Shown: in pieces, positions 1-64,000 of the stretch
How the letters are laid out: each line of letters opens with the position of its first letter
Position numbering within the stretch: position 1 is the stretch's first letter
Source: Pseudomonadota bacterium
GTDB lineage: Bacteria; Pseudomonadota; Alphaproteobacteria; Sphingomonadales; Sphingomonadaceae
Reading direction: 5' to 3'
NCBI GenBank assembly: GCA_039815865.1
Contig: JBCBYM010000001.1
Location: forward strand, 3,933-67,932
DNA length: 64,000 nt
Position numbers and translations under genes: made by a program
The notes under the pieces: generated by a model
What the model was told of the DNA's origin: nothing
Databases searched by the model: none
What the model saw: the letters and a program-made list of their open reading frames with translations, nothing else

Positions 1-1
1 C

Positions 2-1264
2 ACCAGCCTGTGTTCGCACGCCATGATGGAAGGCCACGTGCTTGAAGTGCCTGACGCCAGCCAGGACACGCGCTTTGCCGATTTCACCTCGGTGACGAGC
101 GAGAGGCACTTGCGCTTTTATGCGGGCGCGCCGCTGATCTCGACCGAAGGCGCGCCGCTGGGCGCCTTGTGCGTGACCGACACGGTGCCGCGCCCGCAAG
201 GCCTTACCCAGCTGCAGCGCGAAGGCCTGCTCGTCCTTGCTGACGCGGTGAAGCGCCGGCTGCTTGCCCACCGCCAGGCGGGCGAAGTTTCGGCCGCGAT
301 CCGTTCAAGCGCCGAGCGGTTGCAATTCATGATTGACAGCGTGCCCGATATCGCATGGTCCGCCGGGCCGGGCGCGCAGTTCGATTATGTCAACGCGCGC
401 TGGCGTAAGATTACGGGCCTGCCGACCCCTCGGCATGTCGAGGATTGGCGCGCGGCGATCCACCCCGATGAATTTGAGCGCACGCGGGCCAAGTTCATTG
501 ACGCGGTCCAGCGCGCGGTTCCGTTCGAGGATGAGTGGCGCATGCGTCAGGCCGATGGCAGCTTTCGCTGGGTGCTGAGCCGCGCGGTCCCTTCGACCGA
601 TGACCCCGAGACCGCGCGCTGGTTTGGCACACTGACCGATATTGACGATGCCTATCGTGTCTCGAAAGAGCGCGAATTGCTCGCGGGAGAGCTGGCGCAC
701 CGGATCAAGAACATCTTTTCGGTCATCATCGGCCTCATCTCGCTCCATGCGCGTGGGCAAGCCACGCACAAGGTCTTTGCCGATAGCCTGTCCGATACGA
801 TCCGGGCGCTCTCGCGCGCGCAGGAGTTCGCGCTTCAGATCGACCGCATTCAGGGCGAGGACCTCAAGGGCCTGCTCGAAGTGCTGATGGCGCCCTATGG
901 CGCTCCGGGAAGCGACGCGGTGCGGATCGAGGGGGAAAGCGTGCAATTCGGCCCGCGCGCGGCCACCCCGCTGGCGCTGGTGTTCCACGAAATGGCGACC
1001 AATTGTGCCAAGTATGGCGCGCTGAGCGTTGCTGGCGGCGCTGTCTCAATCACGCTTGAGCGTGGGGAAACCGACGCCGTCATCGCCTGGCACGAGACAG
1101 GTGGCCCGCAGACCCAGCCACCGCGTAGTGAAGGCTTTGGCTCGCGGCTGATGACCATGGCGATCACTCACCAATTGGGCGGCACGATGGAGCAGGAATG
1201 GCGCGCCGATGGCCTGAGCGCTGTGATAACGCTGCCGCTCAAACGCCTTGAGGCCGCTTCCTAA
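2..1264 (+). CDS. GAF-PAS-HWE family sensor histidine kinase (5' truncated by window edge)
   Basis: Frame is open from base 2 (TSLCSHAMM...). GAF-like FYAGAPL...LGALCV, PAS segment YVNARW...IHPDE...WRMRQADGSFRWV, HWE H-box ELAHRIKN, LALVFHEMATNCAKYGAL and WHETGGP. Confidence 0.9.
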   Translation, partial: TSLCSHAMMEGHVLEVPDASQDTRFADFTSVTSERHLRFYAGAPLISTEGAPLGALCVTDTVPRPQGLTQLQREGLLVLADAVKRRLLAHRQAGEVSAAIRSSAERLQFMIDSVPDIAWSAGPGAQFDYVNARWRKITGLPTPRHVEDWRAAIHPDEFERTRAKFIDAVQRAVPFEDEWRMRQADGSFRWVLSRAVPSTDDPETARWFGTLTDIDDAYRVSKERELLAGELAHRIKNIFSVIIGLISLHARGQATHKVFADSLSDTIRALSRAQEFALQIDRIQGEDLKGLLEVLMAPYGAPGSDAVRIEGESVQFGPRAATPLALVFHEMATNCAKYGALSVAGGAVSITLERGETDAVIAWHETGGPQTQPPRSEGFGSRLMTMAITHQLGGTMEQEWRADGLSAVITLPLKRLEAAS

Positions 1265-1270
1265 GGGGGG

Positions 1271-1786
1271 TTGGCGGGAAGCCATCGGCTCTCTAGGCTC
1301 AATCCCGCAATGCATGGGAAAGTTCTATTTCAGGCGGTGTCGGGGAGCATGGCCATTCTTCTGATAACCGGATGCTCGGCGGCCTCTTCGCCGGATGAGG
1401 CCGAGCCCGCGTCCGATCCCAGCTCACCCTCTGACGCCAGCGAACTCTCGGCTGAGAGCCTTGTCATGGCTGAAACCGCGTGGCTCTCGGTCAGCGAAGA
1501 GGGCGCGGTCTACACCACGTTTCTTGATCCCGATGGCCGCTACCGCGATCTGCGCGATGGCCAGATTGTGCACACCGGATCCTGGCAGCAAAACGCATCG
1601 AGCGAGCTTTGCTTTTCCCCCGACAACGGGACGGGAGCCTGCTGGGAGCATGGCTCGCCCGGCCTTGATGGCGTGATGCGCGCAACCAACCGCGCGGGCC
1701 GCTCGATCGAGGTCAAGCGCATCACCTACACTCCCCAAGCGGTTCCATCGCAGGCCGCCGAGGCCGCCCCAGGCTCTGAGCGATAA
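1271..1786 (+). CDS. hypothetical lipoprotein
   Basis: Hydrophobic stretch ending in LITGC lipobox, then Ser/Pro/Ala linker and a small beta-rich domain. Start codon uncertain. Confidence 0.65.
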   Translation: MAGSHRLSRLNPAMHGKVLFQAVSGSMAILLITGCSAASSPDEAEPASDPSSPSDASELSAESLVMAETAWLSVSEEGAVYTTFLDPDGRYRDLRDGQIVHTGSWQQNASSELCFSPDNGTGACWEHGSPGLDGVMRATNRAGRSIEVKRITYTPQAVPSQAAEAAPGSER

Positions 1787-1851
1787 GGCGGAGCGCGCAG
1801 ACATCTCAACACCATTTCCTGATCAATCCAGCCTCTGGAGGGCTTTCCACT

Positions 1852-2670
1852 ATGCACGCTGATGCGCTGCTGCAATTTGACGCGGCCGAGCGGCGCTATG
1901 GCTCACCCGGAGCCGACGGCGGCGAAGTGGTCGCGGTGGGCGGCGTCACGTGCCGTGTTGATCAGGGCTCGTTCGTCGCGCTGGTGGGCGCGTCGGGTTC
2001 GGGCAAATCAACGCTGCTCAAAATGGTCAACACGCTTGTGGAACCCTCAGCGGGCCGCGTGTTGTTTGGTGGTGAGGATGTGACCAACCTTAAACCCTCA
2101 GCCTTGCGCCGACGGGTCGGCTATGTGTTCCAGGGCGTCGGTCTTTTCCCGCATTTCAACGTGGCTGAGAACATTGCGATCGGGCCGCGCCTGGCCGGGG
2201 AAACGCTGGCCGCTGAGCGCATCGGTGAATTGCTGAGCCTCGTTGAACTTGAGCCTGAAATGGCAAGCCGCATGCCTGATGAATTGTCCGGCGGTCAGCG
2301 CCAGCGGGTTGGCGTGGCGCGCGCGCTGGCGGGCGATCCCGAGCTGCTCTTGATGGACGAACCGTTTGGCGCGCTCGATCCGGTCACGCGCGATGCGCTG
2401 GGTGAGCGGGTGCGCGAACTGCACGAAGAGCTGGGCCTCACCACCATAATGGTCACCCACGACATGGCTGAGGCCCTGCTGCTCGCTGACCGGGTGATGG
2501 TGATGGATACCGGACACCTTGTGGCCGATGAAACGCCAGCTTCGCTTTTGGCCGGCCATGGAGGTGACGCAGCGCAGAGCCTTGTCGCCGTACCGCGCGA
2601 TCAGGCGGCCAAGCTTGCCAAGATGGAGACATCCCTCACCCCGACAAGCAGCGCAGGGGATGGCGCATGA
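1852..2670 (+). CDS. osmoprotectant-type ABC transporter ATP-binding subunit (ProV/OpuBA-like, no CBS domains)
   Basis: Walker A GASGSGKS, LSGGQRQRVGVARAL, LLMDEPFGALDP, VTHD. Confidence 0.9.
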   Translation: MHADALLQFDAAERRYGSPGADGGEVVAVGGVTCRVDQGSFVALVGASGSGKSTLLKMVNTLVEPSAGRVLFGGEDVTNLKPSALRRRVGYVFQGVGLFPHFNVAENIAIGPRLAGETLAAERIGELLSLVELEPEMASRMPDELSGGQRQRVGVARALAGDPELLLMDEPFGALDPVTRDALGERVRELHEELGLTTIMVTHDMAEALLLADRVMVMDTGHLVADETPASLLAGHGGDAAQSLVAVPRDQAAKLAKMETSLTPTSSAGDGA

Positions 2671-4232
2671 GCGGGTTCTTCGAGATCCTCTGGACGCTGG
2701 GCGACAAGCTAACCGCGCATATTGTCCTGGCGGCCAGCGCTATTGCGTTAGGGCTTGTCGTGGCGCTTCCGCTTGCGGTCTGGGCCGCGCGCTCGCCCAA
2801 TGTGGCGCGCCTTTCACTAGGCTTTGCAAGCCTTGTTCAGACCATACCGGCGCTGGCGCTGCTGGCTTTGTTCTTTCCGATCCTTCTGTCCTTGCGCGCG
2901 GTCTTTGGCGAAGATCTGCCAACGCTTGGCTTCCTCCCCGCTTTGCTTGCGCTGGCGCTTTACGCGCTTTTGCCGATCCTGCGGAACGCGGTCACCGCGC
3001 AGGTTAACCTCGATCCAGGCGTGCTCGAAGCGGCGGACGGTGTGGGAATGACCGGATGGCAAAAGCTTATCCTTGTCGAAGCGCCATTGTCCGCGCCTTT
3101 CATCATGGCCGGCATCCGCACCGCCAGCGTGTGGACCATCGGCGCCGCGACCCTCTCGACCACGATTGGCCAGCCCAGTCTTGGCGATCCCATTTTCGCT
3201 GGCTTGCAGACGCAGAACTGGAACCTTGTGCTCGCTGGGTGTTTTGCCAGCGCCGCTTTGGCCTTGGTGGTGGACGCTCTTCTGGGCGTGATCGAGCGCG
3301 GATTGGCGCGGCGCAAGCGCTGGCAATACGGCGCCGGGCTTGGCGCGGTGGCTCTGGGCATTCTCGCGGCGGTCGTCGTGCAGTTCGGCGATGACTGGTT
3401 CGCGCCCGTGCGCGAGGAAGGTGATCTTGGCCCGATCTCTATCGGCTCCAAGCAGTTTTCCGAAAGCTACATCTTGTCCGAACTCATCGCGCAGCGCCTT
3501 CGCGATGCGGGCTTCGAAGTCGTCAAACGCACCGGGCTTGGCTCAGGCGTCCTCCATGGTTCGGTTGCGGCCTCCAGCGTTGACGTTTCGGTCGATTACA
3601 CCGGCACTGTGTGGACCAACGAATTGCGGCGCAGCGACAATCCGGGCCGCGACGCCGTGTTCGACACGATCGTCGAGTGGGAGCGTGAGAACACCGGGAT
3701 TCGGGTGCTTGGCAAGCTTGGTTTTGAGAACGCCTACGCCTTTGCCATGCGGCGCGATCGGGCCGCGGAGCTGGGCGTCACTTCGCTTGAGGACATTGCG
3801 CGCGTGGCCCCCCGCCTTACCGTCGGCGGGGATCCGGAGTTCTTTGAGCGCCCGGAATGGGTCTCGGTGCGCGACACATACGGGATCGAGTTCGGGCGCA
3901 CGCGCAATTTCTCGCCGACCTTCATGTTCAACGCGCTGCGTTCGGGCGAGGCAGACGCGATCAGCGCCTACAGCACCGATGGGCGGCTGGCCGCCGACAC
4001 CTATGTCCTGCTTGAAGACCCCCGCGAAGCGCTGCCCTCTTACGATGCGATGCTGATGCTAAGCCCGCGCGTAAGCCAGAACGCAGAGGTGATCGCCGCG
4101 CTTGAGCCGCTGATCGACGCGATCTCGCCCGAAGCGATGCGCGAGGCCAACTTCGCGGTGGACCGAGAGGACGAGGCTAAGATCTCGCCCAAGCAAGCCG
4201 CCGACCGACTGGCAGACACAATCGCGGATTAG
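2667..4232 (+). CDS. ABC permease fused to glycine betaine/choline-type substrate-binding domain
   Basis: N-terminal TM permease (QTIPALALL, EAADGVGMT) and C-terminal SBP (IGSKQFSES, DYTGT, FENAYAF, YSTDG). ATGA overlap with the ATPase gene. Confidence 0.88.
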   Translation: MSGFFEILWTLGDKLTAHIVLAASAIALGLVVALPLAVWAARSPNVARLSLGFASLVQTIPALALLALFFPILLSLRAVFGEDLPTLGFLPALLALALYALLPILRNAVTAQVNLDPGVLEAADGVGMTGWQKLILVEAPLSAPFIMAGIRTASVWTIGAATLSTTIGQPSLGDPIFAGLQTQNWNLVLAGCFASAALALVVDALLGVIERGLARRKRWQYGAGLGAVALGILAAVVVQFGDDWFAPVREEGDLGPISIGSKQFSESYILSELIAQRLRDAGFEVVKRTGLGSGVLHGSVAASSVDVSVDYTGTVWTNELRRSDNPGRDAVFDTIVEWERENTGIRVLGKLGFENAYAFAMRRDRAAELGVTSLEDIARVAPRLTVGGDPEFFERPEWVSVRDTYGIEFGRTRNFSPTFMFNALRSGEADAISAYSTDGRLAADTYVLLEDPREALPSYDAMLMLSPRVSQNAEVIAALEPLIDAISPEAMREANFAVDREDEAKISPKQAADRLADTIAD

Positions 4233-4253
4233 ATCAGAGGCCGACGCGCGGGA

Positions 4254-4700
4254 TTACTTGGCTTTCTTCCAGATCTGGGTCTGGCAAAAAAAGCTGATGC
4301 AGCCCTTCACTTCGATCGCGTTCGCGCCCTTGCGCCGCACAACCGAGCGATAGCTTTTACCTGTCTTGGGATCGTAAATTCGCCCGCGCCACAAGGTGTC
4401 TTCCTCGGCAAAGCCGGACAGCACGGCGAGACCTTTCAAACGGCGCTTTTTCTTGGCGGGATCGGGGTTGTAGATATCGCGCTGGTCCGGGCCATCGGGC
4501 GGGGGTACGAGAAACTCAGAGATGCGCCCACCGGTTGAGCTGCCGCAGGGGCCAATCGTGATCACTGCGTCGCGATCCTCTGTAATCCAGCGCCCGGCAA
4601 TCGGGTCTGCGGCGTTGGCGGCCGCGGGAAAAGCGCACACGGCGGCGACCACAAGCGCGGTACGGACCGCAGCGGGCGTTGGGGTCAGTCGGGCAATCAC
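4254..4700 (-). CDS. DUF2147 family exported protein
   Basis: Signal peptide, GRWITED, GRIYDPKTGKSY, KGCISFFCQTQIW. GTG at 4700 follows an AGGAG SD; the ORF track extends the frame to 4790. Confidence 0.8.
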   Translation of the reverse strand: MIARLTPTPAAVRTALVVAAVCAFPAAANAADPIAGRWITEDRDAVITIGPCGSSTGGRISEFLVPPPDGPDQRDIYNPDPAKKKRRLKGLAVLSGFAEEDTLWRGRIYDPKTGKSYRSVVRRKGANAIEVKGCISFFCQTQIWKKAK

Positions 4701-4776
4701 AGCAGGTCTCCTAGCGCGGGGTCTCTCACTCCAGAGCTTCGCATGTCGACAGCGCAAAGTTACACGCGGCGCGCGC

Positions 4777-7344
4777 TTATTCGAAGCCAAAGCCGATGGG
4801 CCAGCGGCGCCCGCACACGCCCAACACCTTGAACAAAGTGCCCATCTGATCGTCGCGCATCAGCCGGTCATATTGGCGCTGGACGACGTCAGACTGGTCC
4901 GGATCGCGGCGCTTGAGAGCTTCCATCCGGGTGTCGATCCCCATCTGGTGAAGCCATTCGCCCTGCATTTGCAGACCCATGACCTCTGCCCCGGCCTCCT
5001 CGGCGACCTGAGCCAACCGCTCAAAATCGACATGCGCCGTCAGATCCGCATCGCCCGGGAAGCGCAAGGGATCGACATGCGAATGGTCCATCAAGGCCTG
5101 CAGAGTTGAGCCTGAGCGCGCTTCAAGCGGGCCGTAATCGATGATGAGCGCCGCGCCGCCCTGCTTTTTGAGACGGGTTGCGATCTCCTCCATCACAGCG
5201 TTAGCGGCCGGACTGGTTTCGATCATCGTGCCTTGCGGCGCGTTCCGCCAGCTGGGCGGAACGAGCTGATCCATTGTCTCAGTCCCGGCGACGAACTGCA
5301 GGTTTTTGCCATCAAGCCCGATCATGCGTTCATGCCAGCCATTGGCCGAGCGAATGAGCTGCTTGATCGGGAGCGCGTCGAAGAATTCGTTGGCCACGAT
5401 CAGAAGCGGGCGATCCTCTGGCAAGGTCGAGAGATCATCGTGATGGACGACCTTGGGAAAGACCTCTTTCTGGATCGCGCGCAAGGCCGGCGAGGTTTCG
5501 ACAAAGTGCATCGTGGGATCGAATTCGTACCGGGTCGCTGTGCGCATCGCGTCGATGGTAAGCGTGCCCCGGCCTGGACCAAGCTCGACATAGTGGATGC
5601 GCTTTGAAGCGCCCATCTTGACCCACAGGTCGGCAAACCACAGCCCGATCAATTCGCCGAACATCTGGCTGACTTCGGGGGCGGTGATGAAGTCGCCCGA
5701 TTCGCCCAATGGATCGCGCGAGGCGTAATAGCGCGCGTTGGATTCGCCCATGAACTGCGAGAGACTGATCGGGCCAGCGCTGGGGATGAGGCGGCGATAG
5801 GCCTCGAGCAGATCAATATCGCCTCCGACCCCCGCCTTGGCGTCTTTCGGATCGGGGCCTTTCGCCGGAGCGCTTTTGGTCTTCGCTGAAGCCTTCTTTG
5901 TGTCGGCATCAGCCTTCTCAGCGTCCGCTTTCGCCTGCTCTTCTGCGGCGAGGCGTTCCTTCTCCTCGGCTTTTGCCTTGGCCTTCTCCTCGGCTTTTGC
6001 CTTGGCCTTCGCTTCAGCCGCTTCCTTAGCCTTGGCTTCAGCTTCCTTAGCCTTGGCTTCGGCTTCGGCTTTGGCTTTTCCGGCGGCGGCCTTCTCTTCC
6101 GCGGCCTTCTTCGCGGCGGCTTTCTTCGCGGCCGCTTCGGCCTGTTGGCGGGCCTTGCGGTCTTCTTCTTCCTGAGCCTTGCGTTCCTCTTCGGCCTTCT
6201 TTTTCGCTTCCTTGGCCGCCTTGGCTTCGGCTCTTGCTTTGGCGGCGGCCTCCTTCTTCGCTTTTTCTTCGGCGTCCGCCTTGGCCTTCGCTTCCGCCTC
6301 AAGGCGCGCTTGCTCTTCCGCCTCCGCCTTGGCCTGCGCCTCCGCTTCAAGGCGTGCTTGCTCTTCCGCCTCCGCCTTGGCCTGCGCCTCCGCTTCAAGG
6401 CGTGCTTGCTCTTCCGCCTCCGCCTTGGCCTGCGCCTCCGCCTCAAGACGCGCTTTCTCTTCGGCCTTGGCCTTGGCTTGTGCTGCGGCAGCCTTGCGCG
6501 CTTCTTCTTCAGCGCGCGCTTCTTCTTCTTCGCGGGCGCGCGCTTCGGCTTCGGCCTTTTCCTTGGCGAGGTGGCGCGCCCTAGCTCGCGCTTCAGCCTC
6601 GGCCTTCTTGAGCGCGTCGGCTTCCGCTTCCGCCTTCGCCTTTGCCTCCTTAGCAAGACGCGCTTCTTCCTCGGCCTCCTTGCGGGCGCGCTCCTCGGCC
6701 TCAAGCTTGGCCCTCTGGGCGGCGCTTGTGCCGCCGCGTGTGCGGCGTCCTCGGGCCGGAGCCGATCCGGCGTCCGATCCGCCAGAGCCAGAGCCAGAAC
6801 CAGAGCCAGCGCCAGCGCCAGAGCCGGTATCGACCGGGGCAATCCATCCCGGCGCGGCGCGGAACACCTCGGTTACGCGGCCATCCGCTTCGATCAAACG
6901 CAGGCTTCCTTTGCGGAAGGAAGACCCGCCACCTGCGCCCGGCCCCTGGCTTGAGCCGGCCCCTGAGCCGGTACCGGTGCCGGTACCGGTGCCCGAGCCA
7001 CCACCGCCGCCTCGGCCTGTGCCCGCGCGCCGCCCCATCGGCGCGCCGCGGCCTGATCCTCGCCCCTTGGAAGAGGCGGGCTTCTTGGCGATGACAGGCG
7101 CGTCTGGATCAAGCGGCTCATCGGCCAGGTCCGCTTCATCCCAGCCCTCCTCCAGAGCGGGATCAATATCGGGAACCTCGATGACGGTTCCGTCCGGTTC
7201 AATCAGCTTAAGCTGTTTGCGCCAGATTTTCTCGTCCGTTAGGCCGTCGCGGTCTGCGCCCCAGCGCCCGTCCCCACGGGCTTCCTCGTCACGGCGTAAA
7301 GCGTGACAATCAACCCAACCAGGATCAGCGGTAGTGTTAGCCAT
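4777..7344 (-). CDS. MidA/NDUFAF7-family SAM-dependent methyltransferase with long Gly/Ser and Ala/Glu/Lys-rich N-terminal extension
   Basis: C-terminal ~345 aa contain [63 protein letters not shown]. Position directly after lgt fits this family. True start uncertain (7344 ATG, 7239 ACG or 7038 ATG). Confidence 0.85.
6271..6462 (-). repeat. four tandem 48-bp repeats encoding [16 protein letters not shown]
   Basis: Near-identical 48-nt units visible in the DNA and as 16-aa repeats in the translation. Confidence 0.9.
6781..6825 (-). repeat. hexanucleotide microsatellite (GCCAGA-like) encoding a GS/GA linker
   Basis: gccaga gccaga gccaga accaga gccagc gccagc gccaga. Confidence 0.8.
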
Positions 7345-8210
7345 TGCCCCATCGACAGTCCGGTTTGCGCCGCGAACTCCGACAATTGGCTGTCGGGTTC
7401 ACGGAAGAATTCATTCACAAAGCGCGCCAGCCCCATGCCGATGGTGAACACGCCGACCATCAGACCCGGGCGATAGCGCGCTTTGGTCTTCCAGAACAAG
7501 AGCATGAGGATGATGAGCAAAGCAAGCCCTTCAAGCCCTGCCTGGTACAATTGGCTGGGATGGCGCACCACTTCTCCGGCGTTGGGGAAGATCATGCCCC
7601 ACGCGACATCGGTCTGGCGTCCCCACAGCTCGCCGTTGTTAAAGTTCGCAAGCCGACCCAGCAGCATGCCCATCGGAACGTTGACCGCGATATAGTCGCA
7701 AACACGAAGGAAGGAGAGCCGCTCGCGCCACGACGTCCAGGCGATTGCGACAAGCACGCCGATCAGCCCGCCGTGAAAGCTCATCCCGCCGTCCCAGACG
7801 CGCAAGAGCTGCCAGGAGACAAATCCTTCGTCCGAAAAGGTGGTGAACGCGCTCGGAATATCAGAAGCGCCGCCGGTGTAGAACGCGGCGTAGCCCAGCC
7901 GTCCGCCCAGGATCACGCCCAGCGTGCAATAAAAGAACAGATCATCCGCGTGCCGCTGCGCAAGCGGAGCGGCCGGTTGCTTGATCATGCGCGAGAGGTG
8001 CCAATAAGCAAACAGCACGCCCAGCAGATAAGCCAGCGAATAAAATCGCAGTACAAACCCACCGGGCAGCGGAATGCCCGGCTTAAGGCCCAGGTCAGAC
8101 CAGTAAATGGGATCGGCGGCCCCAGCCGCCCCAGCGGCTCCGATGGCCGCGTTAGCGAGAGAGGATAGAAAAACACCGATCGGTGCGCTCTCAGCAAGTA
8201 GTGACAGCAC
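7239..8210 (-). CDS. lgt: prolipoprotein diacylglyceryl transferase
   Basis: [63 protein letters not shown]. Confidence 0.95.
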
Positions 8211-8432
8211 GATGCGAACCTCTTAAGAGTGATTATCAGCCGGGCGGCTCTTCTGCCGCGCGTCTTTGGCACACGAAGCGGTCCGGGGAAAGTGCCCCGC
8301 GAAGAAGGTCTTGGCAACAGGGCTTTAGACAAGGCCGCACGGGCGCCGAGAGAGAACACACAAGACGCCTTGAACCCCGACAGGGGCGTTTGGCTGAAAA
8401 ACACACTGGGATTGAGAAGAGAGAGGACACAC

Positions 8433-10157
8433 ATGCGCACCGAGCTGGACAACGCGCTGGACAATCTGATTGCGGCGATCACGGCACAAGGCCAACCGTT
8501 TGCAACCGTTCCGTTTGAGCGCAATGGCGTCGAGATGCCGGCCTTCGTTGGCGCACCTCCCACCCTCGCTCATTACTTTGCCCATTACTGCAACGATGAG
8601 CACAAGGATAAGATCTTCCTTGTCGACGGCGACACCCGCCTGACGTTCAGCGAAACCTACGCGGCCGCTGTGTGCGTGGCCGAGGGCCTTGTTGCAAAGC
8701 ATGGCGTTGAAAAAGGCGACCGCGTCGGAATTGCCGCGCGCAACTCGGCCAATTGGATGATCCTGCAGCTGGCGATCCTGATGGCGGGCGGCTGCGCGAC
8801 CCTGGTCAACGGCTTCTGGTCGGGCGAAGAGCTCGCCTACGGGATCAGACTGGCCGAGTGCAAACTGGTCCTGGCCGATGCCGGACGCGCAAAGCGTCTG
8901 GAAGGCCTCGATCACAGCGCCAAGATCGTGCTTTTTGATCACGGCGGCGCGCCGTCCGAAGGTCTCGCCAATGTTTGGACCGTGCCAGCTCAGGGGGAGC
9001 CCTCCGTGGCGCAGAAGATGCTGGCAGAGCTGGGCCCCGATGACCTGGCGACGATCCTCTACACGTCGGGTTCAACCGGCAACTCCAAGGGCGCCTATTC
9101 CGATCACCGCGGCGTCGTTCACGGTGTGATGAGCTATGTCGCGCAAAGCGCGATGGCCAAGGCGCATCTGGAAAGCCAAGGCGAGGATGTATCGGCTCAG
9201 CCCTGCGCGCTGGTGGCGGTTCCGCTGTTCCACGTGACCGGTGAAGTTCCGCTCTTCCTGCAGAGCATGGCCATCGGTCGCAAGCTGGTTCTGATGCCCA
9301 AGTGGAGCGCTGAAGAAGCCATGCGCCTCATGGAAGCCGAAGGCGTGACCTACTTTGTCGGTGTGCCGCTGATGAGCTATGAGATCGCCAGTCATCCGGA
9401 CCGCGCGAAATACGACCTGTCCGCGTGCAAGAGCTTTGCCGCCGGCGGCGCGCCGCGTCCGCCCGAGCACGTCACCAAGATCAAGGAAAGCTTCCCCGGC
9501 GGCTTCCCCCTGCTGGGCTATGGCCTGACCGAAACCAACGCGGTGGGTTGCGGCAATTTCAACGAGAACTATCTCGCCAAGCCCGGCTCAACCGGCACAG
9601 CGTCCAAACCGATCTGCGACCTCGCCATCCTGGACGATGATGGCAACACGCTGCCGCAAGGCGAAATTGGCGAGGTGTGCATCCGCACGATCGCGAACTT
9701 CCTGGGCTATTGGAAGAACGAGGAAGCCACGCAGAAAGCCTTCACCAAGGACATGTATTTCCGCACGGGTGACCTCGGCTATCTTGATGAGGACGACTAC
9801 CTCTTCATCGTCGACCGCAAGAAGGACATCATCATCCGCGGCGGTGAGAACATCTCGTGCATCGAAGTGGAGGACGCGATTTACGCCCATGACGATATCG
9901 GCGAATGCTCGGTCTTTGGGCTTCCGGATGAACGGATGGGCGAAGTGCCAGCCTCGGTGATCCTGACCAAGGACGGAAGCGAGACGGTGTCGGCAGCGGC
10001 TATGCGCGAATACCTGCTTGCGCATATCGCGCCCTTCAAGGTTCCGCTCGAAGAGCATATCTTCGTAGTCCATGAAACGCTTCCCCGCCTTGGCACTCAG
10101 AAGGTCGACAAAAAGACCCTTCGCGAGCAGTACACAAAGCGGCTCGCCGCGGCGTGA
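8433..10157 (+). CDS. class I adenylate-forming enzyme (acyl-CoA synthetase family)
   Basis: YTSGSTGNSKG, GYGLTETN, FRTGDLG, DRKKDIIIRGGENI. ATG at 8433 follows a GAGAGG SD. Confidence 0.9.
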   Translation: MRTELDNALDNLIAAITAQGQPFATVPFERNGVEMPAFVGAPPTLAHYFAHYCNDEHKDKIFLVDGDTRLTFSETYAAAVCVAEGLVAKHGVEKGDRVGIAARNSANWMILQLAILMAGGCATLVNGFWSGEELAYGIRLAECKLVLADAGRAKRLEGLDHSAKIVLFDHGGAPSEGLANVWTVPAQGEPSVAQKMLAELGPDDLATILYTSGSTGNSKGAYSDHRGVVHGVMSYVAQSAMAKAHLESQGEDVSAQPCALVAVPLFHVTGEVPLFLQSMAIGRKLVLMPKWSAEEAMRLMEAEGVTYFVGVPLMSYEIASHPDRAKYDLSACKSFAAGGAPRPPEHVTKIKESFPGGFPLLGYGLTETNAVGCGNFNENYLAKPGSTGTASKPICDLAILDDDGNTLPQGEIGEVCIRTIANFLGYWKNEEATQKAFTKDMYFRTGDLGYLDEDDYLFIVDRKKDIIIRGGENISCIEVEDAIYAHDDIGECSVFGLPDERMGEVPASVILTKDGSETVSAAAMREYLLAHIAPFKVPLEEHIFVVHETLPRLGTQKVDKKTLREQYTKRLAAA

Positions 10158-10190
10158 GTGGGTGACCCTATCGCACAAGGGAGAGGCGGC

Positions 10191-13016
10191 GTGAGCGCGC
10201 CAGTCTCTCACCGCGCCTCTCCCCGCGCCTCTCCTGGTGCCTCGCCCGGCTCCTCTCCTCGCCGCCTTCCCCGCCAGCGCGCGATCTTTGACCGCCGCAC
10301 AATCGCTGAGACGATTGTGAAACTCGTCGAAGCGCATGGCGACAACGCGCGCCCGCTGATCGTCAACACGCTGCGCAACGCGCTCGAAAAGGGGCGCGGC
10401 GAGCTGGCTCAGCGGCTGGCCGACAAGCCGTCAGCCGGGCATGAGTGCACCGCTGGCCACGCCTTCCTGACCGATCAGCTTCTGCGCGTGATCTACGATC
10501 ATGTGACCGCGCATATCTACCCGGCGCCCAACCGCACCTCGGCCGAGCGTCTCGCGCTGCTGGCGGTGGGCGGATACGGGCGCTCGGAGATGGCGCCCCA
10601 TTCGGATATCGACATCGCCTTCATCACGCCGATGCGCCGCGCGCCGTGGTGCGAGCAGGTGATCGAGGCGATGCTCTATCTGCTGTGGGATCTGGGCCTC
10701 AAGGTTGGCCATTCGAGCCGCACCGTGGGCGACACGATCCGCATGGCCAAGGACGATTTGACGATCCGCACCGCTTTGCTCGAAGCGCGGCTCGTCTGGG
10801 GCGATCAGGCGATTTACGACGAAGCCCGCGCACGGTTCTGGCGCGACGTCGTGAAAGGAAGCGAGCGCGATTTCCTAAACCAGAAGCTCGCCGAACGCAG
10901 CCAGCGGCACGAACGTATGGGAGACAGCCGCTATGTGGTCGAACCCAATGTGAAAGAGGGCAAAGGCGGCTTGCGCGATCTCCAAACGCTGTACTGGATC
11001 GGCAAGTATATTCACAGCACTGAAACCGCTGGCGAATTGGTTGGCGTGGGCCTTTTGACCAAGGCGGAGTATCGCAGCTTTCGCCGCGCGGAAGGGTTCT
11101 TGCTCGCCGTACGGTGCCATATGCACGAGCTTGCGGCGCGCGCCGAGGACCGCCTCACCTTTGATCTGCAACGCCTGATTGCCGAACGCATGAACTTCGC
11201 CGATCGCCCCGGAAAGAGCGCGGTCGAACGCTTCATGCAGTTCTATTTCCTTCAGGCCAAACGGGTTGGCAATCTCACCGGCGTGTTCCTGGCCGCGCTG
11301 GAGGAAGAGTTTCGCAAGACCCGTCGGCAAAGCGTGTTCTTCCGCAGCCGCTCCACCCCGGCGCGTGAACTTTCGGGCTTTCTCATATCCGACGGGACCA
11401 TACGCGCGCCGGGTGATGACTGGTTTGCCCTCGATCCGGTGCGCCTTATCGAAGTCTTCCAGATTGCCGAAGCCGAGGGGCTGGAGGTTCACCCGCAAAC
11501 CATGCGTTTGGTTGATCGCGACGCCAAGCTCATCGACAAGAAGATGCGCAGCGACCCGCGCGCGAATGCGCTGTTCCTCGATGTGCTGTGCGGCGAGCGC
11601 GATCCCGAAACCGCGCTGCGCGCTATGAATGAAGGCGGCGTGTTCGGCCGCTTCGTGCCCGATTTCGGCCGGGTCAACGCGCAGATGCAGTTTGACATGT
11701 ACCACCACTACACGGTCGATGAGCACACGATCCGCGCCATTGGCCTAACCAGCCAGATTGAGCGCGGCCTGCTGGAAGAGGATCACCCGCGCGCAACGCA
11801 GCAGATCCACAAGCTGTCCTCGCGCCGGGTGCTGTTTGTCGCGGTGCTTTTGCACGATATCGCCAAGGGGCGAGGCGGCGATCATTCGGTGCTGGGCGCG
11901 GGGGTCGCGCGGCGACTGTGCCCGCGCTTTGGCCTCGATGAGCGCGAGACTGAGCTTGTTGCCTGGCTGGTGCTCGAACACTTGCTTATGAGCCGCACCG
12001 CCCAAAAGCGCGATCTCACTGACCCCAAGACTATCGATGATTTTGTCGCGCAGGTGCAATCGATCGATCGCCTGCGGTTCCTCGCCATTCTGACCGCGGT
12101 GGATATCCGCGCCGTGGGGCCGGGTGTGTGGAACAGCTGGAAGGGCCAGCTTTTGGGCGAGCTCTATGACGCCGCGCAAGAACGGCTGCGCCTTGGGCAC
12201 AAGCGCCGCGGGCGCAAGGAACGCGTCGAGGCCAAGCGCGAGGCCGTCCGCGCCGCGCTCCACGACAAGGCCGAGCTCGTCGACAGGGTCGGCGCGCTGA
12301 TGAGCGATGCCTACTGGATCGCCGAACCCGAGGACATCATTGCGCGCAACCTTGCCCAATACGAAGACGCGCAGCGCATCGATGACCGCTTGTCGATTGA
12401 CTGCTTTGTCGATGAAGAGCGCGGCGCGACCTGCGTCAGCGTCATCGCGCAGGATCATCCGGGCCTGTTCTATCGCATCGCCGGCGGCATTCACCTGGCT
12501 GGCGCCCACATCATTGATGCGCGCATTCACACCGCGAGCAACGGCACCGCGTTTGACAACTTCCTTGTCCAGGATCGACATCGCCAGCCTTTTAGCGAGA
12601 CGGCTCAGATCGACCGGCTCAAGAAGGGCATTCGGGATGCCTTGATGGCGAATGTCGAACTGGTCCAGAAACTGGCTGCGCGGCCTTTGGGCCTGTCGCG
12701 CAGCAAGGCGTTCAAGGTGGCGCCCAGCGTGACCTTCGACAACCACGCCTCCAACCGTTTCACCGTGATCGAAGTCTCTGCCCGCGATCGTCCCGCTTTG
12801 CTGAACCGGTTGGCTTACTCGCTCTACACCGCCAATCTGATCGTGCATTCCGCGCATGTTACCGCTTATGGCGAAAGCGCGGCTGACACGTTCTATGTGA
12901 CCGATCCCATAGGCACGAAAATCGAAAATTCGCAAAGACTGGCCGAGATTAGGGGAAGCCTCCTAGCGGCCGCTAGCGATCACCGCCAGAAGCAGCTGGA
13001 AGCCTCTGCCGGTTAA
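10191..13016 (+). CDS. glnD: [protein-PII] uridylyltransferase/uridylyl-removing enzyme
   Basis: AVGGYGR..APHSDID nucleotidyltransferase motif, EPNVKEGKGGLRD, QFDMYHHYTVDEH, LLHDIAKG (HD), two C-terminal ACT domains. GTG at 10191 follows a GGAGAGG SD. Confidence 0.95.
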   Translation: MSAPVSHRASPRASPGASPGSSPRRLPRQRAIFDRRTIAETIVKLVEAHGDNARPLIVNTLRNALEKGRGELAQRLADKPSAGHECTAGHAFLTDQLLRVIYDHVTAHIYPAPNRTSAERLALLAVGGYGRSEMAPHSDIDIAFITPMRRAPWCEQVIEAMLYLLWDLGLKVGHSSRTVGDTIRMAKDDLTIRTALLEARLVWGDQAIYDEARARFWRDVVKGSERDFLNQKLAERSQRHERMGDSRYVVEPNVKEGKGGLRDLQTLYWIGKYIHSTETAGELVGVGLLTKAEYRSFRRAEGFLLAVRCHMHELAARAEDRLTFDLQRLIAERMNFADRPGKSAVERFMQFYFLQAKRVGNLTGVFLAALEEEFRKTRRQSVFFRSRSTPARELSGFLISDGTIRAPGDDWFALDPVRLIEVFQIAEAEGLEVHPQTMRLVDRDAKLIDKKMRSDPRANALFLDVLCGERDPETALRAMNEGGVFGRFVPDFGRVNAQMQFDMYHHYTVDEHTIRAIGLTSQIERGLLEEDHPRATQQIHKLSSRRVLFVAVLLHDIAKGRGGDHSVLGAGVARRLCPRFGLDERETELVAWLVLEHLLMSRTAQKRDLTDPKTIDDFVAQVQSIDRLRFLAILTAVDIRAVGPGVWNSWKGQLLGELYDAAQERLRLGHKRRGRKERVEAKREAVRAALHDKAELVDRVGALMSDAYWIAEPEDIIARNLAQYEDAQRIDDRLSIDCFVDEERGATCVSVIAQDHPGLFYRIAGGIHLAGAHIIDARIHTASNGTAFDNFLVQDRHRQPFSETAQIDRLKKGIRDALMANVELVQKLAARPLGLSRSKAFKVAPSVTFDNHASNRFTVIEVSARDRPALLNRLAYSLYTANLIVHSAHVTAYGESAADTFYVTDPIGTKIENSQRLAEIRGSLLAAASDHRQKQLEASAG
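10206..10265 (+). repeat. five degenerate 12-bp repeats at the glnD 5' end (SHRA SPRA SPGA SPGS SPRR)
   Basis: tctcaccgcgcc tctccccgcgcc tctcctggtgcc tcgcccggctcc tctcctcgccgc. Confidence 0.75.
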
Positions 13017-13112
13017 CCGGGTAAAGCCTTGGTTAATCTGCGACCAAATTTCGGTTGCAATTGTGTGACCTAACGGTATCCCGCTCTCCGGTTTTGTCTA
13101 GGAGAGGACACC

Positions 13113-15440
13113 ATGAAAGCTAGTACCCCCGTGCGGCGCGCTCTCGCGCTGCTTGCATCCACTTGCGCGTTTGCCGCCATCGCCACCCCGGGCGTAGCGC
13201 TGGCTCAAGAAAACGATGCAGAGGAAAACACTCAGGAAGAACGCCAGAGCGCGCTTGACTCAGTGAACCGCATTATCGTGACCGGCACGAAAACCCAGAA
13301 CGCAGAAGACGTTCAGGACGTGCCCCTCGCGGTTACTGCGTTCAACGCCGACACCCTGGAAGCGTTCAAGGTTCGCGATATTCAGGGCCTGGGTTTCCAG
13401 GCGCCGAACGTCAGCCTCGACCAGATTGGCACAACCCGCGGCCAGGCGAACTTCTCGATCCGTGGCCTGGGTATCAACTCGTCCATCCCCTCGATTGACC
13501 CCACGGTCGGCGTGTTTGTTGACGGCGTTTACCTCGGCATTAACGGCGGTGTTGTGTTCGACATCTTCGACGTGGAAAGCGTCGAAATCCTGCGCGGTCC
13601 GCAAGGCGTGCTGTTTGGCCGCAACGTGACCGGCGGCGCTGTCGTCCTCAACACCACCAGCCCCACCGATGACTTTACCGGCAAGTTCCGCGCGGCTGTC
13701 GATGGCCCGGTGGATTCCGGCCGTGGCGGCGCCAACTACACCGTCAGCGGTGTCGTGTCCGGCCCGCTTATCGAAGACAAGCTGCTCTTCAAGGTCGGCG
13801 GCTATTACAACAGCGACGAAGGCTATTTCGAGAACCAGTTCGATGGTGAGAATTTCGGCGCAGCGGAAACCACCATTCTTCGCGGCGCCCTCGAAGGCCG
13901 CTTCGGCAACCTAACGCTGACAGGTAAGGTCGACTACTTTGACAGCGATGGCGATGGCCCGGCGGGTCAAAACCGTGGCCAGTTCTCGCGCGAGAGCTTT
14001 GACTTCGCCGTCGACAATGTCGGCTTCTACGAAACCGAAATCCTGACCACCTCGCTGACGGCAGAGTGGGATATTGGCCCGGGTACGCTCACCAATATCT
14101 TCGGCTATCGTGATTACGAGGCAGCGACTGACGCGGATATCGACGCCACCACGGCCTTCCTGTTCCACTCGAGCACCGAAACCGCGCAGGATCAGATCTC
14201 GAACGAAATCCGCTACGCGGTGTCGACCGACACGTTCGACATCACGGTTGGCGGTTTCTACTTTGACCAGTCGCTCGCCTACACTGAAGTTCGCGATCTG
14301 CCCTTCACCGGCGCGCCGACTTTCTATGGCGGCGGCCGTCAGGATCACCAGGTCCTCGGCCTGTTCGCGAACGGTCAGTTCTATGTCACCGATGCGCTCT
14401 CGATCATCGCCGGCATCCGCTGGAGCGAAGAGACCAAGGACGCAGCGATCACCTATATCTCACCGCGCGCTGAGTGTTCGGTGGTTGACGAAACCTGCCC
14501 GACCGGCACCCAGCCGTTTACGCCGGGCTCGGAAACCGACGGTTTCGAAGACGAGGTGACCTTCACCAACGTCTCGCCCAAGCTGGGCCTCCAGTACGAG
14601 TTCGCCTCCAGCCAGCTCTACACCCACTGGACCCGCGGCTTCCGTTCGGGAGGCTACAACTTCCGCATCACCAGCGTGAGCGGGTTTGAGTCCGCGGTTG
14701 CTCAGAATGGTGGCGATCTGTTCTTCAACGAAGAGCAAGTCGACAACTTCGAAATCGGCGGGAAATTCCAGACCGATGACGGTGTCTTCACGCTGAACGT
14801 TGCGGCCTATGTCACCAAGATCCAGGACATGCAGCGCGAAGTGAACGTCGCCGATCCGGGCGCGGGTGTCGTGCAGAACATCCTCAACACCGCCGATGCC
14901 ACGATTACCGGCTTTGAGGCTGAGGGTCGCCTGCGGGCCACCGACAGCCTGATCCTGACAGCCAATGTTGGTATTATCGATGCATCCTACGACGAGATTC
15001 AGTTCGACATTTCCGGCGACGGCGTGATCGATCAGACGGATCTCGACCTTAGCATTCCGCGTGTGCCCGAAGCGACCTTTGGCTTCGGTTTCCTGCACGA
15101 ATGGCTGATTGGCGGGGACAACGAGATCCTGACCCGCGTCAACTACCAGTGGCGTGACGAGTTCGCATTCACCGATGACAACCTCGGCTTCATTCAGGAC
15201 ATCAGCAACCTCGAAGCCAACATCACCTGGGTCACGCCCATCGATGGCTTCTCGCTCTCGGTGTACGGGCGCAACCTGTTTGACGAAGTGCAGGCCGGTG
15301 GCGACACGCAGCTGTCGTTCACCCCTGGCGCGCTGTCGAACGGTGTGAATCAGCCGTTCGATCCGAACCCGGCCGCTGGTACGTTCTCGCCGCTTTCGCG
15401 CGGCCGCAACGTCGGTCTGGAAGCGGTCTTCGAATTCTGA
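13113..15440 (+). CDS. TonB-dependent receptor
   Basis: Signal peptide, TonB box IIVTGTK, plug motifs (IRGLG, VEILRGPQGVLFGRN), C-terminal Phe (AVFEF). Confidence 0.93.
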   Translation: MKASTPVRRALALLASTCAFAAIATPGVALAQENDAEENTQEERQSALDSVNRIIVTGTKTQNAEDVQDVPLAVTAFNADTLEAFKVRDIQGLGFQAPNVSLDQIGTTRGQANFSIRGLGINSSIPSIDPTVGVFVDGVYLGINGGVVFDIFDVESVEILRGPQGVLFGRNVTGGAVVLNTTSPTDDFTGKFRAAVDGPVDSGRGGANYTVSGVVSGPLIEDKLLFKVGGYYNSDEGYFENQFDGENFGAAETTILRGALEGRFGNLTLTGKVDYFDSDGDGPAGQNRGQFSRESFDFAVDNVGFYETEILTTSLTAEWDIGPGTLTNIFGYRDYEAATDADIDATTAFLFHSSTETAQDQISNEIRYAVSTDTFDITVGGFYFDQSLAYTEVRDLPFTGAPTFYGGGRQDHQVLGLFANGQFYVTDALSIIAGIRWSEETKDAAITYISPRAECSVVDETCPTGTQPFTPGSETDGFEDEVTFTNVSPKLGLQYEFASSQLYTHWTRGFRSGGYNFRITSVSGFESAVAQNGGDLFFNEEQVDNFEIGGKFQTDDGVFTLNVAAYVTKIQDMQREVNVADPGAGVVQNILNTADATITGFEAEGRLRATDSLILTANVGIIDASYDEIQFDISGDGVIDQTDLDLSIPRVPEATFGFGFLHEWLIGGDNEILTRVNYQWRDEFAFTDDNLGFIQDISNLEANITWVTPIDGFSLSVYGRNLFDEVQAGGDTQLSFTPGALSNGVNQPFDPNPAAGTFSPLSRGRNVGLEAVFEF

Positions 15441-15466
15441 TCGACGCCGATCGGTCGAAAGACAAA

Positions 15467-15498
15467 GAGGGGCGCTCCGGCAACGGGGCGCCCTTTTT
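15467..15498 (+). terminator. Rho-independent terminator
   Basis: GGGGCGCTCCG-GCAA-CGGGGCGCCC followed by a T-run, just after the TBDR stop. Confidence 0.85.
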
Positions 15499-15532
15499 CG
15501 TTGCGCGCTGTCTTGCGCAGGATTGGGGCGCT

Positions 15533-16006
15533 TCAGGGCTTAGCGGCCAGCACCAGCACCGCGATGGAGCGCGCATCCATACCGACAAAACTCCATTCAT
15601 CGCTCGCGCCGGAGATCGGGTACCAAAGACCGTTCAGATGGTTGCTGAGGATGGTCCGCTCGCTCGTATCGAACAGCGAAAGGAATTGGTCGGCGCAGTC
15701 CAGCGCCCGGTCTTCTCCCAGCCATACGAGCGCGGGGCGGATCATGTCCTTCGACACAGCTTCCGCCATCGTCGCTCTTGCAGAGCGCGGAGCGGCCATG
15801 TCGCTGCTCGGATCAAGCATCTCCCAATTGAAGCCGATGGGCTGAAACCCAAAGGCTTGCACAAACGCGTCCGCCTTGGCCGCCGGTGTCAGCGGCTCTT
15901 GCGGCAGCGCTCCGGCCTCAAAACGCACCAAAGCGCGCTCTTCGAGAGCGGCGCGCCACGTCTCGATAAAGCCCTTGAAGGCCCCGCTTGCCGAAGAACC
16001 CTGCAC
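15533..16006 (-). CDS. hypothetical protein
   Basis: 157-aa ORF 2 nt downstream of yggS on the same strand, with normal composition. Confidence 0.65.
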   Translation of the reverse strand: MQGSSASGAFKGFIETWRAALEERALVRFEAGALPQEPLTPAAKADAFVQAFGFQPIGFNWEMLDPSSDMAAPRSARATMAEAVSKDMIRPALVWLGEDRALDCADQFLSLFDTSERTILSNHLNGLWYPISGASDEWSFVGMDARSIAVLVLAAKP

Positions 16007-16008
16007 CG

Positions 16009-16686
16009 TCAGCCGCGCGCGCCGAACAGGGCCGTGCCCACCCGGATATGCGTCGCGCCCAGTTGCACCGCCGTTGGGTAGTCGCCGCTCATCCCCATCG
16101 AGAGGCCATCAAGACCGTTGTCGTCGGCGAGCTTGGCAAGCAGCGCAAAGAACGGCGCAGGCTCGATCCCGGCAGGCGGCAGGCACATCAGGCCCGCGAC
16201 GGGAATGCCGGCCCCGCGCACCTGCGCCAGAAAATCCGGAAGCTCCCCGATCGCGCAGCCGCCCTTTTGCGTTTCATCGCCAATATTGACCTGAACAAAG
16301 CAGGGGACCCGTTTGCCGAGCTTGTCCATCGCCTTGGCCAGCGATTTCAGGAGGCTTGGCCGGTCCAGCGTATGGATCACGTCGAACAGGGCCACCGCGT
16401 CCTCGGCCTTGTTGGACTGCAATTGGCCGATGAGGTGGAGCTCAGTGTCGGGAAAGTGCTCGAGCAATTCGGGCCACTTGCCCTGCGCTTCCTGAACTCG
16501 GTTTTCGCCAAAGGCGCGGTGGCCGATCTCAAGCAGCGGCGTGATCCGCTCAGGCGGATGCGTCTTGCTGACCGCGATCAGCGTGATCTCATCGCGCTCG
16601 CGTCGAGCGGGTTTGAGCGCTTTGGCGATGTTCTCTTCAACAGCGGCAAGGCGGTCTTCGGGGTTGGAGGCTGCACTTTCAGTCAT
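16009..16686 (-). CDS. yggS: YggS/PLPBP pyridoxal phosphate homeostasis protein
   Basis: LIAVSKTH, FGENRVQE, HLIGQLQSNK, GLMCLPP, LSMGMSGD, IRVGTALFG. Confidence 0.95.
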   Translation of the reverse strand: MTESAASNPEDRLAAVEENIAKALKPARRERDEITLIAVSKTHPPERITPLLEIGHRAFGENRVQEAQGKWPELLEHFPDTELHLIGQLQSNKAEDAVALFDVIHTLDRPSLLKSLAKAMDKLGKRVPCFVQVNIGDETQKGGCAIGELPDFLAQVRGAGIPVAGLMCLPPAGIEPAPFFALLAKLADDNGLDGLSMGMSGDYPTAVQLGATHIRVGTALFGARG

Positions 16687-16706
16687 GCGCGCGCTATAGC
16701 GACCGG

Positions 16707-17330
16707 GTGGCGCAAAACCAGACCCTCCCCTTGCTGTGGCTGATCTCGGATGAGCGCAATGACGCTGGGTTGGAGGCGGCTCTGAAGCGGCTGCCGCGCG
16801 GAAGTGGGTTTATCTACCGCCACTATCACCTGCCCGATCCGGATCGCTACGAACGGTTCTGGACGCTGCGCCGGATTGCCAAGGCCAAGGGGCACACTGT
16901 GATCCTTGCTGACAGCGCTTTGACGGCAAGCGATTGGGGCGCGGATGGCGTCTATGGCGCACCGCTTTCGCTGTGGCCACGGCGCACGGGCCTGATCCAG
17001 CTTGCCACCGCTCACAATCCGCGCGAAATCGCCTTGGCGCAGCGCAAGCGCGCGGATGCGGTGCTTCTCTCACCAGTCTTTGCCACCCGCTCGCATCCCG
17101 GCGCACCGGCGCTTGGACCTGTCCGGTTTCGCCATCTAGTCCGGTTGGCGCGCGTCCCCGTGATCGCGCTTGGTGGCATGACATCGGCAGGCGCCAGACG
17201 GCTGAATTGGCCGCGTTGGGCAGGGATTGATGGCCTGAGCCGAAAGGAGCGCCAAGGGCTCACCCATATCTCCGCTCACCGCAGCGCGCTTGACCGGAGT
17301 AGCCCGAGGATTCATGATGTGTTCTCCTAA
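16707..17330 (+). CDS. thiamine phosphate synthase-like (ThiE/TenI superfamily) protein
   Basis: WLISDER, ATAHNPRE, LLSPVFATRSHPG, VIALGGM. Confidence 0.75.
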   Translation: MAQNQTLPLLWLISDERNDAGLEAALKRLPRGSGFIYRHYHLPDPDRYERFWTLRRIAKAKGHTVILADSALTASDWGADGVYGAPLSLWPRRTGLIQLATAHNPREIALAQRKRADAVLLSPVFATRSHPGAPALGPVRFRHLVRLARVPVIALGGMTSAGARRLNWPRWAGIDGLSRKERQGLTHISAHRSALDRSSPRIHDVFS

Positions 17331-17341
17331 AGGAGGATCCC

Positions 17342-19759
17342 ATGGCCAGCCGCGCTGTTACCACTCGCCAAGCAGGCAAAAGACCGCCCACCGCGGACTG
17401 GCGCGCAGGACTGCGCCGATCGATCCGCCGCGCCTCGCAGATGGCGGGCGCCGGCGCTTTGCTGCTGGCTCTGTTTTTCCTTGCGCTCGCGCTGGTGAGC
17501 TACACCCACACCGACCCCAGCCTTTCGACCGCGGCCAGCGGCGATCAGATCGGCAATTGGATGGGCCTGGCGGGCGCTTGGGTGGCGGACGCGGTGCTGC
17601 TCGCCTTTGGTGTGCCGAGCCTTCTCTTGCTCCCATTGCTTTACGTCTCGGCGCGCAAGCTGTGGCGCAATATCGAACGCGACGACAAAGAGAGCGCTGT
17701 CCTCGAAAAGACGCGCTGGTGGCGGCCGCTTGCGATGCTTTTGGCGGCGATGGTGCTCTTCTCCAGCGTGCTGGCGCTGGCTCTGCCCTCGCCCGGCGGC
17801 ACTTTGCCCGCACAGCTTGGCGGTCTGTCTGGCCTGATGGGCGCCGGCGCCATCGAAGCGATTGCGGTTCGGATCGCCGGAGAGGCCGCGGGCTGGGTTA
17901 TCCTTGGCACCGCTGTGGTATGCTTGGCGGGCGCGGTGGCGCTCCTCACCCGCGTGTTTGCGATCGACTGGCGCGCGCTTTTGACGCTGCCCGATTTTCT
18001 GGTGCGCGGAGCGGCTTTGGGCGGTCTCTTCAAACGTTTGCCCTTCCTTGGTTCAGGCCCCGAGCGCGCGCCCTCGCCCTTCCTTGAAGAACCGCAAGAC
18101 AAGCCCGCCAAGCGAGAGCCCGAGCCCGAACCGCGCCGCGCTCCGGTCAGCGAAGAGGCGCCGCGCCGCCCTCCGGAAATCTCAGACCCCAGCGCCCCCC
18201 CGCGCCGGGCCGCACCCGCCAAGTCCAACCAGCGCGATATGTTTGCCGCCTTCGATCTGCCCAATCTCGATCTCCTGGCCGAGCCGCCCAAAGACTCCGG
18301 CCCCACGCTCGACAAAATGGCGTTGGAGCGCAACGCGCGTCTGCTTGAAAACGTGCTCGACGATTTCAACGTCAAGGGTGAAATCACCGCCGTGCGCACC
18401 GGGCCCGTTGTGACGATGTACGAGCTCGAACCCGCGCCCGGCATCAAAGCCAGCCGCGTCGTAGGCCTCGCAGAGGACATTGCCCGCAATATGAGCGCGA
18501 TCAGCGCGCGCGTGTCGACCATTCCAGGCAAGACCGTGATCGGTATCGAACTGCCCAACGCCGATCGGCAGATGGTCATGCTCAAGGAATTGGCCGCCAG
18601 CGCGGACTTCGCCGAGCACCGGGGCAATCTGCCGATCATCCTTGGCAAGGATATAGCCGGCGAACCGATCATCGCCGACCTTGCGGCCATGCCGCACTTG
18701 CTGGTGGCAGGGACAACCGGATCGGGCAAATCGGTGGGGCTCAACTGCATCCTGTTGAGCCTGCTCTACACCTTCACCCCGTCGCAGTGCCGCCTGATCC
18801 TGATCGATCCCAAGGTGCTTGAGCTCAAAAGCTATGACGAGATCCCGCATCTGCTCTCCCCCGTCGTTACCGAGCCGCACAAAAGCGTGCGCGCCTTGAA
18901 ATGGGCGGTCGAGGAGATGGAGAACCGCTACCGGATGATGAGCTCGGTCAATTCGCGCAACATCAATTCGTTCAACGAGAAGGTCCGCGCGGCGGCGGCC
19001 AAGGGCAAACCGCTGGGGCGCCGGGTTCAAACGGGGTTCGATCCCGAAACCGGCGAGCAGCTGTTTGAAGAGGAACAGCTCGACTATGAACCGCTGCCTC
19101 TGATCGTGCTAATCGTCGATGAGCTCGCGGACCTCATGGTGACGGTGGGCAAGGAGATCGAGGTTCTGATCCAACGCCTCAGCCAAAAGAGCCGGGCGGC
19201 GGGTATTCACCTCATTATGGCCACGCAGCGCCCGTCGGTCGATGTCATCACCGGCGTTATCAAAGCCAACCTTCCCACTCGCATCAGCTTCAAGGTGACG
19301 AGCCGGATCGATAGCCGCACGATCCTGGGCGAACAGGGCGCGGAACAGCTGCTGGGCAAGGGCGACATGCTCTATAAGCCCAACACCGGCGCCATGGTGC
19401 GCGTCCACGGGCCGTTTGTTTCGGATGAAGAGGTCGAAGCGGTCGCCGATTTCTGGCGCGCCCAGGGCGAGCCGGAATATGTCGACGCGGTCACCGAAGA
19501 ACCCGAAGATGGCGGCCTCACCTTTGAGGATGACGTCACCGCCAGCGATAATCCCGAAGAGCGCAAGTATCGCCAGGCCTGCCAGATCGTGATCGAAAAT
19601 CAGAAGGCGTCGGGCTCGTGGCTCCAGCGCCAGATGGGCGTGGGTTACAACACCGCCGCCAAATGGATCGAGCGGATGGAAAGCGAAGGCCTAGTGGGGC
19701 CGGCGAACCATGTTGGCCGTCGCGAGATCTTCCGCGATCGCGACGGCAATCCGATCTGA
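17342..19759 (+). CDS. ftsK: DNA translocase FtsK
   Basis: N-terminal 4TM region, GPVVTMYELEPAPGIK, Walker A GTTGSGKS, IVDELADLM, ATQRPSVDVITG, gamma domain GYNTAAKWIE. Confidence 0.96.
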   Translation: MASRAVTTRQAGKRPPTADWRAGLRRSIRRASQMAGAGALLLALFFLALALVSYTHTDPSLSTAASGDQIGNWMGLAGAWVADAVLLAFGVPSLLLLPLLYVSARKLWRNIERDDKESAVLEKTRWWRPLAMLLAAMVLFSSVLALALPSPGGTLPAQLGGLSGLMGAGAIEAIAVRIAGEAAGWVILGTAVVCLAGAVALLTRVFAIDWRALLTLPDFLVRGAALGGLFKRLPFLGSGPERAPSPFLEEPQDKPAKREPEPEPRRAPVSEEAPRRPPEISDPSAPPRRAAPAKSNQRDMFAAFDLPNLDLLAEPPKDSGPTLDKMALERNARLLENVLDDFNVKGEITAVRTGPVVTMYELEPAPGIKASRVVGLAEDIARNMSAISARVSTIPGKTVIGIELPNADRQMVMLKELAASADFAEHRGNLPIILGKDIAGEPIIADLAAMPHLLVAGTTGSGKSVGLNCILLSLLYTFTPSQCRLILIDPKVLELKSYDEIPHLLSPVVTEPHKSVRALKWAVEEMENRYRMMSSVNSRNINSFNEKVRAAAAKGKPLGRRVQTGFDPETGEQLFEEEQLDYEPLPLIVLIVDELADLMVTVGKEIEVLIQRLSQKSRAAGIHLIMATQRPSVDVITGVIKANLPTRISFKVTSRIDSRTILGEQGAEQLLGKGDMLYKPNTGAMVRVHGPFVSDEEVEAVADFWRAQGEPEYVDAVTEEPEDGGLTFEDDVTASDNPEERKYRQACQIVIENQKASGSWLQRQMGVGYNTAAKWIERMESEGLVGPANHVGRREIFRDRDGNPI

Positions 19760-19933
19760 TCAAACGCGGAAGCGTGCAGCAAGAGAGCGAGGCCTCAGGC
19801 TGCACTGGTGCAAGGCTGCAACGCCATACAATTGTAAAGCGAGCGTAGCGTGGGCGTCATTTCGCAGTCGCAGCATCGTCACGATTGAGTGCCACGGGTC
19901 TAGCCCTCTCTCCACCTGCAAGGACCCCATCCA

Positions 19934-22306
19934 ATGCACCGTTACCCCCTGCTTGCGCGCGCAACTTCCGCCTGCGCCATCGCCGCCGCCTTGAGCGCGG
20001 CTCCGCACACCGCTCTCGCGCAGAACACCGAGACCTCTGAGGAAGTCACCGGCCCGGTCATCATCGTCACCTCGCAAAAGCGCGAAGAGGTTATCACGGA
20101 CGTGCCCGCGACGATCAGCGCGCTTTCGGGCGAGAACTTGCAGTCTATCGGCATTGACGAATTTGACGAAGTCGCCGCTTACATCCCCGGCCTGACGGTT
20201 CAGGAGCAGAGCCCTAACAACCCTGGCTTTGTGATCCGCGGCATCACTTCGGATTCGGGCAGCGCTCAGATCGCGCCGCGCGTCACCATCTATTACAACG
20301 GCGTCGACGTATCGCGCTCACGCGGGTCGTATTTCGACCTGTTCGACATTGAACGGATCGAGGTCGTTAAGGGCCCGCAAGCCACCCTGTTCGGCACCGC
20401 CTCCACGATCGGCGCGATCTCTGTTGTGACGGCCAAGCCAAAGCCCGGCTTTGACCGCCAGAACTCGATCTCGATCGGCAATCTTGGCCAGTTCGAAAGC
20501 GACGGCATGCTCAACCTGGGCAATGACAAGGTCGCAGGCCGCATCGCCTGGACGGTCAAGCGCCGCGATGGTTATGTCGAGAACATCGCCGGTGAGCCGG
20601 GCAGCGCATCGGAAGGCATTGTCGGCATCGATCAGGACGATCTCAACGGCGTCGATCAGTTCGGCGTGCGCGGTAGCTTGCGCTTCACGCCCACAGACAA
20701 CACCACGATTGATCTTGTTGCGACCTATGAAGAGCAGAACAACCCCGGCACCGCCTTCGTCTCGGGCACGATCCCGGCGACCGGTGGCGACACCAGCCCT
20801 TACACCCCCTCCGAGCTTGGCGGCTCACCCTTCAGCGAGAGCGTTCTGGGTCTGGATGAGCTGGGTCTTGAGCGCTCGGTCTTCGACATTTCGGGCACGA
20901 TCGAGCACAGCTTCAACGACAATTGGACGCTGACCTCGATCACCGGTTACCGCGAATTTGACAGCCTCGAAGTGTTCGATGCCGACGGCTCAGCGCTGTT
21001 TTATCTCGAGTTCGCCGAAGAATCACTGGGCGATCAGTTCAGCCACGAAACCCGTTTGTCTTATGAAGGCGACATGTTCCGCGGCTTTTTCGGGGTCAAC
21101 TATTTCCAGGAAGACGGCACACAAGGCGTGCCTTTTTCAACCGATGAAGGCACCTACCTGGCGTGCATCGATGCGGGCACCGCAGCGCTGGTGGGCAGCG
21201 TAGTCGGCGTTCCGGCCAATGAGGTGTGCTCGGGCCCCAACGCGCTGATCGCGGCGCCCCAGGCCTCGTCGATCCTGACCGGCGGCGCGGCGAGCGTCGT
21301 TCCCTATGAGAGCGTGTTCCGCAATGGCGGCGACAATTCGTCCTTCTCGGTTTTTGCCGATGGTACGCTGGTGTTCGACAGCCTCGAGTTCACGGCGGGC
21401 CTGCGCTACATCACCGAAGATCGTCGCAGCACCTTCTTCTCCGAACAGCCGCTCAGCGCTCTGGCGGGTTTCCCGCTTCTGTTCGTGCCCGGCACCAATG
21501 GCGAAACGCTGGAAGCCGAAGACAGCTTTGATGCGTGGCTGCCGCGCTTCAACCTGCTGTTCCGGGCAACCGACGAAGTGAACCTCTACGCGACCGTCTC
21601 AAAAGGTCGCCGCTCCCCGGTTATCGATCTGGACCAGGATGGCGCGACGCTGATCGATGCTGAAGAAGTCTGGAACTATGAAGGCGGGATCAAGGCCAAT
21701 GCAGGCCAGTTCGCCGGATCGGTTGGCGTGTTCTTCCAGGACTACACCAACTTCCAGACCAGCTTCATCGACGGTAACGCGCAGATCGTGCCGGTCAACG
21801 CAGGCGAGGCGAGCAACTTCGGTGTCGAGGCCGAGGCGATCTGGGCGCCGTCGCGCAATCTGCGCTTCTTTGCCAACTACGCCTATATCGATGCAGAGAT
21901 TGACGCGCCGTCCGATCAGCCGGGCGCCGATGCCTTTGTGGGCTCGCGCTTCCGCCTTCAGCCCGAGCATTCGGCGAGCGGCGGCTTTGATGCAAGCTTT
22001 GGCATCGGCAACACCTCGCACGAGGTCTTCATCACGCCGAGCGTCACCTATCAAAGCCGGGTCTTCTTTGAGCAGCCCAACGATCCCGATAACCCCACGC
22101 TCAGCGAAGACGGCTATGCGCTCGTTAACCTGCGCGCCGGTGTGCGGTTCAACGATGGCAAGTTTGGCCTGACCTTCTACGCGCGCAACCTGCTGGACGA
22201 AGAGTACCTGATCGATGCGGGCAACACCGGCGCTGTTTTCGGCACGCCGACCTTCATCGCCGGCGAACCGCGCCTCTACGGCATTGAGTTCTCGGCGCGC
22301 TACTGA
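19934..22306 (+). CDS. TonB-dependent receptor
   Basis: Signal peptide, IIVTSQKR, VIRGI, IEVVKGPQATLFG, C-terminal YGIEFSARY. Confidence 0.93.
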   Translation: MHRYPLLARATSACAIAAALSAAPHTALAQNTETSEEVTGPVIIVTSQKREEVITDVPATISALSGENLQSIGIDEFDEVAAYIPGLTVQEQSPNNPGFVIRGITSDSGSAQIAPRVTIYYNGVDVSRSRGSYFDLFDIERIEVVKGPQATLFGTASTIGAISVVTAKPKPGFDRQNSISIGNLGQFESDGMLNLGNDKVAGRIAWTVKRRDGYVENIAGEPGSASEGIVGIDQDDLNGVDQFGVRGSLRFTPTDNTTIDLVATYEEQNNPGTAFVSGTIPATGGDTSPYTPSELGGSPFSESVLGLDELGLERSVFDISGTIEHSFNDNWTLTSITGYREFDSLEVFDADGSALFYLEFAEESLGDQFSHETRLSYEGDMFRGFFGVNYFQEDGTQGVPFSTDEGTYLACIDAGTAALVGSVVGVPANEVCSGPNALIAAPQASSILTGGAASVVPYESVFRNGGDNSSFSVFADGTLVFDSLEFTAGLRYITEDRRSTFFSEQPLSALAGFPLLFVPGTNGETLEAEDSFDAWLPRFNLLFRATDEVNLYATVSKGRRSPVIDLDQDGATLIDAEEVWNYEGGIKANAGQFAGSVGVFFQDYTNFQTSFIDGNAQIVPVNAGEASNFGVEAEAIWAPSRNLRFFANYAYIDAEIDAPSDQPGADAFVGSRFRLQPEHSASGGFDASFGIGNTSHEVFITPSVTYQSRVFFEQPNDPDNPTLSEDGYALVNLRAGVRFNDGKFGLTFYARNLLDEEYLIDAGNTGAVFGTPTFIAGEPRLYGIEFSARY

Positions 22307-22331
22307 AGCGCCGGACTAGCCTTCACACAGC

Positions 22332-22366
22332 AAGGGGGCTGCGCGTGTCGCGGCCCCCTTTTCTTT
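22332..22366 (+). terminator. Rho-independent terminator (probably bidirectional)
   Basis: AAGGGGGCTGCG-loop-CGCGGCCCCCTT followed by TTCTTT, between convergent genes. Confidence 0.85.
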
Positions 22367-22370
22367 CGGT

Positions 22371-22994
22371 TTAGCGTTCGCCGGAAATGTCAGGAGACGG
22401 GTCGATGTCGATCACCCCTACCCCCTCTTGAAGCCCGGCTTCGCGTTGAGCCAGCTCCTCTTCGTTTAACGGGCGAAAGCGAATGTCGAGCGCGGTCAAG
22501 ACGCCATCCTCGCGTTGGCGAATGGTCACGACCCCGCGCTGATCGGGGTTGAGCAATTCTTCTTCGATCGCCTTGGCGCGCTCCTGCCCGACATAAAGCC
22601 GCCCTTGTCTGAGGCTGCGCGAACCATAGACGCTTCCCGCTTGCGCGATCAGCTTGTGCTCGCACATCTCAAAATCTGGGTCGAATGCGCTGTCATAGGC
22701 GATCGCTTCGGCGATCTGAGGCGCTTCACCGATCAGACACAAAGCCTGGGGGGCGCGTCGCATGCGGATCAAGCGGTCTTGGTCGCCCTCTTCCTCAGCC
22801 GCGGGGCGGATCGGCCAGGCGTACTGAAACTCGACGTAATGGCCACGCAGCAAATCGCGCGGGTCATAACCTTCGATCTCAACCTCCCAGTCGGTGCCCT
22901 GTTGGCTCAGATCCTCACTTTGCCACCACAAAGCGGCGAGCCCGGCAAACGGAAGCGCGACGAGGAACACAGCGCGAAGAGCCGTTTGCATCAT
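22371..22994 (-). CDS. GDYXXLXY domain membrane-anchored protein
   Basis: N-terminal TM, then YDPRDLLRGHYVEFQY. Confidence 0.85.
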   Translation of the reverse strand: MMQTALRAVFLVALPFAGLAALWWQSEDLSQQGTDWEVEIEGYDPRDLLRGHYVEFQYAWPIRPAAEEEGDQDRLIRMRRAPQALCLIGEAPQIAEAIAYDSAFDPDFEMCEHKLIAQAGSVYGSRSLRQGRLYVGQERAKAIEEELLNPDQRGVVTIRQREDGVLTALDIRFRPLNEEELAQREAGLQEGVGVIDIDPSPDISGER

Positions 22995-24157
22995 AACGCT
23001 TCGCCTCCATCATGGTCCGCACCCGGTGCAAATTCGCGGCTTACCCGGTAAGCGCCCCAGGCGATGCCGAGGATGAGCAGGCCGGAAAGGATCAAGCCGA
23101 AACCGGAGAGAAGGAGGTCGCTCGCCAACTCAAAGCTCAGGATGATAAGCCGCAAGGCGATGGCCGCCACCGCAAGCTGGAACACGCCGCGCCAGCCAGC
23201 TTTGAGCGCCGCCGCCGCAACGCCGAACCACAAGGCCATGAATAACAGCGCGGCGGCCAGATCCACCCCGCTAACCGATCGCGCCAGCAGCATGGTCACC
23301 CCTGAACCGGCAAGGATCGCTCCTGACAAGCGGCCCGAATGCGTGGGCCGAACCAGCGCCACCAGCGCGCCGGTGAGGATACCGACACCTGCAAATGTCG
23401 CCAGAGCGGCCGGGCCAAGGACGCCCGTCTCTTCGCCTCCGAACGCATCGAGGCTGGCCAGAGCCGTTGCGATCGAGGCCCCGCCAAGAGCGTAGATCAG
23501 CGCCAATTGCTCAAGGCGCCGCCAGAAATCGGCCCGCGTCGAGCGCGCTCGAAGGAACCCTCCCAGAGGCGCGAAGAGTGCGGGCAAGGCCATCACCGCC
23601 GCCACCCAGACGGAAGGTCGGGTTGGATCGTCTGCAGAAAAGACAAGCGCCTCGGAGGCAAAGGCGTATTCCCACACGGCGTAGATCGCGCCGCCGAAAA
23701 CAAGGTTCGCGCTCAGCCAGCTGCGACCGGTCAGCAGCAGCATCGGTCCAAACAGCGCCAGCCACATGGCAAGCGGCACCCACAGCGGCGAACTGGTCTG
23801 ATAGACCTGCCCCAGATGGCCGAAGAATGTGAGCCCCAGAACTGCGGTGATCGCGGTGAGCGCTTCGAGCGCCCAGGGCGAGGCAGAAACGAGCTGTTTC
23901 TCCTTGAAGAAGACGGCCCCCAACGCGCCGCCCAGCAGCGCGAGATGGATCGCAAGGCGCACTTGGCCGGGCACATCCTCCCAATTGGCGGCCACCACGG
24001 AGACCAGGCCCAGCCCGATCGCCAACGCGCCAATGCCAAACACCGCCCACAAAGCCAAAGGCCGCGCGTGTTCGGCCTCGTAGGCGAGCAGCGCCGCGCG
24101 CGTTTGCGCGTCAATCAGCCCGGCATCGTGCCATGTCTCAATCTTGCGAGCGCTCAT
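22991..24157 (-). CDS. DUF2157 family multi-TM membrane protein
   Basis: W..AGLID..T...L N-terminus, GLVSVVAANWEDVP, HLGQVYQ, about 11 TM segments. ATGA overlap with the GDYXXLXY gene. Confidence 0.85.
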   Translation of the reverse strand: MSARKIETWHDAGLIDAQTRAALLAYEAEHARPLALWAVFGIGALAIGLGLVSVVAANWEDVPGQVRLAIHLALLGGALGAVFFKEKQLVSASPWALEALTAITAVLGLTFFGHLGQVYQTSSPLWVPLAMWLALFGPMLLLTGRSWLSANLVFGGAIYAVWEYAFASEALVFSADDPTRPSVWVAAVMALPALFAPLGGFLRARSTRADFWRRLEQLALIYALGGASIATALASLDAFGGEETGVLGPAALATFAGVGILTGALVALVRPTHSGRLSGAILAGSGVTMLLARSVSGVDLAAALLFMALWFGVAAAALKAGWRGVFQLAVAAIALRLIILSFELASDLLLSGFGLILSGLLILGIAWGAYRVSREFAPGADHDGGEAL

Positions 24158-24233
24158 AATGTGAGGCTAGCGGCAATCACCAACAGGGACAATCGCAGGC
24201 CTTTGAGCGCCCAGCAAAGCGCTCACCTGTGCC

Positions 24234-25298
24234 CTATTCGAAGTCCGCCGCCGTCAGCACGGTCTGGTTGCTGATCGCATCCGCACTCTTGGCCTGGATC
24301 TCTTCGGTCGCGGGTACAAGGCCGATCTGGGTGAGCGCGCTGTCCGCGCTCCAGCTTTTGGCCCATTGCGCCAGATAGTCTTCAATCCCCGGCGTCGCGC
24401 CGATACGGGCTTTCTTGACATACATATAGAGCGGGCGCGAACCGGGATAGGAGCCATCAGCGATGGTCTCAGCGCTGGGGGACACACCGTCCAACGTCAG
24501 GCCTTTGATCGCTTCGACGTTTTCCTCAAGATAGGAATAGCCAAAGATACCGACAGCGCGCGGGTTGTTGGAGATCTTGCCAACGATCAGATCGTCCTTC
24601 TCGCCCTGCTCGATATAGGCGCTGTCCGAGCGCAGAGCGTGGCAATTGCTCTCAAAGGCGACCGGATCGCTTTCCTCCAAAGCCGCCATGGCGCGGTTGG
24701 CGGTGCAGGCCGGCATCATGACCACCTCGAGCAGCGCGTCGCGCGTGCCGGAGGTTTCGGAGGGACCATAGACGATGATCGGCTCGTTCGGGAGGCCGCC
24801 TGCCACATCGGCCCAATTGGCCGCTGTCTGCTCTTCGCCAAACGGCGTTGCAGCAAGCGCCCGGTAAACCGACGCGGAGGTCAGCGACAGATCAATGCCC
24901 TTGTCTTTGGCGGAGGCGAACACGATGCCATCGCGCCCGACCTTGATCTCAATAATATCGGATACGCCCGCGGCCTTGCAGGTGTTGAACTCTTCCAGCG
25001 TAATGCGGCGCGAGGCGTTCACAATGTCGGCCGTGCCCGGGCCCTCGCTCGCGCAAAACTCGGCGATGCCTTCGCTGGATCCGGTCGATTTGATCGTGGG
25101 CGCGGCCATGCCATCATTGGCGGCCACGGCGTCCTCGGCCACCTTCTGCGCGAACGGATACACCGTCGAGGATCCAATAATTGTCAGCGGCTGAGCGGCC
25201 TCTTCGGCTTCACCGCCGCACGCGGCCAATGCGAGACAGGCCGCCGAGACAAGCAGGGCTTTGGCGGACTGGGCGGCGAACGAATACTTACGTGTCAT
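24234..25298 (-). CDS. pstS: PstS-family phosphate-binding lipoprotein (paralog 2)
   Basis: LAAC lipobox, IIGSSTVYPFA, NASRR, GRDGI, SGTRDA, FGYSY, SRPLYMY. Confidence 0.85.
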   Translation of the reverse strand: MTRKYSFAAQSAKALLVSAACLALAACGGEAEEAAQPLTIIGSSTVYPFAQKVAEDAVAANDGMAAPTIKSTGSSEGIAEFCASEGPGTADIVNASRRITLEEFNTCKAAGVSDIIEIKVGRDGIVFASAKDKGIDLSLTSASVYRALAATPFGEEQTAANWADVAGGLPNEPIIVYGPSETSGTRDALLEVVMMPACTANRAMAALEESDPVAFESNCHALRSDSAYIEQGEKDDLIVGKISNNPRAVGIFGYSYLEENVEAIKGLTLDGVSPSAETIADGSYPGSRPLYMYVKKARIGATPGIEDYLAQWAKSWSADSALTQIGLVPATEEIQAKSADAISNQTVLTAADFE

Positions 25299-25360
25299 CG
25301 GGTGCTCCCTCTTTCCAGATGAACTCGTTCCAGACGCAATCTGGACAAAGTCGTATTTGG

Positions 25361-26464
25361 TCAGCCTTCGACAACCGCCTCGGCTGCGTCTTCGGGTTTC
25401 GCTTGGGTCTCGCCGGTCAGATCGGCGCGGGTCATGGTGATAAGCTCGTCGACCTTGGCTTTGTTGGCGGCCATTTCATCCGCCGGTGAGGCAACAAGAC
25501 CGATTTTGGCGAGCGGGCCTTCCGCGCTCCAGTTCTTGACCCATTCCTGGAGGTAGAGATCAAGCCCTGGAATGGCGCGCATATGCGCCTTCTTGACGTA
25601 GACATAGAGCGGCCGCGCGCCGGGATAATCAAAGCTGGCGATGTTGGCGTAAGTCGGGTCCACGCCGTCCATTGGCAGGCCCTGGACTTTGTCAATATTT
25701 TCATCGAGATAGGAGAATCCGAACACACCCACTGAACGCGGATTGCTCTCGATCTTCTGGACGATGAGATTGTCCTGCTCGCCCTGATCGACATAAGCGC
25801 CATCCGAGCGCACTTCGGTGCACACCGCCTGGTGCTCGTCCTCGTCTTCTTCCTTGAGCGCCTTCATGGCCGGGTTGGTGTCGCAGCCGACTTCCAGAAC
25901 CAGTTCCTTGAGCGCGTCGCGCGTGCCGCTGGTGCTGGGTGGGCCGTATACGAGGATCGGCTCATCCGGCAGCGCGGGATCAACATCGCGCCACGTCTCA
26001 GCGGTCTGTTCGCCGCCATAGGGGCGCGCCGCCAGCGCTTCGTAGACGGTGCGCGGCGACAGGTTGAGCATGATACCGCCCTTGGCCGAGGCAAAAGCGA
26101 TGCCGTCGAGGCCAACCTGCAATTCGATGATATCCGCCACACCGTTGGCCTGGCACTTGTCAAACTCGCTCACCTTCATGCGGCGCGAGGCGTTGACCAT
26201 GTCCGGAGTGTCGGCGCCAACCCCTGAGCAAAACAGCTGGATACCGCCGCCTGTGCCCGTGCTCTCGATGAGGGGGGACTTGTAGTCGGGATTGGAGAGC
26301 GCGTAGCTCTCGGCGATCAGCTTGGCGAAGGGATAGACGGTTGAGGAACCCACAGCGCGGATCGAATCGCGCGACACATCGCCTGCGCATCCCACAAGCG
26401 ACACCGCGCTTGCGAGGAAAAATGCGGAAAAGGTCAGCCGCGTAGCCTTGGCGGTGCGTTTCAT
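25361..26464 (-). CDS. pstS: PstS-family phosphate-binding lipoprotein (paralog 1)
   Basis: LVGC lipobox, AVGSSTVYPFA, ESTGTGGG, NASRR, GLDGI, SGTRDA, ARPLYVY. ATG at 26464. Confidence 0.9.
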   Translation of the reverse strand: MKRTAKATRLTFSAFFLASAVSLVGCAGDVSRDSIRAVGSSTVYPFAKLIAESYALSNPDYKSPLIESTGTGGGIQLFCSGVGADTPDMVNASRRMKVSEFDKCQANGVADIIELQVGLDGIAFASAKGGIMLNLSPRTVYEALAARPYGGEQTAETWRDVDPALPDEPILVYGPPSTSGTRDALKELVLEVGCDTNPAMKALKEEDEDEHQAVCTEVRSDGAYVDQGEQDNLIVQKIESNPRSVGVFGFSYLDENIDKVQGLPMDGVDPTYANIASFDYPGARPLYVYVKKAHMRAIPGLDLYLQEWVKNWSAEGPLAKIGLVASPADEMAANKAKVDELITMTRADLTGETQAKPEDAAEAVVEG

Positions 26465-26509
26465 AATCTTGTGGAACTCCCGTAGTCTTGTGGCCGCTAA
26501 GCGCCGACT

Positions 26510-26527
26510 GTGACACAGGAATGACGT
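26510..26527 (-). promoter_or_regulatory. PHO box (PhoB site) upstream of pstS
   Basis: Minus strand ACGTCAT-TCCT-GTGTCAC: two GTCAY half-sites 11 bp apart, with a TA-starting -10 candidate 10 nt downstream. Confidence 0.7.
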
Positions 26528-26737
26528 GCACAACCCGTTGCGGCGATCTTCAGACCAGACAAGTGCGCCAAATTAGGGCTCTTTTTCGGCTTCTGTAGCG
26601 ATTTGCAGCCCTCGCGTTAGGTTTATACGTTGAATACAATTTGCCGCAAGTTTTCAGGATTTTAGATGTCTTACTGCGCCGCATGAGAGCGCGGACGATT
26701 TAAGGCATTTCTAACCGCTTGGGGTTAGTCTTGAGCT

Positions 26738-28570
26738 ATGGGACGCCTCGCCACCCACGTGATGGTCGCCGCGCTGTTTGCGGTGTTCGCCAGCCTTTTG
26801 GCTGCGCCGGCGGCTGCCAGTGGTGTTGTCCATCATCACGGCGAGCCCAGTTTCGCACCCGCCTGCCACGCCGCGTCCGGGCTTGAGACGACGTTTCAAG
26901 ACATGGCCAAACTCACAACAGAGCCATCGCAGCGCGGCGTGCGCTGGACGTGTTCGGATGAAGACTGGGTGGCGCACGAGCCCGTCGCTTGGTTGCTGTT
27001 CGAGCGCGAGGCGTGGGACGGCGAAGAGCGCCCGCGCCACTTCTTCACCAGGATTGCCCGGTACCAGTCCATCAGCTTTTCCGCGCTGGATGCGGATGGG
27101 ACCTTGCGGACGCTCGAATGGAGCGAGACGGATGGGGAGCCCTTCCCCGCCGGACCCGTGTTCCGCCTTGACCTGCCCGAGATCAAGGCCGAAACCCACG
27201 CACTTATCGTCCGGATCGAGCGCCCGCATTCTGTCCCGATGCTGACTGAAGCCCGGCTTGCCTTCTATCCCGACGACGCGGACTGGTCTCAGCTTGAAGT
27301 CATGATCCTGGCCTTCGTACTCGGCATGCTGGTGCTTCCTCTGTTCTTCGACATCAGCTTCTTCATCGTCCTGCGCGAGCGTTTCGTGTTGCTGCACGCA
27401 GCGATGGTGGTTGCGATGATGGGTTATGTCCTGTCCGCAGGCGGGTTAATCTCAGTCTTCGACGCGATCCCGCTCTGGGTTACGGCCATCGCTGGCCCAC
27501 TGTTCTGGGCCATCGGTGTCGGCATTTCCGCGCTCTTTCTGGCTGAGTTTCTCGAGACACACGCGCAGTCCAGGCTGATGCGGCGCGTCACAATAGGCGC
27601 GGGCTATTGGTCGATCCTGGTGCCCGGCTTTCTCGCTCTGCAACTGCACGCAACCCACGGATTTGATGACCGGCTGTATTTCTACGCCTTCGTGCCCGTG
27701 ATCCTGATCATCACCGCCGGCATCGCCGAGGCGGTTGGACGCGGAAGCCGAAGCGCGCGTTTCCTGGCCTTTGCCTGGACGCCGATTATCCTCGCCTCGA
27801 TTGAACGCCTGCTGCGCGGGATCGGAGCGTATGTGGGCCCTTCCAGCCTTGATCAGGGCATGTTTCTGGCCACCGCGCTGGAAGTCATCGTCGTCAGCCT
27901 GGCCATCGCCGATCGCTTCCTTGCGATCCGGCGCGAACGCGACGAAGCGCGGACCGAAGCGCGCATGCTTGAACACTTGTCCGAGCGTGACGCGCTTACC
28001 GGCCTGCTCAACCGGCGCGGGCTCGAAGCGCAGTTCGAAGATCTGTTCAAGAGCGGCTTTGACACGTTTGCGCTGATTGATCTGGATCGCTTCAAGCAGG
28101 TGAATGATCGCCATGGACACCAGGTTGGGGATGCAGCGCTCGTGGCCTGCGCCAAGGCGCTGTTGGGGCAGCAAGACCCGGATCTTGTCGCCGCGCGGTT
28201 GGGCGGAGAGGAGTTCGTGGTGCTTCTTCGCGGCAAGCGAACGCTGCGACGCGCCGAAGCGCTGCGGCAGTCCATCCCGATACGCATCGCCGCCGACGTG
28301 GAAGGTCTCGACACCCCCGTGACGGCCAGTTCGGGCGCCATCGGCGTCCCGCGCGCGACCAGCGCCCGCATGTCCTTTGACGAATTCTACGCCCGGGCGG
28401 ACAGCCTGATGTATGACGCCAAAGCGTCAGGGCGAAACCGCATGGTCTCCGAGAAGCTCACTATGTTCCCGGCCCGCGTAAAACCGGCTGGTTCACAAGG
28501 CTCGCCCATCCCGCCGCGTGAGAGGCGTGGCCGCTCTGGCAGGGATCGACGCAAAGGCCGGGCCGCTTAA
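26738..28570 (+). CDS. 7TM-DISM-type sensor diguanylate cyclase
   Basis: Periplasmic domain, about 7 TM helices, DALTGLLNRR, IDLDRFKQVNDRHGHQVGD, RLGGEEF. Confidence 0.9.
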   Translation: MGRLATHVMVAALFAVFASLLAAPAAASGVVHHHGEPSFAPACHAASGLETTFQDMAKLTTEPSQRGVRWTCSDEDWVAHEPVAWLLFEREAWDGEERPRHFFTRIARYQSISFSALDADGTLRTLEWSETDGEPFPAGPVFRLDLPEIKAETHALIVRIERPHSVPMLTEARLAFYPDDADWSQLEVMILAFVLGMLVLPLFFDISFFIVLRERFVLLHAAMVVAMMGYVLSAGGLISVFDAIPLWVTAIAGPLFWAIGVGISALFLAEFLETHAQSRLMRRVTIGAGYWSILVPGFLALQLHATHGFDDRLYFYAFVPVILIITAGIAEAVGRGSRSARFLAFAWTPIILASIERLLRGIGAYVGPSSLDQGMFLATALEVIVVSLAIADRFLAIRRERDEARTEARMLEHLSERDALTGLLNRRGLEAQFEDLFKSGFDTFALIDLDRFKQVNDRHGHQVGDAALVACAKALLGQQDPDLVAARLGGEEFVVLLRGKRTLRRAEALRQSIPIRIAADVEGLDTPVTASSGAIGVPRATSARMSFDEFYARADSLMYDAKASGRNRMVSEKLTMFPARVKPAGSQGSPIPPRERRGRSGRDRRKGRAA

Positions 28571-28580
28571 CCGGCACTGG

Positions 28581-28985
28581 TCAGTCCGGGCTCGGCTCTC
28601 GAAACGGCGCAAGCACTTCGGGCCGCACTCGCACCAGCCGCTGTTTTGCCCGGTCAAGCATAGCCCAGGTCGTGCGCGCGGATACGAGCGGCTTGCCCGC
28701 CACATCGGTGAATTCGACCACGCGCACCGAGGTCGCGCCTTTGGCCGCGCCCGGGATGAAGGTCGTCCCCTGCGCGTTCTCACCCAGCGCGATATTGGCG
28801 CGGTAATCGATCTCATGACGCACCACCACCCAGATGAACGCGGTGTGGTCCTCGGGCCGCGCGACAGCGGTCCAATGCGCGGTCGCGAGGTCCTGAATCC
28901 ACTGCACCCACACCGCGTTGTTGACGTGGCCCAGCTCATCAATGTGCGACGGCTCAGCGGTGAAGGTGCGGGTGAAGCGCGGCAT
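28581..28985 (-). CDS. acyl-CoA thioesterase (4HBT/hotdog family)
   Basis: HIDELGHVNNAVWVQW, VVRHEIDY. Confidence 0.9.
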   Translation of the reverse strand: MPRFTRTFTAEPSHIDELGHVNNAVWVQWIQDLATAHWTAVARPEDHTAFIWVVVRHEIDYRANIALGENAQGTTFIPGAAKGATSVRVVEFTDVAGKPLVSARTTWAMLDRAKQRLVRVRPEVLAPFREPSPD

Positions 28986-29110
28986 TACGGACAGGCTCCT
29001 ATCCCCACGAGGCAGGGCCCGAATAGCAGCAGAAATGGAAAGGCAACGCCAATCAACGCGAATAGGCCGATGACCATGACCAGTTCGCGCGAATAGTTAC
29101 GCCGCTTCAC
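28985..29110 (-). CDS. 41-aa single-pass membrane protein (not in ORF track)
   Basis: MKRRNYSRELVMVIGLFALIGVAFPFLLLFGPCLVGIGACP. GTGA overlap with the upstream peptidase stop and TAATG overlap with the downstream thioesterase start. Confidence 0.6.
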   Translation of the reverse strand: MKRRNYSRELVMVIGLFALIGVAFPFLLLFGPCLVGIGACP

Positions 29111-31341
29111 CCGCCGCTCTGCTCCTCGCCGCTCATCCCCATCTGCCAAAGCAGGAAGCTGAATTCCTCCGCCGTCTCATAGAGCGAATTCCAGCGGCCC
29201 GACTTGCCACCATGGCCGGCGCCCATATTGGTCTTCATCATCAGGATGTTGTCGTCCGTCTTGGTGTCGCGCAGCTTCGCGACCCATTTGGCCGGCTCCC
29301 AATAGGTGACACGCGGATCGTTCAATCCGGCGGTGACCAGCAGGGGCGGATATTCCTGCGCCTGAACCTGATCATAGGGGCTGTAGCTCAGGATAAAGGC
29401 GAAGGCCTCCTTGCTGGTGATCGGGTTGCCCCATTCCTGCCATTCGCCGGGCGTGAGCGGCAGGTCTTCGTTGAGCATGGTGTTGAGCACGTCGACAAAC
29501 GGCACATGGGCTACGACCGCGCCGTATTGCGCCGGGTCCTGATTGACGATCGCGCCCATCAGCTCTCCGCCCGCCGAACCGCCGCTGGCCGTCACCATAC
29601 CCTCTGCGGTAAGGCCCATGTCGATCAGCCCGCGGCCCACATCGACAAAATCGTTGAACGTGTTGGTTCGCTCCATCAGCTTGCCCTGAAGGTACCACTT
29701 GCGCCCCAGATCATCACCGCCGCGAATATGCGCAATGGCGTAGGCAAAGCCGCGATCCACCAGGCTCAGGCGCGTGGTCGAGAAGCCGGGCGGGATCGCG
29801 TAGCCATAAGCGCCGTAGGCGTAGAGGTGCAGCGGACCGGGGCCTTCAATACCTTGATCAGCCAGAAGTTTCGCGCGATCCTTGTGCATCACCACGCTGG
29901 CCGGCACCATCGTGCCGTCGCGCGCCTCAATCTCGACCCGGCGGGTGATGTATTGCGTAGCGTCATAGCCGCTCGGAATTTCCTGGCGCTTCAACAATTC
30001 GAGCGTATTGGCCGCCACGTCGTAATCGTAGACCGTGTCCGGCGTGATCATGCTCTCATAAGAAAGGCGCAGCTTGGTCTGATCGTATTCGGGGTTGTTG
30101 GATAAGCCCGCCGAATAGCTTTCCTCAGGAAAGGTGATCGACTGGATCGTCTGCGGCGAGGCGTACTGGCGGATCTGCACCTTATCGAGGCCCTTGAGGC
30201 GCCCTTCGGTAACGAAGAAGCCCTCAAACAGGTCAAACCCGGTGAGGTAGAATTCATCCGATCCCGCGATCACGGTTTCCCATTGGCCCGGTGTCTCCAA
30301 AGAGGCTTTGGCCAAGCGGAAATTGATGTGGTCGTCATTGGTCCAGATCCACAATTCGCCCCCGTTTTCGCCGGTGCGGATATCAACGCTGTATTCGACG
30401 CCCTTTTCGCGCGGTTTGATAAGTGTGAGCTCACCTGTCGGATCAGCGGCGGAGACAAAGCGCACTTCGCTCGTCTCGTTGTCGCCGGTTGCGATGATCA
30501 GATAATCGTCCTGCGCGGTCAGCCCGGCGCCGACGCTGAAACTCTGATCGTCTTCGAGATAGAGCGAGACATCCGTCTCGTTGGGCTCGCCAATCGTGTG
30601 CAGCTTGACCTCAAGCGAGCGCCATTCCTCGGTCGAGGGCGTGTAGACCAGCGCCGTGTCATTCGCGACCCAGGTCAGCCCGCCGCGCAGGTTCGGGATC
30701 TCATCGCCAAGCAGTTCTCCGGTTTCCAGATCCTTGATGCGCGCGGTGTAGCGTTCCGATCCGTTGGTGTCGGTCGCGTAAGCCATGTAGCGCCCGTTCT
30801 GGCTGATCGTGAACGCGCCAAGGCGGAAATATTCGAGCCCCTCGGCCATTTCGTTCTGATCAAGGATCACCTCACCCTTTGCGTCCGCTGGCGCACCGAC
30901 GGGCTTGCGATAATAGCGCGGATACTGATCGCCTTCCTTGAATTCGGACCAGTAGAGGAAGTTGCCGCTGCGCTGCGGCACGCTGGAATCGTCTTCCTTG
31001 ATGCGCGCCTTCATCTCTTCGAACAGCGTGTCCGTCTGCGCCTGAAGCGGGTTCATGTTGGCTTCGAAATAGGCGTTTTCGGCCTTCACATAGTCCAGCA
31101 CGTCCTCGTCATCAACGGTGGGATAGGACTTGTCATAGAGCCAGTCATACGGGTCTTCGATCGTGATCCCGTGATGCGTATAGGTGTGCGGCACTTTCTT
31201 GGCGATGGGAGGGGCGGCTTGTTCTGCGCTCACGCTTGTCGTGTCCTTATGGTTGTCAGCCTGGGCCCCGAAAACCGGCGCGATGGCAAGGCTTGCTGCG
31301 CAGCTAAGCGCAATGGCACGAAATTTCGAGGAATTGGCCAT
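29107..31341 (-). CDS. ptrB: S9A oligopeptidase B-like serine peptidase, exported
   Basis: Signal peptide from ATG 31341, DPYDWL, beta-propeller region, GGSAGG, DPRV, GAGHGG catalytic triad. Confidence 0.88.
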   Translation of the reverse strand: MANSSKFRAIALSCAASLAIAPVFGAQADNHKDTTSVSAEQAAPPIAKKVPHTYTHHGITIEDPYDWLYDKSYPTVDDEDVLDYVKAENAYFEANMNPLQAQTDTLFEEMKARIKEDDSSVPQRSGNFLYWSEFKEGDQYPRYYRKPVGAPADAKGEVILDQNEMAEGLEYFRLGAFTISQNGRYMAYATDTNGSERYTARIKDLETGELLGDEIPNLRGGLTWVANDTALVYTPSTEEWRSLEVKLHTIGEPNETDVSLYLEDDQSFSVGAGLTAQDDYLIIATGDNETSEVRFVSAADPTGELTLIKPREKGVEYSVDIRTGENGGELWIWTNDDHINFRLAKASLETPGQWETVIAGSDEFYLTGFDLFEGFFVTEGRLKGLDKVQIRQYASPQTIQSITFPEESYSAGLSNNPEYDQTKLRLSYESMITPDTVYDYDVAANTLELLKRQEIPSGYDATQYITRRVEIEARDGTMVPASVVMHKDRAKLLADQGIEGPGPLHLYAYGAYGYAIPPGFSTTRLSLVDRGFAYAIAHIRGGDDLGRKWYLQGKLMERTNTFNDFVDVGRGLIDMGLTAEGMVTASGGSAGGELMGAIVNQDPAQYGAVVAHVPFVDVLNTMLNEDLPLTPGEWQEWGNPITSKEAFAFILSYSPYDQVQAQEYPPLLVTAGLNDPRVTYWEPAKWVAKLRDTKTDDNILMMKTNMGAGHGGKSGRWNSLYETAEEFSFLLWQMGMSGEEQSGG

Positions 31342-31476
31342 GAGGCGATAGTCCTTTGGCTGAACGCGCGCGACTGGAAAGCGCGCCGTGGTGGGATTAT
31401 GTGGTAGGCTTGTAGCCACCCGGCGAGGCTGCGTGCAATGGCGCGCATCGCTCAACGCCATTCGAGGATCGACCAA

Positions 31477-33294
31477 ATGCTGATGCAAACCCATGAAGCC
31501 CGCCTTGCTGCCCTGCGCGAAGAGCTCAAGCGCCGCGAGCTTGATGGCTTCGTTATCCCGATCTGCGATGAGCATATGAGCGAGTATGTCGGCGAATACG
31601 CTCAGCGCTTGGCTTGGCTCACCGGCTTTGGCGGGTCGGCCGGGTTTGCGGCGGTGACCTTGAACGAGGCGGCGATCTTCGTCGACGGGCGCTACACAGT
31701 GCAAGTGCGCGACCAGGTGGATGAAAACCTGTTCGCCTATCGCTCGATCCCTTCGGACACTCTGGGCGCGTGGCTGAAAGAGGTGTGCGGGCAAGGTGCG
31801 CGCATTGCCTACGATCCGTGGCTCCACACCTGGGCCTGGGTCGAAGCGCTCGAGCGTGTGGTTGAGCCCGCCGGTGTTGAGATGGTCCCGGCCAAGAGCA
31901 ACCCAATCGATGCCGTCTGGTCCGACCAGCCAGCCCCGTCGGACGCGGTCGCGCTGGTGCATGATGACGTGCACGCGGGGCAATCTTCCAGCGAGAAACG
32001 CAGCGCGATTGCCGAATGGCTCGATGGCGAGAAGCTGGACGCCGTGGTCGTCCCTGCGCTTGATTCCGTCGCCTGGCTTTTGAACATGCGCGGCAGCGAT
32101 GTCAGCCATACGCCGGTCGCGCTGTCCTATGTGATCGCCAAAAGCGATGGGACAGCGGATCTGTTCATCGCCTCTGAAAAAGTGACGCCTGAGCTCGTTC
32201 AACATCTGGGAAACGCGGTCACGGTGCGCGAACGCTCAGCCTTCGAGACCGCTCTGGCCAGCGAGTTCAAGGGCCAAAGCGTCAGCGTTGATCCCAATTT
32301 CGGCGTGGTCGGCATCGCGCAAGCCCTTAGGGCTGGAGGCGCGAAGTTCACTTTCAAGGACGATCCCACCATCCTCGCCAAGGCAATGAAGAACGCCGCT
32401 GAGGTGGCCGGGCACCAATCCGCGCAAGCGCGCGACGGTGTGGCGGTGGCGCGCTTCCTGCGCTGGCTCGAGGAAACCGCGCCCAGCGGCACGGTCGACG
32501 AACTGGGCGCGGCGGCCAAGCTGTTGGAGATGCGCGGTTTGAACCCGGACCTGCGCGATACCAGTTTCGACACGATTTCGGCCGCGGCGGGCCATGCGGC
32601 TCTTCCGCATTACCGGGTCGATGAGGACAGCAACATAACCATCCCGCCGGGCTCGATTTACCTGGTCGATTCGGGCGGACAGTACCCCGCGGGGACCACC
32701 GACATCACCCGCACGGTGTGGATCGACAGCCCCGCAGGCTCTGAGCCGACAGCGGAGATGAAGGACCGTTTCACGCGTGTCCTCAAAGGGCACATCCAGA
32801 TCGATCAAGCGGTCTTCCCGCAAGGGACGTGCGGCGGCCAGCTCGACGTGCTCGCGCGTCAGTATCTGTGGGAAGCGGGCGTCGATTACGCGCATGGCAC
32901 GGGGCACGGCGTGGGCAGTTTCCTCGCAGTGCACGAAGGCCCGCAGCGCATCGCCAAGCCAACCGGCGGTCAGACGGGCACCAATGCCGAACTGCACGCC
33001 GGCATGATCCTTTCCAACGAGCCGGGCTATTACAAGCCCGATGCGTTCGGCATCCGGATCGAGAATCTGGTCTTGACGGTCGAGCGCGAGATCGAGGGTG
33101 CGGAAGGGCGATATCTCGGCTTTGAATGCCTCACATGGGTGCCGATTGACCGGCGCCTGATTGAAAAGAGCCTTTTGACATCGCCGGAGATCGCCTGGCT
33201 CGATGCCTATCATGCTCAGGTGCGCGCGATCCTGGCCCCGCAAATGGAGGGCGAGGATCTGGCGTGGGTGGAGCGCCAGACCGCGCCGCTCTGA
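31477..33294 (+). CDS. aminopeptidase P (M24B) family protein
   Basis: DEHMSEYV, SFDTI, DSGGQY..GTTDITRT, HGTGHGVG..L.VHEGP, SNEPGYY, GIRIEN. Confidence 0.93.
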   Translation: MLMQTHEARLAALREELKRRELDGFVIPICDEHMSEYVGEYAQRLAWLTGFGGSAGFAAVTLNEAAIFVDGRYTVQVRDQVDENLFAYRSIPSDTLGAWLKEVCGQGARIAYDPWLHTWAWVEALERVVEPAGVEMVPAKSNPIDAVWSDQPAPSDAVALVHDDVHAGQSSSEKRSAIAEWLDGEKLDAVVVPALDSVAWLLNMRGSDVSHTPVALSYVIAKSDGTADLFIASEKVTPELVQHLGNAVTVRERSAFETALASEFKGQSVSVDPNFGVVGIAQALRAGGAKFTFKDDPTILAKAMKNAAEVAGHQSAQARDGVAVARFLRWLEETAPSGTVDELGAAAKLLEMRGLNPDLRDTSFDTISAAAGHAALPHYRVDEDSNITIPPGSIYLVDSGGQYPAGTTDITRTVWIDSPAGSEPTAEMKDRFTRVLKGHIQIDQAVFPQGTCGGQLDVLARQYLWEAGVDYAHGTGHGVGSFLAVHEGPQRIAKPTGGQTGTNAELHAGMILSNEPGYYKPDAFGIRIENLVLTVEREIEGAEGRYLGFECLTWVPIDRRLIEKSLLTSPEIAWLDAYHAQVRAILAPQMEGEDLAWVERQTAPL

Positions 33295-33324
33295 GGCGAA
33301 CAAGTCGATTGCGCCATTTCGGAT

Positions 33325-33339
33325 GTTCCTATAATGTTC
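33325..33339 (+). promoter_or_regulatory. alphaproteobacterial LexA (SOS) box overlapping a -10 element
   Basis: GTTC-CTATAAT-GTTC = GTTC-N7-GTTC, with TATAAT inside the spacer, 32 bp upstream of the VOC gene. Confidence 0.8.
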
Positions 33340-33371
33340 CGGTCAACGAGTCGGAATAGGGAGAACACGAG

Positions 33372-33755
33372 ATGATCGGCTATGTGACGCTTGGAACCAA
33401 CGATCTGCCGCGCGCTGCGGCCTTCTATGACGCTTTGGCCGAGCATTTTGGCGTGGGCCGAATGATGGAGTTTGAAACCTTCATCGCCTGGGGCGAGATG
33501 GGCGGCGCGCCCGGCGTTGCCGCAACCAAGCCCTTCAACGGCGAAGCGGCGACCCATGGCAATGGGACGTTGGTGGCGCTTCAGGCTGATGGCCCGGAAA
33601 TGGTGCAGGCGGTGTACGAAACCGCGATGGCAAACGGTGGAAGCGATGAAGGCGCGCCGGGCCCGCGCGGCGATGATGGCTTTTACGCCGGCTATTTTCG
33701 CGATCCCGACGGGAACAAGCTCAACGTCTTCTGCATGACCGCACCTGTAGCCTAG
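33372..33755 (+). CDS. VOC/glyoxalase family protein (MmcA-like candidate)
   Basis: MIGYVTLGTNDL..AAAFYD, GNGTLVAL, FYAGYFRDPDGNKL. Confidence 0.88.
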   Translation: MIGYVTLGTNDLPRAAAFYDALAEHFGVGRMMEFETFIAWGEMGGAPGVAATKPFNGEAATHGNGTLVALQADGPEMVQAVYETAMANGGSDEGAPGPRGDDGFYAGYFRDPDGNKLNVFCMTAPVA

Positions 33756-33790
33756 ACGGTCAGCGCGGCGACGCTCCTTACCAATTTGGC

Positions 33791-33822
33791 AAAGCAAAGG
33801 CACGCGTGTCGCGCTTTGCTTT
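33791..33822 (+). terminator. putative terminator hairpin after the VOC gene
   Basis: AAAGCAAAG ... CTTTGCTTT inverted repeat. Confidence 0.55.
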
Positions 33823-34132
33823 CGCGTGGATGAACCGGTCCTCCAAAGCGATACACGGTGCGACAAAATTGCCGGCACACGGCATAATCGTGCGACACAG
33901 CGCCCCTATAAGGGGTTTCATGAGTTGCGGCGGACGTGTCAGGAGACACTCCCCCGATTGAGCTCCGGCCTGTTGCAATGGGCTGGCTGACCGGATCCTT
34001 ATCCCCTGATCTTGCTGCCCCCTGGCAAGACTTTCCGGCACCGCTTCCTTGCGCTCTGGCCCGACGCGTCCGTCGCAACTTTCGTGGAACACCGCCTTTG
34101 CGATGTGAGGGCTTTCTCGGGAGATACAATTG

Positions 34133-34855
34133 ATGCGCAAATACACTCTCATGACCGCTGCGATTGCCACGCTGGCTTTGGGTGGCGCCGGAATCGCTCT
34201 TGCTAGTCACCAGGCCAATCACCGCGACGGCCATCTGGCCGGACCCGGCTTCGAACAGGCGGACATCGACGGCGACGGCATCATCACGCTTGAAGAAGCC
34301 AAGGCCAAGAGCGCCGAACGCTTTGAGACGATGGACGCCAACGCTGATGGTTCGCTCAGCCGCGACGATCGCGAAGCCCGCGCCCAGCAGCGATTCGCCG
34401 AAGCCGACGCCAACGAGGACGGCGAAATCAGCCCCGAGGAAATGACCGCTAGCCGCGAAAAGCGCGAAGCTGAACGCGCCGCACGCCGCGCCGAGATGCA
34501 GGCCATGATGTTTGAACGGCTCGACACCGACGGCAGCGGCGGGCTCTCGCAGTCCGAACTTGAAGCAGGCAAGGCCATGCGGGCCGAAATGGGCGGCAAG
34601 GGTCGCCGTCCTGACATGGGCCCCGGAATGCGCCGTGGCGGGCCCGGTAAAATGGCCATGATGGCCCTGCGCCGGGCCGACACCAATTACGACAACGCGG
34701 TCAGCCGCGAAGAATTCGACGCCATGGTCGAGGCCCGCTTTGCGCGGATCGACACCGATGGCTCAGGCACCATCACCGAGGCAGAGCGCGAAACGGCCAA
34801 GACGCAAATGCGCAGCCGCATGCGAAACCGCGGAGGCCAAGGCGCCAGTTCGTAA
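34133..34855 (+). CDS. secreted multi-EF-hand protein
   Basis: Signal peptide and six EF-hand-like loops: DIDGDGIITLEE, DANADGSLSRDD, DANEDGEISPEE, DTDGSGGLSQSE, DTNYDNAVSREE, DTDGSGTITEAE. Confidence 0.9.
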   Translation: MRKYTLMTAAIATLALGGAGIALASHQANHRDGHLAGPGFEQADIDGDGIITLEEAKAKSAERFETMDANADGSLSRDDREARAQQRFAEADANEDGEISPEEMTASREKREAERAARRAEMQAMMFERLDTDGSGGLSQSELEAGKAMRAEMGGKGRRPDMGPGMRRGGPGKMAMMALRRADTNYDNAVSREEFDAMVEARFARIDTDGSGTITEAERETAKTQMRSRMRNRGGQGASS

Positions 34856-34913
34856 CGATCCTCTCCTGGCGCTCCGGACACACGCCCCTGTTTTCCCCGG
34901 TGCGCCATCCCCG

Positions 34914-34972
34914 GCCGGCCCGGCGCGTCCGTTCCAATAGGATCGGACGCGCCGGGTCGGCTTGCGCTTTTT
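34914..34972 (+). terminator. long GC hairpin between the EF-hand gene and the response regulator
   Basis: 18-bp stem 34914-34931/34944-34961 (one G-U), followed by TTGCGCTTTTT. Confidence 0.65.
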
Positions 34973-35006
34973 GTCCACCTGCCCCATCGCTGCAAGGAGT
35001 AACGAA

Positions 35007-35807
35007 ATGAGCGAGCAAGACATGAGCATGCATGCCGGGCGCGATAACGGTTCTGTGAAGATCCTGCTGGTCGACGACGAGGCGACCTTGCGCGAACCAC
35101 TCGCCGAATATCTGGGCGGGCAAGGCTTTGATGTGACCGAAGCGGAGAGCGCCGCTGGTGCGCGCAGCGTTCTGGCCCAGGTCGATGCCGACACCACCGC
35201 CGCGCGCCCGGATATCGTCCTGCTCGACATCATGATGCCTGGGGAAGACGGCCTCTCGCTGTGCCGACACCTTGTTGAAACGCGCGAACTTCCTGTGATT
35301 TTCCTCACCGCCAAGACTGAGCCAACCGATCGCATTGTTGGCCTGGAGCTGGGCGCGGATGACTACGTCGTCAAACCCTTTGAGCCACGCGAATTGGTGG
35401 CGCGCATTCGCACCGTGCTGCGCCGGGTCGCCAAGGGTCCGGCCGCGCAGGAAGAGGATGAAGACTGGCTCTACATATTCGAGGACTGGGTGCTTGAACC
35501 CCTGAAGCGCAAGCTGACCGATCCCGACGGCGTGACGGTGCCGATCTCGACGGCGGAATTCCGCTTGCTGCGCGCCTTCCTCGACAATCCGCGCAAGGTG
35601 ATGGACCGCGATCTGCTGCTCGACATGGTCCAGGGCCGAACCGCGCATCTGTTCGACCGCGCGGTCGACAATCAGGTCAGCCGCCTGCGCCGCAAGATCG
35701 AGAGCGACAGCCGCAACCCGCAATACATCCAAACCGTGCGCGGCGGCGGATACCGCTTTGCCGCCCAAGTCCGGCGCGCTGCGCCCGGAAACCTGCCCCA
35801 GGCATGA
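35007..35807 (+). CDS. OmpR-family response regulator
   Basis: LLVDDE, LLDIMMPGEDG, LTAK, GADDYVVKPF, winged helix RAVDNQVSRLRRKIE, TVRGGGY. AAGGAG SD before ATG 35007. Confidence 0.95.
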   Translation: MSEQDMSMHAGRDNGSVKILLVDDEATLREPLAEYLGGQGFDVTEAESAAGARSVLAQVDADTTAARPDIVLLDIMMPGEDGLSLCRHLVETRELPVIFLTAKTEPTDRIVGLELGADDYVVKPFEPRELVARIRTVLRRVAKGPAAQEEDEDWLYIFEDWVLEPLKRKLTDPDGVTVPISTAEFRLLRAFLDNPRKVMDRDLLLDMVQGRTAHLFDRAVDNQVSRLRRKIESDSRNPQYIQTVRGGGYRFAAQVRRAAPGNLPQA

Positions 35808-37285
35808 AGCGGCTGCTGCCGCGTAGCCTGCTCGGACAGGTGATGGCCAGCGTCATGCTGGCCTTGCTGATCGCGCAGGTTGTGGGGGTGGTTCTGCTTT
35901 ACCGCGCCAGTGGCGATCGGCTGGAACTTTCCGCGCTGACTGCGCTGACCTCGCAGCTGTCGATCGGCGGCGAGCGCCCGGAGCGCTTTTTGGCTGGGCC
36001 GCCGCGGCCCGATGCGCGAATGGGACGGGGACCATCGACCGATATCGAAGCCGCACCGATCCAGCCGGTTGCCCGCTTGCCGCGCCAGTTGCGCTACCGC
36101 CTCAGCCGCGCGCCCGAAGTCGGCCTGACCGCCAGCAACACCACCTCCTCACGCGCTCAGCGTATGCGCGAATTGCTGGAGCAGGAAGGGATCACGCCGC
36201 ACCGACTGGCCGTCGAAGTGCGCCTGGCCGGGGAGGATCCCGAACTCGTCACCTTTGCCCGCACACGCCCCCGGCTTGACGCACGCCGAGCGTGGCGTCT
36301 GCGCAAGCTCTATGTCGCCACCATTCAGCGCACGCCAGACAGCGAGTGGGAAACCGCCCGCGCCTTTGAGCGCAAACCCCCCAGGGACGCGGTCTGGCTG
36401 CTCATCGGCCAAACACTCCTGATCTTCGCGGTCTTGTCCGCCATGCTCTATGTCGTCCTGCGCAGGATCACGCGCCCGCTGGCGGAATTGACCGACCGTG
36501 TTGACGATTTCTCGAAGGCGCCCGACCGCGCGGTCAGGCTGGAGGAAACCGGCCCGGCCGACACGCGTCGCCTCATCGCCGCGCACAACGCGATGGAAGC
36601 TCGCATCGCTGCGCTGCTTGACGAAAAAGACGTGATGCTGGGCGCGATTGGCCATGATCTGAAGACCCCGCTCGCCGCTCTGCGCGTGCGGATCGAGAGT
36701 GTGCCGGACGAAGCGCAGCGCACGCGCATGGCCGACAGCATCGAGGACATCACCCGCACGCTCGATGACATCCTCTCTCTGGCTCGGATTGGCCGTGCGC
36801 GTGGGGAAGCGGACAAGGCCGAAGCGGTCGACATCGACGCGCTGGCGGACAGCGTGGTGGAAGAGTTCGAGGTTCTGGGCGACCCGGTTACGCTGGATCT
36901 GGATGAAAGCCGCTCGGGCCGGCTTGTCGCGCGGGTTCAGGTAACCTGGCTCAAGCGCGCCCTGCGCAATCTTGTTAGCAACGCGGTGCGCTATGGCGAC
37001 CAGGCCAGCGTTGCGGTGCTGGTGCGCGAGAACGCGAAGGGGCGAACCATTGTCCTGCAGGTGAAGGATAGAGGGCCGGGTATTCCTCAAGAGCGCATCG
37101 GGGACATGTTCGAACCCTTCAAACGCGGCGATGCCTCGCGCAGCCGCGCCACGGGCGGCACGGGTCTGGGCCTCACCCTAGCGCGCGCGATTGCCGAAGC
37201 GCATGATGGCGAGCTGGTGATCGAGAACCGCTATGACGGCGACTTTATCAGTGGGCTGACCGCGGAAATCCGCATCCCGGCTTAG
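35804..37285 (+). CDS. HAMP-domain sensor histidine kinase
   Basis: Two TM segments, HAMP, AIGHDLKTPL, NLVSNAVRYG, DRGPGI, GGTGLGL. ATGA overlap with the regulator gene. Confidence 0.95.
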   Translation: MKRLLPRSLLGQVMASVMLALLIAQVVGVVLLYRASGDRLELSALTALTSQLSIGGERPERFLAGPPRPDARMGRGPSTDIEAAPIQPVARLPRQLRYRLSRAPEVGLTASNTTSSRAQRMRELLEQEGITPHRLAVEVRLAGEDPELVTFARTRPRLDARRAWRLRKLYVATIQRTPDSEWETARAFERKPPRDAVWLLIGQTLLIFAVLSAMLYVVLRRITRPLAELTDRVDDFSKAPDRAVRLEETGPADTRRLIAAHNAMEARIAALLDEKDVMLGAIGHDLKTPLAALRVRIESVPDEAQRTRMADSIEDITRTLDDILSLARIGRARGEADKAEAVDIDALADSVVEEFEVLGDPVTLDLDESRSGRLVARVQVTWLKRALRNLVSNAVRYGDQASVAVLVRENAKGRTIVLQVKDRGPGIPQERIGDMFEPFKRGDASRSRATGGTGLGLTLARAIAEAHDGELVIENRYDGDFISGLTAEIRIPA

Positions 37286-37313
37286 GGGCGCAGTGGCCTG
37301 AGCCACCACAACT

Positions 37314-38888
37314 TCAACGCATCAAACCGCCGATCAGATTGCGCACAAACCGCCCCGCAATCGGCCCGGCCAGATCCGTCGCGATTGAGCCAGCCGCCGA
37401 TGTGAGGCCCGAGGCGACCGGATTGGCGCGGCTCTTTTTGCCCAACACGGCCGCTGCCGCCGCGCCGGCCATGCCGCCCGCCGCCACCTTGGTCCCGCGC
37501 GAGATCGCCTTCTCCCAGATCGATTTGGTCTTGCGCGAGCGTTTGCGCACTTCCTCTTCGCCCTTTTCCGCCACTTCCGCAGCGGTGTCGACCGCGTCCT
37601 GGGTCTTAGCGAGCAGGATTTCCTCCGCGCTTTCCCGATCCACCGCCTCGTCATACTTGCCTTCAAACGGGCTTACGGATTGGATGATCGCGCGCTCCTT
37701 GGCGTTGACGGGGCCAAGGCGCGAGCGCGGCGGCTTGATCAGCGTGCGCTGGACGATCGTGGGCGCGCCTTCCTCATCCAGCGTGGAGACCAGCGCCTCG
37801 CCCACGCGCAGCTCGGTGATCACCTCTTCGGTGTCGAGCTCTTCGTTGATGCGGAAGGTTTCCGCCGCCGCCTTGATCGCGCGCTGATCGCGTTTGGTGA
37901 AGGCGCGCAGGGCGTGCTGCACCCGGTTGCCAAGTTGGCCGGCGACCTCCTCTGGGATATCGATCGGGTTCTGCGTCACGAAGAACACGCCCACGCCCTT
38001 GGACCGGATGAGCCGCACGACCTGCTCGATCTTGTCCTGCAAGGCCTTGGGCGCGTCATCGAACAGCAAGTGCGCCTCATCAAAGAAAAAGACGAGCGTG
38101 GGTTTTTCCGGATCGCCCACTTCGGGAAGGCTCTCGAACAGCTCGGCCAGCAGCCACAGCAGGAAGGTCGCGTAAAGCTTTGGGCTGCGCATCAATTTGT
38201 CCGCAGCGAGCACGTTCACAAGCCCGTGCCCCTGATCATCTCTGGCCAGGAAATCGTCGATTTCCAGCGCCGGCTCGCCAAAGAAGTGGTTCGCCCCTTG
38301 CGCCTCGAAACTGAGCAATTGGCGTTGGATCGCCCCCACCGATTGCTTGGAGACGTTGCCGTATTTGCCCGAAAGCTCCTTCGAGTTCTCATAGGCGAAT
38401 TGGAGCATCGCGGTGAGATCGCCGAAATCAAGCAGAAGCAGGCCATTCTCATCGGCGTGGCGGAAGATGATCTGCAAGACCCCTTCCTGCGTGTCGTTGA
38501 GGTCAAGCAGGCGCGCCAGAAGCAGCGGGCCCATCTCGGAGATCGTGGTGCGGATCGGGTGGCCCTGCTCGCCGTAGAGATCCCAGAAGACTACGGGATT
38601 ATCGGAATAGGCGTAGTCTTCCATGCCCAGTTCCTTGGCGCGGCCTTCCAGCTTGTCGGCGTGCTTGAAGGTGGGCGATCCGGGCATGGCGATGCCGGAG
38701 AGATCGCCTTTCACATCCGCGACGAAGACCGGAACGCCGTTTGCGGAGAAGCTTTCCGCCAGACCCTGAAGCGTCACCGTCTTGCCGGTCCCGGTTGCGC
38801 CCGCGATGAGACCGTGCCGGTTGGCGCGGCTCAAGGCGAGGCTCTGGTTCTCGCCATTCGCGCCAAGGCCAAGAAAGATATCGCTCAT
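37314..38888 (-). CDS. DUF853/YjgR (HerA-like) ATPase
   Basis: [56 protein letters not shown]. Confidence 0.92.
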
Positions 38889-38996
38889 TATGGTCTCCAA
38901 CCCCCACGCATTTGCTCCGGTCACGCTGTGCAGAGCCAAGACGAAGGGGTCAAGCGTGCGCGCGGAGCCTCTCGACTTGAGGCCGCGAATGTCTAG

Positions 38997-40847
38997 ATGA
39001 GAGGAATGGGTCAGCCAGAGCCATTTGTATTGCTTGATGACGCGCGCGAAAGCGGAGCCTCGGGCTCACGCGCGGCGCACGCGCTCGTCTATCGCGGCCC
39101 CAGCGAGGTATTCGCCGCCTATCACGCCGACGCTGTCGAAACCGCTCTGGCCGCAGCCGAGGCTGCGCGCAGCGAAGGCCGCGGGCATCTGGCGGGCTTT
39201 ATCGCCTATGAAGCGGGCCTGGCGCTTGAGCCAAAACTTGCCTCATTAGCCGACGCGCGCAGCGCAGCGGCGGGGCCGCTCGTCTGGCTCGGCCTGTTCG
39301 AAGATGAACCGGAACGGATCGCGCCCGATGATGTGCCCGCCTGGCTCGACGCGCGAAGCGAAGGGTCCGCAACGCTCGGCCCGCTCACCCCGCAGCTTTC
39401 GCCCGGCGGCTATGTCGAAGCGTTCGAGACCCTGCGCGCCGCGATCCACGCGGGCGACATCTATCAGGCGAACCTAACCTACCCGCTCGCCGGGTCCTAT
39501 CGCGGCGATCCGATCGCGCTTTACGCGCAGCTGCGAGCGGCTGCGAAAGCGGGCTATGGCGGCTTGGTGTTTTATGGCACGCATTGGCTCTTGAGCTTCT
39601 CGCCCGAACTGTTTGTGGCGCTGGAAGGGGACGCGGATGGCTTTCGGGCCAAGGTCAAGCCGATGAAGGGCACACGGCCGCGCGGGGGCGATGCCGCCTC
39701 GGACGCCGCGCTCAAGCAAGAGCTTTCCGCCTCGGTGAAGGACCGCGCAGAGAACCTCATGATCGTAGACCTGATGCGCAACGACCTTGCGCGCGTGGCG
39801 GTGCCGGGCAGCGTCGAGGTGGAGGCGCCCTTCGCGGTGGAGAGCTATCCGACGGTGCACCAGATGGTCTCCAGCGTGCGCGCCACGCTGGCGCCGGGGA
39901 AAGGGGCGATGGACTTGGTGCGCGCGCTCTTCCCCTGCGGCTCGATCACCGGCGCGCCCAAGATCCGGGCGATGGAGCTGATCCACGAGGTCGAGCGCGA
40001 CGCGCGTGGGCCCTATTGCGGCGCCGTTGGGCGTATCGATGCGGCGGGGTCGGCGGCCTTCAATGTCGCGATCCGAAGCCTGAGGCTTACCCCCATCGAG
40101 AACCAGCAAGGCACGGCCGTTCTCGGCGTGGGGTCAGCCATTGTGGCGGACAGCGATCCGCTTGCCGAGCGGCGCGAATGCGAGGTGAAAGCGGGCTTTG
40201 CACGGGCCTCGTCACCCGATCTCACCGCTCCCGGCTTTGACCTGATCGAGACGATGGAGTTCAACCCGGAAATCGGCATCGCGCTGTTGGAGCTGCATTT
40301 GGAGCGGATGAAAAGAAGCGCGGCTCAGCTGGGTTTCGAGTTCGACCGCCACGCCGCGCGCAATCAGATACAGGCGTTGTGTTTTGAGCTCGACAAGCCG
40401 GCCAAGCTGCGCCTGCTCACCGCGCGCAACGGGGCAACCGCGCTCGAGACCTCGCCGCTGCCCGCAGCCTTTGCAGAGGCGGTGCCCGTTGTGGCGCTGC
40501 CGCACCCGCTTGACCCATCGGACTGGCGCCTGGCGCACAAGACATCGGATCGCGGCTTTTACGAGGATGCGCTCAAGGCCGGGCGAGTGATGGGCGCTGA
40601 GGAAACCATCCTTGTGCGCGAGGATGGGCTGGTGACCGAAGGGTGTTGGACCACCATCTTTGTTGAGCGCGATGGCGTGCTCCTCACCCCGCCCGCGACG
40701 CTGGGGCTTCTGCCGGGCGTCTTGCGCGCCTTTCTGATCGAAAAGGGCCAGGCCAAAGAGTCCGAACTCACTCTCGATGACCTTGCGGATGGCTTTATCC
40801 TTGGCAACGCGGTACGCGGCCTGTTCGCGGCGAAACTCCTTGTATGA
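38997..40847 (+). CDS. pabB: aminodeoxychorismate synthase component I fused to a class IV aminotransferase/ADC lyase domain
   Basis: [46 protein letters not shown]-terminal LIETM..HLERM, HKTSDR, GLLPG. Confidence 0.9.
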
Positions 40848-41551
40848 TCGCCCAGCCCCCACGCACCCGCGCCCAAGAGATAAGTATGACCATCCCCATC
40901 CTCTATGAAGACGGCGAAGCGCTGGTGATCAACAAGCCTGCCGGCCTGCCGATTGAACAGCCCCGGCGCGGGGGTGCGAGCCTTGAAGACCATCTCTACA
41001 GCCTCAAGCTGGGCTTTCAACGCGCGCCCATGCCGGTGCACCGGCTCGACACGGACACCAGCGGCTGCCTGCTTCTGGCGCGCAATCCCAAGGCTCTGAA
41101 GCGCTTCAACAAGGCGTTTGAGGATCGGCTGGTGACCAAGACCTATCTTGCCATTCTTGCAGGCCACCCCGAGGGTGAGGAGGGCACGATCCGCCTCAAG
41201 CTCGCCAAGATCAGCTCTGAAGCGAAGGGCTGGCGGATGATTGCGGCCAAGAAGGGCAAAGAAGCGGTCTCGCACTGGGAATTGGCGCACAAGCTCGGGC
41301 CAAACGCGCTCATTCGTTTCAGCCCGGAAACGGGGCGCACGCACCAGTTACGGATTCACGCGCTCAAGGGATTGGGCGCGCCGCTCTTGGGTGATCCGAT
41401 TTATGGTTCGGAACAGCAGCGCGGAAGGGGCGCGGCGCGCACCATGCTCCACGCCTCCGGCCTTATTGTCCAGCGCGAGGGCAAACCCGCGATCGAAGCG
41501 CACGCGCCTTTGCCGGCGGACTTCACAGCTATGGGCGCGAGCGATGGATAA
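40844..41551 (+). CDS. RluA-family RNA pseudouridine synthase
   Basis: NKPAGL, VHRLDTDTSG, PETGRTHQLRIH, GDPIYG, MLHA. Confidence 0.92.
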   Translation: MIAQPPRTRAQEISMTIPILYEDGEALVINKPAGLPIEQPRRGGASLEDHLYSLKLGFQRAPMPVHRLDTDTSGCLLLARNPKALKRFNKAFEDRLVTKTYLAILAGHPEGEEGTIRLKLAKISSEAKGWRMIAAKKGKEAVSHWELAHKLGPNALIRFSPETGRTHQLRIHALKGLGAPLLGDPIYGSEQQRGRGAARTMLHASGLIVQREGKPAIEAHAPLPADFTAMGASDG

Positions 41552-41960
41552 AGACCTTCTCGATCGCGCGCATGCGATGGCGGAGGAGAGCTTTCTGGCC
41601 GGCTCGGGCCCCGGCGGGCAAAACGCCAACAAGGTTGCCACCGAAGTGCAATTGCGCGTCAACGCCTACCATCTGCGCCTGCCGCCGACCGTCTTTGCCC
41701 GGCTGCGCGAGATTGCAGGCTCCAAGCTCACCGCTGCGGGCGATCTTCTGATCACCGCGCGCCAGCACCGCACGCAGGACGCCAACCGTCAGGCCGCTCG
41801 CGCCAAGCTGGACGAGCTGCTCGAGGCCGCGCATCGCGCACCCAAGCGCCGCGCCAAGACCCGGGTGAACCGCGTGGGCAAGGTCCAGCGCCTCAAGACC
41901 AAGAAGGCGCGCGGGCAAGTGAAGGCCAATCGCGGCAAGCCCTCGCGCAGCGATTGGTAG
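41544..41960 (+). CDS. arfB: alternative ribosome rescue factor B
   Basis: SGPGGQNANKV (GGQ motif) and a basic C-terminal tail. Start overlaps the rluA-like stop. Confidence 0.93.
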   Translation: MDKDLLDRAHAMAEESFLAGSGPGGQNANKVATEVQLRVNAYHLRLPPTVFARLREIAGSKLTAAGDLLITARQHRTQDANRQAARAKLDELLEAAHRAPKRRAKTRVNRVGKVQRLKTKKARGQVKANRGKPSRSDW

Positions 41961-41992
41961 ATCGCACAAGGCCCGTCCAAGCCCAGATTGGC

Positions 41993-42021
41993 TTGACTTT
42001 TCCCCCAGAATCACACAAAGG
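41993..42021 (+). promoter_or_regulatory. sigma70-type promoter candidate for rpmG
   Basis: TTGACT at 41993-41998 with a degenerate -10 about 17 nt downstream. Confidence 0.45.
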
Positions 42022-42114
42022 CGCGCGTCTGTAAGGCGGCGTGCTGCGCCGCCGTTTGTTTTTTGGCCGCTTCCCTATTGGAAAGAGCCACCACCCGATC
42101 TTTAGGAAACCGCT

Positions 42115-42282
42115 ATGGCGAAGCCCGCAACCGTCAAGATCAAGCTCGTCTCGACCGAGGGCACGGGCTTTTACTACGTGACCAAGAAGAACCCGCGCAA
42201 CACGACCGAGAAGATGGTGCTCCGCAAGTACGATCCGGTCGCCAAGAAGCACGTCGAGTTCAAGGAAGCGAAGATCAAGTAA
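42115..42282 (+). CDS. rpmG: 50S ribosomal protein L33 (Cys-free form)
   Basis: [61 protein letters not shown]. Below the ORF-track length cutoff. Confidence 0.97.
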
Positions 42283-42372
42283 GCTCCACAGGAGCTGACC
42301 CCACGGGAGCTGATCCCGCGGGGGCCAGACCCTCAGGGGCCAAACCCATAAGGGCTGTGCCTTGCGGGTCTC
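42283..42372 (+). repeat. six degenerate 15-bp tandem units, each a mini inverted repeat
   Basis: gctccacaggagctg accccacgggagctg atcccgcgggggcca gaccctcaggggcca aacccataagggctg tgccttgcgggtctc. Confidence 0.75.
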
Positions 42373-42427
42373 GACACTCTCGCACCTTTTTGATTCAGCC
42401 GCTATTCAATCCCCGTACGACAAGGCG

Positions 42428-43117
42428 ATGGGCATGATACGGCTGACTTCTCACTTCCGAACCCTTCCCCTCCGGCTTGCCGCTGGGGGCGCTCTGGCGC
42501 TTGGCGCGCTGGGTGTGACCGGCACGGCTTTGCTTGCGCCCAGCGCTCCAGTCGCCGCGCAAAGCTCTGCGGGCGATCTTGATCGCGCGGTGGCCGCCTT
42601 GCGCAGCATATCGACCATGCGCGCCGATTTCACGCAGACCGATCAGCGAGGCCAGATGGCGCGCGGCGTGCTCACTTTGAAACGGCCGGGCAAGATTCGC
42701 TTCGATTACGGCCAGGATGCCGACCTGCTCGTCGTCTCCAACGGCAAATCGCTTTACATGGTCGATTATGAGGTCAACCAGGTCGAGCGTTGGCCGGTGA
42801 AGAACTCGCCGCTCGGCGCGCTGCTTGATCCCAATCGCGATGTGAAGCGCTATGGCACACTGGTGCCCACGGGTAGCCCGGACGTGATCAGCATCATCGT
42901 CAAGGATCCCAAGCGGCCCGAATATGGCGCTATCAATCTGATTTTCTTGAGCAATTCAAGAGCGCCCGGTGGCCTGCAGCTGGTCAATTGGGTGGCGCAG
43001 GACGCGCAGAATTATCGCACCACGGTTCGGCTTTCGAATCATCGCTATGGCGTATCAATTGCAGAAAGCACCTTTCAATTCCGTGACCCCAGGCGCACCA
43101 CTCGTCGCCCCAAGTGA
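42428..43117 (+). CDS. lolA: outer-membrane lipoprotein carrier LolA family
   Basis: Signal peptide, MRADFTQ, LKRPGKIRFDY, VSNGK, SPLGALL. Confidence 0.88.
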   Translation: MGMIRLTSHFRTLPLRLAAGGALALGALGVTGTALLAPSAPVAAQSSAGDLDRAVAALRSISTMRADFTQTDQRGQMARGVLTLKRPGKIRFDYGQDADLLVVSNGKSLYMVDYEVNQVERWPVKNSPLGALLDPNRDVKRYGTLVPTGSPDVISIIVKDPKRPEYGAINLIFLSNSRAPGGLQLVNWVAQDAQNYRTTVRLSNHRYGVSIAESTFQFRDPRRTTRRPK

Positions 43118-43204
43118 ACGTTTCAACCCTGTTAGGTTGTACGTATGCGACAGAACTAGGGACGCGTTCATATAGCCGAAAGCCAGAATCGCCTATTACA
43201 TCTG

Positions 43205-43332
43205 AACAAGGCGGTTGAAGGCGGGTTTCCCCCCTGTTGCCCCATCCTTCGCAAGAGAGACGGCCTTGTACAAAGCGTGACGAACGCTCAAACGGAACCC
43301 CTGTCCCACCGCCCCCGGGACAGGGGTTTTTT
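43205..43332 (+). ncRNA. candidate small structured RNA
   Basis: Nested stem ACAAGGC/GCCTTGT and GAAGG/CCTTC with a C-rich loop, an AGCGT/ACGCT hairpin, and a 12-bp terminator stem with a T-run. Confidence 0.5.
43296..43332 (+). terminator. Rho-independent terminator
   Basis: AACCCCTGTCCC / GGGACAGGGGTT perfect stem followed by TTTT. Confidence 0.88.
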
Positions 43333-43377
43333 CTTGGAAAGCCAGAGCCCTTAAACGCCCCCGTGGAAAGAGGCCTG

Positions 43378-44823
43378 TTACTCTTCCCAGCCAAACGCCT
43401 TGCGGATGACGCTGTAAATGAGGTTCTGCTCCATCACCCCGCGCACGCGCTCAGCGCCCGGCCCCTGCGCATACAGCGCGACGTCTTCACCCGCATGCGT
43501 CTCGCTGCCCAGAGGGATCGCCGATTGCTGGCGCGCGCCGATGCCCAGCGCCGGGACAGGGCGCTCAGCCATGTTGGCAATCGATCCCGGTCCGTTGGAA
43601 TAGCCGAGTGTGGTGTACGGCTTGCCGTCTTGCGCGGGCGTGGGTTCTTCGGTGTTCGAGATATCGCCATCGGGGGGCACCACCAAGCCAAGAATGTCGT
43701 TTCCGCGCCGGGGATAGCCTGCAATGGTGAACACGTGGCTGTGATCCGCCGTCACAAGGATCAGCGTCTCTTCGGGATCGGTGGTGTCGATCGCGTGCTG
43801 GATCGCGCGGGCAAACTCGACTGTCTCCTCCAGCGCAAAGCCCGCTTTACCGGCGTGGTGCGCGTGATCGATCCGCCCCGCCTCAACCATCAGATAGTAG
43901 CCGTCCGGATCGCTCTTCAGCCGCGTGATGGCTTGCGCGGTGAGATCGGTCAGCGTGGGTTCGGCCATGCCTTCTTCGCGCTCGGCAGTGTAGGTCATGT
44001 GGCTCTTGGTGAAGAGGCCAAACACCGGCCTGTCCATCGCCGCGGCCTCCAGGCTCGGCCGGTCCGCAACATAGGTACCGCCCGTGCGCGCGACCCATTG
44101 CGCGGGCAGGTTGGCGTCATCTGCGATCCGGCCGCCGCCATTATCCTTGCCAAAGAAAGCGACGCTGCCGCCGCCCATAGCGACGTCCCAATCCGCCTCG
44201 ATCAGCTGCGTGGCGATATCCTTGCAGCCTTTACCCTTCTGGTCTTCGCGGATCGCGCGGTCGGCTTCCCAATTGCGATCGGCGCTGCGCGCGTAGACGC
44301 TGGCGGGCGTGGCGTGCGTGATGCGCGCGGTCGAGACGATGCCGAGAGCCTTGCCCTTCGCCTTCACCTCTTCGCCCAGCAGCGGCAGCGGATTGGCAAG
44401 CGCGGTCTGACATTGGCCGCGGATGGTTTCCGGCCCCACGCCAATGAGGCCGATATTGGTCTTCAGACCCGAATGCATGGCGGTCGCGGTGCCCGCGCTG
44501 TCGGGCACCTGCGCGTTGGTGTTGTAGGTCTTGACCAGCGCGACGTTTTCAAAGTTTTCAAAGCTCAGCAGGTTTTCCTCGCCCGGCTCCCCGCGCTTCT
44601 GGCCTGCGTAAATGCGCGCGGCGGTGATAGTGGAGATGCCCATACCATCGCCAATGAACAGGATCACGTTCTTGGCGGTCTTCGCTCGCGGCGCCGGGGC
44701 AGCGGCAGCGGTAGGGGCTGCGCGCGGCGCGGCATACGTGTCCCCGGCCTGAATTACGCACCCGCCCAGCGGCAGCGCCGCTGCGAATGCCAAGGGGGCA
44801 AGAAAGCGTTTTACAGTCATCAT
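43378..44823 (-). CDS. phoA: alkaline phosphatase (PhoA family), lipoprotein
   Basis: LGGC lipobox, NVILFIGDGMG, VPDSAGTATAM, THATPA, MVEAGRIDHAHH, VTADHSH, THAGEDV. Confidence 0.92.
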   Translation of the reverse strand: MMTVKRFLAPLAFAAALPLGGCVIQAGDTYAAPRAAPTAAAAPAPRAKTAKNVILFIGDGMGISTITAARIYAGQKRGEPGEENLLSFENFENVALVKTYNTNAQVPDSAGTATAMHSGLKTNIGLIGVGPETIRGQCQTALANPLPLLGEEVKAKGKALGIVSTARITHATPASVYARSADRNWEADRAIREDQKGKGCKDIATQLIEADWDVAMGGGSVAFFGKDNGGGRIADDANLPAQWVARTGGTYVADRPSLEAAAMDRPVFGLFTKSHMTYTAEREEGMAEPTLTDLTAQAITRLKSDPDGYYLMVEAGRIDHAHHAGKAGFALEETVEFARAIQHAIDTTDPEETLILVTADHSHVFTIAGYPRRGNDILGLVVPPDGDISNTEEPTPAQDGKPYTTLGYSNGPGSIANMAERPVPALGIGARQQSAIPLGSETHAGEDVALYAQGPGAERVRGVMEQNLIYSVIRKAFGWEE

Positions 44824-44921
44824 CGGTCTCCGAAATCCATGCACCCGCCGCTATCGCGGGCAATTGTGACGGGCAAGCTAAAGCTTGTCGGCTCAGGCCT
44901 GCGCCCCTAAGTCCTTGCGCC

Positions 44922-45710
44922 ATGGTTTCTGTCGCCACCTGGAATATCAACTCGGCCCGTTTGCGCCTGCCGATCATCGCCAAGTACCTGAAGGATGAAG
45001 CACCTGACGTGCTGTGCCTCCAGGAAATCAAGTGCCAGGAAAGCCAGTTTCCAGCGAAAGCGCTGGCGCAGCTGGGCTATGAGCATCAGGCGATCTGCGG
45101 GCAAAAGGGCTATCACGGGGTCGCAACCGTCAGCCGCCTGCCGATCCGCGAGGTGTCCCGCCATGACTGGCAAGCCAATGGCGAAGCGCGCCATGTGGGT
45201 GTCGAACTGGTCGGCAAGGACGTGGTGATTGAGAACGTCTATGTCCCCGCCGGCGGCGACATTCCTGATCGCGAGAAGAACGTGAAATTCGGCCAAAAGC
45301 TCGATTTCCTTGGGCGGATGACCGAATGGGCGCAAGGCGTGAAGCGCCCAACCCTGATCGTCGGCGACTTCAACATTGCCCCGCTTGAGGCCGACGTGTG
45401 GAGCCACAAGCAGCTGTTGAAGGTCGTCAGCCACACCCCGATTGAGGTGGAGACGCTCGCGCGGTTTCAGGCTGCGCATGACTGGGTCGATCTGGGGCGG
45501 CAATTCGTGGCCGAGCCGACACGTTACTTCAGCTGGTGGTCCTACCGCTCACCCGAATGGCGCAAGAATGATCGCGGACGGCGTTTGGATCACATGTGGG
45601 CCTCGCCCAGCCTCGCCAAGCAGGCCACCGCGCACCGCATCCTTGAAGACGCGCGCGATTGGGAAAAGCCTTCCGATCACATCCCATTGGTGACTGAGTT
45701 CGACCTGTGA
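44922..45710 (+). CDS. xth: exodeoxyribonuclease III
   Basis: ATWNINS, LCLQEIK, GYHGVA, NVYVPAG, GDFNIAP, WWSYR, GRRLDH, SDHIP. Confidence 0.95.
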   Translation: MVSVATWNINSARLRLPIIAKYLKDEAPDVLCLQEIKCQESQFPAKALAQLGYEHQAICGQKGYHGVATVSRLPIREVSRHDWQANGEARHVGVELVGKDVVIENVYVPAGGDIPDREKNVKFGQKLDFLGRMTEWAQGVKRPTLIVGDFNIAPLEADVWSHKQLLKVVSHTPIEVETLARFQAAHDWVDLGRQFVAEPTRYFSWWSYRSPEWRKNDRGRRLDHMWASPSLAKQATAHRILEDARDWEKPSDHIPLVTEFDL

Positions 45711-46789
45711 GTGAGACTACGCCCCTCAACGCCTCCCCCGAACGGCGCGCGGCGCAGGCGGTGGATGCGCTGCGTCATGGCTGGCCGCTCGCCTTTGAAG
45801 GCGGCCCAACCTTGCTGCCTGTCGAAACCGCCATCGCAAGCGAGGCGAGAGCGCCGCTGATGCTCATTTCCGCCGCGCGCGCGGCCACGCTCAAACTGGC
45901 CAACCAGCGCGAGGCCGCCGTGCCGCACGCGCCCGTTCTCATCCGCGGGGGTGAGTCCTTTACGCTGCTTGACGGGCGCCCGATTGCCGATCCCTCGATG
46001 GACCTTGGCAACCCGCTCAAAGGTCCGTTCAAAGCTCAGGGCCTAAACTGGGACGATATCGCGCAGGCGGCGATGGAACTCGCCCGGATCGCTGGCATCC
46101 TGCCCGCTTTTCTGGTCGACCCAGACAGCGCGGGCGAAGCGCATTGCCTCAAGGCGACCGATCTGGCCGCTTACAAGGACACCGGCCATCTGCGCATCGT
46201 CACACGCGCGCGGCTGCCCGTTAGCGCGCACGAAGACGCCGAGATCATCGCCTTCCGCTCCACCGCTGACACGCGCGAGCATATCGCGCTGATCATCGGA
46301 GAACAGAGCGGGGATCGCGAGCCATTGGTGCGGCTGCATTCCGAATGTCTGACCGGCGACGTGCTGGGCAGCCTCAAGTGCGATTGCGGGCCGCAACTGG
46401 ACGCGGGGCTTGACGCGATGGCCAAGCACGCGCGCGAAGACGGCGGGTGGGGCGTGCTCCTCTATATGCGCCAGGAAGGGCGCGGGATCGGCCTTATCAA
46501 CAAGCTGCGCGCTTACCGTTTGCAGGATCAGGGCTTTGACACGGTGGATGCGAACAACCGGTTGGGCCTGCCTGACGAAGCGCGCGATTTTCCCGTGGCG
46601 GCGCGAATGCTTGAGCTGATCGGGGCGACCTCGCTCCGGCTGCTCACCAACAATCCGGCCAAGGTGAAAGCCCTCGAGGAAACCGGCATCACGGTGAGCG
46701 AGCGCGTGCATCACCAGCTTCCCGATAACCCGCACAACGCCAAATACCTCGCCACCAAGCGCGACCGCTCCGGGCATTTGCTGCTGTGA
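45707..46789 (+). CDS. ribA: GTP cyclohydrolase II with degenerate N-terminal RibB-like domain
   Basis: VRLHSECLTGD..GSLKCDCG, QEGRGIGLINK, LLTNNP.K. Confidence 0.93.
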   Translation: MSETTPLNASPERRAAQAVDALRHGWPLAFEGGPTLLPVETAIASEARAPLMLISAARAATLKLANQREAAVPHAPVLIRGGESFTLLDGRPIADPSMDLGNPLKGPFKAQGLNWDDIAQAAMELARIAGILPAFLVDPDSAGEAHCLKATDLAAYKDTGHLRIVTRARLPVSAHEDAEIIAFRSTADTREHIALIIGEQSGDREPLVRLHSECLTGDVLGSLKCDCGPQLDAGLDAMAKHAREDGGWGVLLYMRQEGRGIGLINKLRAYRLQDQGFDTVDANNRLGLPDEARDFPVAARMLELIGATSLRLLTNNPAKVKALEETGITVSERVHHQLPDNPHNAKYLATKRDRSGHLLL

Positions 46790-46827
46790 CATGCGCGGCA
46801 TGAAAGCGCGGCCATGAGCGGGCGGCC

Positions 46828-47340
46828 ATGAGCGGGCTGGGAACCCCCATCGCAATCCGCCCCGAGGCGCCGGGGGATGAGACGACCATCTTCGCTCTGA
46901 CGCAAGCCGCCTTTGCCGGCATGGAATTCTCCGACGGGACCGAGGGCTATATTGTCGATAAACTGCGCGAAGACGGGGACCTGACGCTCTCGCTGGTGGC
47001 GCTCGACCGGCTGCGTGTTGTCGGCCACATCGCGATTTCACCCGTGACGATCAGCGATGGGACCCCCGGTTGGTTCGGTCTTGGCCCGGTCTCGGTCGCG
47101 CCGGCCATGCAGCGCATGGGCATCGGCGGCCAGTTGATCCGCGCCGCCATCGCCGCCATGCGCGAGCGCGGGGCCAAAGGGATCGTGCTGCTGGGAAGCA
47201 CCGAGTATTATCCGCGCTTCGGCTTCAGGCATGAACCGCAACTACGCTATCCCGGCACGCCGCCCGAATACTTTCTGGGCCTGGTGCTGGACGGCGATTT
47301 GCCCGATGGCGAGGTTTCTTACTCTTCCGCTTTCGGCTGA
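46828..47340 (+). CDS. GNAT family N-acetyltransferase (YhbS-like)
   Basis: IRPE, VVGHI, LGPVSVAP..QRMGIG, LLGS..YYPRFGF. Confidence 0.9.
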   Translation: MSGLGTPIAIRPEAPGDETTIFALTQAAFAGMEFSDGTEGYIVDKLREDGDLTLSLVALDRLRVVGHIAISPVTISDGTPGWFGLGPVSVAPAMQRMGIGGQLIRAAIAAMRERGAKGIVLLGSTEYYPRFGFRHEPQLRYPGTPPEYFLGLVLDGDLPDGEVSYSSAFG

Positions 47341-47345
47341 GCGGA

Positions 47346-48395
47346 TCACCGCCGCTCGTATCGCGTCAGCCCTTCGGCAAGCCGATTGTCCGCCATTTGC
47401 ACGCGCGCGCCGGTCCAGTCGGCAAGGAAGGCGCTTTCGCGGCGAATGCCGGGGACGAAGCGCGCTTCATTGTTGCGGACCACCAGACCATCGGAATTGT
47501 GCAGGCTCGATTCCGCACCCAGCGCGATAAATGCGGAGTAGTTCTCCTTGTCGCGGCCCTGTATGAACCAGTTGTCCGCGATCACGCCTTTGCTCCCGGC
47601 GGGAAGATCGATCATGTAGTTCGTGCCCTGGCCCGCAGCGTCATCGAAGGAATTGTCCTCGATTACGACCCGGCCAGAGCGTGACTTGATGTAATGCCCG
47701 CCGCGCCCGCGCTCAAACCGGCTTTCGCGCACGGTCAGCTCGCCGAAATTGCCGATATAGAGCGAATGCGCGCAGCCTGATGAATTCTCGCACGTGCCAA
47801 GCCCGCTGAAGGTGGAGCGGATGATGTAGATCTTCGAGTCTGGATCGTTCGCCGACAAGATGCCCTGCTGGCTGTCAAGAAAGCGCGTGTAGGCCACGTT
47901 CAATTGGCCGCGCTCCAGCCGGATCCCGGCGCCATTGCCGTCGCGCACCGCGTAGTTGCGGAAGGTCAGCCCGCGCACTTCCGCGCCGATGCCGCGCAGC
48001 ACAAAGCCCGCTTTGCCCTCGCATGAGCGTCCCTCGAAGATCGCTGTGCCCGCTTTTTCGGCGATGTAGGTGATGACGCCCGCTTCCTGGACTGAGCATT
48101 CGCGATAGGTGCCCGGCGCAATGCGGATCGTGCCGCGCTGATCGCCAATTGCCTTCACCGCCGACTGGAGCGAGGAATAGGCCTTGCCGGTTTCGGTTAT
48201 GGTGAAGGGTTTGGCCGGGTTCTGGCCGGCGCTCTGAGCGCTCGCGCCGCTGCCCGGAAGCGCGCAGAGAGCCAGGGCTGCCAACAGGCCAGGCTTGGAC
48301 AGCAAGCGTGTGAGAAGCGAGGCCTTGGGCTCGCTCGATCGGGCTGTATGAGACCGGACTTCAACATAGGGCGAAAGGCGCAGAGCTTGGGTCAT
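47346..48395 (-). CDS. exported right-handed parallel beta-helix protein
   Basis: Signal-like hydrophobic stretch and repeated beta-helix turns (GAGIRLE, HSLYIG, HYIKSR, NYMIDLP). Start codon uncertain. Confidence 0.75.
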   Translation of the reverse strand: MTQALRLSPYVEVRSHTARSSEPKASLLTRLLSKPGLLAALALCALPGSGASAQSAGQNPAKPFTITETGKAYSSLQSAVKAIGDQRGTIRIAPGTYRECSVQEAGVITYIAEKAGTAIFEGRSCEGKAGFVLRGIGAEVRGLTFRNYAVRDGNGAGIRLERGQLNVAYTRFLDSQQGILSANDPDSKIYIIRSTFSGLGTCENSSGCAHSLYIGNFGELTVRESRFERGRGGHYIKSRSGRVVIEDNSFDDAAGQGTNYMIDLPAGSKGVIADNWFIQGRDKENYSAFIALGAESSLHNSDGLVVRNNEARFVPGIRRESAFLADWTGARVQMADNRLAEGLTRYERR

Positions 48396-48562
48396 GGTGC
48401 GAAGGTCTATCGCGCCTACACCGCGTGCCAAGCGCGTGGGCGCACCCTGTGCCGTTTCGGCGCAGCAATTCACCCTTGGCTTAACCCGGCGCTTGGGGTT
48501 ACACCCCTAGGCAAGCGCCATCAATAATGTATGGCATTAATCATCCACCGGAGAAGGATATC

Positions 48563-48931
48563 ATGAAGACACTTTCAAGGATCGCTGCGCTGGGCGCCCT
48601 TACGATTGCGCTGGCTGCGTGCGGGGGCGCTAGCGACACCGCGACCGATGAAACGCTGGAAACGGTCGAAACTCCGGCGCAAGAGGCGCTGGAGACAGTC
48701 GCCGAAGAACCCGTTGAAGACGAAGCCGCCGCCTTGGAAGAGGTGGAGGGCCCACCGGCTGTTTCCGAACAGGCCGCCGCCACCGCCGCTGAAAAAGCCG
48801 CAGCCGTTGCGCAAGAGGCCGAAGCCGCCGCCGCCGAAGCCGAAGCCGCTGTGAACGCCGCGCAAGAAGCCGCGGACGCGGCTAACAACGCGCTCGATGC
48901 GGTCGAAGATCTCGACGACGTGATCGACTGA
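48563..48931 (+). CDS. acidic Ala/Glu-rich lipoprotein
   Basis: GAAGGA SD, MKTLSRIAALGALTIALAACGG lipobox. Confidence 0.8.
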   Translation: MKTLSRIAALGALTIALAACGGASDTATDETLETVETPAQEALETVAEEPVEDEAAALEEVEGPPAVSEQAAATAAEKAAAVAQEAEAAAAEAEAAVNAAQEAADAANNALDAVEDLDDVID

Positions 48932-48942
48932 CGAGGCCGTTC

Positions 48943-49200
48943 TTGATCGCCGCCGCCCGCCCTTTGCGCTCCATCGCGCTCGCTTCACTTGCTGCGCTGA
49001 CAGTGGCTGCGTGCGGCACCGAGGCCGAGGCGCCATCCGGCCCCGGCGCGATCAGCGAAGGCGAAGCGCGCGCGCTGGATGAAGCGGCGAAGATGCTCGA
49101 CGCGCAGCGCCTGCCCGAAGGCGCGCTTCCCGATGTCGACCCTTCGACCGAAGATGCGCCGCAGCCTGATCCGGCCACCGATACAACCTCCGACGAGTAA
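48943..49200 (+). CDS. small lipoprotein
   Basis: LAALTVAACG lipobox, then an amphipathic helix SEGEARALDEAAKMLD. Confidence 0.7.
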   Translation: MIAAARPLRSIALASLAALTVAACGTEAEAPSGPGAISEGEARALDEAAKMLDAQRLPEGALPDVDPSTEDAPQPDPATDTTSDE

Positions 49201-49231
49201 ACCTGACAGGACCCTTTAAGGACCCACCACC

Positions 49232-50437
49232 ATGAACGCCCCGATCACGGACACCTCTGCCTTCAACACCGGCATGGACGACGACATCTTCGAGCAGTTC
49301 GCCGAGCAGCTCGAGAAATACGTGCGCGAACGCCTGATCCCCGCTGAAGGCGAGGTGATCGCCAACGATCGCATCCCCGAAGAGATCGTCGATGAAATGC
49401 GCGACATGGGTCTGTTCGGCCTGAGCGTGCCCGAGGAATATGGCGGCGCGGGGCTCAACATGGTGCAATACGCGCGGATCGTGAACATCATGGCCTACGC
49501 CGCGCCCGCCTTTCGCTCGATCTTCTCGATCAATATCGGCATGTTCGCGAGCGCGCTGAAAAACGGCGGCACTGAGGCTCAGCGCCAGGAATGGTTCCCT
49601 AAGCTGGTTGAAGGCAAGATCGCCTGCTTTGGGCTCACAGAGCCGGGTTCTGGCAGCGACAGCGCGGCGATGCAGACTTTCGCGAAGGCCGATCCGAACG
49701 GCAATGGCTGGATCATCAACGGCACCAAGCGCTATATCACCAACGCGCCGCACGCCGATGTCGCGCTTATCATGGCGCGCACCGAGAAAGAGGCCCTGCC
49801 CAAGAACGCGCATGTCAGCGCCTTCCTTGTGCCGATGGACACGCCGGGGGTTTCCACCGGATCGCCGGACAAGAAGATGGGTCAGGAAGGCAGCCATATC
49901 TCGGATGTGATGCTCGACGATGTAAAGGTGCCGGGCGACGCGCTGCTGGGCGGCGAGACGGGCAAGGGTTTCCGCTTTGCGATGCAGAGCCTCGACAATG
50001 GCCGCATCTCTGTGGGGGCGACCGCAACGGGCTATGCGCGCCGCGCGCTCAATTCTGCGATCCGCTACGCGCAGGAGCGCAAGGCCTTTGGCGAGCCCAT
50101 TTCGCGCTTCCAGCTTATCCAGGCGATGCTGGCCGACAGCGAGACGGAGATTTATGCGGCGGAATGTATGATGCGCGATGTCACCGCGCGCGCTGACCGG
50201 GGCGAGAACGTCATCACCAAGGCCGCCGCCTTCAAGGTCTTCGCCAGCGAAATGTGCGGGCGCGTGGTGGACCGGGTGGTGCAGATCTATGGCGGCGCGG
50301 GTTACCTCGCCGAATACGAAGCCGAGCGCTATTTCCGCGATGCGCGCATCTACCGCATCTACGAAGGCACGACGCAAATCCTGCAGCTCCAGATCGCCAA
50401 GCACATGCTTCGCGAATGGGAAGCAGCCAACGGCTGA
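49232..50437 (+). CDS. acyl-CoA dehydrogenase
   Basis: PEEYGG, FGLTEPGSGSD, INGTKRYITN, KKMG, ERKAFG..I..FQ, RIYEGTTQI. Confidence 0.95.
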   Translation: MNAPITDTSAFNTGMDDDIFEQFAEQLEKYVRERLIPAEGEVIANDRIPEEIVDEMRDMGLFGLSVPEEYGGAGLNMVQYARIVNIMAYAAPAFRSIFSINIGMFASALKNGGTEAQRQEWFPKLVEGKIACFGLTEPGSGSDSAAMQTFAKADPNGNGWIINGTKRYITNAPHADVALIMARTEKEALPKNAHVSAFLVPMDTPGVSTGSPDKKMGQEGSHISDVMLDDVKVPGDALLGGETGKGFRFAMQSLDNGRISVGATATGYARRALNSAIRYAQERKAFGEPISRFQLIQAMLADSETEIYAAECMMRDVTARADRGENVITKAAAFKVFASEMCGRVVDRVVQIYGGAGYLAEYEAERYFRDARIYRIYEGTTQILQLQIAKHMLREWEAANG

Positions 50438-50489
50438 TTTTGTCTGATCTTCGGATCGGGTCTCCCTGGTCCGCGACCAAGGGTTACCC

Positions 50490-51734
50490 ATGTACAACCT
50501 CCTTTCCGACCTCTCGCTTGTTGAGGTCTCCAGCTTTGTCGCCTCGCCTACGGTGGGGCTCTATTTCGGGCAGATGGGCGCGGAGGTGATCCGCATCGAC
50601 CACAAGGCGGGCGGGCTCGATTACGATCGCTTTATGCTCACGAAAGAAGGCCGGTCGCTGTCCTGGGAAAACCTCAACCGGGCCAAGAAATCCGTCGCGC
50701 TCGATCTGCGCTCTGGCGAAGGGCGCGAGCTGTGCGTGGAGCTCGCCGCAAAGGTTGGCCAGTGCATCACCAACCTGCCGGAGAAGAGCTTCCTCAGCCA
50801 CGCCGCCATGCAAGCGAAGCGCGAGGACATGGTGTCCTTGCGCATCATGGGCTGGCACGATGGACGCCAGGCGATGGACTTCACCGTTAACGCCGCCTCA
50901 GGCTATCCGCTGATGACGGGGCCCGAGGAATGGGACCCGGAAACCGCGCCGCCCGTCAGCCAGCCCATGCCCGCCTGGGACTTCATCACCGGCGCCTATT
51001 CCTCGTTTGCGCTGATGACGGCTTTGCGGCACCGCGATGCGACAGGCCAGGGCAGCGAGATGCGCGTGCCCTTGGGCGATGTCGCGATCGGGACCTTCGC
51101 CAATTCGGGAACGATGGCCGAAATGCTCTATCGCGAAGGAAACCGCGAGCGGATGGGCAACGCCATCTGGGGCGCGTTCGGGCGCGACTTTCAAGCGAAG
51201 GACGGCACGCGCTTCATGGTCGCCGCGCTCACGCCCAAGCAGTGGGACGGGCTTATCGCAGCGTTCGATGTGGCTGAGCCGATTGCTGCGCTCGAGAACG
51301 AACTGGGCGTCGATTTCAGCGCCGGGGATCGCCCGCGCTTTGAGAACCGCGCGCGGCTGTTCGACCTGTTTCAGGCCGCCGCCGAGCAGCACGATTACGC
51401 CGACCTTGCCGAGCGCATGGCTGCACAGGGCTGCACGTTTGAACGCTACCGCTCCCATTACGAAGCCGCGCAGGATCCGATGCTGGTGGCAGACAACCCG
51501 TTGTTCGGCCCCTCACCTGCCAACCCATCGGGATTTGAATACCCGGCGACGCGATCTTTCGCGAACCTGCCCGCGCATGAAGCCGGCGACCCGGCTCCCG
51601 CGCCGTTCCTCGGTCAGCATTCCGAAGAGGTTCTGGCTGAGAAGCTGGGGCTGTCTTCGGGCGCGATTGCCAAGCTGATCGATGCAGGCACGGTTGCCCG
51701 TTCCGATGAAAACGCTGACTATTCGGCCCGATAA
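50490..51734 (+). CDS. family III CoA transferase, mesaconyl-CoA C1-C4 transferase (2-methylfumaryl-CoA isomerase)-like
   Basis: SSFVASP..GLYFGQMGAEVIRID, LNRAKKSVALDLR, and PAWD carrying the putative catalytic Asp. Confidence 0.8.
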   Translation: MYNLLSDLSLVEVSSFVASPTVGLYFGQMGAEVIRIDHKAGGLDYDRFMLTKEGRSLSWENLNRAKKSVALDLRSGEGRELCVELAAKVGQCITNLPEKSFLSHAAMQAKREDMVSLRIMGWHDGRQAMDFTVNAASGYPLMTGPEEWDPETAPPVSQPMPAWDFITGAYSSFALMTALRHRDATGQGSEMRVPLGDVAIGTFANSGTMAEMLYREGNRERMGNAIWGAFGRDFQAKDGTRFMVAALTPKQWDGLIAAFDVAEPIAALENELGVDFSAGDRPRFENRARLFDLFQAAAEQHDYADLAERMAAQGCTFERYRSHYEAAQDPMLVADNPLFGPSPANPSGFEYPATRSFANLPAHEAGDPAPAPFLGQHSEEVLAEKLGLSSGAIAKLIDAGTVARSDENADYSAR

Positions 51735-51746
51735 GGAAGACCGCTC

Positions 51747-52973
51747 ATGACACGCCGCGCCGCTATCTGCACCCCGCTTCGCACGCCGGTTGGCAAGTTT
51801 CTGGGAGGCCTCTCCAGCCTCAACGCCGGCGAACTGGGCGCGGTGATCCTCAAAGCGCTTATCGAGCGTTCCGGCATCGATCCGTCCCGCGTCGATGATG
51901 TCGTCTTCTCGCAAGGCTACGGCAACGCCGAGGCGCCCGCTATTGGCCGGTGGAGCTGGCTTGCCGCTGACTTGCCGATCGAAGTGCCCGGCTATCAGCT
52001 GGATCGGCGCTGCGGCTCAGGCCTGCTGGCGGTCGCCAATGCGGCGATGATGGTGGAAACCGGCATGGCCGATGTCGTGGTCGCCGGCGGATGCGAGAGC
52101 ATGTCCAATGTCGAGCACTACACGCTGCAGGGGCGGGGCGGCGCTCGCATGGGCGATATCACGCTCTATGATCGCCTCTCACGCGGGCGCTTGATGAGCC
52201 AGCCGATTGAGCGCTTTGGCGTCATCACCGGGATGATCGAGACCGCGGACAATCTTGCCAAGGACTATTCGATCACGCGCGAAGAGGCCGACGCTTATGC
52301 CGTGCGCTCACACCAGAACGCCGCTCGCGCTTGGGAAGAGGGCAAGTTTGACGCGCAGCTCGTCCCCGTCGATGTCCCCCAACGGCGCGGCGATCCCATC
52401 TCCTTTGCCAAGGATGAAGGCTATCGCGAAGACGCCTCGATGGAGACGCTCGGCAAGCTGCGCGCGATTGACGGCAAGCGCGACCCTGAGGCCATCGTCA
52501 CCGCCGGTAACGCCAGCCAGCAGAACGACGCGGCGGCGGCGTGTCTGGTTGTGGCGGAAGACAAACTCGAAGAGCTGGGCCTTGAGCCGATGCTGTGGTT
52601 TGGCGGCTGGTCAGCGGCGGGCTGCGACCCCTCGCGGATGGGCATTGGCCCGGTTCCGGCGGTTGAGCGGCTGTTTGAACGGCGCGGATACAGCTGGGAC
52701 GATGTCGACCTTGTCGAATTGAACGAAGCTTTCGCTCCGCAAGTGCTCGCCGTCCTAAAGGGTTGGGGCTGGAGCGCGGATGACAGCCGGATGGACGCGC
52801 TCAACGTCAACGGCTCAGGCATTTCGCTGGGCCATCCTATAGGGGCGACCGGTATCCGCATCCTTGCCGACATGGCCTATGAGATGGAACGACGCGGGGC
52901 GCGCTATGGGCTTGAGACGATGTGCGTAGGCGGCGGTCAGGGCATGGCGGCGATGTTTGAGCGCGCCGCTTGA
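51747..52973 (+). CDS. acetyl-CoA C-acyltransferase (thiolase)
   Basis: DRRCGSG, TAGNASQQND, ELNEAFA, GHPIGATG, CVGGGQG. Confidence 0.95.
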   Translation: MTRRAAICTPLRTPVGKFLGGLSSLNAGELGAVILKALIERSGIDPSRVDDVVFSQGYGNAEAPAIGRWSWLAADLPIEVPGYQLDRRCGSGLLAVANAAMMVETGMADVVVAGGCESMSNVEHYTLQGRGGARMGDITLYDRLSRGRLMSQPIERFGVITGMIETADNLAKDYSITREEADAYAVRSHQNAARAWEEGKFDAQLVPVDVPQRRGDPISFAKDEGYREDASMETLGKLRAIDGKRDPEAIVTAGNASQQNDAAAACLVVAEDKLEELGLEPMLWFGGWSAAGCDPSRMGIGPVPAVERLFERRGYSWDDVDLVELNEAFAPQVLAVLKGWGWSADDSRMDALNVNGSGISLGHPIGATGIRILADMAYEMERRGARYGLETMCVGGGQGMAAMFERAA

Positions 52974-53821
52974 GCGAATTCAACGCCTGGATCGGGCGCG
53001 AGATGCGCGTCGCCGACCGGCTCGATGAGGCGCTGGCGCGCCGGTGGCTCGCGACCTTTGACCTTGGCCCGGCTGAGGATGGGACGCTGCCTCAGGGTAT
53101 CCATTTTGCCCTGTGCACACCTGAAGCGCCAAGCGCGCAATTGGGCGAGGATGGCCACCCAGCGCGCGATCAGAGCGCTACCAGCTTCCTTCCACCCTTA
53201 CCGCTGCCGCGCCGCATGTGGGCCTCGAGCGCGATTGAGTTTCTCGCGCCGGTTGCGGTTGGCTCGGCTATCGAACGCACCAGCCGGGTCGCCTCAATCA
53301 GCGAAAAGGAAGGCGCCTCGGGCAAGCTCGCCTTTGTCAATGTCGAGCACGATACGCGCTCAAACGGGACGCTGAGCGTGCGCGAAGTGCAGACGTTGGT
53401 CTATCGCGAAGCCGCTGCGCCCGATGCGCCGCTCAGCCCGCCCGAGGTCGGTGATGAGGGCTTTGACACCGCGCCCTGGGACCGGTTCCATGTCGAGCGG
53501 CCAGACGAAGCCCTCTTGTTCCGCTATTCAGCGCTGACCTTCAACACCCACCGCATCCATTACGATGCGCCCTATGCGCGCGAAGTCGAGCGTTATCGCG
53601 GGCTGGTCGTCCATGGGCCGCTGACCGCCAGCCTGATGCTCCAATTCGCCGCGCGCGAGCTGGGGCACAACCGCCTGCGCCGCTTTGAGTTTCGCGGCAT
53701 GTCGCCCGCAATTGTGGGCGAGGCTTTGATCCTGGTCTTTCGCGGCGTGGATGAGGGCTTCGAGATGGCCGCTGTGGCCGCCGACGGGCGGCAAGTAACC
53801 AAGGCGCGAGCACGGGTTTAA
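52970..53821 (+). CDS. double-hotdog (MaoC/FAS1-like) hydratase, mesaconyl-C4-CoA/itaconyl-CoA hydratase-like
   Basis: LGEDGHP, PLPRRMWA, LFRYSALTFNTHRIHYD, LVVHGPL. TTGA overlap with the thiolase stop. Confidence 0.82.
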   Translation: MSEFNAWIGREMRVADRLDEALARRWLATFDLGPAEDGTLPQGIHFALCTPEAPSAQLGEDGHPARDQSATSFLPPLPLPRRMWASSAIEFLAPVAVGSAIERTSRVASISEKEGASGKLAFVNVEHDTRSNGTLSVREVQTLVYREAAAPDAPLSPPEVGDEGFDTAPWDRFHVERPDEALLFRYSALTFNTHRIHYDAPYAREVERYRGLVVHGPLTASLMLQFAARELGHNRLRRFEFRGMSPAIVGEALILVFRGVDEGFEMAAVAADGRQVTKARARV

Positions 53822-54768
53822 TCGGCTGTGACGAAGCTCGCCACTGCCTCAACCAGTTCGGGATGGATCGGCAGCGAGCTATCCGAATAGGCAGCGATAT
53901 TGGCAGCCCGGCCCTCTCCTTGGACCGCTTTGAGAACGTGGTTCATGTCCTCGATCACCACCAGCTCAGACGCAGGCTGCCCGGCGGCGATAGCCTTGGC
54001 ATCGGCGAGCGGCGTCTGAATGTCCTTGCCCCCTGAAACGATCAGCATGGGCACCGTGACACGGCCTGCCATCGCGGCAGGCTCGCGTGCCATGAGATCG
54101 ATCAGAAAGCCCTGAACGGCGGGCGCAAACAGACCCATCAACGCAGGGTGCATCCCTTCGGTGGAAACCCGCTCCCCGCGTTCCAGTGCGGTGATAGCGG
54201 CGATCGCTTCATCAAGGATCGGCGCATTGGCCGGGTTGGCGCGCAATTGCTGGCGCAGGATCTCGCCCATGGGACGGCCCTGCGAAGCGAGCAGGATTAC
54301 GCCGCAAACCCCCTCACGTGTCTGAGCCGCTTCAAGAGCGATCAGCCCTCCCTCGCTATGGCCAAGCAGCCAGATGCAGTCAGCCCCCGCCTCTTTGCGT
54401 CCGGCCTTCACCCATGCGGCGACATCGCGCGCATAGTCCGCCACGGTCACATCATTGGGATCGGCGATGGCCGCCTTGCTGCCGAACATGCCTCGCTTGT
54501 CGACCCGCAGGCTACCGATACCGCGTTTGGCCAAAGCTTCGGCCAGCAGGCGGTAAGAGGCGGCTGTCACGCCCATCGGGTTGTTTCCATCGCGATCTGT
54601 AGGGCCTGAGCCGGGGATGATGAGCACAGTGGGCAGGCCATCGGTGGGCGCGATCAGCGTGCCTGCAAGGTCGCCTTCAGGGCCGGGCGCGGTCAGTTCC
54701 ATGGGTTCTCCAGCATGGGCAATGCTCGCCAAAGTGGCGGCCAGAAGGGGTCCGAACAGACATTTCAT
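53818..54768 (-). CDS. exported alpha/beta hydrolase
   Basis: Signal peptide, GSGPTDRDGN, GHSEGG nucleophile elbow, GGKDIQ, MNHVLK. Confidence 0.88.
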   Translation of the reverse strand: MKCLFGPLLAATLASIAHAGEPMELTAPGPEGDLAGTLIAPTDGLPTVLIIPGSGPTDRDGNNPMGVTAASYRLLAEALAKRGIGSLRVDKRGMFGSKAAIADPNDVTVADYARDVAAWVKAGRKEAGADCIWLLGHSEGGLIALEAAQTREGVCGVILLASQGRPMGEILRQQLRANPANAPILDEAIAAITALERGERVSTEGMHPALMGLFAPAVQGFLIDLMAREPAAMAGRVTVPMLIVSGGKDIQTPLADAKAIAAGQPASELVVIEDMNHVLKAVQGEGRAANIAAYSDSSLPIHPELVEAVASFVTAD

Positions 54769-54769
54769 T

Positions 54770-54982
54770 TCATTCCTCCTTTGGCGGCCGCCCCCGGCGC
54801 GGTTTCGCCGTTTGCTCCGCCTCGATCCCGCGCGCTTTCAAAGCCTCACGCAAGAGCACTTCGATCTGCGCGTTGGCCGAGCGCAATTCGGCCCCCGCGA
54901 GCCGCTCAATCGCGGCGTGAACCGCCGGATCGAGCCGCAGCGCGAAGGCCTTTTTGGCAAACGGTTTTTCGGGTGCAGCCAT
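54770..54982 (-). CDS. Arc/ribbon-helix-helix-like DNA-binding protein with AT-hook tail
   Basis: KKAFALRLDPAVHAAIERLAGAELRSANAQIEVLLREAL, then RRGRPPK. AAGGAGG SD. Confidence 0.85.
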   Translation of the reverse strand: MAAPEKPFAKKAFALRLDPAVHAAIERLAGAELRSANAQIEVLLREALKARGIEAEQTAKPRRGRPPKEE

Positions 54983-55005
54983 GGCTGCCTCCTTGGGTGC
55001 TTGAC

Positions 55006-55908
55006 TTACTGGTAGAGCGTGCCGGCGTTGACGACCGGCTGCGCTTCGCGATCGCCGCACAAAACCACCATCAGATTGGAGACCATTGCCGCGCGGCGTT
55101 CGTCATCCAGTTCGACAATGCCATCGGCGGAAAGCTTCTCCAGCGCATCCTCGACCATGCCGACCGCGCCCAGCACGACCTTCTTGCGCGCGGCGATCAC
55201 CGCATCAGCTTGCTGGCGGCGCAGCATGGCTCCTGCAATTTCGGGCGCATAGGCGAGGTGGGTAAGGCCCGCTTCATTGACGACAATGCCCGAGACCTTG
55301 AGGCGCTCATTGAGCTCGGTGATGAGTTCGGAATTGATCACGTCGGCGCTGCCGCGCAGCGTCACTTCGTCCTCTTCGCTCATGTCGTCATACGGGTAGC
55401 GCGAACCGACCGTGCGCAGGCCCGCTTCGATCTGGATGTTCACGAATTCGCGATAGTCATCGACATCGAACACCGCCTGCGCCGTATCCGAGACGCGCCA
55501 GACGACATTGCAGGCGATCTCGATCGGATTGCCGCGCAGATCGTTGATCTTGACCTTGTCGGAATGGATGTTGTGGGCGCGCACGCTGACCTTCTTCTTT
55601 CCCATCCACGGCCAGATCCATTGCAGGCCCTCGCTGCGCACCGTGCCCTTGTACTCGCCAAACAGCGTGATCACGACGGCCTGATTGGGCTGGATCATGA
55701 AAAAGCCGATTGGGATCAGAACCACGGTCACCACGGACAGGATCAGCAGCGCAACGCCAACGGCGGGCAGGACCGGCGCGAGCTGCATAGCGAAGAAAAC
55801 CACCGCGAAGGTAAGGAAGACCAGCCCCCCCACCACGGTGATGTACCCATTGTAGGCGGAGCCGGGTCGCTCCTGGCTGGATTGAATTGATAAGGCGGGG
55901 TTGGTCAT
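55006..55908 (-). CDS. SPFH/Band 7 domain membrane protein
   Basis: Two TM segments, [52 protein letters not shown]. Confidence 0.92.
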
Positions 55909-55924
55909 AGATGTCCTCCTGTTT

Positions 55925-55940
55925 AATATGATATCATATT
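55925..55940. promoter_or_regulatory. perfect 16-bp AT-rich palindrome (operator candidate)
   Basis: AATATGATATCATATT, 16 bp upstream of the SPFH start, with a further TGATAT copy 11 bp away. Confidence 0.7.
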
Positions 55941-55966
55941 TATATCAAAGGAGGTGATTTGTCCAG

Positions 55967-56740
55967 CTAAATCGGGTAATCCGTGATCGGGCGCATCACT
56001 TCATAGCTCTCCGCCTTGGGGGTGCGGCCGAGCTCAGGAAAGTCGATTTCCGGCGGCTCGACATGGGTATCGGGCAGCCGGTCCAGCAGATCGCGGATCA
56101 AACTGAGCCGCCCGCGCTTCTGATCGTTGAAATCCACCAGCGTCCACGGGGCATGGCTCGTATGCGTGGCGCGCAGCATCGCCTCGCGCGCCTCAGTGTA
56201 AGCGTCGTACTTCTCGCGCGCGGCAAGATCGATGGGCGAGAGCTTCCAGCGCTTCAGGGGATCATCGAGCCGTTCGCGAAGGCGCTCTTCCTGGTTCTCC
56301 TGATCGGTGGTCAGCCAGTATTTGAACAGCAAGATGCCATCGTCGGTCAGCAGCTTTTCAAAGACCGGCGCCTGGTCCAGAAACCGCTCAATCTGAGGCG
56401 CATCGGCAAAGCCCATCACCTTCTCAACCCCGGCCCGGTTGTACCAGCTGCGATCAAACAGCACGATCTCGCCCGCGTGCGGCAGGTGCTGGATATAGCG
56501 CTGAAAATACCATTGGCTGCGCTCATCCTCGGTTGGCTTACCGAGCGCGACGGTGCGGCATTGGCGCGGGTTCAGTTTGTCGCGAACGCTGCGGATCGCC
56601 CCGCCCTTGCCCGCCGTATCGCGCCCCTCGAACAGCACCACGATCCGCGCGCCCGTGGTCCGCGCCCAGCGCGCCATGCCCACCAGCTCCTCGCTCATCG
56701 GTTCGAGGAGTTTGCGATACTCTTTGCCCTTGAGGCCCAT
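55967..56740 (-). CDS. ppk2: polyphosphate kinase 2
   Basis: FEGRDTAGKGG, QWYFQRY, FDRSWYNRAGVEKVMGF, KWKLSPID, RGRLSLI. Confidence 0.95.
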   Translation of the reverse strand: MGLKGKEYRKLLEPMSEELVGMARWARTTGARIVVLFEGRDTAGKGGAIRSVRDKLNPRQCRTVALGKPTEDERSQWYFQRYIQHLPHAGEIVLFDRSWYNRAGVEKVMGFADAPQIERFLDQAPVFEKLLTDDGILLFKYWLTTDQENQEERLRERLDDPLKRWKLSPIDLAAREKYDAYTEAREAMLRATHTSHAPWTLVDFNDQKRGRLSLIRDLLDRLPDTHVEPPEIDFPELGRTPKAESYEVMRPITDYPI

Positions 56741-56807
56741 CTGGCGTCCCTTTTGTCTTGTACGTTTGTTCTTGTGCTGGGACCAAGCTAGCCGCAAACT
56801 GCGCGCT

Positions 56808-57746
56808 ATGGCCACTCTTGCTGATCCTGCGATAGACTACTCAGCTCTTCCCGAGCTACCCGAGGACGTGTTCACCGCGCCTCTGATCCGCCCGGCGCAT
56901 GTAGGCGAGGATTGGCTGGAGCCTGCGCAAACCGCCTATTCGAGCGAGGATCACGCGATCTGGGATGATCTGTTTGCGCGCCAGATGGACCTCTTACCGG
57001 GCCGCGCAGCCAGCGCCCTTCTGGCGGGGCTGGAAAAGCTGGACCTTGGCAAAGGCGGCGTGCCTGATTTTGGCGCGATGTCAGAGGAATTGAACGCGCT
57101 GACCGGGTGGAGCGTGGTGCCGGTGCCCATGCTGATCCCCGATCACGTATTTTTCTGGCACCTTGCAAACCGGCGCTTCCCGGCGGGCAATTTCATCCGC
57201 ACACGAGAGACGTTCGACTACATCCAGGAACCGGACGTCTTCCACGATGTCTTTGGCCATGTGCCGATGCTCACCGACCCAGTGTTTGCTGATTACATGC
57301 AGGAATATGGCCGGGCCGGATGGAAGGCGATGCGCTACAACCGCTTGAAGGCGCTGGGCTCGCTCTATTGGTACACGGTTGAATTCGGGCTCATCGAGGA
57401 ACCGGACGGCATCAAGGCCTATGGCGCAGGGATCCTGTCCGGCCCGACCGAAGTCGTCTTCGCGACCCAAGGCAAGAGCCCCAATCGCATCATGCTCAAT
57501 GTCGATCGGGTGATGCGCACCGACTATGTGATCAGCGATCTGCAGCCGACCTATTTCGTGATTGAGAGCTTTGAGGACCTCTACCGTCAGACGGTGGAGC
57601 GCGATTTTGACCGGCTCTATCGCAACCTTCCCGCCGGCTTCACCTACGCCAACAGCGCGATCATCGATGTCGATTATGTGGTGAGCCGCGGCACACAGGA
57701 ATACCACCTGCGCGGCGGGGCGAGCAGTCAGACCGCGCCTGTTTAA
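56808..57746 (+). CDS. phhA: phenylalanine 4-monooxygenase
   Basis: DYIQEPDVFHDVFGHVPML, LYWYTVEFGL, AYGAGILS, QPTYFVI. Confidence 0.95.
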   Translation: MATLADPAIDYSALPELPEDVFTAPLIRPAHVGEDWLEPAQTAYSSEDHAIWDDLFARQMDLLPGRAASALLAGLEKLDLGKGGVPDFGAMSEELNALTGWSVVPVPMLIPDHVFFWHLANRRFPAGNFIRTRETFDYIQEPDVFHDVFGHVPMLTDPVFADYMQEYGRAGWKAMRYNRLKALGSLYWYTVEFGLIEEPDGIKAYGAGILSGPTEVVFATQGKSPNRIMLNVDRVMRTDYVISDLQPTYFVIESFEDLYRQTVERDFDRLYRNLPAGFTYANSAIIDVDYVVSRGTQEYHLRGGASSQTAPV

Positions 57747-58018
57747 ACGGCGCCGCTCTGATCCGCTTTCGCAGGGCGCGTCACAAACAGGTAGAACACA
57801 GTCAGCGCCGCGATCGCCCCACCCGCGCCCGAACCAAGCCCAAGAAGCGTCAGCCCGCCCAGCATAGAGCCGGTGTTGAACACAAAGCCGAACACGAGCG
57901 CCGCCACCATCCCAACGCCAATCTGGCGCAGGATCGCGCCCGCCTCATCCGTGCGCGCCAGGATCGAGCTGAGCCAGCCAAGGCTAATGCCAAGAATAAG
58001 AAGGACGAATAACGCCAT
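57743..58018 (-). CDS. GlsB/YeaQ/YmgE family small membrane protein
   Basis: LILGISLGWLSSIL, IGVGMVAA, three TM segments. Confidence 0.78.
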   Translation of the reverse strand: MALFVLLILGISLGWLSSILARTDEAGAILRQIGVGMVAALVFGFVFNTGSMLGGLTLLGLGSGAGGAIAALTVFYLFVTRPAKADQSGAV

Positions 58019-58059
58019 TGAGTGTCCGTGGAGTGTGATGGGTCGGGGTTCAGGCCATT

Positions 58060-58084
58060 AACCCGCGTAAGGCGGCCTTGTTCC
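58060..58084 (-). promoter_or_regulatory. EcfG/sigmaT general-stress promoter candidate
   Basis: Minus strand GGAAC-N17-GTT, about 40 bp upstream of the GlsB/YeaQ gene. Confidence 0.65.
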
Positions 58085-58115
58085 GACACGTGTGGCTCTT
58101 AAAGCCGGCTCGCCT

Positions 58116-58973
58116 TCAGAAAAACGCCAGCAGCGCCGCTCCCATCGCGACCCGGTAGAGCACGAAGACGAGCATCGAGGCGCGCTTCAGGAAGTTCATG
58201 AGGAACGCCATTGTCAAGAAGGCGGCGATGAAGGTGAGGACACCGGCAATCAGCGCGTCGAGCGCCAGGTCCATGCCCGCCTCGAAGATCTCAGGCACGA
58301 TCAGAACGCCCGCCCCGGCCACCGCCGGGATCGAAAGGAGGAAACTGAAGCGCGCGGCCTCAACCCGCTTATAGCCCAGCGCACGCGCCGCCGTCATCGT
58401 GACGCCCGAACGGCTGGTGCCCGGAATGATCGCCAGCGCCTGCGCCAGACCCACCACCAGGCCGTCGCGCCAGCTCATATCCTCAAACACCTTCTCCTCG
58501 CGCCCCAGCCAGTCCGCCAGGCCCAGAAGGATGCCATAGGTGATGAGGTTGAAGGCGATGAGATCGGTAAAGCGGATCGAGCCCATCAGATCATCATCGA
58601 TGATCTCGATACCAAAGGCGCTTTCTACAAAGCCGTTAAAGACGCCCAGCTTAATCGACAGGCCAAAGGCGACCGCGGGGATGGTGCCGAGTATGATCCA
58701 CCAGAACAGCCGGCGTTCGGCGGGCGCGGCGGGGGCCTTGGCGCCGATCCCGATCGACGCGAAACCGCCGCGCGCGAGGACCAGCACATCCTTGAAGAAG
58801 TAGACAATGATCGCCAGCAGCGAGCCGACATGCACCGCGACATCGATCAGCGGACCCTGGTCTGCAAAACCGGTGAAGAACGAGATCAGGATGAGGTGAC
58901 CCGACGAGGAAATCGGCAGGAATTCGGTGATCCCCTGGACGATAGCGATGATGAGAAGCTGAACGAAGGTCAT
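58116..58973 (-). CDS. uppP: undecaprenyl-diphosphatase
   Basis: VQGITEFLPISSSGH, VHVGSLLA, QALAIIPGTSRSG, ARFSFLLSIP. Confidence 0.95.
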   Translation of the reverse strand: MTFVQLLIIAIVQGITEFLPISSSGHLILISFFTGFADQGPLIDVAVHVGSLLAIIVYFFKDVLVLARGGFASIGIGAKAPAAPAERRLFWWIILGTIPAVAFGLSIKLGVFNGFVESAFGIEIIDDDLMGSIRFTDLIAFNLITYGILLGLADWLGREEKVFEDMSWRDGLVVGLAQALAIIPGTSRSGVTMTAARALGYKRVEAARFSFLLSIPAVAGAGVLIVPEIFEAGMDLALDALIAGVLTFIAAFLTMAFLMNFLKRASMLVFVLYRVAMGAALLAFF

Positions 58974-59017
58974 GGCCCGCGCGCTTTGGCACGCGCGGGC
59001 CCCAAGTCAATCCTTGC

Positions 59018-61237
59018 TCACCAAATACGCACGCGCTCTTCGGGCGGCAGGTACAGCTCGTGCTCTGGCGTAATGCCGAAAGCCTCGTACCATTCATCCA
59101 GGTTGCGCACGACGCCGTTGACGCGGAACTCTTCCGGGCTGTGGCTGTCGGTGCGCAGACGGTTTCGATAGGTCTCCTCGCGCTGCGCCGAGCGCCAGAC
59201 CTGTGCCCAAGCAAGGAAGAAGCGCTGATCGCCCGTCAGGCCGTCGATCACCGGAACCTCTTCGCCCTTGGTCGCGATCTTGTAGGCGCGGTAAGCTAGG
59301 CTCAGCCCGCCCAGATCGCCGATATTCTCGCCCAGGGTCAGGCGGCCATTGACGCAAGTTTCCCCGTCATCGAGCGGGCAGTAGGAATTGTATTGCGCCA
59401 CCAGAGCATCGCCCAGCGTATCAAACGCGGCGCGGTCGGCGTCGGTCCACCAATTGCGAAGCTTGCCGGTCGAATCGTATTTCGAGCCCTGATCGTCAAA
59501 GCCGTGGCCGATCTCATGGCCGATCACGCCGCCGATTGCGCCGTAATTCACCGCCGGATCCGCGCTGATGCCAAAGAAAGGCTGCTGGAGGATCGCCGCG
59601 GGGAAGACGATCTCGTTCTTGGTGGGGTTGTAATAGGCGTTGACCGTCTGAGGAAGCATGAACCACTCGGTCCGGTCGATCGGTTGGCCCAGCTTGGCGA
59701 CACTATCCGCCAGGCTCCAAGCGTCCGCCGCAATCGAGTTTTCCAGCGGGTTATCGCTCACTTCGAGGCCCTCATAGGTCTCAAGGTTCGGACGGTATCC
59801 GATCTTGGGATCAAAGGTCGAAAGCTTTTCGAGAGCCTGTTTCTTGGTTTCCCCGCCCATCCAGTCAATCTCGGCGATGCTATCCGCGACCGCGAGGCGC
59901 AGATTGGCCACCAGCTCGTCCATCGCCGCCTTGTTTTCGGGCGGGAAGTAGCGCTCGACATAAGACTTGCCGAGCAATTCGCCCAGCGCGCCCTGCGTCG
60001 CGCTGATCGCGCGTTTCCAGCGCGGGCGCTGCTCGGGCGTGCCGCGCAGGGTCTGGCCGTAAAACGCAAAGCGCGCTTCATCAAAGCGCGTCGGCAGGAC
60101 CGAGGCGTTGCTGGAGAGGAACGACTTGATTGACCAGGCCTGCCAAGTCGCGAGCGGCACGTCGTTCAGCAGCTCCATCATGCCGGGAAGCCCGGTGCCG
60201 ATCTGCGCCAGCGTGTCCTCGGAAAGGCCCAGCGCTTCGATCTCTTCGTCACTCGGCGGCATCAGGCTGACGACATAGATGGGCGAGGCATCAAGCCCGA
60301 TCTTGGCCAGCATGTCACCCGCCGGAAAATCGCCCGCCATCGCATCAATATCGTCGGCTGAGAGCGCGTTATAGGTAAGGTCGCGGTTGCGACGCACGCT
60401 GCGCGCCCAGCTTACCTCGCGCGCGATGGTCTCTTCCAGCGCATAGACAGCAGCGGTGGCGCCAGCGGGGTCTTCATAGCCCGCCTCGGTGAACAGGAAT
60501 GTGAGGTAGTCGCGATAGGCGGCCTGGATCGCTTGGCCCTTTTCGCTGTCATCGAGGTAGTAGTCCCGGTCGGGCAGGCCAAGCCCGCCGAAGCCGACAT
60601 AGGAGACATAGCGATCAGGCTGCTTGGCATCGACGCTGACAGAGCCGCCCAGCGGACTGGGATAGCCCGGCTCAGCCCAGAGCATGGCGAGCTCTTCCAT
60701 CGACGTCGCGCCAGCCATGGCGTTGATATAGGGTTGGGCAGGCGCCAAGCCGGCTGCGTCAATCGCGTCGGTGTCGAGAAACGCGTTGTGGACCGCGACA
60801 AGGCGCGCCTCGTCCGAATTCAGCGTTGCCGGGTCTTTCTCGACAAGCTCATCCATCAGCGCTTTGACATCGCTGGTCGACTTTTCCCCCAGCAACGTAA
60901 AGGCGCCAAAGCGGCCGAACTCGGACGGGAGCGGGTTCGCATCCAGCCATTCCTGGTTGACGTAGCCGAAAAAGTCATCGCCCGGAGCGATTGCCTTGGA
61001 CAAGAGCATCGGCTCCACGCCCCATTCGCCAAAGCTCATCGTCGGGGTGGAGTTGCTGTCCTCGCCTGCCCCTTCGCTTTCGGCTTCCAGCAGGGTTTCG
61101 ATGTTCTGGGCCGCGGCCTCTTCGCCCAGGTCTGCGCTGTCATGGTCGTGCGGCTCGGCGGCGCTCGGCGCGGTCAGGACAAGCGCTGCGGCAGAGGCCA
61201 TCAGCGCAGCGCTGAGGGTGAGGCGGGTTCGGATCAT
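59018..61237 (-). CDS. M13 (neprilysin-like) metallopeptidase, exported
   Basis: Signal peptide, DFFGYVN.EW, VNAYY, HEIGH, GENIGD, HSP..R.NG. Confidence 0.95.
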   Translation of the reverse strand: MIRTRLTLSAALMASAAALVLTAPSAAEPHDHDSADLGEEAAAQNIETLLEAESEGAGEDSNSTPTMSFGEWGVEPMLLSKAIAPGDDFFGYVNQEWLDANPLPSEFGRFGAFTLLGEKSTSDVKALMDELVEKDPATLNSDEARLVAVHNAFLDTDAIDAAGLAPAQPYINAMAGATSMEELAMLWAEPGYPSPLGGSVSVDAKQPDRYVSYVGFGGLGLPDRDYYLDDSEKGQAIQAAYRDYLTFLFTEAGYEDPAGATAAVYALEETIAREVSWARSVRRNRDLTYNALSADDIDAMAGDFPAGDMLAKIGLDASPIYVVSLMPPSDEEIEALGLSEDTLAQIGTGLPGMMELLNDVPLATWQAWSIKSFLSSNASVLPTRFDEARFAFYGQTLRGTPEQRPRWKRAISATQGALGELLGKSYVERYFPPENKAAMDELVANLRLAVADSIAEIDWMGGETKKQALEKLSTFDPKIGYRPNLETYEGLEVSDNPLENSIAADAWSLADSVAKLGQPIDRTEWFMLPQTVNAYYNPTKNEIVFPAAILQQPFFGISADPAVNYGAIGGVIGHEIGHGFDDQGSKYDSTGKLRNWWTDADRAAFDTLGDALVAQYNSYCPLDDGETCVNGRLTLGENIGDLGGLSLAYRAYKIATKGEEVPVIDGLTGDQRFFLAWAQVWRSAQREETYRNRLRTDSHSPEEFRVNGVVRNLDEWYEAFGITPEHELYLPPEERVRIW

Positions 61238-61362
61238 AGTCAGCAGTCCCTGTCTTTACGTCTTTTGGTGAATCAGTGTTCTAGCGTGACCATTGCATAA
61301 CAGGCGTCATTGGTCCCGCCCCATCAGCCGTTCGCCGAATTTAGCGCGCGTAAAGGAGGCGG

Positions 61363-63264
61363 TTACGCCGCTTCGTTTGCTGCAAATTGCAGCGAGGCAA
61401 GGCGCGCGTAGAGGCCGCCCGCCTTGGCAAGATCCGCGTGGCGGCCTTGCTCCACGATCCGGCCACCGTCCAGAACGATGATCCGATCCGCCGCGCGCAC
61501 GGTCGCCAGCCGGTGCGCGATCACCAGCGTGGTGCGATTGCGCATGAGACCTTCCAGCGCCTGCTGCACCGATTGCTCGCTTTCGGCATCAAGCGCGCTG
61601 GTCGCTTCGTCGAGCAACAGGATCGGCGCATCGCGCAGCAGCGCGCGGGCGATAGCGACGCGCTGTTGCTGGCCGCCGGAAAGCTGCGTGCCCCCCTCGC
61701 CCAGATGCGTGTCGAGGCCCTGGGGCAGATCGATCAGAAACTCCTCGGCGTTGGCGGCGCGCGCGGCGGCCCAGATCTCAGCCTCGCTCGCATCCCACTT
61801 GCCATAACGCAGATTGTCGCGCGCGTTGGCGCTGAACAGCACACCATCCTGAGGCACCAGCGCAAGGCGATCGCGGATGTCGGCGGGGTCCGCCTTGGTC
61901 AGCGGGACGCCGTCCAGCCGGATCGTGCCGCCTTGCGGATCGTAGAAACGCTCAACCAGCTGGAAGATCGTCGACTTGCCCGCGCCCGATGGGCCGACAA
62001 TGGCAACGGTCTCTCCCGGCTCGATCTCAAGGCTGAAATCGGACAGAGCCTCGGTCTCGGGCCGGGCGGGATAACGGAAGGTGACGTTGCGGAACGACAG
62101 GCTGCCGCGCGCGGGCACGGGCAGGCTTTCGGGGCGCGCGGGCGTGTCAATTTCAGGCTCAGCCGCGAGAAGTTCCGCCAGCCGGCTGGCCGCGCCCGCG
62201 CCGCGCAACAGCTCTCCATAAACCTCGGACAGGGCCTGGAACGCGCCCGCGACCAGCGCCGCGCCAAAGATGAAGGCGAGGATCGTGCCACCGGTTATCT
62301 CTCCGGCCGCCACACCCTCAGCCCCGCGCCACAGCAACAGCACAATCGCGCCAAAGATCGCCATGATCAAAAGCGAGGTCATCACCGCGCGCAGGATGAT
62401 CCGTCGCCGCGCGGTTTGGAAGGTGGCGTCCACCGCTTGCGCAAAGCGCGTCGCCTCGCGCCCTTGCTGGTTGAAGCTTTGCACGATCTTCATCGCGCCC
62501 AGCACTTCGGACACCATCGCGCCCACATCGGCGATGCGATCCTGGCTATCGCGCGAGATGACGCGGATGCGCCGCCCAAAGATCGCAATCGGCAACAGCA
62601 CGCCGGGAATGCCAACGATCAGCCACACGGTCAGCTCGGGCAGCAACCAGAACAGGTAGATCGTCCCGCCCACAGCCAGGAAGGTGTTGCGCAGGGCGAT
62701 CGAGACGGTCGTCGCCACAACCGTTTCGATGATCGCGGTGTCCGCTGTCATCCGGCTGGCGATTTCCTTGGGGCTGTTCTCTTCGTAGAAACCGGGCGAA
62801 AGGCGCATCAGATTGCGGTGCACCTTGGTGCGGATATCGGCGACCACGCGCTCCCCGATCCAGCTCACGAAGTAAAACCGCGCCGCGGTGCCCAGCGCGA
62901 TCACGATGACAAGCAGGAAGAGATAGCGGAACCAGCGCGCGATATCGCCCGCGCCTTCGGCCGCGCCGCCAAAGCCGCGATCCACGATCAGCTGCGCGGC
63001 CGGGGCCAGCGCCAGCGTGCCCGCCGCCGTCACCGTGAGCGAGAGGAAGGCGAAGATCACCTCGCGCGGATATTTGCCCGCCTCGCTGTAGATCATTCTG
63101 AGCGGCGCGAGCGTGCGCGGACGCGCGGCTTCGCCCGCCTCTTGCTCAGCGTTTTCGGTGATACCGGTCTCGCCGCTATCGGGCGCGTCACCAGCCGGGC
63201 CCGCTGTGTCAGCGGGCTCCAACGCCGGATCCTGAGCGGAAAATTGGGCAACGTCGCCTGTCAT
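61363..63264 (-). CDS. MsbA-like ABC exporter (fused permease/ATPase)
   Basis: 6-TM domain, GPSGAGKST, LSGGQQQRVAIARA, LDEATSALD, IAHRL. Confidence 0.93.
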   Translation of the reverse strand: MTGDVAQFSAQDPALEPADTAGPAGDAPDSGETGITENAEQEAGEAARPRTLAPLRMIYSEAGKYPREVIFAFLSLTVTAAGTLALAPAAQLIVDRGFGGAAEGAGDIARWFRYLFLLVIVIALGTAARFYFVSWIGERVVADIRTKVHRNLMRLSPGFYEENSPKEIASRMTADTAIIETVVATTVSIALRNTFLAVGGTIYLFWLLPELTVWLIVGIPGVLLPIAIFGRRIRVISRDSQDRIADVGAMVSEVLGAMKIVQSFNQQGREATRFAQAVDATFQTARRRIILRAVMTSLLIMAIFGAIVLLLWRGAEGVAAGEITGGTILAFIFGAALVAGAFQALSEVYGELLRGAGAASRLAELLAAEPEIDTPARPESLPVPARGSLSFRNVTFRYPARPETEALSDFSLEIEPGETVAIVGPSGAGKSTIFQLVERFYDPQGGTIRLDGVPLTKADPADIRDRLALVPQDGVLFSANARDNLRYGKWDASEAEIWAAARAANAEEFLIDLPQGLDTHLGEGGTQLSGGQQQRVAIARALLRDAPILLLDEATSALDAESEQSVQQALEGLMRNRTTLVIAHRLATVRAADRIIVLDGGRIVEQGRHADLAKAGGLYARLASLQFAANEAA

Positions 63265-63348
63265 ACAGCCTCTGATCTAGGCCGGTTCCGCGCCAATTTC
63301 ACGTGCAAAAAGCGCATAATTTTCATGACACCCCGGATTACGACCGAA

Positions 63349-63365
63349 ATTGTGCATTGCACAAT
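63349..63365. promoter_or_regulatory. inverted repeat ATTGTGCA-T-TGCACAAT, PhaR-like operator candidate
   Basis: Perfect 8-bp arms containing TGC-N3-GCA, about 180 bp upstream of phaZ. Confidence 0.55.
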
Positions 63366-63545
63366 CGCGTCCGAGCGGCCATCTAGCCCCTCACAAACGG
63401 CTTGGTAACGGGCCTTGTGTAAACTGCGCTGGCGCCCCCGGGATCTGCGCCTCGCATCTGCGCTAAGCCGTCCCTTGAGAAGCGGCGCGCGCGGCAACAC
63501 GGGCCTCGCTTATTGGCGGGGCTTTGGACAAAGGGAACGCAGCCC

Positions 63546-64000
63546 ATGCTCTACCAAGCCTATGAATTGCAGCGCAGCTGGATGAACAGCGTGAGCGCGG
63601 TCGCCTCGCTCAGTTCCGAGTTTTTGAGCAATCCCGCCAACCCGATGGGTTCCATGGGCTTCGGGCCGGTGGCCGCCAACGCGCTTGACGTGCTCGCGCA
63701 CGCCACCGCCGCCTATGGCAAGCCCGCCTTCGGCATCACCGAGGTTGAAGTGGACGGCAAGGTCCACATGGTCGAGGAAGCGACCGTCGCCACCAAGCCG
63801 TTTGGCGACCTCAAGCGCTTTCGCCACACCGGCCTTCCCGAAACCTCGCCGCGTCTGCTGATCGTTGCGCCGATGAGCGGGCACTACGCGACGCTGCTGC
63901 GCGGCACGGTGGAGCGGATGCTGCAAAGCTGCATCGTCTACATCACCGACTGGGCCGATGCGAAAATGGTGCCGGTGCACGAAGGCAGCTTCGATCTCGA
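63546..64000 (+). CDS. phaZ: intracellular polyhydroxyalkanoate depolymerase (3' truncated)
   Basis: MLYQAYELQR..., YGKPAFGI, KPFGDL, LLIVAPMSGHYATLLRGTV, YITDWADA. Not in the ORF track because there is no stop inside the window. Confidence 0.92.
   Translation, partial: MLYQAYELQRSWMNSVSAVASLSSEFLSNPANPMGSMGFGPVAANALDVLAHATAAYGKPAFGITEVEVDGKVHMVEEATVATKPFGDLKRFRHTGLPETSPRLLIVAPMSGHYATLLRGTVERMLQSCIVYITDWADAKMVPVHEGSFDL

Follow-up and report, generated by a model that had tools for sequence, protein, structure and literature searches.

A MidA/NDUFAF7-type methyltransferase with a long N-terminal arm whose translation probably begins inside the upstream lgt gene

The window, by which we mean the whole 64,000-nucleotide stretch of DNA that was analysed, carries on its minus strand an open reading frame (P0001) in which a methyltransferase of the MidA/NDUFAF7 type is preceded by a long N-terminal arm. 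The gene lies directly downstream of lgt, the 3' end of which carries its proposed start. The features of the locus are the following:

7239..8210, minus strand: lgt (prolipoprotein diacylglyceryl transferase), the upstream gene (PF01790, E = 1.5e-66)
4777..7344, minus strand: the whole methyltransferase open reading frame, P0001, 855 aa, N-terminal arm plus MidA/NDUFAF7-type methyltransferase
7342..7344, minus strand: proposed ATG start of the methyltransferase, lying across Gln-Trp codons of lgt (caA TGg), 35 codons before the lgt stop
7240..7344, minus strand: dual-coding overlap of 105 nt, in which the last 35 codons of lgt also encode, in the -1 frame, methyltransferase residues 1-35
7174..7215, minus strand: motif 1, residues 44-57, a predicted beta-hairpin and the core of the conserved module
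7075..7173, minus strand: acidic Pro-rich segment, residues 58-90, net charge -9
6916..7074, minus strand: Gly/Ser/Arg-rich flexible linker 1, residues 91-143 (G 45%, S 17%, net charge +6)
6829..6915, minus strand: second module, residues 144-172, holding motif 2 (residues 147-160, nt 6865-6906)
6721..6828, minus strand: Gly/Ser-rich linker 2, residues 173-208 (G 36%, S 22%)
5860..6720, minus strand: Ala/Glu/Lys/Arg helix, residues 209-495, 287 aa, of the single-alpha-helix (ER/K-like) type
6259..6477, minus strand: tandem repeat inside the helix, 48 nt (16 aa), 4.6 copies (Tandem Repeats Finder, 91% matches)
4777..5808, minus strand: methyltransferase domain, residues 513-855, containing SAM motif I

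The original prediction had placed the catalytic domain in the last ~345 aa only, and this is where it lies. The Pfam match to PF02636 (Methyltransf_28) is confined to residues 565-790 of 855 (187.9 bits, the curated cut-off being 23.3), whilst PDB entries 1ZKD (DUF185; 9.3e-76) and 5ZTZ (Dictyostelium MidA; 3.9e-54) both align to residues ~513-855, nearly all of which they cover. The glycine-rich SAM motif I is ELGPGRG (residues 587-593), of which E587, L588, G589, P590, G591 and R592 are invariant among 39 aligned homologues, and the dN/dS of the domain against the closest relative (locus L050) is 0.052. Relatives elsewhere in the family had been expected to be single-domain enzymes, and in the 23 short-form loci that we compared the FxTAPE motif follows the lgt stop after just 42-59 codons. 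P0001 departs from the single-domain architecture of about 350-430 aa through its arm of ~510 aa, a feature for which our literature searches found no description on MidA/NDUFAF7 enzymes. The role of MidA/NDUFAF7 homologues in bacteria has, to our knowledge, barely been studied. The NuoD of this genome contains DPHVGLLHRGTEK, in agreement with KCDPHIGLLHRGTEK, the bovine peptide that is dimethylated at Arg-85, and methylation of the same Arg has been reported for Nqo4 of Paracoccus denitrificans (PMC3750175). By analogy with the family, the catalytic domain most probably still methylates this conserved NuoD Arg (HRGTEK).

Outside its conserved modules, the arm is largely of low complexity. Linker 1 contains three RG dipeptides and has a pLDDT below 50 in the AlphaFold2 model, and linker 2 is mostly deleted in P0002. 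The helix consists of A 38%, E 24%, K 19% and R 7%, with a net charge of -1 and just 3% LIVMFWY. It contains 85 opposite-charge i/i+4 pairs against 38 +/- 5 in shuffled sequences (z about 9), and this pairing and the missing hydrophobic seam are as in helices of the ER/K type. AlphaFold2 predicts helices at 208-394 and 424-485 (pLDDT 60-89); at 0.15 nm per residue, a fully helical segment would be ~43 nm long. These properties agree with the helix of ~290 aa with 16-aa repeats that had been proposed from the sequence, as does the lack of a membrane segment or signal peptide in the arm, where the highest 19-residue Kyte-Doolittle mean is 0.41. The closest relative has about two fewer copies of the 48-nt repeat.

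We compared 43 family loci, comprising 20 long forms and 23 short forms, of which 20 were from other genera. The long form is restricted to one genus of marine bacteria (records named Erythrobacter and Qipengyuania), and the distance from the lgt stop to FxTAPE in it ranges from 119 to 516 codons. Against L050, at a synonymous divergence (pS) of about 0.6, dN/dS is 0.17 for residues 36-90, 0.24 for linker 1, 0.038 for the motif 2 module and 0.059 for the helix, where the differences fall mostly at codon position 3. Spacer differences concentrate at the same codon position in eight species pairs, and spacer dN/dS spans 0.06-0.33 across comparisons, values that are approximate given the low-complexity alignments. 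Because dN/dS in the helix and at motif 2 is low and close to that of the catalytic domain at this synonymous divergence, the arm is, judging by its codon substitutions, translated in the methyltransferase frame and under purifying selection. Sixteen loci have a salt-bridged single helix as their spacer (i/i+4 z = 4.7-17.5) and three have an (EP)n rod, and the N-terminal module is kept with both. The one genus holds four forms of the enzyme, namely armless enzymes, those with helical arms of 70-470 residues, those with EP-rod arms, and arms with one or two motifs. Long open frames in other genera (533-1631 aa) were considered as further arms and rejected, since in these GC-rich loci the frame is merely open through lgt; the 20 that we read have an ordinary start at the lgt stop. 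A whole-protein pattern scan of genome contigs returned unrelated Ala/Glu/Lys-rich proteins only, because the patterns derived from the low-complexity arm.

In all 43 loci lgt lies directly upstream, and the methyltransferase frame is always exactly -1 relative to it. An ATGA or GTGA at the lgt stop is found in 21 of the 23 short forms, whereas none of the 20 long forms has ATG or GTG there; the codon overlapping the stop is instead CTG (9/20), TTG (1/20) or CTA, GTA or TTA (10/20). The ATG inside lgt is the sole in-frame ATG, GTG or TTG common to all long forms and the only usable start in the arms of L003 and L010, and many relatives lack any in-frame start codon near the catalytic domain. 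This ATG is formed when the lgt Gln codon is CAA, which is the case in 20/20 long forms compared with 8/23 short forms (Fisher p = 3e-6). On reading the sequence we saw no clear Shine-Dalgarno before it. An ACG at the lgt stop was rejected as a start as the codon following the stop is not conserved among relatives, and the GTG of 'GVWRS' since it is found in some species only. For the closest relative, P0002 (806 aa), the NCBI annotation gives the same start and layout, with the gene overlapping lgt; for long-form genes in general, gene callers pick differing starts, and the comparative evidence favours the ATG inside lgt. From these sequence comparisons, the ancestral ATGA/GTGA start has been lost in one genus, and the evidence points to translation now beginning at the ATG 35 codons within lgt. 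On this reading, P0001 is a genuine full-length protein, an arginine methyltransferase of the MidA/NDUFAF7 type with its arm.

A start at this position means that residues 1-35 are read, in another frame, from the codons of the last transmembrane helix of lgt, and this overlap bears marks of constraint in both reading frames. Against L050, the synonymous divergence of lgt is 0.032 in the overlap and 0.2-0.73 elsewhere. Across the 20 long forms it is 0.31 in the overlap compared with 0.53-0.60 elsewhere, whereas the 23 short forms, which served as a control, have no drop in the same stretch (pS 0.52), and lgt pN stays low in the overlap. The rare lgt codons TTG and ATT, which yield D12 and C13 of the methyltransferase, are fixed in 20/20 long forms, although these form one clade and their codon identities are therefore not fully independent; this is offset by lgt synonymous sites outside the overlap being near saturation. 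Residues W10, D12, C13, L16 and R17 of the methyltransferase, all within the lgt-encoded stretch, are invariant. As read from these codon patterns, the N-terminal 35 residues arose via overprinting of the last transmembrane segment of lgt.

The conserved module extends over residues 1-57 and is thus larger than the motif alone, with 35 of its residues encoded inside lgt. Both motifs in P0001 fit LxLIE(P/A)DG, and the consensus across the lineage is W-x-x-x-L-(R/K)-L-I-(E/D)-P, downstream of the lgt stop. The original prediction had proposed aligning homologues for conservation of the motif, and among 39 long forms L47 is invariant and L45, I48 and P50 are each at least 90% conserved. Its description of two motif copies, each with a Gly/Ser linker, holds for the window and for P0002, P0003 and P0004 but does not extend beyond this small subclade, most relatives having one motif and no such linker; the second copy is conserved in all three of these relatives. 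AlphaFold2 places strands at 46-48 and 54-56 in motif 1 and at 148-151 and 157-160 in motif 2, with low confidence for the N-terminal module (pLDDT 36-56), and the full-length model contains no confident tertiary contact made by the arm. The motif is absent from all other proteins of the genome, and a phmmer search with residues 1-90 against 1.84 billion representative proteins returned nothing but pieces of this gene and a single EF-hand match attributable to chance. Given this uniqueness in genome and library, no shared docking code is visible. A likeness of the hairpin to the IF3 N-domain was not significant (E = 2.6). The sliding-clamp-binding motif (QL[SD]LF / QLxLxL) was also rejected, as the genus consensus (ALRLIDP, RLRLIEP) lacks the Gln, although it is present in the window (QLKLIE), and has Ile at position 5 and Asp or Glu at position 6.

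Taking the architecture as a whole, we suggest, with roughly an even chance of being right, that this is a genuine long protein whose start has moved into lgt and in which a docking peptide and a stiff spacer tether the enzyme. By the comparative evidence, the start at the lgt stop was lost and the ATG inside lgt taken into use, with 35 residues overprinted from lgt. A short hairpin motif was gained downstream of the lgt stop and duplicated in the window's subclade, and it is followed by a long, stiff, non-globular spacer. The N-terminal module would then serve as the docking peptide and the spacer as a rod, about 40 nm long here, keeping the catalytic domain at a fixed distance from the place of docking, which would most likely be membrane-proximal (for instance complex I during its assembly, Lgt or the inner membrane). 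A constant N-terminal module combined with two chemically unrelated stiff spacers matches what a docking peptide plus spacer would predict. The motif-linker-rod tether proposed at the outset therefore stands in part: the architecture is translated, selected and genus-wide, whereas no partner or cell site was found. A more specific version, which we put forward as tentative and on the doubtful side, is that overprinting created a docking module de novo, such that residues 1-35 and the hairpin would anchor the NuoD methyltransferase near the membrane, with the spacer as a ruler made of interchangeable material. Candidate anchors would include the Lgt protein, nascent complex I or, through the invariant Cys, the membrane.

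Several alternatives to a tether deserve consideration. It is unlikely, in our view, that the arm functions through a bulk effect (nucleoid exclusion, solubility or an entropic bristle, or oligomeric state), with the N-terminus conserved for initiation or folding. The retention of spacer composition rather than sequence, its highly variable length, the failure to find either a partner or a shared motif and the low AlphaFold2 confidence for the module would all sit well with this. However, the hairpin motif, which is not part of the overlap, shows strong conservation, and it has been duplicated with the second copy under strong constraint (dN/dS 0.038), a combination that is hard to account for without a specific binding role. 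The same conservation of motif and module residues weighs against the arm being a largely neutral by-product, where loss of the ATGA made the upstream ATG obligatory and slippage-prone GC-rich repeats then expanded under selection only for an open frame and a harmless peptide. This we consider unlikely: repeat copy number differs between close relatives, length variation is extreme and all frames are open in the repeat region, but the spacer dN/dS of 0.06-0.33 is well under neutral, the i/i+4 charge pattern is kept in 16 loci and the arms have converged on two stiff spacer designs. The motif could also have been copied from the N-terminal segment of the enzyme itself (RLIEPDG compared with RLIRETG) and dock on the core in cis or trans, which would lead to autoinhibition or to self-association in chains. 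An N-terminal extension is easily gained by internal duplication, and the profile-to-profile score was reached by 93 of 2000 column shuffles (p about 0.047); with a marginal similarity over seven columns and no confident placement of the motif on the core by AlphaFold2, we regard this as quite improbable.

Other explanations concern which protein is made. Initiation might not occur at the ATG inside lgt, with reinitiation near the lgt stop (CTG or ACG) or a -1 frameshift that would give a membrane-anchored Lgt-arm-methyltransferase. The constant -1 frame in 43/43 loci, the CTG (9/20) or TTG (1/20) at the stop of some long forms and the lack of a clear ribosome-binding site before the ATG speak for this. 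CTA, GTA or TTA occupies the stop in the other 10/20 and the next codon is not conserved, whilst initiation at the ATG is favoured by the selection for CAA, which creates it, and by selection on residues of the methyltransferase frame ahead of the lgt stop. No X XXY YYZ slippery heptamer was seen in the last 35 codons of lgt, and a frameshifted Lgt fusion was rejected on this ground together with that upstream selection; we consider a start elsewhere, or such a fusion, very unlikely. That the fusion is an artefact of assembly or annotation, with only a ~350-aa methyltransferase being made, is extremely improbable. The assembly is fragmented (312 contigs), the arm contains repeats and gene callers differ on the start, but the domain has no start codon close to it and the arm frame is under purifying selection. 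The same architecture also recurs in complete single-contig genomes and hundreds of independent assemblies, with 883 long proteins in a database search and occurrence in 21 of the 25 genus genomes of a first sample, which answers the possibility of an assembly artefact raised at the outset.

Should a docking module created by overprinting be confirmed, P0001 would represent a natural bacterial 'leashed' assembly-factor enzyme as well as a dated case of a functional peptide drawn from a second reading frame within a gene for a membrane protein. The arm variants within one genus form a built-in evolutionary experiment, in Erythrobacter strains that are cultivable and non-pathogenic. They bear on whether and where complex I Arg methylation is spatially organised, on how the length and stiffness of a spacer tune a tethered enzyme, and on the origin and upkeep of a dual-coding overlap of 105 nt with a membrane-protein gene that is essential.

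Set against known systems, P0001 resembles MidA/NDUFAF7 in its PF02636 catalytic domain, its ELGPGRG motif, its position downstream of lgt, as in 43/43 loci, and the presence of the presumed substrate site HRGTEK in the genome's NuoD; it differs from the single-domain known members in its ~510-aa arm and a start inside lgt. FtsZ has a globular enzyme core, a spacer variable in length and composition and poorly conserved in sequence, and a short conserved C-terminal peptide. The logic of core, variable spacer and conserved terminal peptide is the same here by analogy, without homology, although here the peptide is N-terminal and, in place of a disordered chain, the spacer is a stiff helix or an EP rod. 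Domain II of TolA and the rod of TonB act as long, stiff spanners. The Ala/Glu/Lys-rich long helix recalls the former by composition, and the (EP)n spacers of three relatives recall the (EP)n/(KP)n rod of the latter. As originally predicted, P0001 is unlike TolA, having no transmembrane anchor (Kyte-Doolittle maximum 0.41) and no TolA domain III; neither a TolA nor a TonB C-terminal domain was matched in Pfam, nor TolA in NCBIfam. With no signal peptide either and a predicted cytoplasmic location, the analogy is one of material, not of membership. The helix shares with ER/K single alpha-helices (myosin VI/X, caldesmon) a high content of E and K/R and i/i+4 enrichment, and like them it has hardly any hydrophobic seam and is predicted to be continuous, but its Ala content (38%) is far above that of the classical eukaryotic examples, its helicity is predicted, and it sits in a bacterial cytoplasmic enzyme. 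Finally, the overlap with lgt resembles overprinted bacterial overlaps in that both frames are constrained and the older gene, lgt, shows suppressed synonymous variation and fixed rare codons. At 93-105 nt in the long forms it is far longer than the usual bacterial stop-start overlaps of 1-4 nt, such as those of the short forms here, and in this lineage it appears to have made the N-terminus of an existing enzyme, not a new gene.

The catalytic domain of the 855-aa methyltransferase belongs to the MidA/NDUFAF7 family, but the protein departs from the family's usual layout of one domain only. PF02636 (Methyltransf_28, MidA/NDUFAF7 family) is its sole Pfam domain (residues 565-790, 187.9 bits), two homologues of known structure, 1ZKD (E = 9e-76) and 5ZTZ (MidA of Dictyostelium, E = 4e-54), align over residues ~513-855, and SAM motif I is ELGPGRG (residues 587-593). 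The arm preceding the domain is laid out as follows:

4777..7344, minus strand: whole methyltransferase ORF, 855 aa
Residues 1-57: N-terminal module, motif 1 at its end
Residues 58-90: acidic Pro-rich segment
Residues 91-143: Gly/Ser/Arg linker 1
Residues 144-172: second module, motif 2 inside
Residues 173-208: Gly/Ser linker 2
Residues 209-495: Ala/Glu/Lys/Arg segment, 287 aa (A 38%, E 24%, K 19%, R 7%)
6259-6477, minus strand: 16-aa repeat (48-nt unit), 4.6 copies, Tandem Repeats Finder

Pfam, the structural homologues, composition and Tandem Repeats Finder all agree with the original prediction of a C-terminal enzyme domain, two motifs, Gly/Ser linkers and a repeat-bearing helix; the claimed absence of a TM segment or signal peptide from the arm was likewise borne out, since 19-residue hydropathy peaks there at 0.41. 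The Gly-rich linkers (6916-7074 and 6721-6828, minus strand) carry RG/RGG-like clusters, including ARGRRTRGG, similar to the Gly/Arg-rich sequences that eukaryotic arginine methyltransferases modify. Arg-Gly likewise makes up the presumed target in NuoD, and self-methylation of the arm is conceivable. The feature kept in the linkers may be charge rather than Arg, because the closest relative, L050, has Lys at several of these Arg positions.

Long frames (466-873 aa) occur in 21 of 25 genomes of the genus (Erythrobacter/Qipengyuania-named records; 24 sampled plus the window's own) and short frames (358-414 aa) in the other four, and two additional members of the genus are likewise long. From the lgt stop to the FxTAPE marker motif we counted 42-59 codons in 23 short-form loci and 119-516 in 20 long-form loci, the window's being the longest. 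In the sampled genomes of the family's other genera the methyltransferase is mostly of ordinary length, and the long open frames found there were rejected as arms, as in 20 of 20 inspected the methyltransferase frame stays open through lgt, with an M right before the domain. Since long forms are confined to the genus and the long frames elsewhere are artefactual, the arm is, on this sampling, a genus-level innovation. A length-restricted database search returned 883 long homologues, those named being from Erythrobacter longus, E. sanguineus, E. dokdonensis, Erythrobacter spp. and Qipengyuania sp.; the arm is already in public annotation as sequence, under 'SAM-dependent methyltransferase' only, and we found no description of it in the published literature. 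One genome of the genus with 7% estimated contamination (G010) has two methyltransferase copies (G010:C202:458-1489 and G010:C18:32818-34506), one a long form and the second, on a small contig and only 57% identical, probably from a contaminating organism. Three database proteins (P0125, P0127 and P0128) share the N-terminal module and some spacer before continuing into unrelated sequence; a frameshift, or a chimeric contig joined across the low-complexity repeat, is the probable cause.

The gene for prolipoprotein diacylglyceryl transferase, lgt, lies directly upstream of the methyltransferase, which is in its -1 frame, in 43 of 43 loci (L016-L059). At the lgt stop, the short forms mostly show the classical coupled 4-nt overlap (ATGA in 15 of 23, GTGA in 6); the long forms have CTG (9), TTG (1) or CTA/GTA/TTA (10). 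Just one canonical start is common to every long form: an ATG, 31-35 codons before the lgt stop, built from lgt Gln-Trp codons (caA TGg). The entire arm offers no other usable start in two loci (L003 and L010). This Gln is encoded by CAA in 20/20 long forms vs 8/23 short forms (Fisher p = 3e-6), and although the long forms are one clade, so that codon and start counts are not fully independent, this concern is limited because the rest of lgt is nearly saturated at synonymous sites. All 20 long forms also use the rare codons TTG and ATT in the overlap, together with T-ending and GGG/GGA codons; these overlap codons encode W10, V/I11, D12 and C13 in the methyltransferase frame, and in short forms the same positions are freely variable. 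Between the window and L050, lgt pS is 0.032 over the last 35 codons vs 0.2-0.73 elsewhere; the 20 long forms compared together give 0.31 for the overlap vs 0.53-0.60 upstream, and the 23 short forms 0.52, without a drop. Because CAA is selected, the rare lgt codons are fixed and lgt pS is lowered in the long forms, we conclude from these comparisons that the overlap (7240-7344, minus strand) is dual-coding and that the protein starts at the ATG inside lgt. The NCBI pipeline chose the same ATG for the L050 protein (P0002), and other gene callers picked various downstream codons. Reinitiation or a -1 frameshift could in principle replace this start, but no long form has ATG or GTG at the lgt stop (0/20), the codon that follows the stop differs between relatives, and the lgt codons upstream of the stop are fixed for methyltransferase-frame residues, all of which contradicts that explanation. 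An ACG start at the lgt stop (TAACG; 7230-7250, minus strand) was similarly rejected, as the codon after the stop varies among the 20 long forms (AAG, AAT, ACC, ACG, GGA, ATC, GAG and others) and the stop-overlapping codon is often CTA, GTA or TTA. The 105-nt dual-coding overlap is a case of overprinting whose phylogenetic position lies inside a single genus.

The adjacency of lgt and the methyltransferase across the 43 loci, their constant relative frame and the 4-nt stop-start overlap of the family suggest that translation of a lipoprotein-maturation enzyme has long been coupled to that of a presumed complex I assembly factor; we know of no functional link between the two. Downstream, a DUF2147 gene (4254-4790, minus strand) is listed from a TTG that gives a 14-nt overlap with the methyltransferase stop; in a close relative the call is shorter (148 aa) and starts after that stop, so the longer call probably extends the ORF too far upstream.

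Multiple frames stay open through the repeats on both strands, so an open frame by itself is no proof that the arm is translated; three other lines of evidence show that it is. Relative to L050 (P0002, 806 aa, GCA_039027675.1), our syntenic reference at a synonymous divergence of ~0.6, dN/dS is 0.059 in the helix, 0.038 in motif 2, 0.17 in the motif 1 region, 0.24 in linker 1 and 0.052 in the catalytic domain. Across 8 species pairs, spacer substitutions fall mostly at codon position 3 of the methyltransferase frame (e.g. 172 vs 56 and 36), with dN/dS of 0.1-0.33 where computable; given the low-complexity alignments, all dN/dS values for the spacer are approximate. Many relatives lack an in-frame ATG, GTG or TTG near the catalytic domain, so that the conserved first segment FRRLIRETGPISL must be reached from far upstream. 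Other-frame and opposite-strand ORFs inside the repeat region (397, 375 and 269 aa, Arg/Pro/Ser-rich; 5649-6842, minus strand, and 5837-7306, plus strand) were dismissed as frame artefacts of GC-rich low-complexity DNA, as it is third positions of methyltransferase codons that take the substitutions there. The window has ~2 more copies of the 16-aa repeat than L050 (a 34-residue alignment gap), a sign that the repeat expanded recently by a slippage-type process, or possibly of uncertain assembly; an error in copy number in this fragmented assembly would leave the frame unaltered, because 48 nt is 16 codons.

The ortholog alignment called for by the original prediction (39 sequences) revealed a conserved N-terminal module, MA(D/N)xTAxxDW(I/V)DC(H/R)xLR, followed by a variable acidic/Gly stretch and W-x-x-x-L-(R/K)-L-I-(E/D)-P, often then DG(S/T)xxE(I/V)P. 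M1, C13, R17 and L47 are invariant, and A2, A6, W10, D12, L16, L45, I48 and P50 at least 90% conserved. The motif 2 copy and the Gly/Ser linkers are confined to the window protein, P0002, P0003 and P0004. Spacers are of two designs. At 16 loci they are Ala/Glu/Lys/Arg-rich, with 3-7% large hydrophobic residues and strong enrichment of opposite charges at i/i+4 (z = 4.7-17.5; window ~9), the sequence signature expected of a salt-bridged single alpha-helix rather than a coiled coil. Three other members of the genus (L039 in G014, L041 in G023 and L043 in G015) have (EP)n runs of up to ~80 dipeptides, with a net charge of -82 to -115, and retain the N-terminal module (VWRPRLxLLDPED); runs of this kind adopt a polyproline-like conformation and make a stiff rod, TonB being an example. 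AlphaFold2, run on the full protein with 39 homologues, gave a mean pLDDT of 61.8; it predicts hairpins (46-56 and 148-160) and helices (208-394 and 424-485) in the arm and the usual fold for the methyltransferase; confidence in the N-terminal module was low (pLDDT 36-56). A conserved terminal peptide thus sits on stiff, elongated spacers of two unrelated designs, which differ widely in length; this would be expected if what counts is separation and reach and not spacer sequence.

NDUFAF7 dimethylates Arg-85 of NDUFS2 (PMC3829151), the modified bovine peptide being KCDPHIGLLHRGTEK, and the same modification is reported in Paracoccus denitrificans Nqo4 (PMC3750175); a review infers that alpha-proteobacterial homologues act likewise (PMC9006661). 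NuoD of this genome carries DPHVGLLHRGTEK, and family membership suggests that the enzyme may methylate it as NDUFAF7 does its own target. We favour a reading in which a docking peptide and rigid spacer would leash the enzyme to one set place; at 0.15 nm per residue the helix by itself would span ~43 nm. Given the presumed substrate and the tight coupling with lgt, our guess is that this site might be membrane-proximal: assembling complex I, Lgt or the membrane. The docking motif-linker-rod idea of the original prediction thus stands as architecture, with its conserved peptide and stiff spacers, and the tether to a partner or site is still inferred, as the motif is absent from all other proteins of this genome and residues 1-90, searched against 1.84 billion representatives, matched nothing but pieces of this same gene.

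Instead of leashing the enzyme, the rod may act by a bulk property, or the motif may have been copied from the start of the enzyme domain and dock on the enzyme itself, for which the marginal similarity of RLIEPDG to RLIRETG (shuffle p ~0.05) speaks. That the arm is nearly neutral and came about merely because the start was lost and the repeats expanded is contradicted by the selection data, and that it is an assembly artefact by its presence in many independent genomes. The anatomy and evolution of the arm are solid, and it is its biological purpose, which we take to be a leash, that is inferred.

Both the anatomy of the arm and its evolution are unusual. TolA and TonB have rod material of the same kinds as these arms, but the window's arm lacks their anchor and C-terminal domain and hence is neither. 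The closest logic is by analogy that of FtsZ, in which a variable linker is combined with a conserved terminal peptide.

What the first reader, a model, noticed from the sequence alone, without database searches (positions are those of the whole stretch)
49232..53821. Four-gene CoA operon: ACAD + mesaconyl-CoA-transferase-like + thiolase + Meh/Ich-like hydratase, with no lyase
Seen: four co-oriented, tightly packed genes. The transferase has the N-terminus and PAWD motif I associate with intramolecular mesaconyl-CoA C1-C4 transferases. The hydratase has the FNxHRIHYD/VHGPL signature of mesaconyl-C4-CoA/itaconyl-CoA hydratases. Established: those enzymes act in the 3-hydroxypropionate bi-cycle and in itaconate/C5-dicarboxylate catabolism, which end with a CitE-type citramalyl-CoA lyase and do not use a thiolase. 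Here no lyase is adjacent and a thiolase is embedded. Inference: a variant route for a branched dicarboxylate in which CoA is moved between the carboxyl ends before beta-oxidation-type cleavage.
Basis: partly seen in the sequence, partly recalled or inferred. Interest (0 to 1): 0.65.

Follow-up and report, generated by a model that had tools for sequence, protein, structure and literature searches.

The report
Thiolase-linked mesaconyl-CoA breakdown operon
A marine Erythrobacter-type bacterium carries a conserved four-gene operon that joins relatives of two CO2-fixation enzymes (Mct, Meh) to a dedicated thiolase and a dehydrogenase; it most likely breaks down methyl-branched dicarboxylic acids, and nobody has yet tested this route.

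Summary
Four co-oriented genes (gaps of 52, 12 and -4 nt) encode an acyl-CoA dehydrogenase, a family III CoA-transferase, a thiolase and a double hot-dog hydratase.

- **Transferase.** It belongs to the Mct family: PDB Mct E = 3e-77, next-best family III enzyme 1e-18, and it sits inside the Mct clade on a tree.
- **Hydratase.** It is 45% identical to Pseudomonas aeruginosa itaconyl-CoA/mesaconyl-C4-CoA hydratase.
- **Conservation.** ACAD-transferase-thiolase recurs in 73 Sphingomonadales loci.
- **Thiolase link.** In 81 genomes (one per genus) this thiolase type and Mct-like genes co-occur in 26 of 31 carriers. A 62%-identical thiolase sits beside Mct- and Meh-like genes on a betaproteobacterial plasmid.
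- **Relatives' operons.** They add true methylsuccinyl-CoA dehydrogenases (the C1-specific Mcd or the PA0879 C4 type) and, in two cases, a CitE-type lyase.
- **Own genome.** A PA0879 orthologue and one CitE-like lyase lie elsewhere. There is no crotonyl-CoA carboxylase/reductase, so no ethylmalonyl-CoA pathway.

Best reading: a catabolic module in which the thiolase delivers a branched C5 dicarboxylyl-C1-CoA. This is oxidised, shifted from C1 to C4, hydrated to citramalyl-CoA and cleaved by the unlinked lyase. This subclade alone replaces Mct's otherwise invariant carboxylate-binding Tyr136 with Phe. All functions are inferred; none is tested.

The parts
49232..50437 (+). Acyl-CoA dehydrogenase 'ACAD1' (401 aa). 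It is short-chain-ACAD-like and a candidate dehydrogenase for a short dicarboxylyl-CoA.
   Evidence: Pfam ACAD N/M/C domains. Best PDB match is human SCAD, 1e-82. No NCBIfam equivalog is reached. It is 67-97% identical and adjacent to the transferase in all related loci. It is only 28% identical to PA0879 and lacks the N-terminal extension and three-arginine cluster of Mcd. It has an Arg in 'AFRS' that aligns with the carboxylate-binding 'GYRS' arginine of glutaryl-CoA dehydrogenase. The canonical catalytic Glu (YEGT) is present.
50490..51734 (+). Mct-like family III CoA-transferase (414 aa). It belongs to a subclade with Phe at the position of Mct Tyr136.
   Evidence: PF02515 full length. TIGR04253 scores 277 bits against a cut-off of 725. 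PDB 7xkg 3e-77 and 8apq 1e-74, about 42% identity over 405 residues. It sits in the Mct clade on the tree. Asp165, Arg47, Leu43, Arg75, Asn100 and Asp135 are conserved. Tyr136->Phe, Phe101->Leu and Arg104->Lys are changed. Phe occurs in 73 of 73 loci.
51747..52973 (+). Thiolase (408 aa) of the NF004853/PRK06205 subfamily, a dedicated partner of the Mct-like gene.
   Evidence: NF004853 scores 667 bits, above its cut-off of 551. PDB 5byv/4zrc (annotated there only as beta-ketothiolase) 1e-122. The catalytic Cys/His/Cys motifs (RRCGSG, GHPIGATG, CVGGGQG) are visible. It co-occurs with Mct-like genes in 26 of 28 thiolase genomes, against 2 of 52 genomes without Mct. A 62%-identical copy lies beside Mct-like and Meh-like genes on a Comamonadaceae plasmid.
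52970..53821 (+). Double hot-dog hydratase (283 aa) of the itaconyl-CoA / mesaconyl-C4-CoA hydratase (Ich/Meh) type.
   Evidence: Pfam FAS1_DH_region plus MaoC. PDB 8huc/8khg (P. aeruginosa Ich) 8e-54, 45% identity over 251 residues, with FNxHRIHYD and VHGPL aligned. Orthologues follow Mcd and precede a CitE-type lyase in S. herbicidovorans and Pseudorhizobium plasmids.

Best explanation
The operon is a conserved catabolic module for a methyl-branched C5 dicarboxylic acid carried as a CoA ester (methylsuccinyl-/mesaconyl-CoA).

**Proposed steps**
1. The dedicated thiolase cleaves a 3-oxo-dicarboxylyl-CoA (for example 4-methyl-3-oxoadipyl-CoA) into acetyl-CoA and a C5 ester. In this ester CoA sits on the carboxyl next to the methyl-bearing carbon (the 'C1' ester).
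2. The ester is dehydrogenated and its CoA is moved from C1 to C4 by the Mct-like transferase. The order depends on which dehydrogenase is used: ACAD1 in the operon, the PA0879-type methylsuccinyl-C4-CoA dehydrogenase encoded elsewhere in this genome, or Mcd in relatives.
3. The Meh/Ich-like hydratase converts mesaconyl-C4-CoA to (S)-citramalyl-CoA.
4. The unlinked CitE-like lyase splits citramalyl-CoA into pyruvate and acetyl-CoA.

**Shown:** gene identities, family placement, synteny, co-occurrence and active-site residues.

**Inferred:** every substrate, the direction of the thiolase, intramolecular transfer, and the role of ACAD1. ACAD1 could instead act one beta-oxidation round upstream.
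For: 1. The transferase is in the Mct family: E = 3e-77 against 1e-18 for other family III enzymes. Its clade has SH-aLRT 98, with the characterised Mcts nested among alphaproteobacterial homologues. The catalytic Asp and Arg47 are kept.
2. The hydratase is 45% identical to a characterised Ich that also hydrates mesaconyl-C4-CoA.
3. Relatives tie the same gene families to methylsuccinyl-CoA.
   - Novosphingobium has SDR-ACAD1-Mct-thiolase-Mcd-Meh, and its Mcd scores 1e-179 to PDB 6es9, which I take from memory to be the P. denitrificans Mcd of PMC5798300.
   - Other variants carry a PA0879 orthologue (64-66% identity) instead.
   - S. herbicidovorans pSHV1 has Mct-Mcd-Meh-CitE lyase.
   - Pseudorhizobium has a PA0879-like ACAD, Mct, Meh and a CitE lyase.
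4. In 81 Sphingomonadaceae genomes, Mcd(C1) orthologues occur only in genomes with an Mct-like gene (12 of 12, and 0 of 52 without). The thiolase and Mct co-occur 26/3/2/50.
5. The thiolase lies directly upstream of Mcd in Mct-thiolase-Mcd-Meh operons (G403, G450, G439, G462, G454).
6. A non-orthologous SCP-x/DUF35 thiolase takes its place in S. paeninsulae, so a thiolytic step is part of the pathway.
7. The window's genome holds the missing pieces: a PA0879 orthologue at C107:1146-2327 (64% identity) and a CitE-like lyase at C275:11644-12558.
8. The literature states that methylsuccinyl-C1-CoA is a dead end for organisms that have only the C4-specific enzymes (PMC12290011). This gives Mct a logical catabolic role.
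Against: - No enzyme was assayed and no transcript data could be obtained.
- The operon has no 3-hydroxyacyl-CoA dehydrogenase and no enzyme that makes the proposed 3-oxo precursor. The source substrate is unknown.
- Six of 18 genomes with this operon type have neither known Mcd type. There ACAD1 must do that job, yet ACAD1 lacks Mcd's three arginines and is only 28% identical to PA0879.
- Tyr136 binds the free carboxylate of mesaconyl-CoA and is invariant elsewhere in the family. It is Phe in this subclade, so the substrate may not be mesaconyl-C1-CoA.
- The score against the Mct equivalog model is far below its cut-off (277 against 725).
- The CitE-like lyase is widespread in the family (62 of 81 genomes). 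Its presence is therefore weak evidence.
- The co-occurrence statistics ignore shared ancestry.
Confidence: 0.5

Rival explanations
1. The Mct-like enzyme moves CoA between the two ends of a longer methyl-branched dicarboxylyl-CoA, for example 3-methyladipyl-CoA to the 4-methyl isomer. This removes the block that a beta-methyl group puts on beta-oxidation. ACAD1, the hydratase and an unlinked 3-hydroxyacyl-CoA dehydrogenase then act, and the thiolase performs the cleavage at the end.
For: - The Tyr136-to-Phe change is specific to this subclade, sits on a long stem branch (0.53) and always comes with ACAD1. This fits a changed substrate.
- ACAD1 has a glutaryl-CoA-dehydrogenase-like arginine, which suggests a dicarboxylyl-CoA longer than methylsuccinyl-CoA.
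- No lyase is linked in the window.
- An intramolecular CoA shift ahead of an ACAD has a precedent in ThnP/ThnO, although ThnP is a family I enzyme (PMC11659651).
Against: - The Mct pocket is described as just large enough for mesaconate to turn (PMC9813914).
- Ich/Meh-type hydratases make a tertiary alcohol from their known substrates, and this cannot be oxidised to a thiolase substrate.
- Relatives link the same thiolase to Mcd, PA0879-type dehydrogenases and CitE lyases. This points to C5 intermediates downstream of thiolysis.
Confidence: 0.2
2. An ordinary CoA-transferase-initiated beta-oxidation of a dicarboxylate or substituted succinate (bbs-like or dca-like). The family III enzyme activates a free acid intermolecularly with succinyl-CoA. 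ACAD1, an (R)-specific hot-dog hydratase, an unlinked dehydrogenase and the thiolase complete one round.
For: - The gene classes match the bbs and dca schemes, which I recall from the literature.
- Novosphingobium and S. paeninsulae versions add an SDR, and S. paeninsulae also a second MaoC hydratase and a DUF35/SCP-x thiolase.
- Most family III enzymes are intermolecular.
Against: - The transferase is far closer to Mct than to any intermolecular enzyme: 23% identity to P. aeruginosa Ict, 1e-18 to Frc, 4e-4 to AMACR.
- It keeps Arg47 and Leu43, which in Mct replace the gating glycine loop.
- The hydratase is specifically Ich/Meh-like.
- This scheme does not explain the recurrent linkage to Mcd and CitE-type lyases.
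Confidence: 0.15
3. A C6 route through 3-methylglutaryl-CoA. ACAD1 forms 3-methylglutaconyl-CoA and the hydratase forms HMG-CoA. A lyase then gives acetoacetate, which the CoA-transferase and thiolase convert to acetyl-CoA.
For: - ACAD1's arginine aligns with the one that binds the C5 carboxylate in glutaryl-CoA dehydrogenase.
- The Pseudorhizobium cluster contains an HMG-CoA lyase.
- From my own knowledge, the nearest solved relative of the genome's CitE-like lyase, M. tuberculosis CitE, cleaves both citramalyl-CoA and HMG-CoA.
Against: - An Mct-family enzyme is not expected to activate acetoacetate.
- The genome already has a class I 3-oxoacid CoA-transferase.
- The linkage to methylsuccinyl-CoA dehydrogenases is unexplained.
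- S. paeninsulae uses an SCP-x/DUF35 thiolase, which is untypical for acetoacetyl-CoA.
Confidence: 0.07
4. A remnant of an assimilatory pathway: the second cycle of the 3-hydroxypropionate bi-cycle (glyoxylate plus propionyl-CoA to pyruvate), or a variant ethylmalonyl-CoA pathway that exits through citramalyl-CoA.
For: - Mct and Meh are known from the bi-cycle.
- Mcd is known from the ethylmalonyl-CoA pathway.
- Partial bi-cycles have been proposed in other heterotrophs (PMC6593406).
Against: - No crotonyl-CoA carboxylase/reductase is above the cut-off in this genome, and there is no Mcd.
- There is only one HpcH/CitE-family gene, and it is not Mcl-like.
- The ACAD and thiolase have no role in these pathways.
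- Relatives' clusters carry transporters, ETF genes and catabolic regulators.
Confidence: 0.04

Closest known systems
[quoted passage not shown]
   Same: Both have a family III transferase of the same family (about 42% identity, same catalytic Asp, Arg47 and Leu43) next to an Ich/Meh-type hydratase. The presumed product is (S)-citramalyl-CoA, cleaved by an HpcH/CitE-family lyase.
   Different: - The setting is heterotrophic and catabolic.
- It is linked to an ACAD and a thiolase instead of Mcl, Mch and Smt.
- Tyr136 is Phe, Phe101 is Leu and Arg104 is Lys.
- The score is far below the TIGR04253 cut-off.
- The lyase is unlinked.
Pseudomonas/Cupriavidus itaconate-methylsuccinate cluster (Ict, Ich, Ccl, PA0879 (RS)-methylsuccinyl-C4-CoA dehydrogenase, MmgE/PrpD isomerase; PMC12290011)
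   Same: Both have an Ich-type hydratase (45% identity). A PA0879 orthologue (64% identity) is present in the same genome and inside some relatives' operons. Both converge on mesaconyl-C4-CoA and citramalyl-CoA.
   Different: - There is no Ict: the transferase is only 23% identical to P. aeruginosa Ict.
- There is no MmgE/PrpD isomerase and no linked lyase.
- It adds an Mct-type transferase and a thiolase. This would let it use the C1 ester, which is a dead end in Cupriavidus necator.
(2S)-methylsuccinyl-CoA dehydrogenase (Mcd) step of the ethylmalonyl-CoA pathway (PMC5798300)
   Same: True Mcd orthologues sit inside the Novosphingobium, Sphingobium and Sphingomonas versions of the operon, directly after the thiolase. 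They would form mesaconyl-C1-CoA, which is the Mct substrate.
   Different: The window's genome has no Mcd and no Ccr. Its operon ACAD lacks Mcd's N-terminal extension and arginine cluster. The product would go to citramalyl-CoA through Mct and Meh, not to beta-methylmalyl-CoA through Mch.
4-Methyl-3-oxoadipyl-CoA thiolase (MmlC) of the modified 3-oxoadipate pathway for methylaromatics in Pseudomonas reinekei MT1 (recalled from the literature, not checked here)
   Same: It is a thiolase whose product is methylsuccinyl-CoA plus acetyl-CoA. This is the kind of reaction proposed here for the embedded thiolase.
   Different: No mml genes were looked for or found in the window. The thiolase is equally distant from the PcaF, BktB and PhaA models. 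The link is an inference only.
ThnP/ThnO of anaerobic naphthalene degradation (PMC11659651)
   Same: The concept is the same: an intramolecular CoA shift on a dicarboxylyl-CoA so that an ACAD and beta-oxidation can proceed.
   Different: ThnP is a family I (Cat1) transferase. The substrate is alicyclic and the organism is an anaerobe. The two are not homologous.

Membership tests
[quoted passage not shown] | Family III CoA-transferase fold over the full length | tested here: met
   PF02515, 1.3e-49, residues 5-377 against profile positions 1-365 of 366.
[quoted passage not shown] | Catalytic Asp165 in the PAWD motif | tested here: met
   Asp164 of P0002 aligns with Asp165.
[quoted passage not shown] | Arg47 (with Leu43) occupying the place of the gating glycine-rich loop | tested here: met
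   Both residues are conserved.
[quoted passage not shown] | Tyr136 coordinating the free carboxylate of mesaconyl-CoA | tested here: not met
   The residue is Phe131 in P0002 and Phe in 73 of 73 loci of this operon type. It is Tyr in every other family member aligned.
[quoted passage not shown] | 'Cork' residues Phe101, Arg75 and Arg104 that clamp the adenosine of CoA | tested here: inconclusive
   Arg75 is kept, Phe101 is Leu and Arg104 is Lys. These positions also vary in other clade members.
[quoted passage not shown] | Score above the curated equivalog cut-off | tested here: not met
   277 bits against a cut-off of 725.
[quoted passage not shown] | Groups with characterised Mct rather than with intermolecular family III enzymes | tested here: met
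   E = 3e-77 against 1e-18. The 44-row clade has SH-aLRT 98 and contains the sequences of 8apq and 7xkg.
[quoted passage not shown] | Intramolecular C1-C4 transfer without exchange of free mesaconate | not testable with these tools
   This needs an enzyme assay with HPLC or LC-MS separation of the C1 and C4 esters.
Ich/Meh (itaconyl-CoA / mesaconyl-C4-CoA hydratase) | Double hot-dog protein of about 280 aa, homologous over its length to a characterised member, with conserved HRIHYD and VHGPL motifs | tested here: met
   8e-54 to 8huc/8khg, 45% identity over 251 residues, with the motifs aligned. Pfam FAS1_DH_region plus MaoC.
Ich/Meh (itaconyl-CoA / mesaconyl-C4-CoA hydratase) | Genomic pairing with a CitE/HpcH-type citramalyl-CoA lyase | tested here: not met
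   There is no lyase in the operon. One CitE-like gene lies on contig C275. The pairing is met in the relatives L127 and L128.
(2S)-methylsuccinyl-C1-CoA dehydrogenase (Mcd) | An N-terminal extension of about 170 aa and the Arg252/Arg376/Arg421 cluster | tested here: not met
   P0001 is 401 aa with no extension. It has Asn, Glu and Thr at the three positions. No Mcd orthologue exists in the genome.
(RS)-methylsuccinyl-C4-CoA dehydrogenase (PA0879 type) | Orthologue-level similarity to PA0879 | tested here: not met
   P0001 is 28% identical. The real orthologue (64% identity) is at G000:C107:1146-2327, outside the window.
Thiolase subfamily NF004853 (PRK06205) | Score above the curated cut-off, and a catalytic Cys-His-Cys triad | tested here: met
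   667 bits against a cut-off of 551. The triad motifs are visible in the translation.
3-Hydroxypropionate bi-cycle / ethylmalonyl-CoA pathway (assimilatory context) | Key enzymes of the pathway present: Ccr for the ethylmalonyl-CoA pathway; Mcr, Pcs, Mch and Mcl for the bi-cycle | tested here: not met
   Ccr: the best hit scores 69.5 bits against a cut-off of 378. There is only one HpcH-family gene, and it is not Mcl-like. Mcr, Pcs and Mch were not searched for.

The most novel reading that the evidence does not exclude
The Phe136 subclade is a new kind of intramolecular CoA transferase. Its substrate would not be the mesaconyl-C1-CoA made by Mcd. It could be saturated methylsuccinyl-C1-CoA, shifted to the C4 ester for the PA0879-type dehydrogenase, or a longer branched dicarboxylyl-CoA.

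Together with a dedicated thiolase and a third, unrecognised type of dicarboxylyl-CoA dehydrogenase (ACAD1), it would form an undescribed 'thiolase-coupled mesaconyl-CoA pathway'. This pathway would be the missing sink for methylsuccinyl-C1-CoA arising from methylaromatic (4-methyl-3-oxoadipate) or isoprenoid-diacid breakdown in Sphingomonadales and some Betaproteobacteria.
Probability: 0.3. Interest if true: 0.72.

Novelty: new variant of a known kind. Interest (0 to 1): 0.58.

Why it matters
- **A second role for Mct.** Mct has been a curiosity of one CO2-fixation pathway. A conserved catabolic role in common heterotrophs, tied to a thiolase, would give it a second physiological function. 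It would also explain how cells use the C1 ester of methylsuccinate, which is a dead end for the known itaconate/methylsuccinate enzymes (PMC12290011).
- **A check on metagenome surveys.** Fifteen papers in the library mention '2-methylfumaryl-CoA isomerase', the KEGG name of Mct. Most are genome or metagenome surveys, several of them of carbon fixation. I did not open them to see how each uses the gene. Mct-like genes were found in 54 of 401 alphaproteobacterial genomes, and 48 of 308 genera had one. Where the context could be read, they sit in acyl-CoA catabolic clusters.
- **Directly testable.** The enzymes are soluble and the CoA esters can be synthesised. Cultured strains carry the operon, including Erythrobacter longus DSM 6997, Qipengyuania citrea and Novosphingobium species.

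Tried and rejected
- **Alpha-methylacyl-CoA racemase reading of the transferase.** Rejected: E = 4e-4 to MCR against 3e-77 to Mct.
- **Itaconate CoA-transferase reading.** Rejected: 23% identity to P. aeruginosa Ict.
- **ACAD1 as a PA0879 or Mcd orthologue.** Rejected.
- **Ethylmalonyl-CoA pathway link in this genome.** Rejected: no Ccr and no Mcd.
- **The adjacent alpha/beta hydrolase (53818-54768, minus strand) as a pathway member.** It has only a weak PcaD-like score. It is convergent and belongs to another operon, so I dropped it.
- **Promoter/terminator scan.** No better than shuffled sequence.
- **Contexts of 20 distant alphaproteobacterial Mct-like genes.** Three are next to Mcd, three next to Meh-like genes and four next to acyl-CoA ligases. 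The rest are uninformative.
- **Literature.** A search for the structure paper behind PDB 4zrc/5byv (M. smegmatis 'MSM-13' thiolase, as I recall it) found nothing. No paper in the library describes this operon.
- **Structure prediction.** Not run, because the tool's output would not resolve pocket size.

Full report
**Observation.**
- 49232-50437 (401 aa)
- 50490-51734 (414 aa)
- 51747-52973 (408 aa)
- 52970-53821 (283 aa)

The junctions are a 52-nt gap, a 12-nt gap with a GGAAG ahead of the ATG, and a 4-nt TTGA overlap. Pfam assigns them to acyl-CoA dehydrogenase, family III CoA-transferase, thiolase and a FAS1_DH_region/MaoC double hot-dog protein. The window is G000:C111:3933-67932 of a 2.99-Mb, 312-contig genome. 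Its nearest relatives are Erythrobacter MAGs and isolates. The NAP1_14073 protein of Erythrobacter sp. NAP1 is 80% identical to the transferase.

**The transferase.**
- Its best solved relatives are the two Mct structures: 7xkg at 3e-77 and 8apq at 1e-74, aligned over about 405 residues. The next family III enzyme (a formyl-CoA transferase) scores 1e-18 and AMACR scores 4e-4.
- NCBIfam's Mct equivalog is the best model, but at 277 bits against a cut-off of 725. The protein is therefore a family member, not a close orthologue.
- An exhaustive search of 1.8 billion representatives found only 146 clusters at E <= 1e-30. This is a small family.
- On a tree of 59 sequences rooted with an AMACR-like protein, the two characterised Mcts nest among alphaproteobacterial homologues in a 21-row clade. 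The window's protein sits in the neighbouring 17-row clade (SH-aLRT 99). Both lie inside a 44-row clade (98).

**Active-site residues of the transferase.** I mapped the residues named by Pfister et al. (PMC9813914) onto an alignment.
- Conserved: catalytic Asp165, Arg47, Leu43, Arg75, Asn100 and Asp135.
- Changed: Phe101 to Leu and Arg104 to Lys.
- Tyr136, which together with Arg47 holds the free carboxylate of mesaconyl-CoA, is Phe.
- Tyr136 is invariant in every other member of the family that I aligned. It is Phe in 73 of 73 loci that carry the ACAD-transferase-thiolase arrangement.

**The hydratase.** It matches P. aeruginosa itaconyl-CoA hydratase (8huc/8khg) at 8e-54, with 45% identity over 251 residues. 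The HRIHYD and VHGPL motifs align. That enzyme also acts as a mesaconyl-C4-CoA hydratase (PMC12290011).

**The thiolase.** It exceeds the cut-off of NCBIfam subfamily NF004853 (667 against 551 bits). Its closest structure is 5byv/4zrc, annotated only as beta-ketothiolase (1e-122). The catalytic Cys/His/Cys motifs are present.

**The dehydrogenase (ACAD1).**
- Overall it resembles short-chain ACAD (2vig, 1e-82).
- It is neither of the two known methylsuccinyl-CoA dehydrogenases.
- It is 28% identical to PA0879. It lacks the N-terminal extension and the Arg252/Arg376/Arg421 cluster of Mcd.
- It has an arginine in an A-F-R-S motif. This aligns with the G-Y-R-S arginine of the genome's own glutaryl-CoA dehydrogenase, a protein that matches human GCDH at 3e-167. 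From my own knowledge, that arginine binds the distal carboxylate of glutaryl-CoA.
- This hints that ACAD1 also takes a dicarboxylyl-CoA. It is an inference from one aligned residue.

**Conservation within the Sphingomonadales.** A scan of one genome per species returned 73 loci, all Sphingomonadales. ACAD1, the transferase and the thiolase are adjacent in every locus long enough to tell. The hydratase follows directly in the Erythrobacteraceae. A Qipengyuania citrea plasmid carries the same four genes, annotated generically. Novosphingobium shows instructive variants:
- An SDR sits upstream of ACAD1.
- Between the thiolase and the hydratase lies a 541-aa ACAD that matches PDB 6es9 at 1e-179. 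I take 6es9, from memory, to be the P. denitrificans (2S)-methylsuccinyl-CoA dehydrogenase described in PMC5798300. The residue numbering of that paper fits the chain exactly.
- In other variants that position holds a 405-aa ACAD that is 66% identical to PA0879, the characterised (RS)-methylsuccinyl-C4-CoA dehydrogenase.

**Plasmid records extend the pattern.**
- Sphingobium herbicidovorans pSHV1 has transferase-Mcd-hydratase-CitE-type lyase.
- Sphingomonas paeninsulae has SDR-MaoC-DUF35-SCP-x thiolase-ACAD1 (67% identical to the window's)-transferase-Mcd-hydratase.
- Pseudorhizobium flavum has a PA0879-like ACAD, the transferase, the hydratase, a CoA-ester lyase and ETF genes.
- A Comamonadaceae plasmid has a TTT-family binding protein, an ADP-forming CoA ligase, a MaoC protein, FabG, an enoyl-CoA hydratase, a thiolase, an Mct-like gene and a Meh-like gene, with no ACAD. 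Its thiolase is 62% identical to the window's, although the Mct-like and Meh-like proteins are only 37% and 43% identical.

**Co-occurrence.** I searched 81 genomes of the GTDB family, about one per genus.
- Mct-like genes are in 29 genomes and the window-type thiolase in 28. Both are in 26, the transferase alone in 3, the thiolase alone in 2, and neither in 50. The one-sided Fisher p is 1e-15, uncorrected for phylogeny.
- Mcd(C1) orthologues occur in 12 genomes, and all 12 have an Mct-like gene.
- The hydratase is in 24 of the 29 Mct genomes.
- In genomes with a Tyr136-type transferase the usual order is transferase-thiolase-Mcd-hydratase (G403, G450, G439, G462, G454).
- Of the 18 genomes with the Phe136 type, 8 have a PA0879 orthologue, 4 have Mcd and 6 have neither.
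- In the wider class, Mct-like genes at 35-44% identity occur in 54 of 401 genomes. Of 20 contexts that I fetched, 3 are next to Mcd and 3 next to Meh-like genes.

**The rest of this genome.**
- There is one HpcH/CitE-family gene, at C275:11644-12558, next to accB and accC. It scores 146 bits to the RipC/Ccl model (cut-off 375) and 3.5e-36 to the PDB entry 6aq4, a CitE-like protein. This lyase type is common in the family (62 of 81 genomes).
- A PA0879 orthologue (64% identity) lies at C107:1146-2327.
- There is no Mcd orthologue and no crotonyl-CoA carboxylase/reductase above the cut-off.
- There is one strong 3-hydroxyacyl-CoA dehydrogenase domain gene (C222:24842) and a class I 3-oxoacid CoA-transferase pair (C222:49999-52303).

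**Interpretation.** The repeated linkage of this transferase family with both regio-types of methylsuccinyl-CoA dehydrogenase, with an Ich/Meh hydratase and sometimes with a CitE lyase points to one core sequence: methylsuccinyl-CoA to mesaconyl-CoA to citramalyl-CoA to pyruvate plus acetyl-CoA. The thiolase belongs to this module. It co-occurs with it, abuts Mcd, is replaced by a non-orthologous thiolase in one lineage, and travels with Mct- and Meh-like genes into a betaproteobacterium.

The simplest chemistry is as follows. Thiolysis of a 4-methyl-3-oxo-dicarboxylyl-CoA yields acetyl-CoA and methylsuccinyl-C1-CoA. The itaconate/methylsuccinate enzymes cannot use that ester. Mcd plus Mct, or Mct plus a PA0879-type enzyme, can convert it to mesaconyl-C4-CoA. 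The window's genome has no Mcd, so one of two things must hold:
- ACAD1 oxidises the C1 ester; or
- the Phe136 transferase shifts the saturated ester, and the PA0879 orthologue on C107 oxidises it.

I cannot tell which. ACAD1 may instead act one beta-oxidation round upstream, as the SDR and MaoC genes in Novosphingobium and S. paeninsulae suggest. The source compound is unknown. Methylaromatics (through 4-methyl-3-oxoadipate) and 3-methyl-branched isoprenoid diacids are candidates that I recall from the literature and did not test.

**Rivals.**
The small Mct cavity, the tertiary alcohol that Ich/Meh hydratases make, and the linkage to C5-specific dehydrogenases count against it.
- *A plain intermolecular, bbs- or dca-like beta-oxidation.* It fits the gene classes but not the specific families.
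- *A 3-methylglutaryl/HMG route and an assimilatory remnant.* Both are weak (see the Rival explanations section).

**Earlier notes of this scan.** Several first-stage notes describe the same four-gene operon in other genomes. One follow-up agent described a sphingomonad acd-hbd-mct-mcd operon as a route for methyl-branched dicarboxylates. I treated these as leads. The synteny, Mcd identity and co-occurrence claims were re-derived here.

**Novelty and verdict.** I found no paper in the library that characterises this operon or a catabolic role for Mct. All the enzyme families are known and the end of the pathway is probably the known citramalyl-CoA route. I therefore rate it a new variant of a known kind. 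The new elements are the dedicated thiolase, Mct in heterotrophic catabolism, and a subclade with a changed substrate-binding residue. Everything functional is inference from sequence and context.

Noticed in passing
window 48527-48931 and 48943-49200 (+): Two small acidic ORFs (134 and 85 aa) lie directly upstream of the ACAD. Both have a signal-peptide-plus-lipobox-like N-terminus (…LAACG / …VAACG). Both are conserved in the same position across Erythrobacteraceae and some Novosphingobium loci, and Q. citrea annotates them as hypothetical proteins. Their function is unknown, and it is unclear whether they belong to the operon.
   Followed up: partly
G000:C107:1146-2327 (outside the window): This is an orthologue (64% identity) of PA0879, the characterised (RS)-methylsuccinyl-C4-CoA dehydrogenase. 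It lies on a 4.3-kb contig between an alpha/beta hydrolase and a pyruvate dehydrogenase E1-alpha-like gene. In some Novosphingobium genomes its orthologue sits directly after the thiolase.
   Followed up: yes
G000:C275:11644-12558 (-) (outside the window): This is the only HpcH/CitE-family CoA-ester lyase gene in the genome. It lies next to accB/accC and a TonB-dependent-receptor-like ORF, and it is the candidate citramalyl-CoA lyase. Homologues at E <= 1e-50 are present in 62 of 81 genomes of the family, so it is not specific to the operon.
   Followed up: partly
alignment of PA0879-type ACADs (L137:8865-10025, L138:9824-10984, G000:C107): PA0879-type methylsuccinyl-C4-CoA dehydrogenases have Pro where most ACADs have the C-terminal catalytic Glu. 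They have a Glu in helix G, in the column of PdMCD Arg421. This looks like the isovaleryl-CoA-dehydrogenase-style relocation of the catalytic base. The papers I read do not mention it.
   Followed up: no
L130 (Comamonadaceae plasmid CP099604.1:103413-120594): This is a nine-gene cluster: a LysR regulator, a TTT-family binding protein, an ADP-forming CoA ligase, a MaoC protein, FabG, an enoyl-CoA hydratase, a thiolase (62% identical to the window's), an Mct-like gene and a Meh-like gene. It has no ACAD at all. This suggests an unsaturated or hydroxylated dicarboxylate as substrate, with thiolysis directly upstream of Mct.
   Followed up: partly
literature: Fifteen papers in the library mention '2-methylfumaryl-CoA isomerase', the KEGG name of Mct. 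Most are genome or metagenome surveys, several of them of carbon fixation. I did not open them. The Mct-like genes of heterotrophic Alphaproteobacteria (54 of 401 genomes) could inflate marker-based counts of the 3-hydroxypropionate bi-cycle.
   Followed up: no
window 53818-55950 (-), 55967-56815 (-), 56553-57746 (+): Downstream and convergent with the operon are an alpha/beta hydrolase (EstD-like, 90 bits), a small ORF and an SPFH-like gene. After them come a PPK2 polyphosphate kinase and a phenylalanine 4-monooxygenase. The called phhA ORF (397 aa) has an N-terminal extension of about 125 aa relative to the model and overlaps the PPK2 gene, so its real start is probably further downstream.
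   Followed up: no
L125 (N. aromaticivorans DSM 12444 pNL2, 440751-443194): In this well-studied strain, Mcd and the Meh-like hydratase form a two-gene unit behind a divergent MarR regulator, MFS efflux and HlyD-type genes. They lie apart from any transferase or thiolase on that stretch. This is a handy genetic system for testing the pathway.
   Followed up: no
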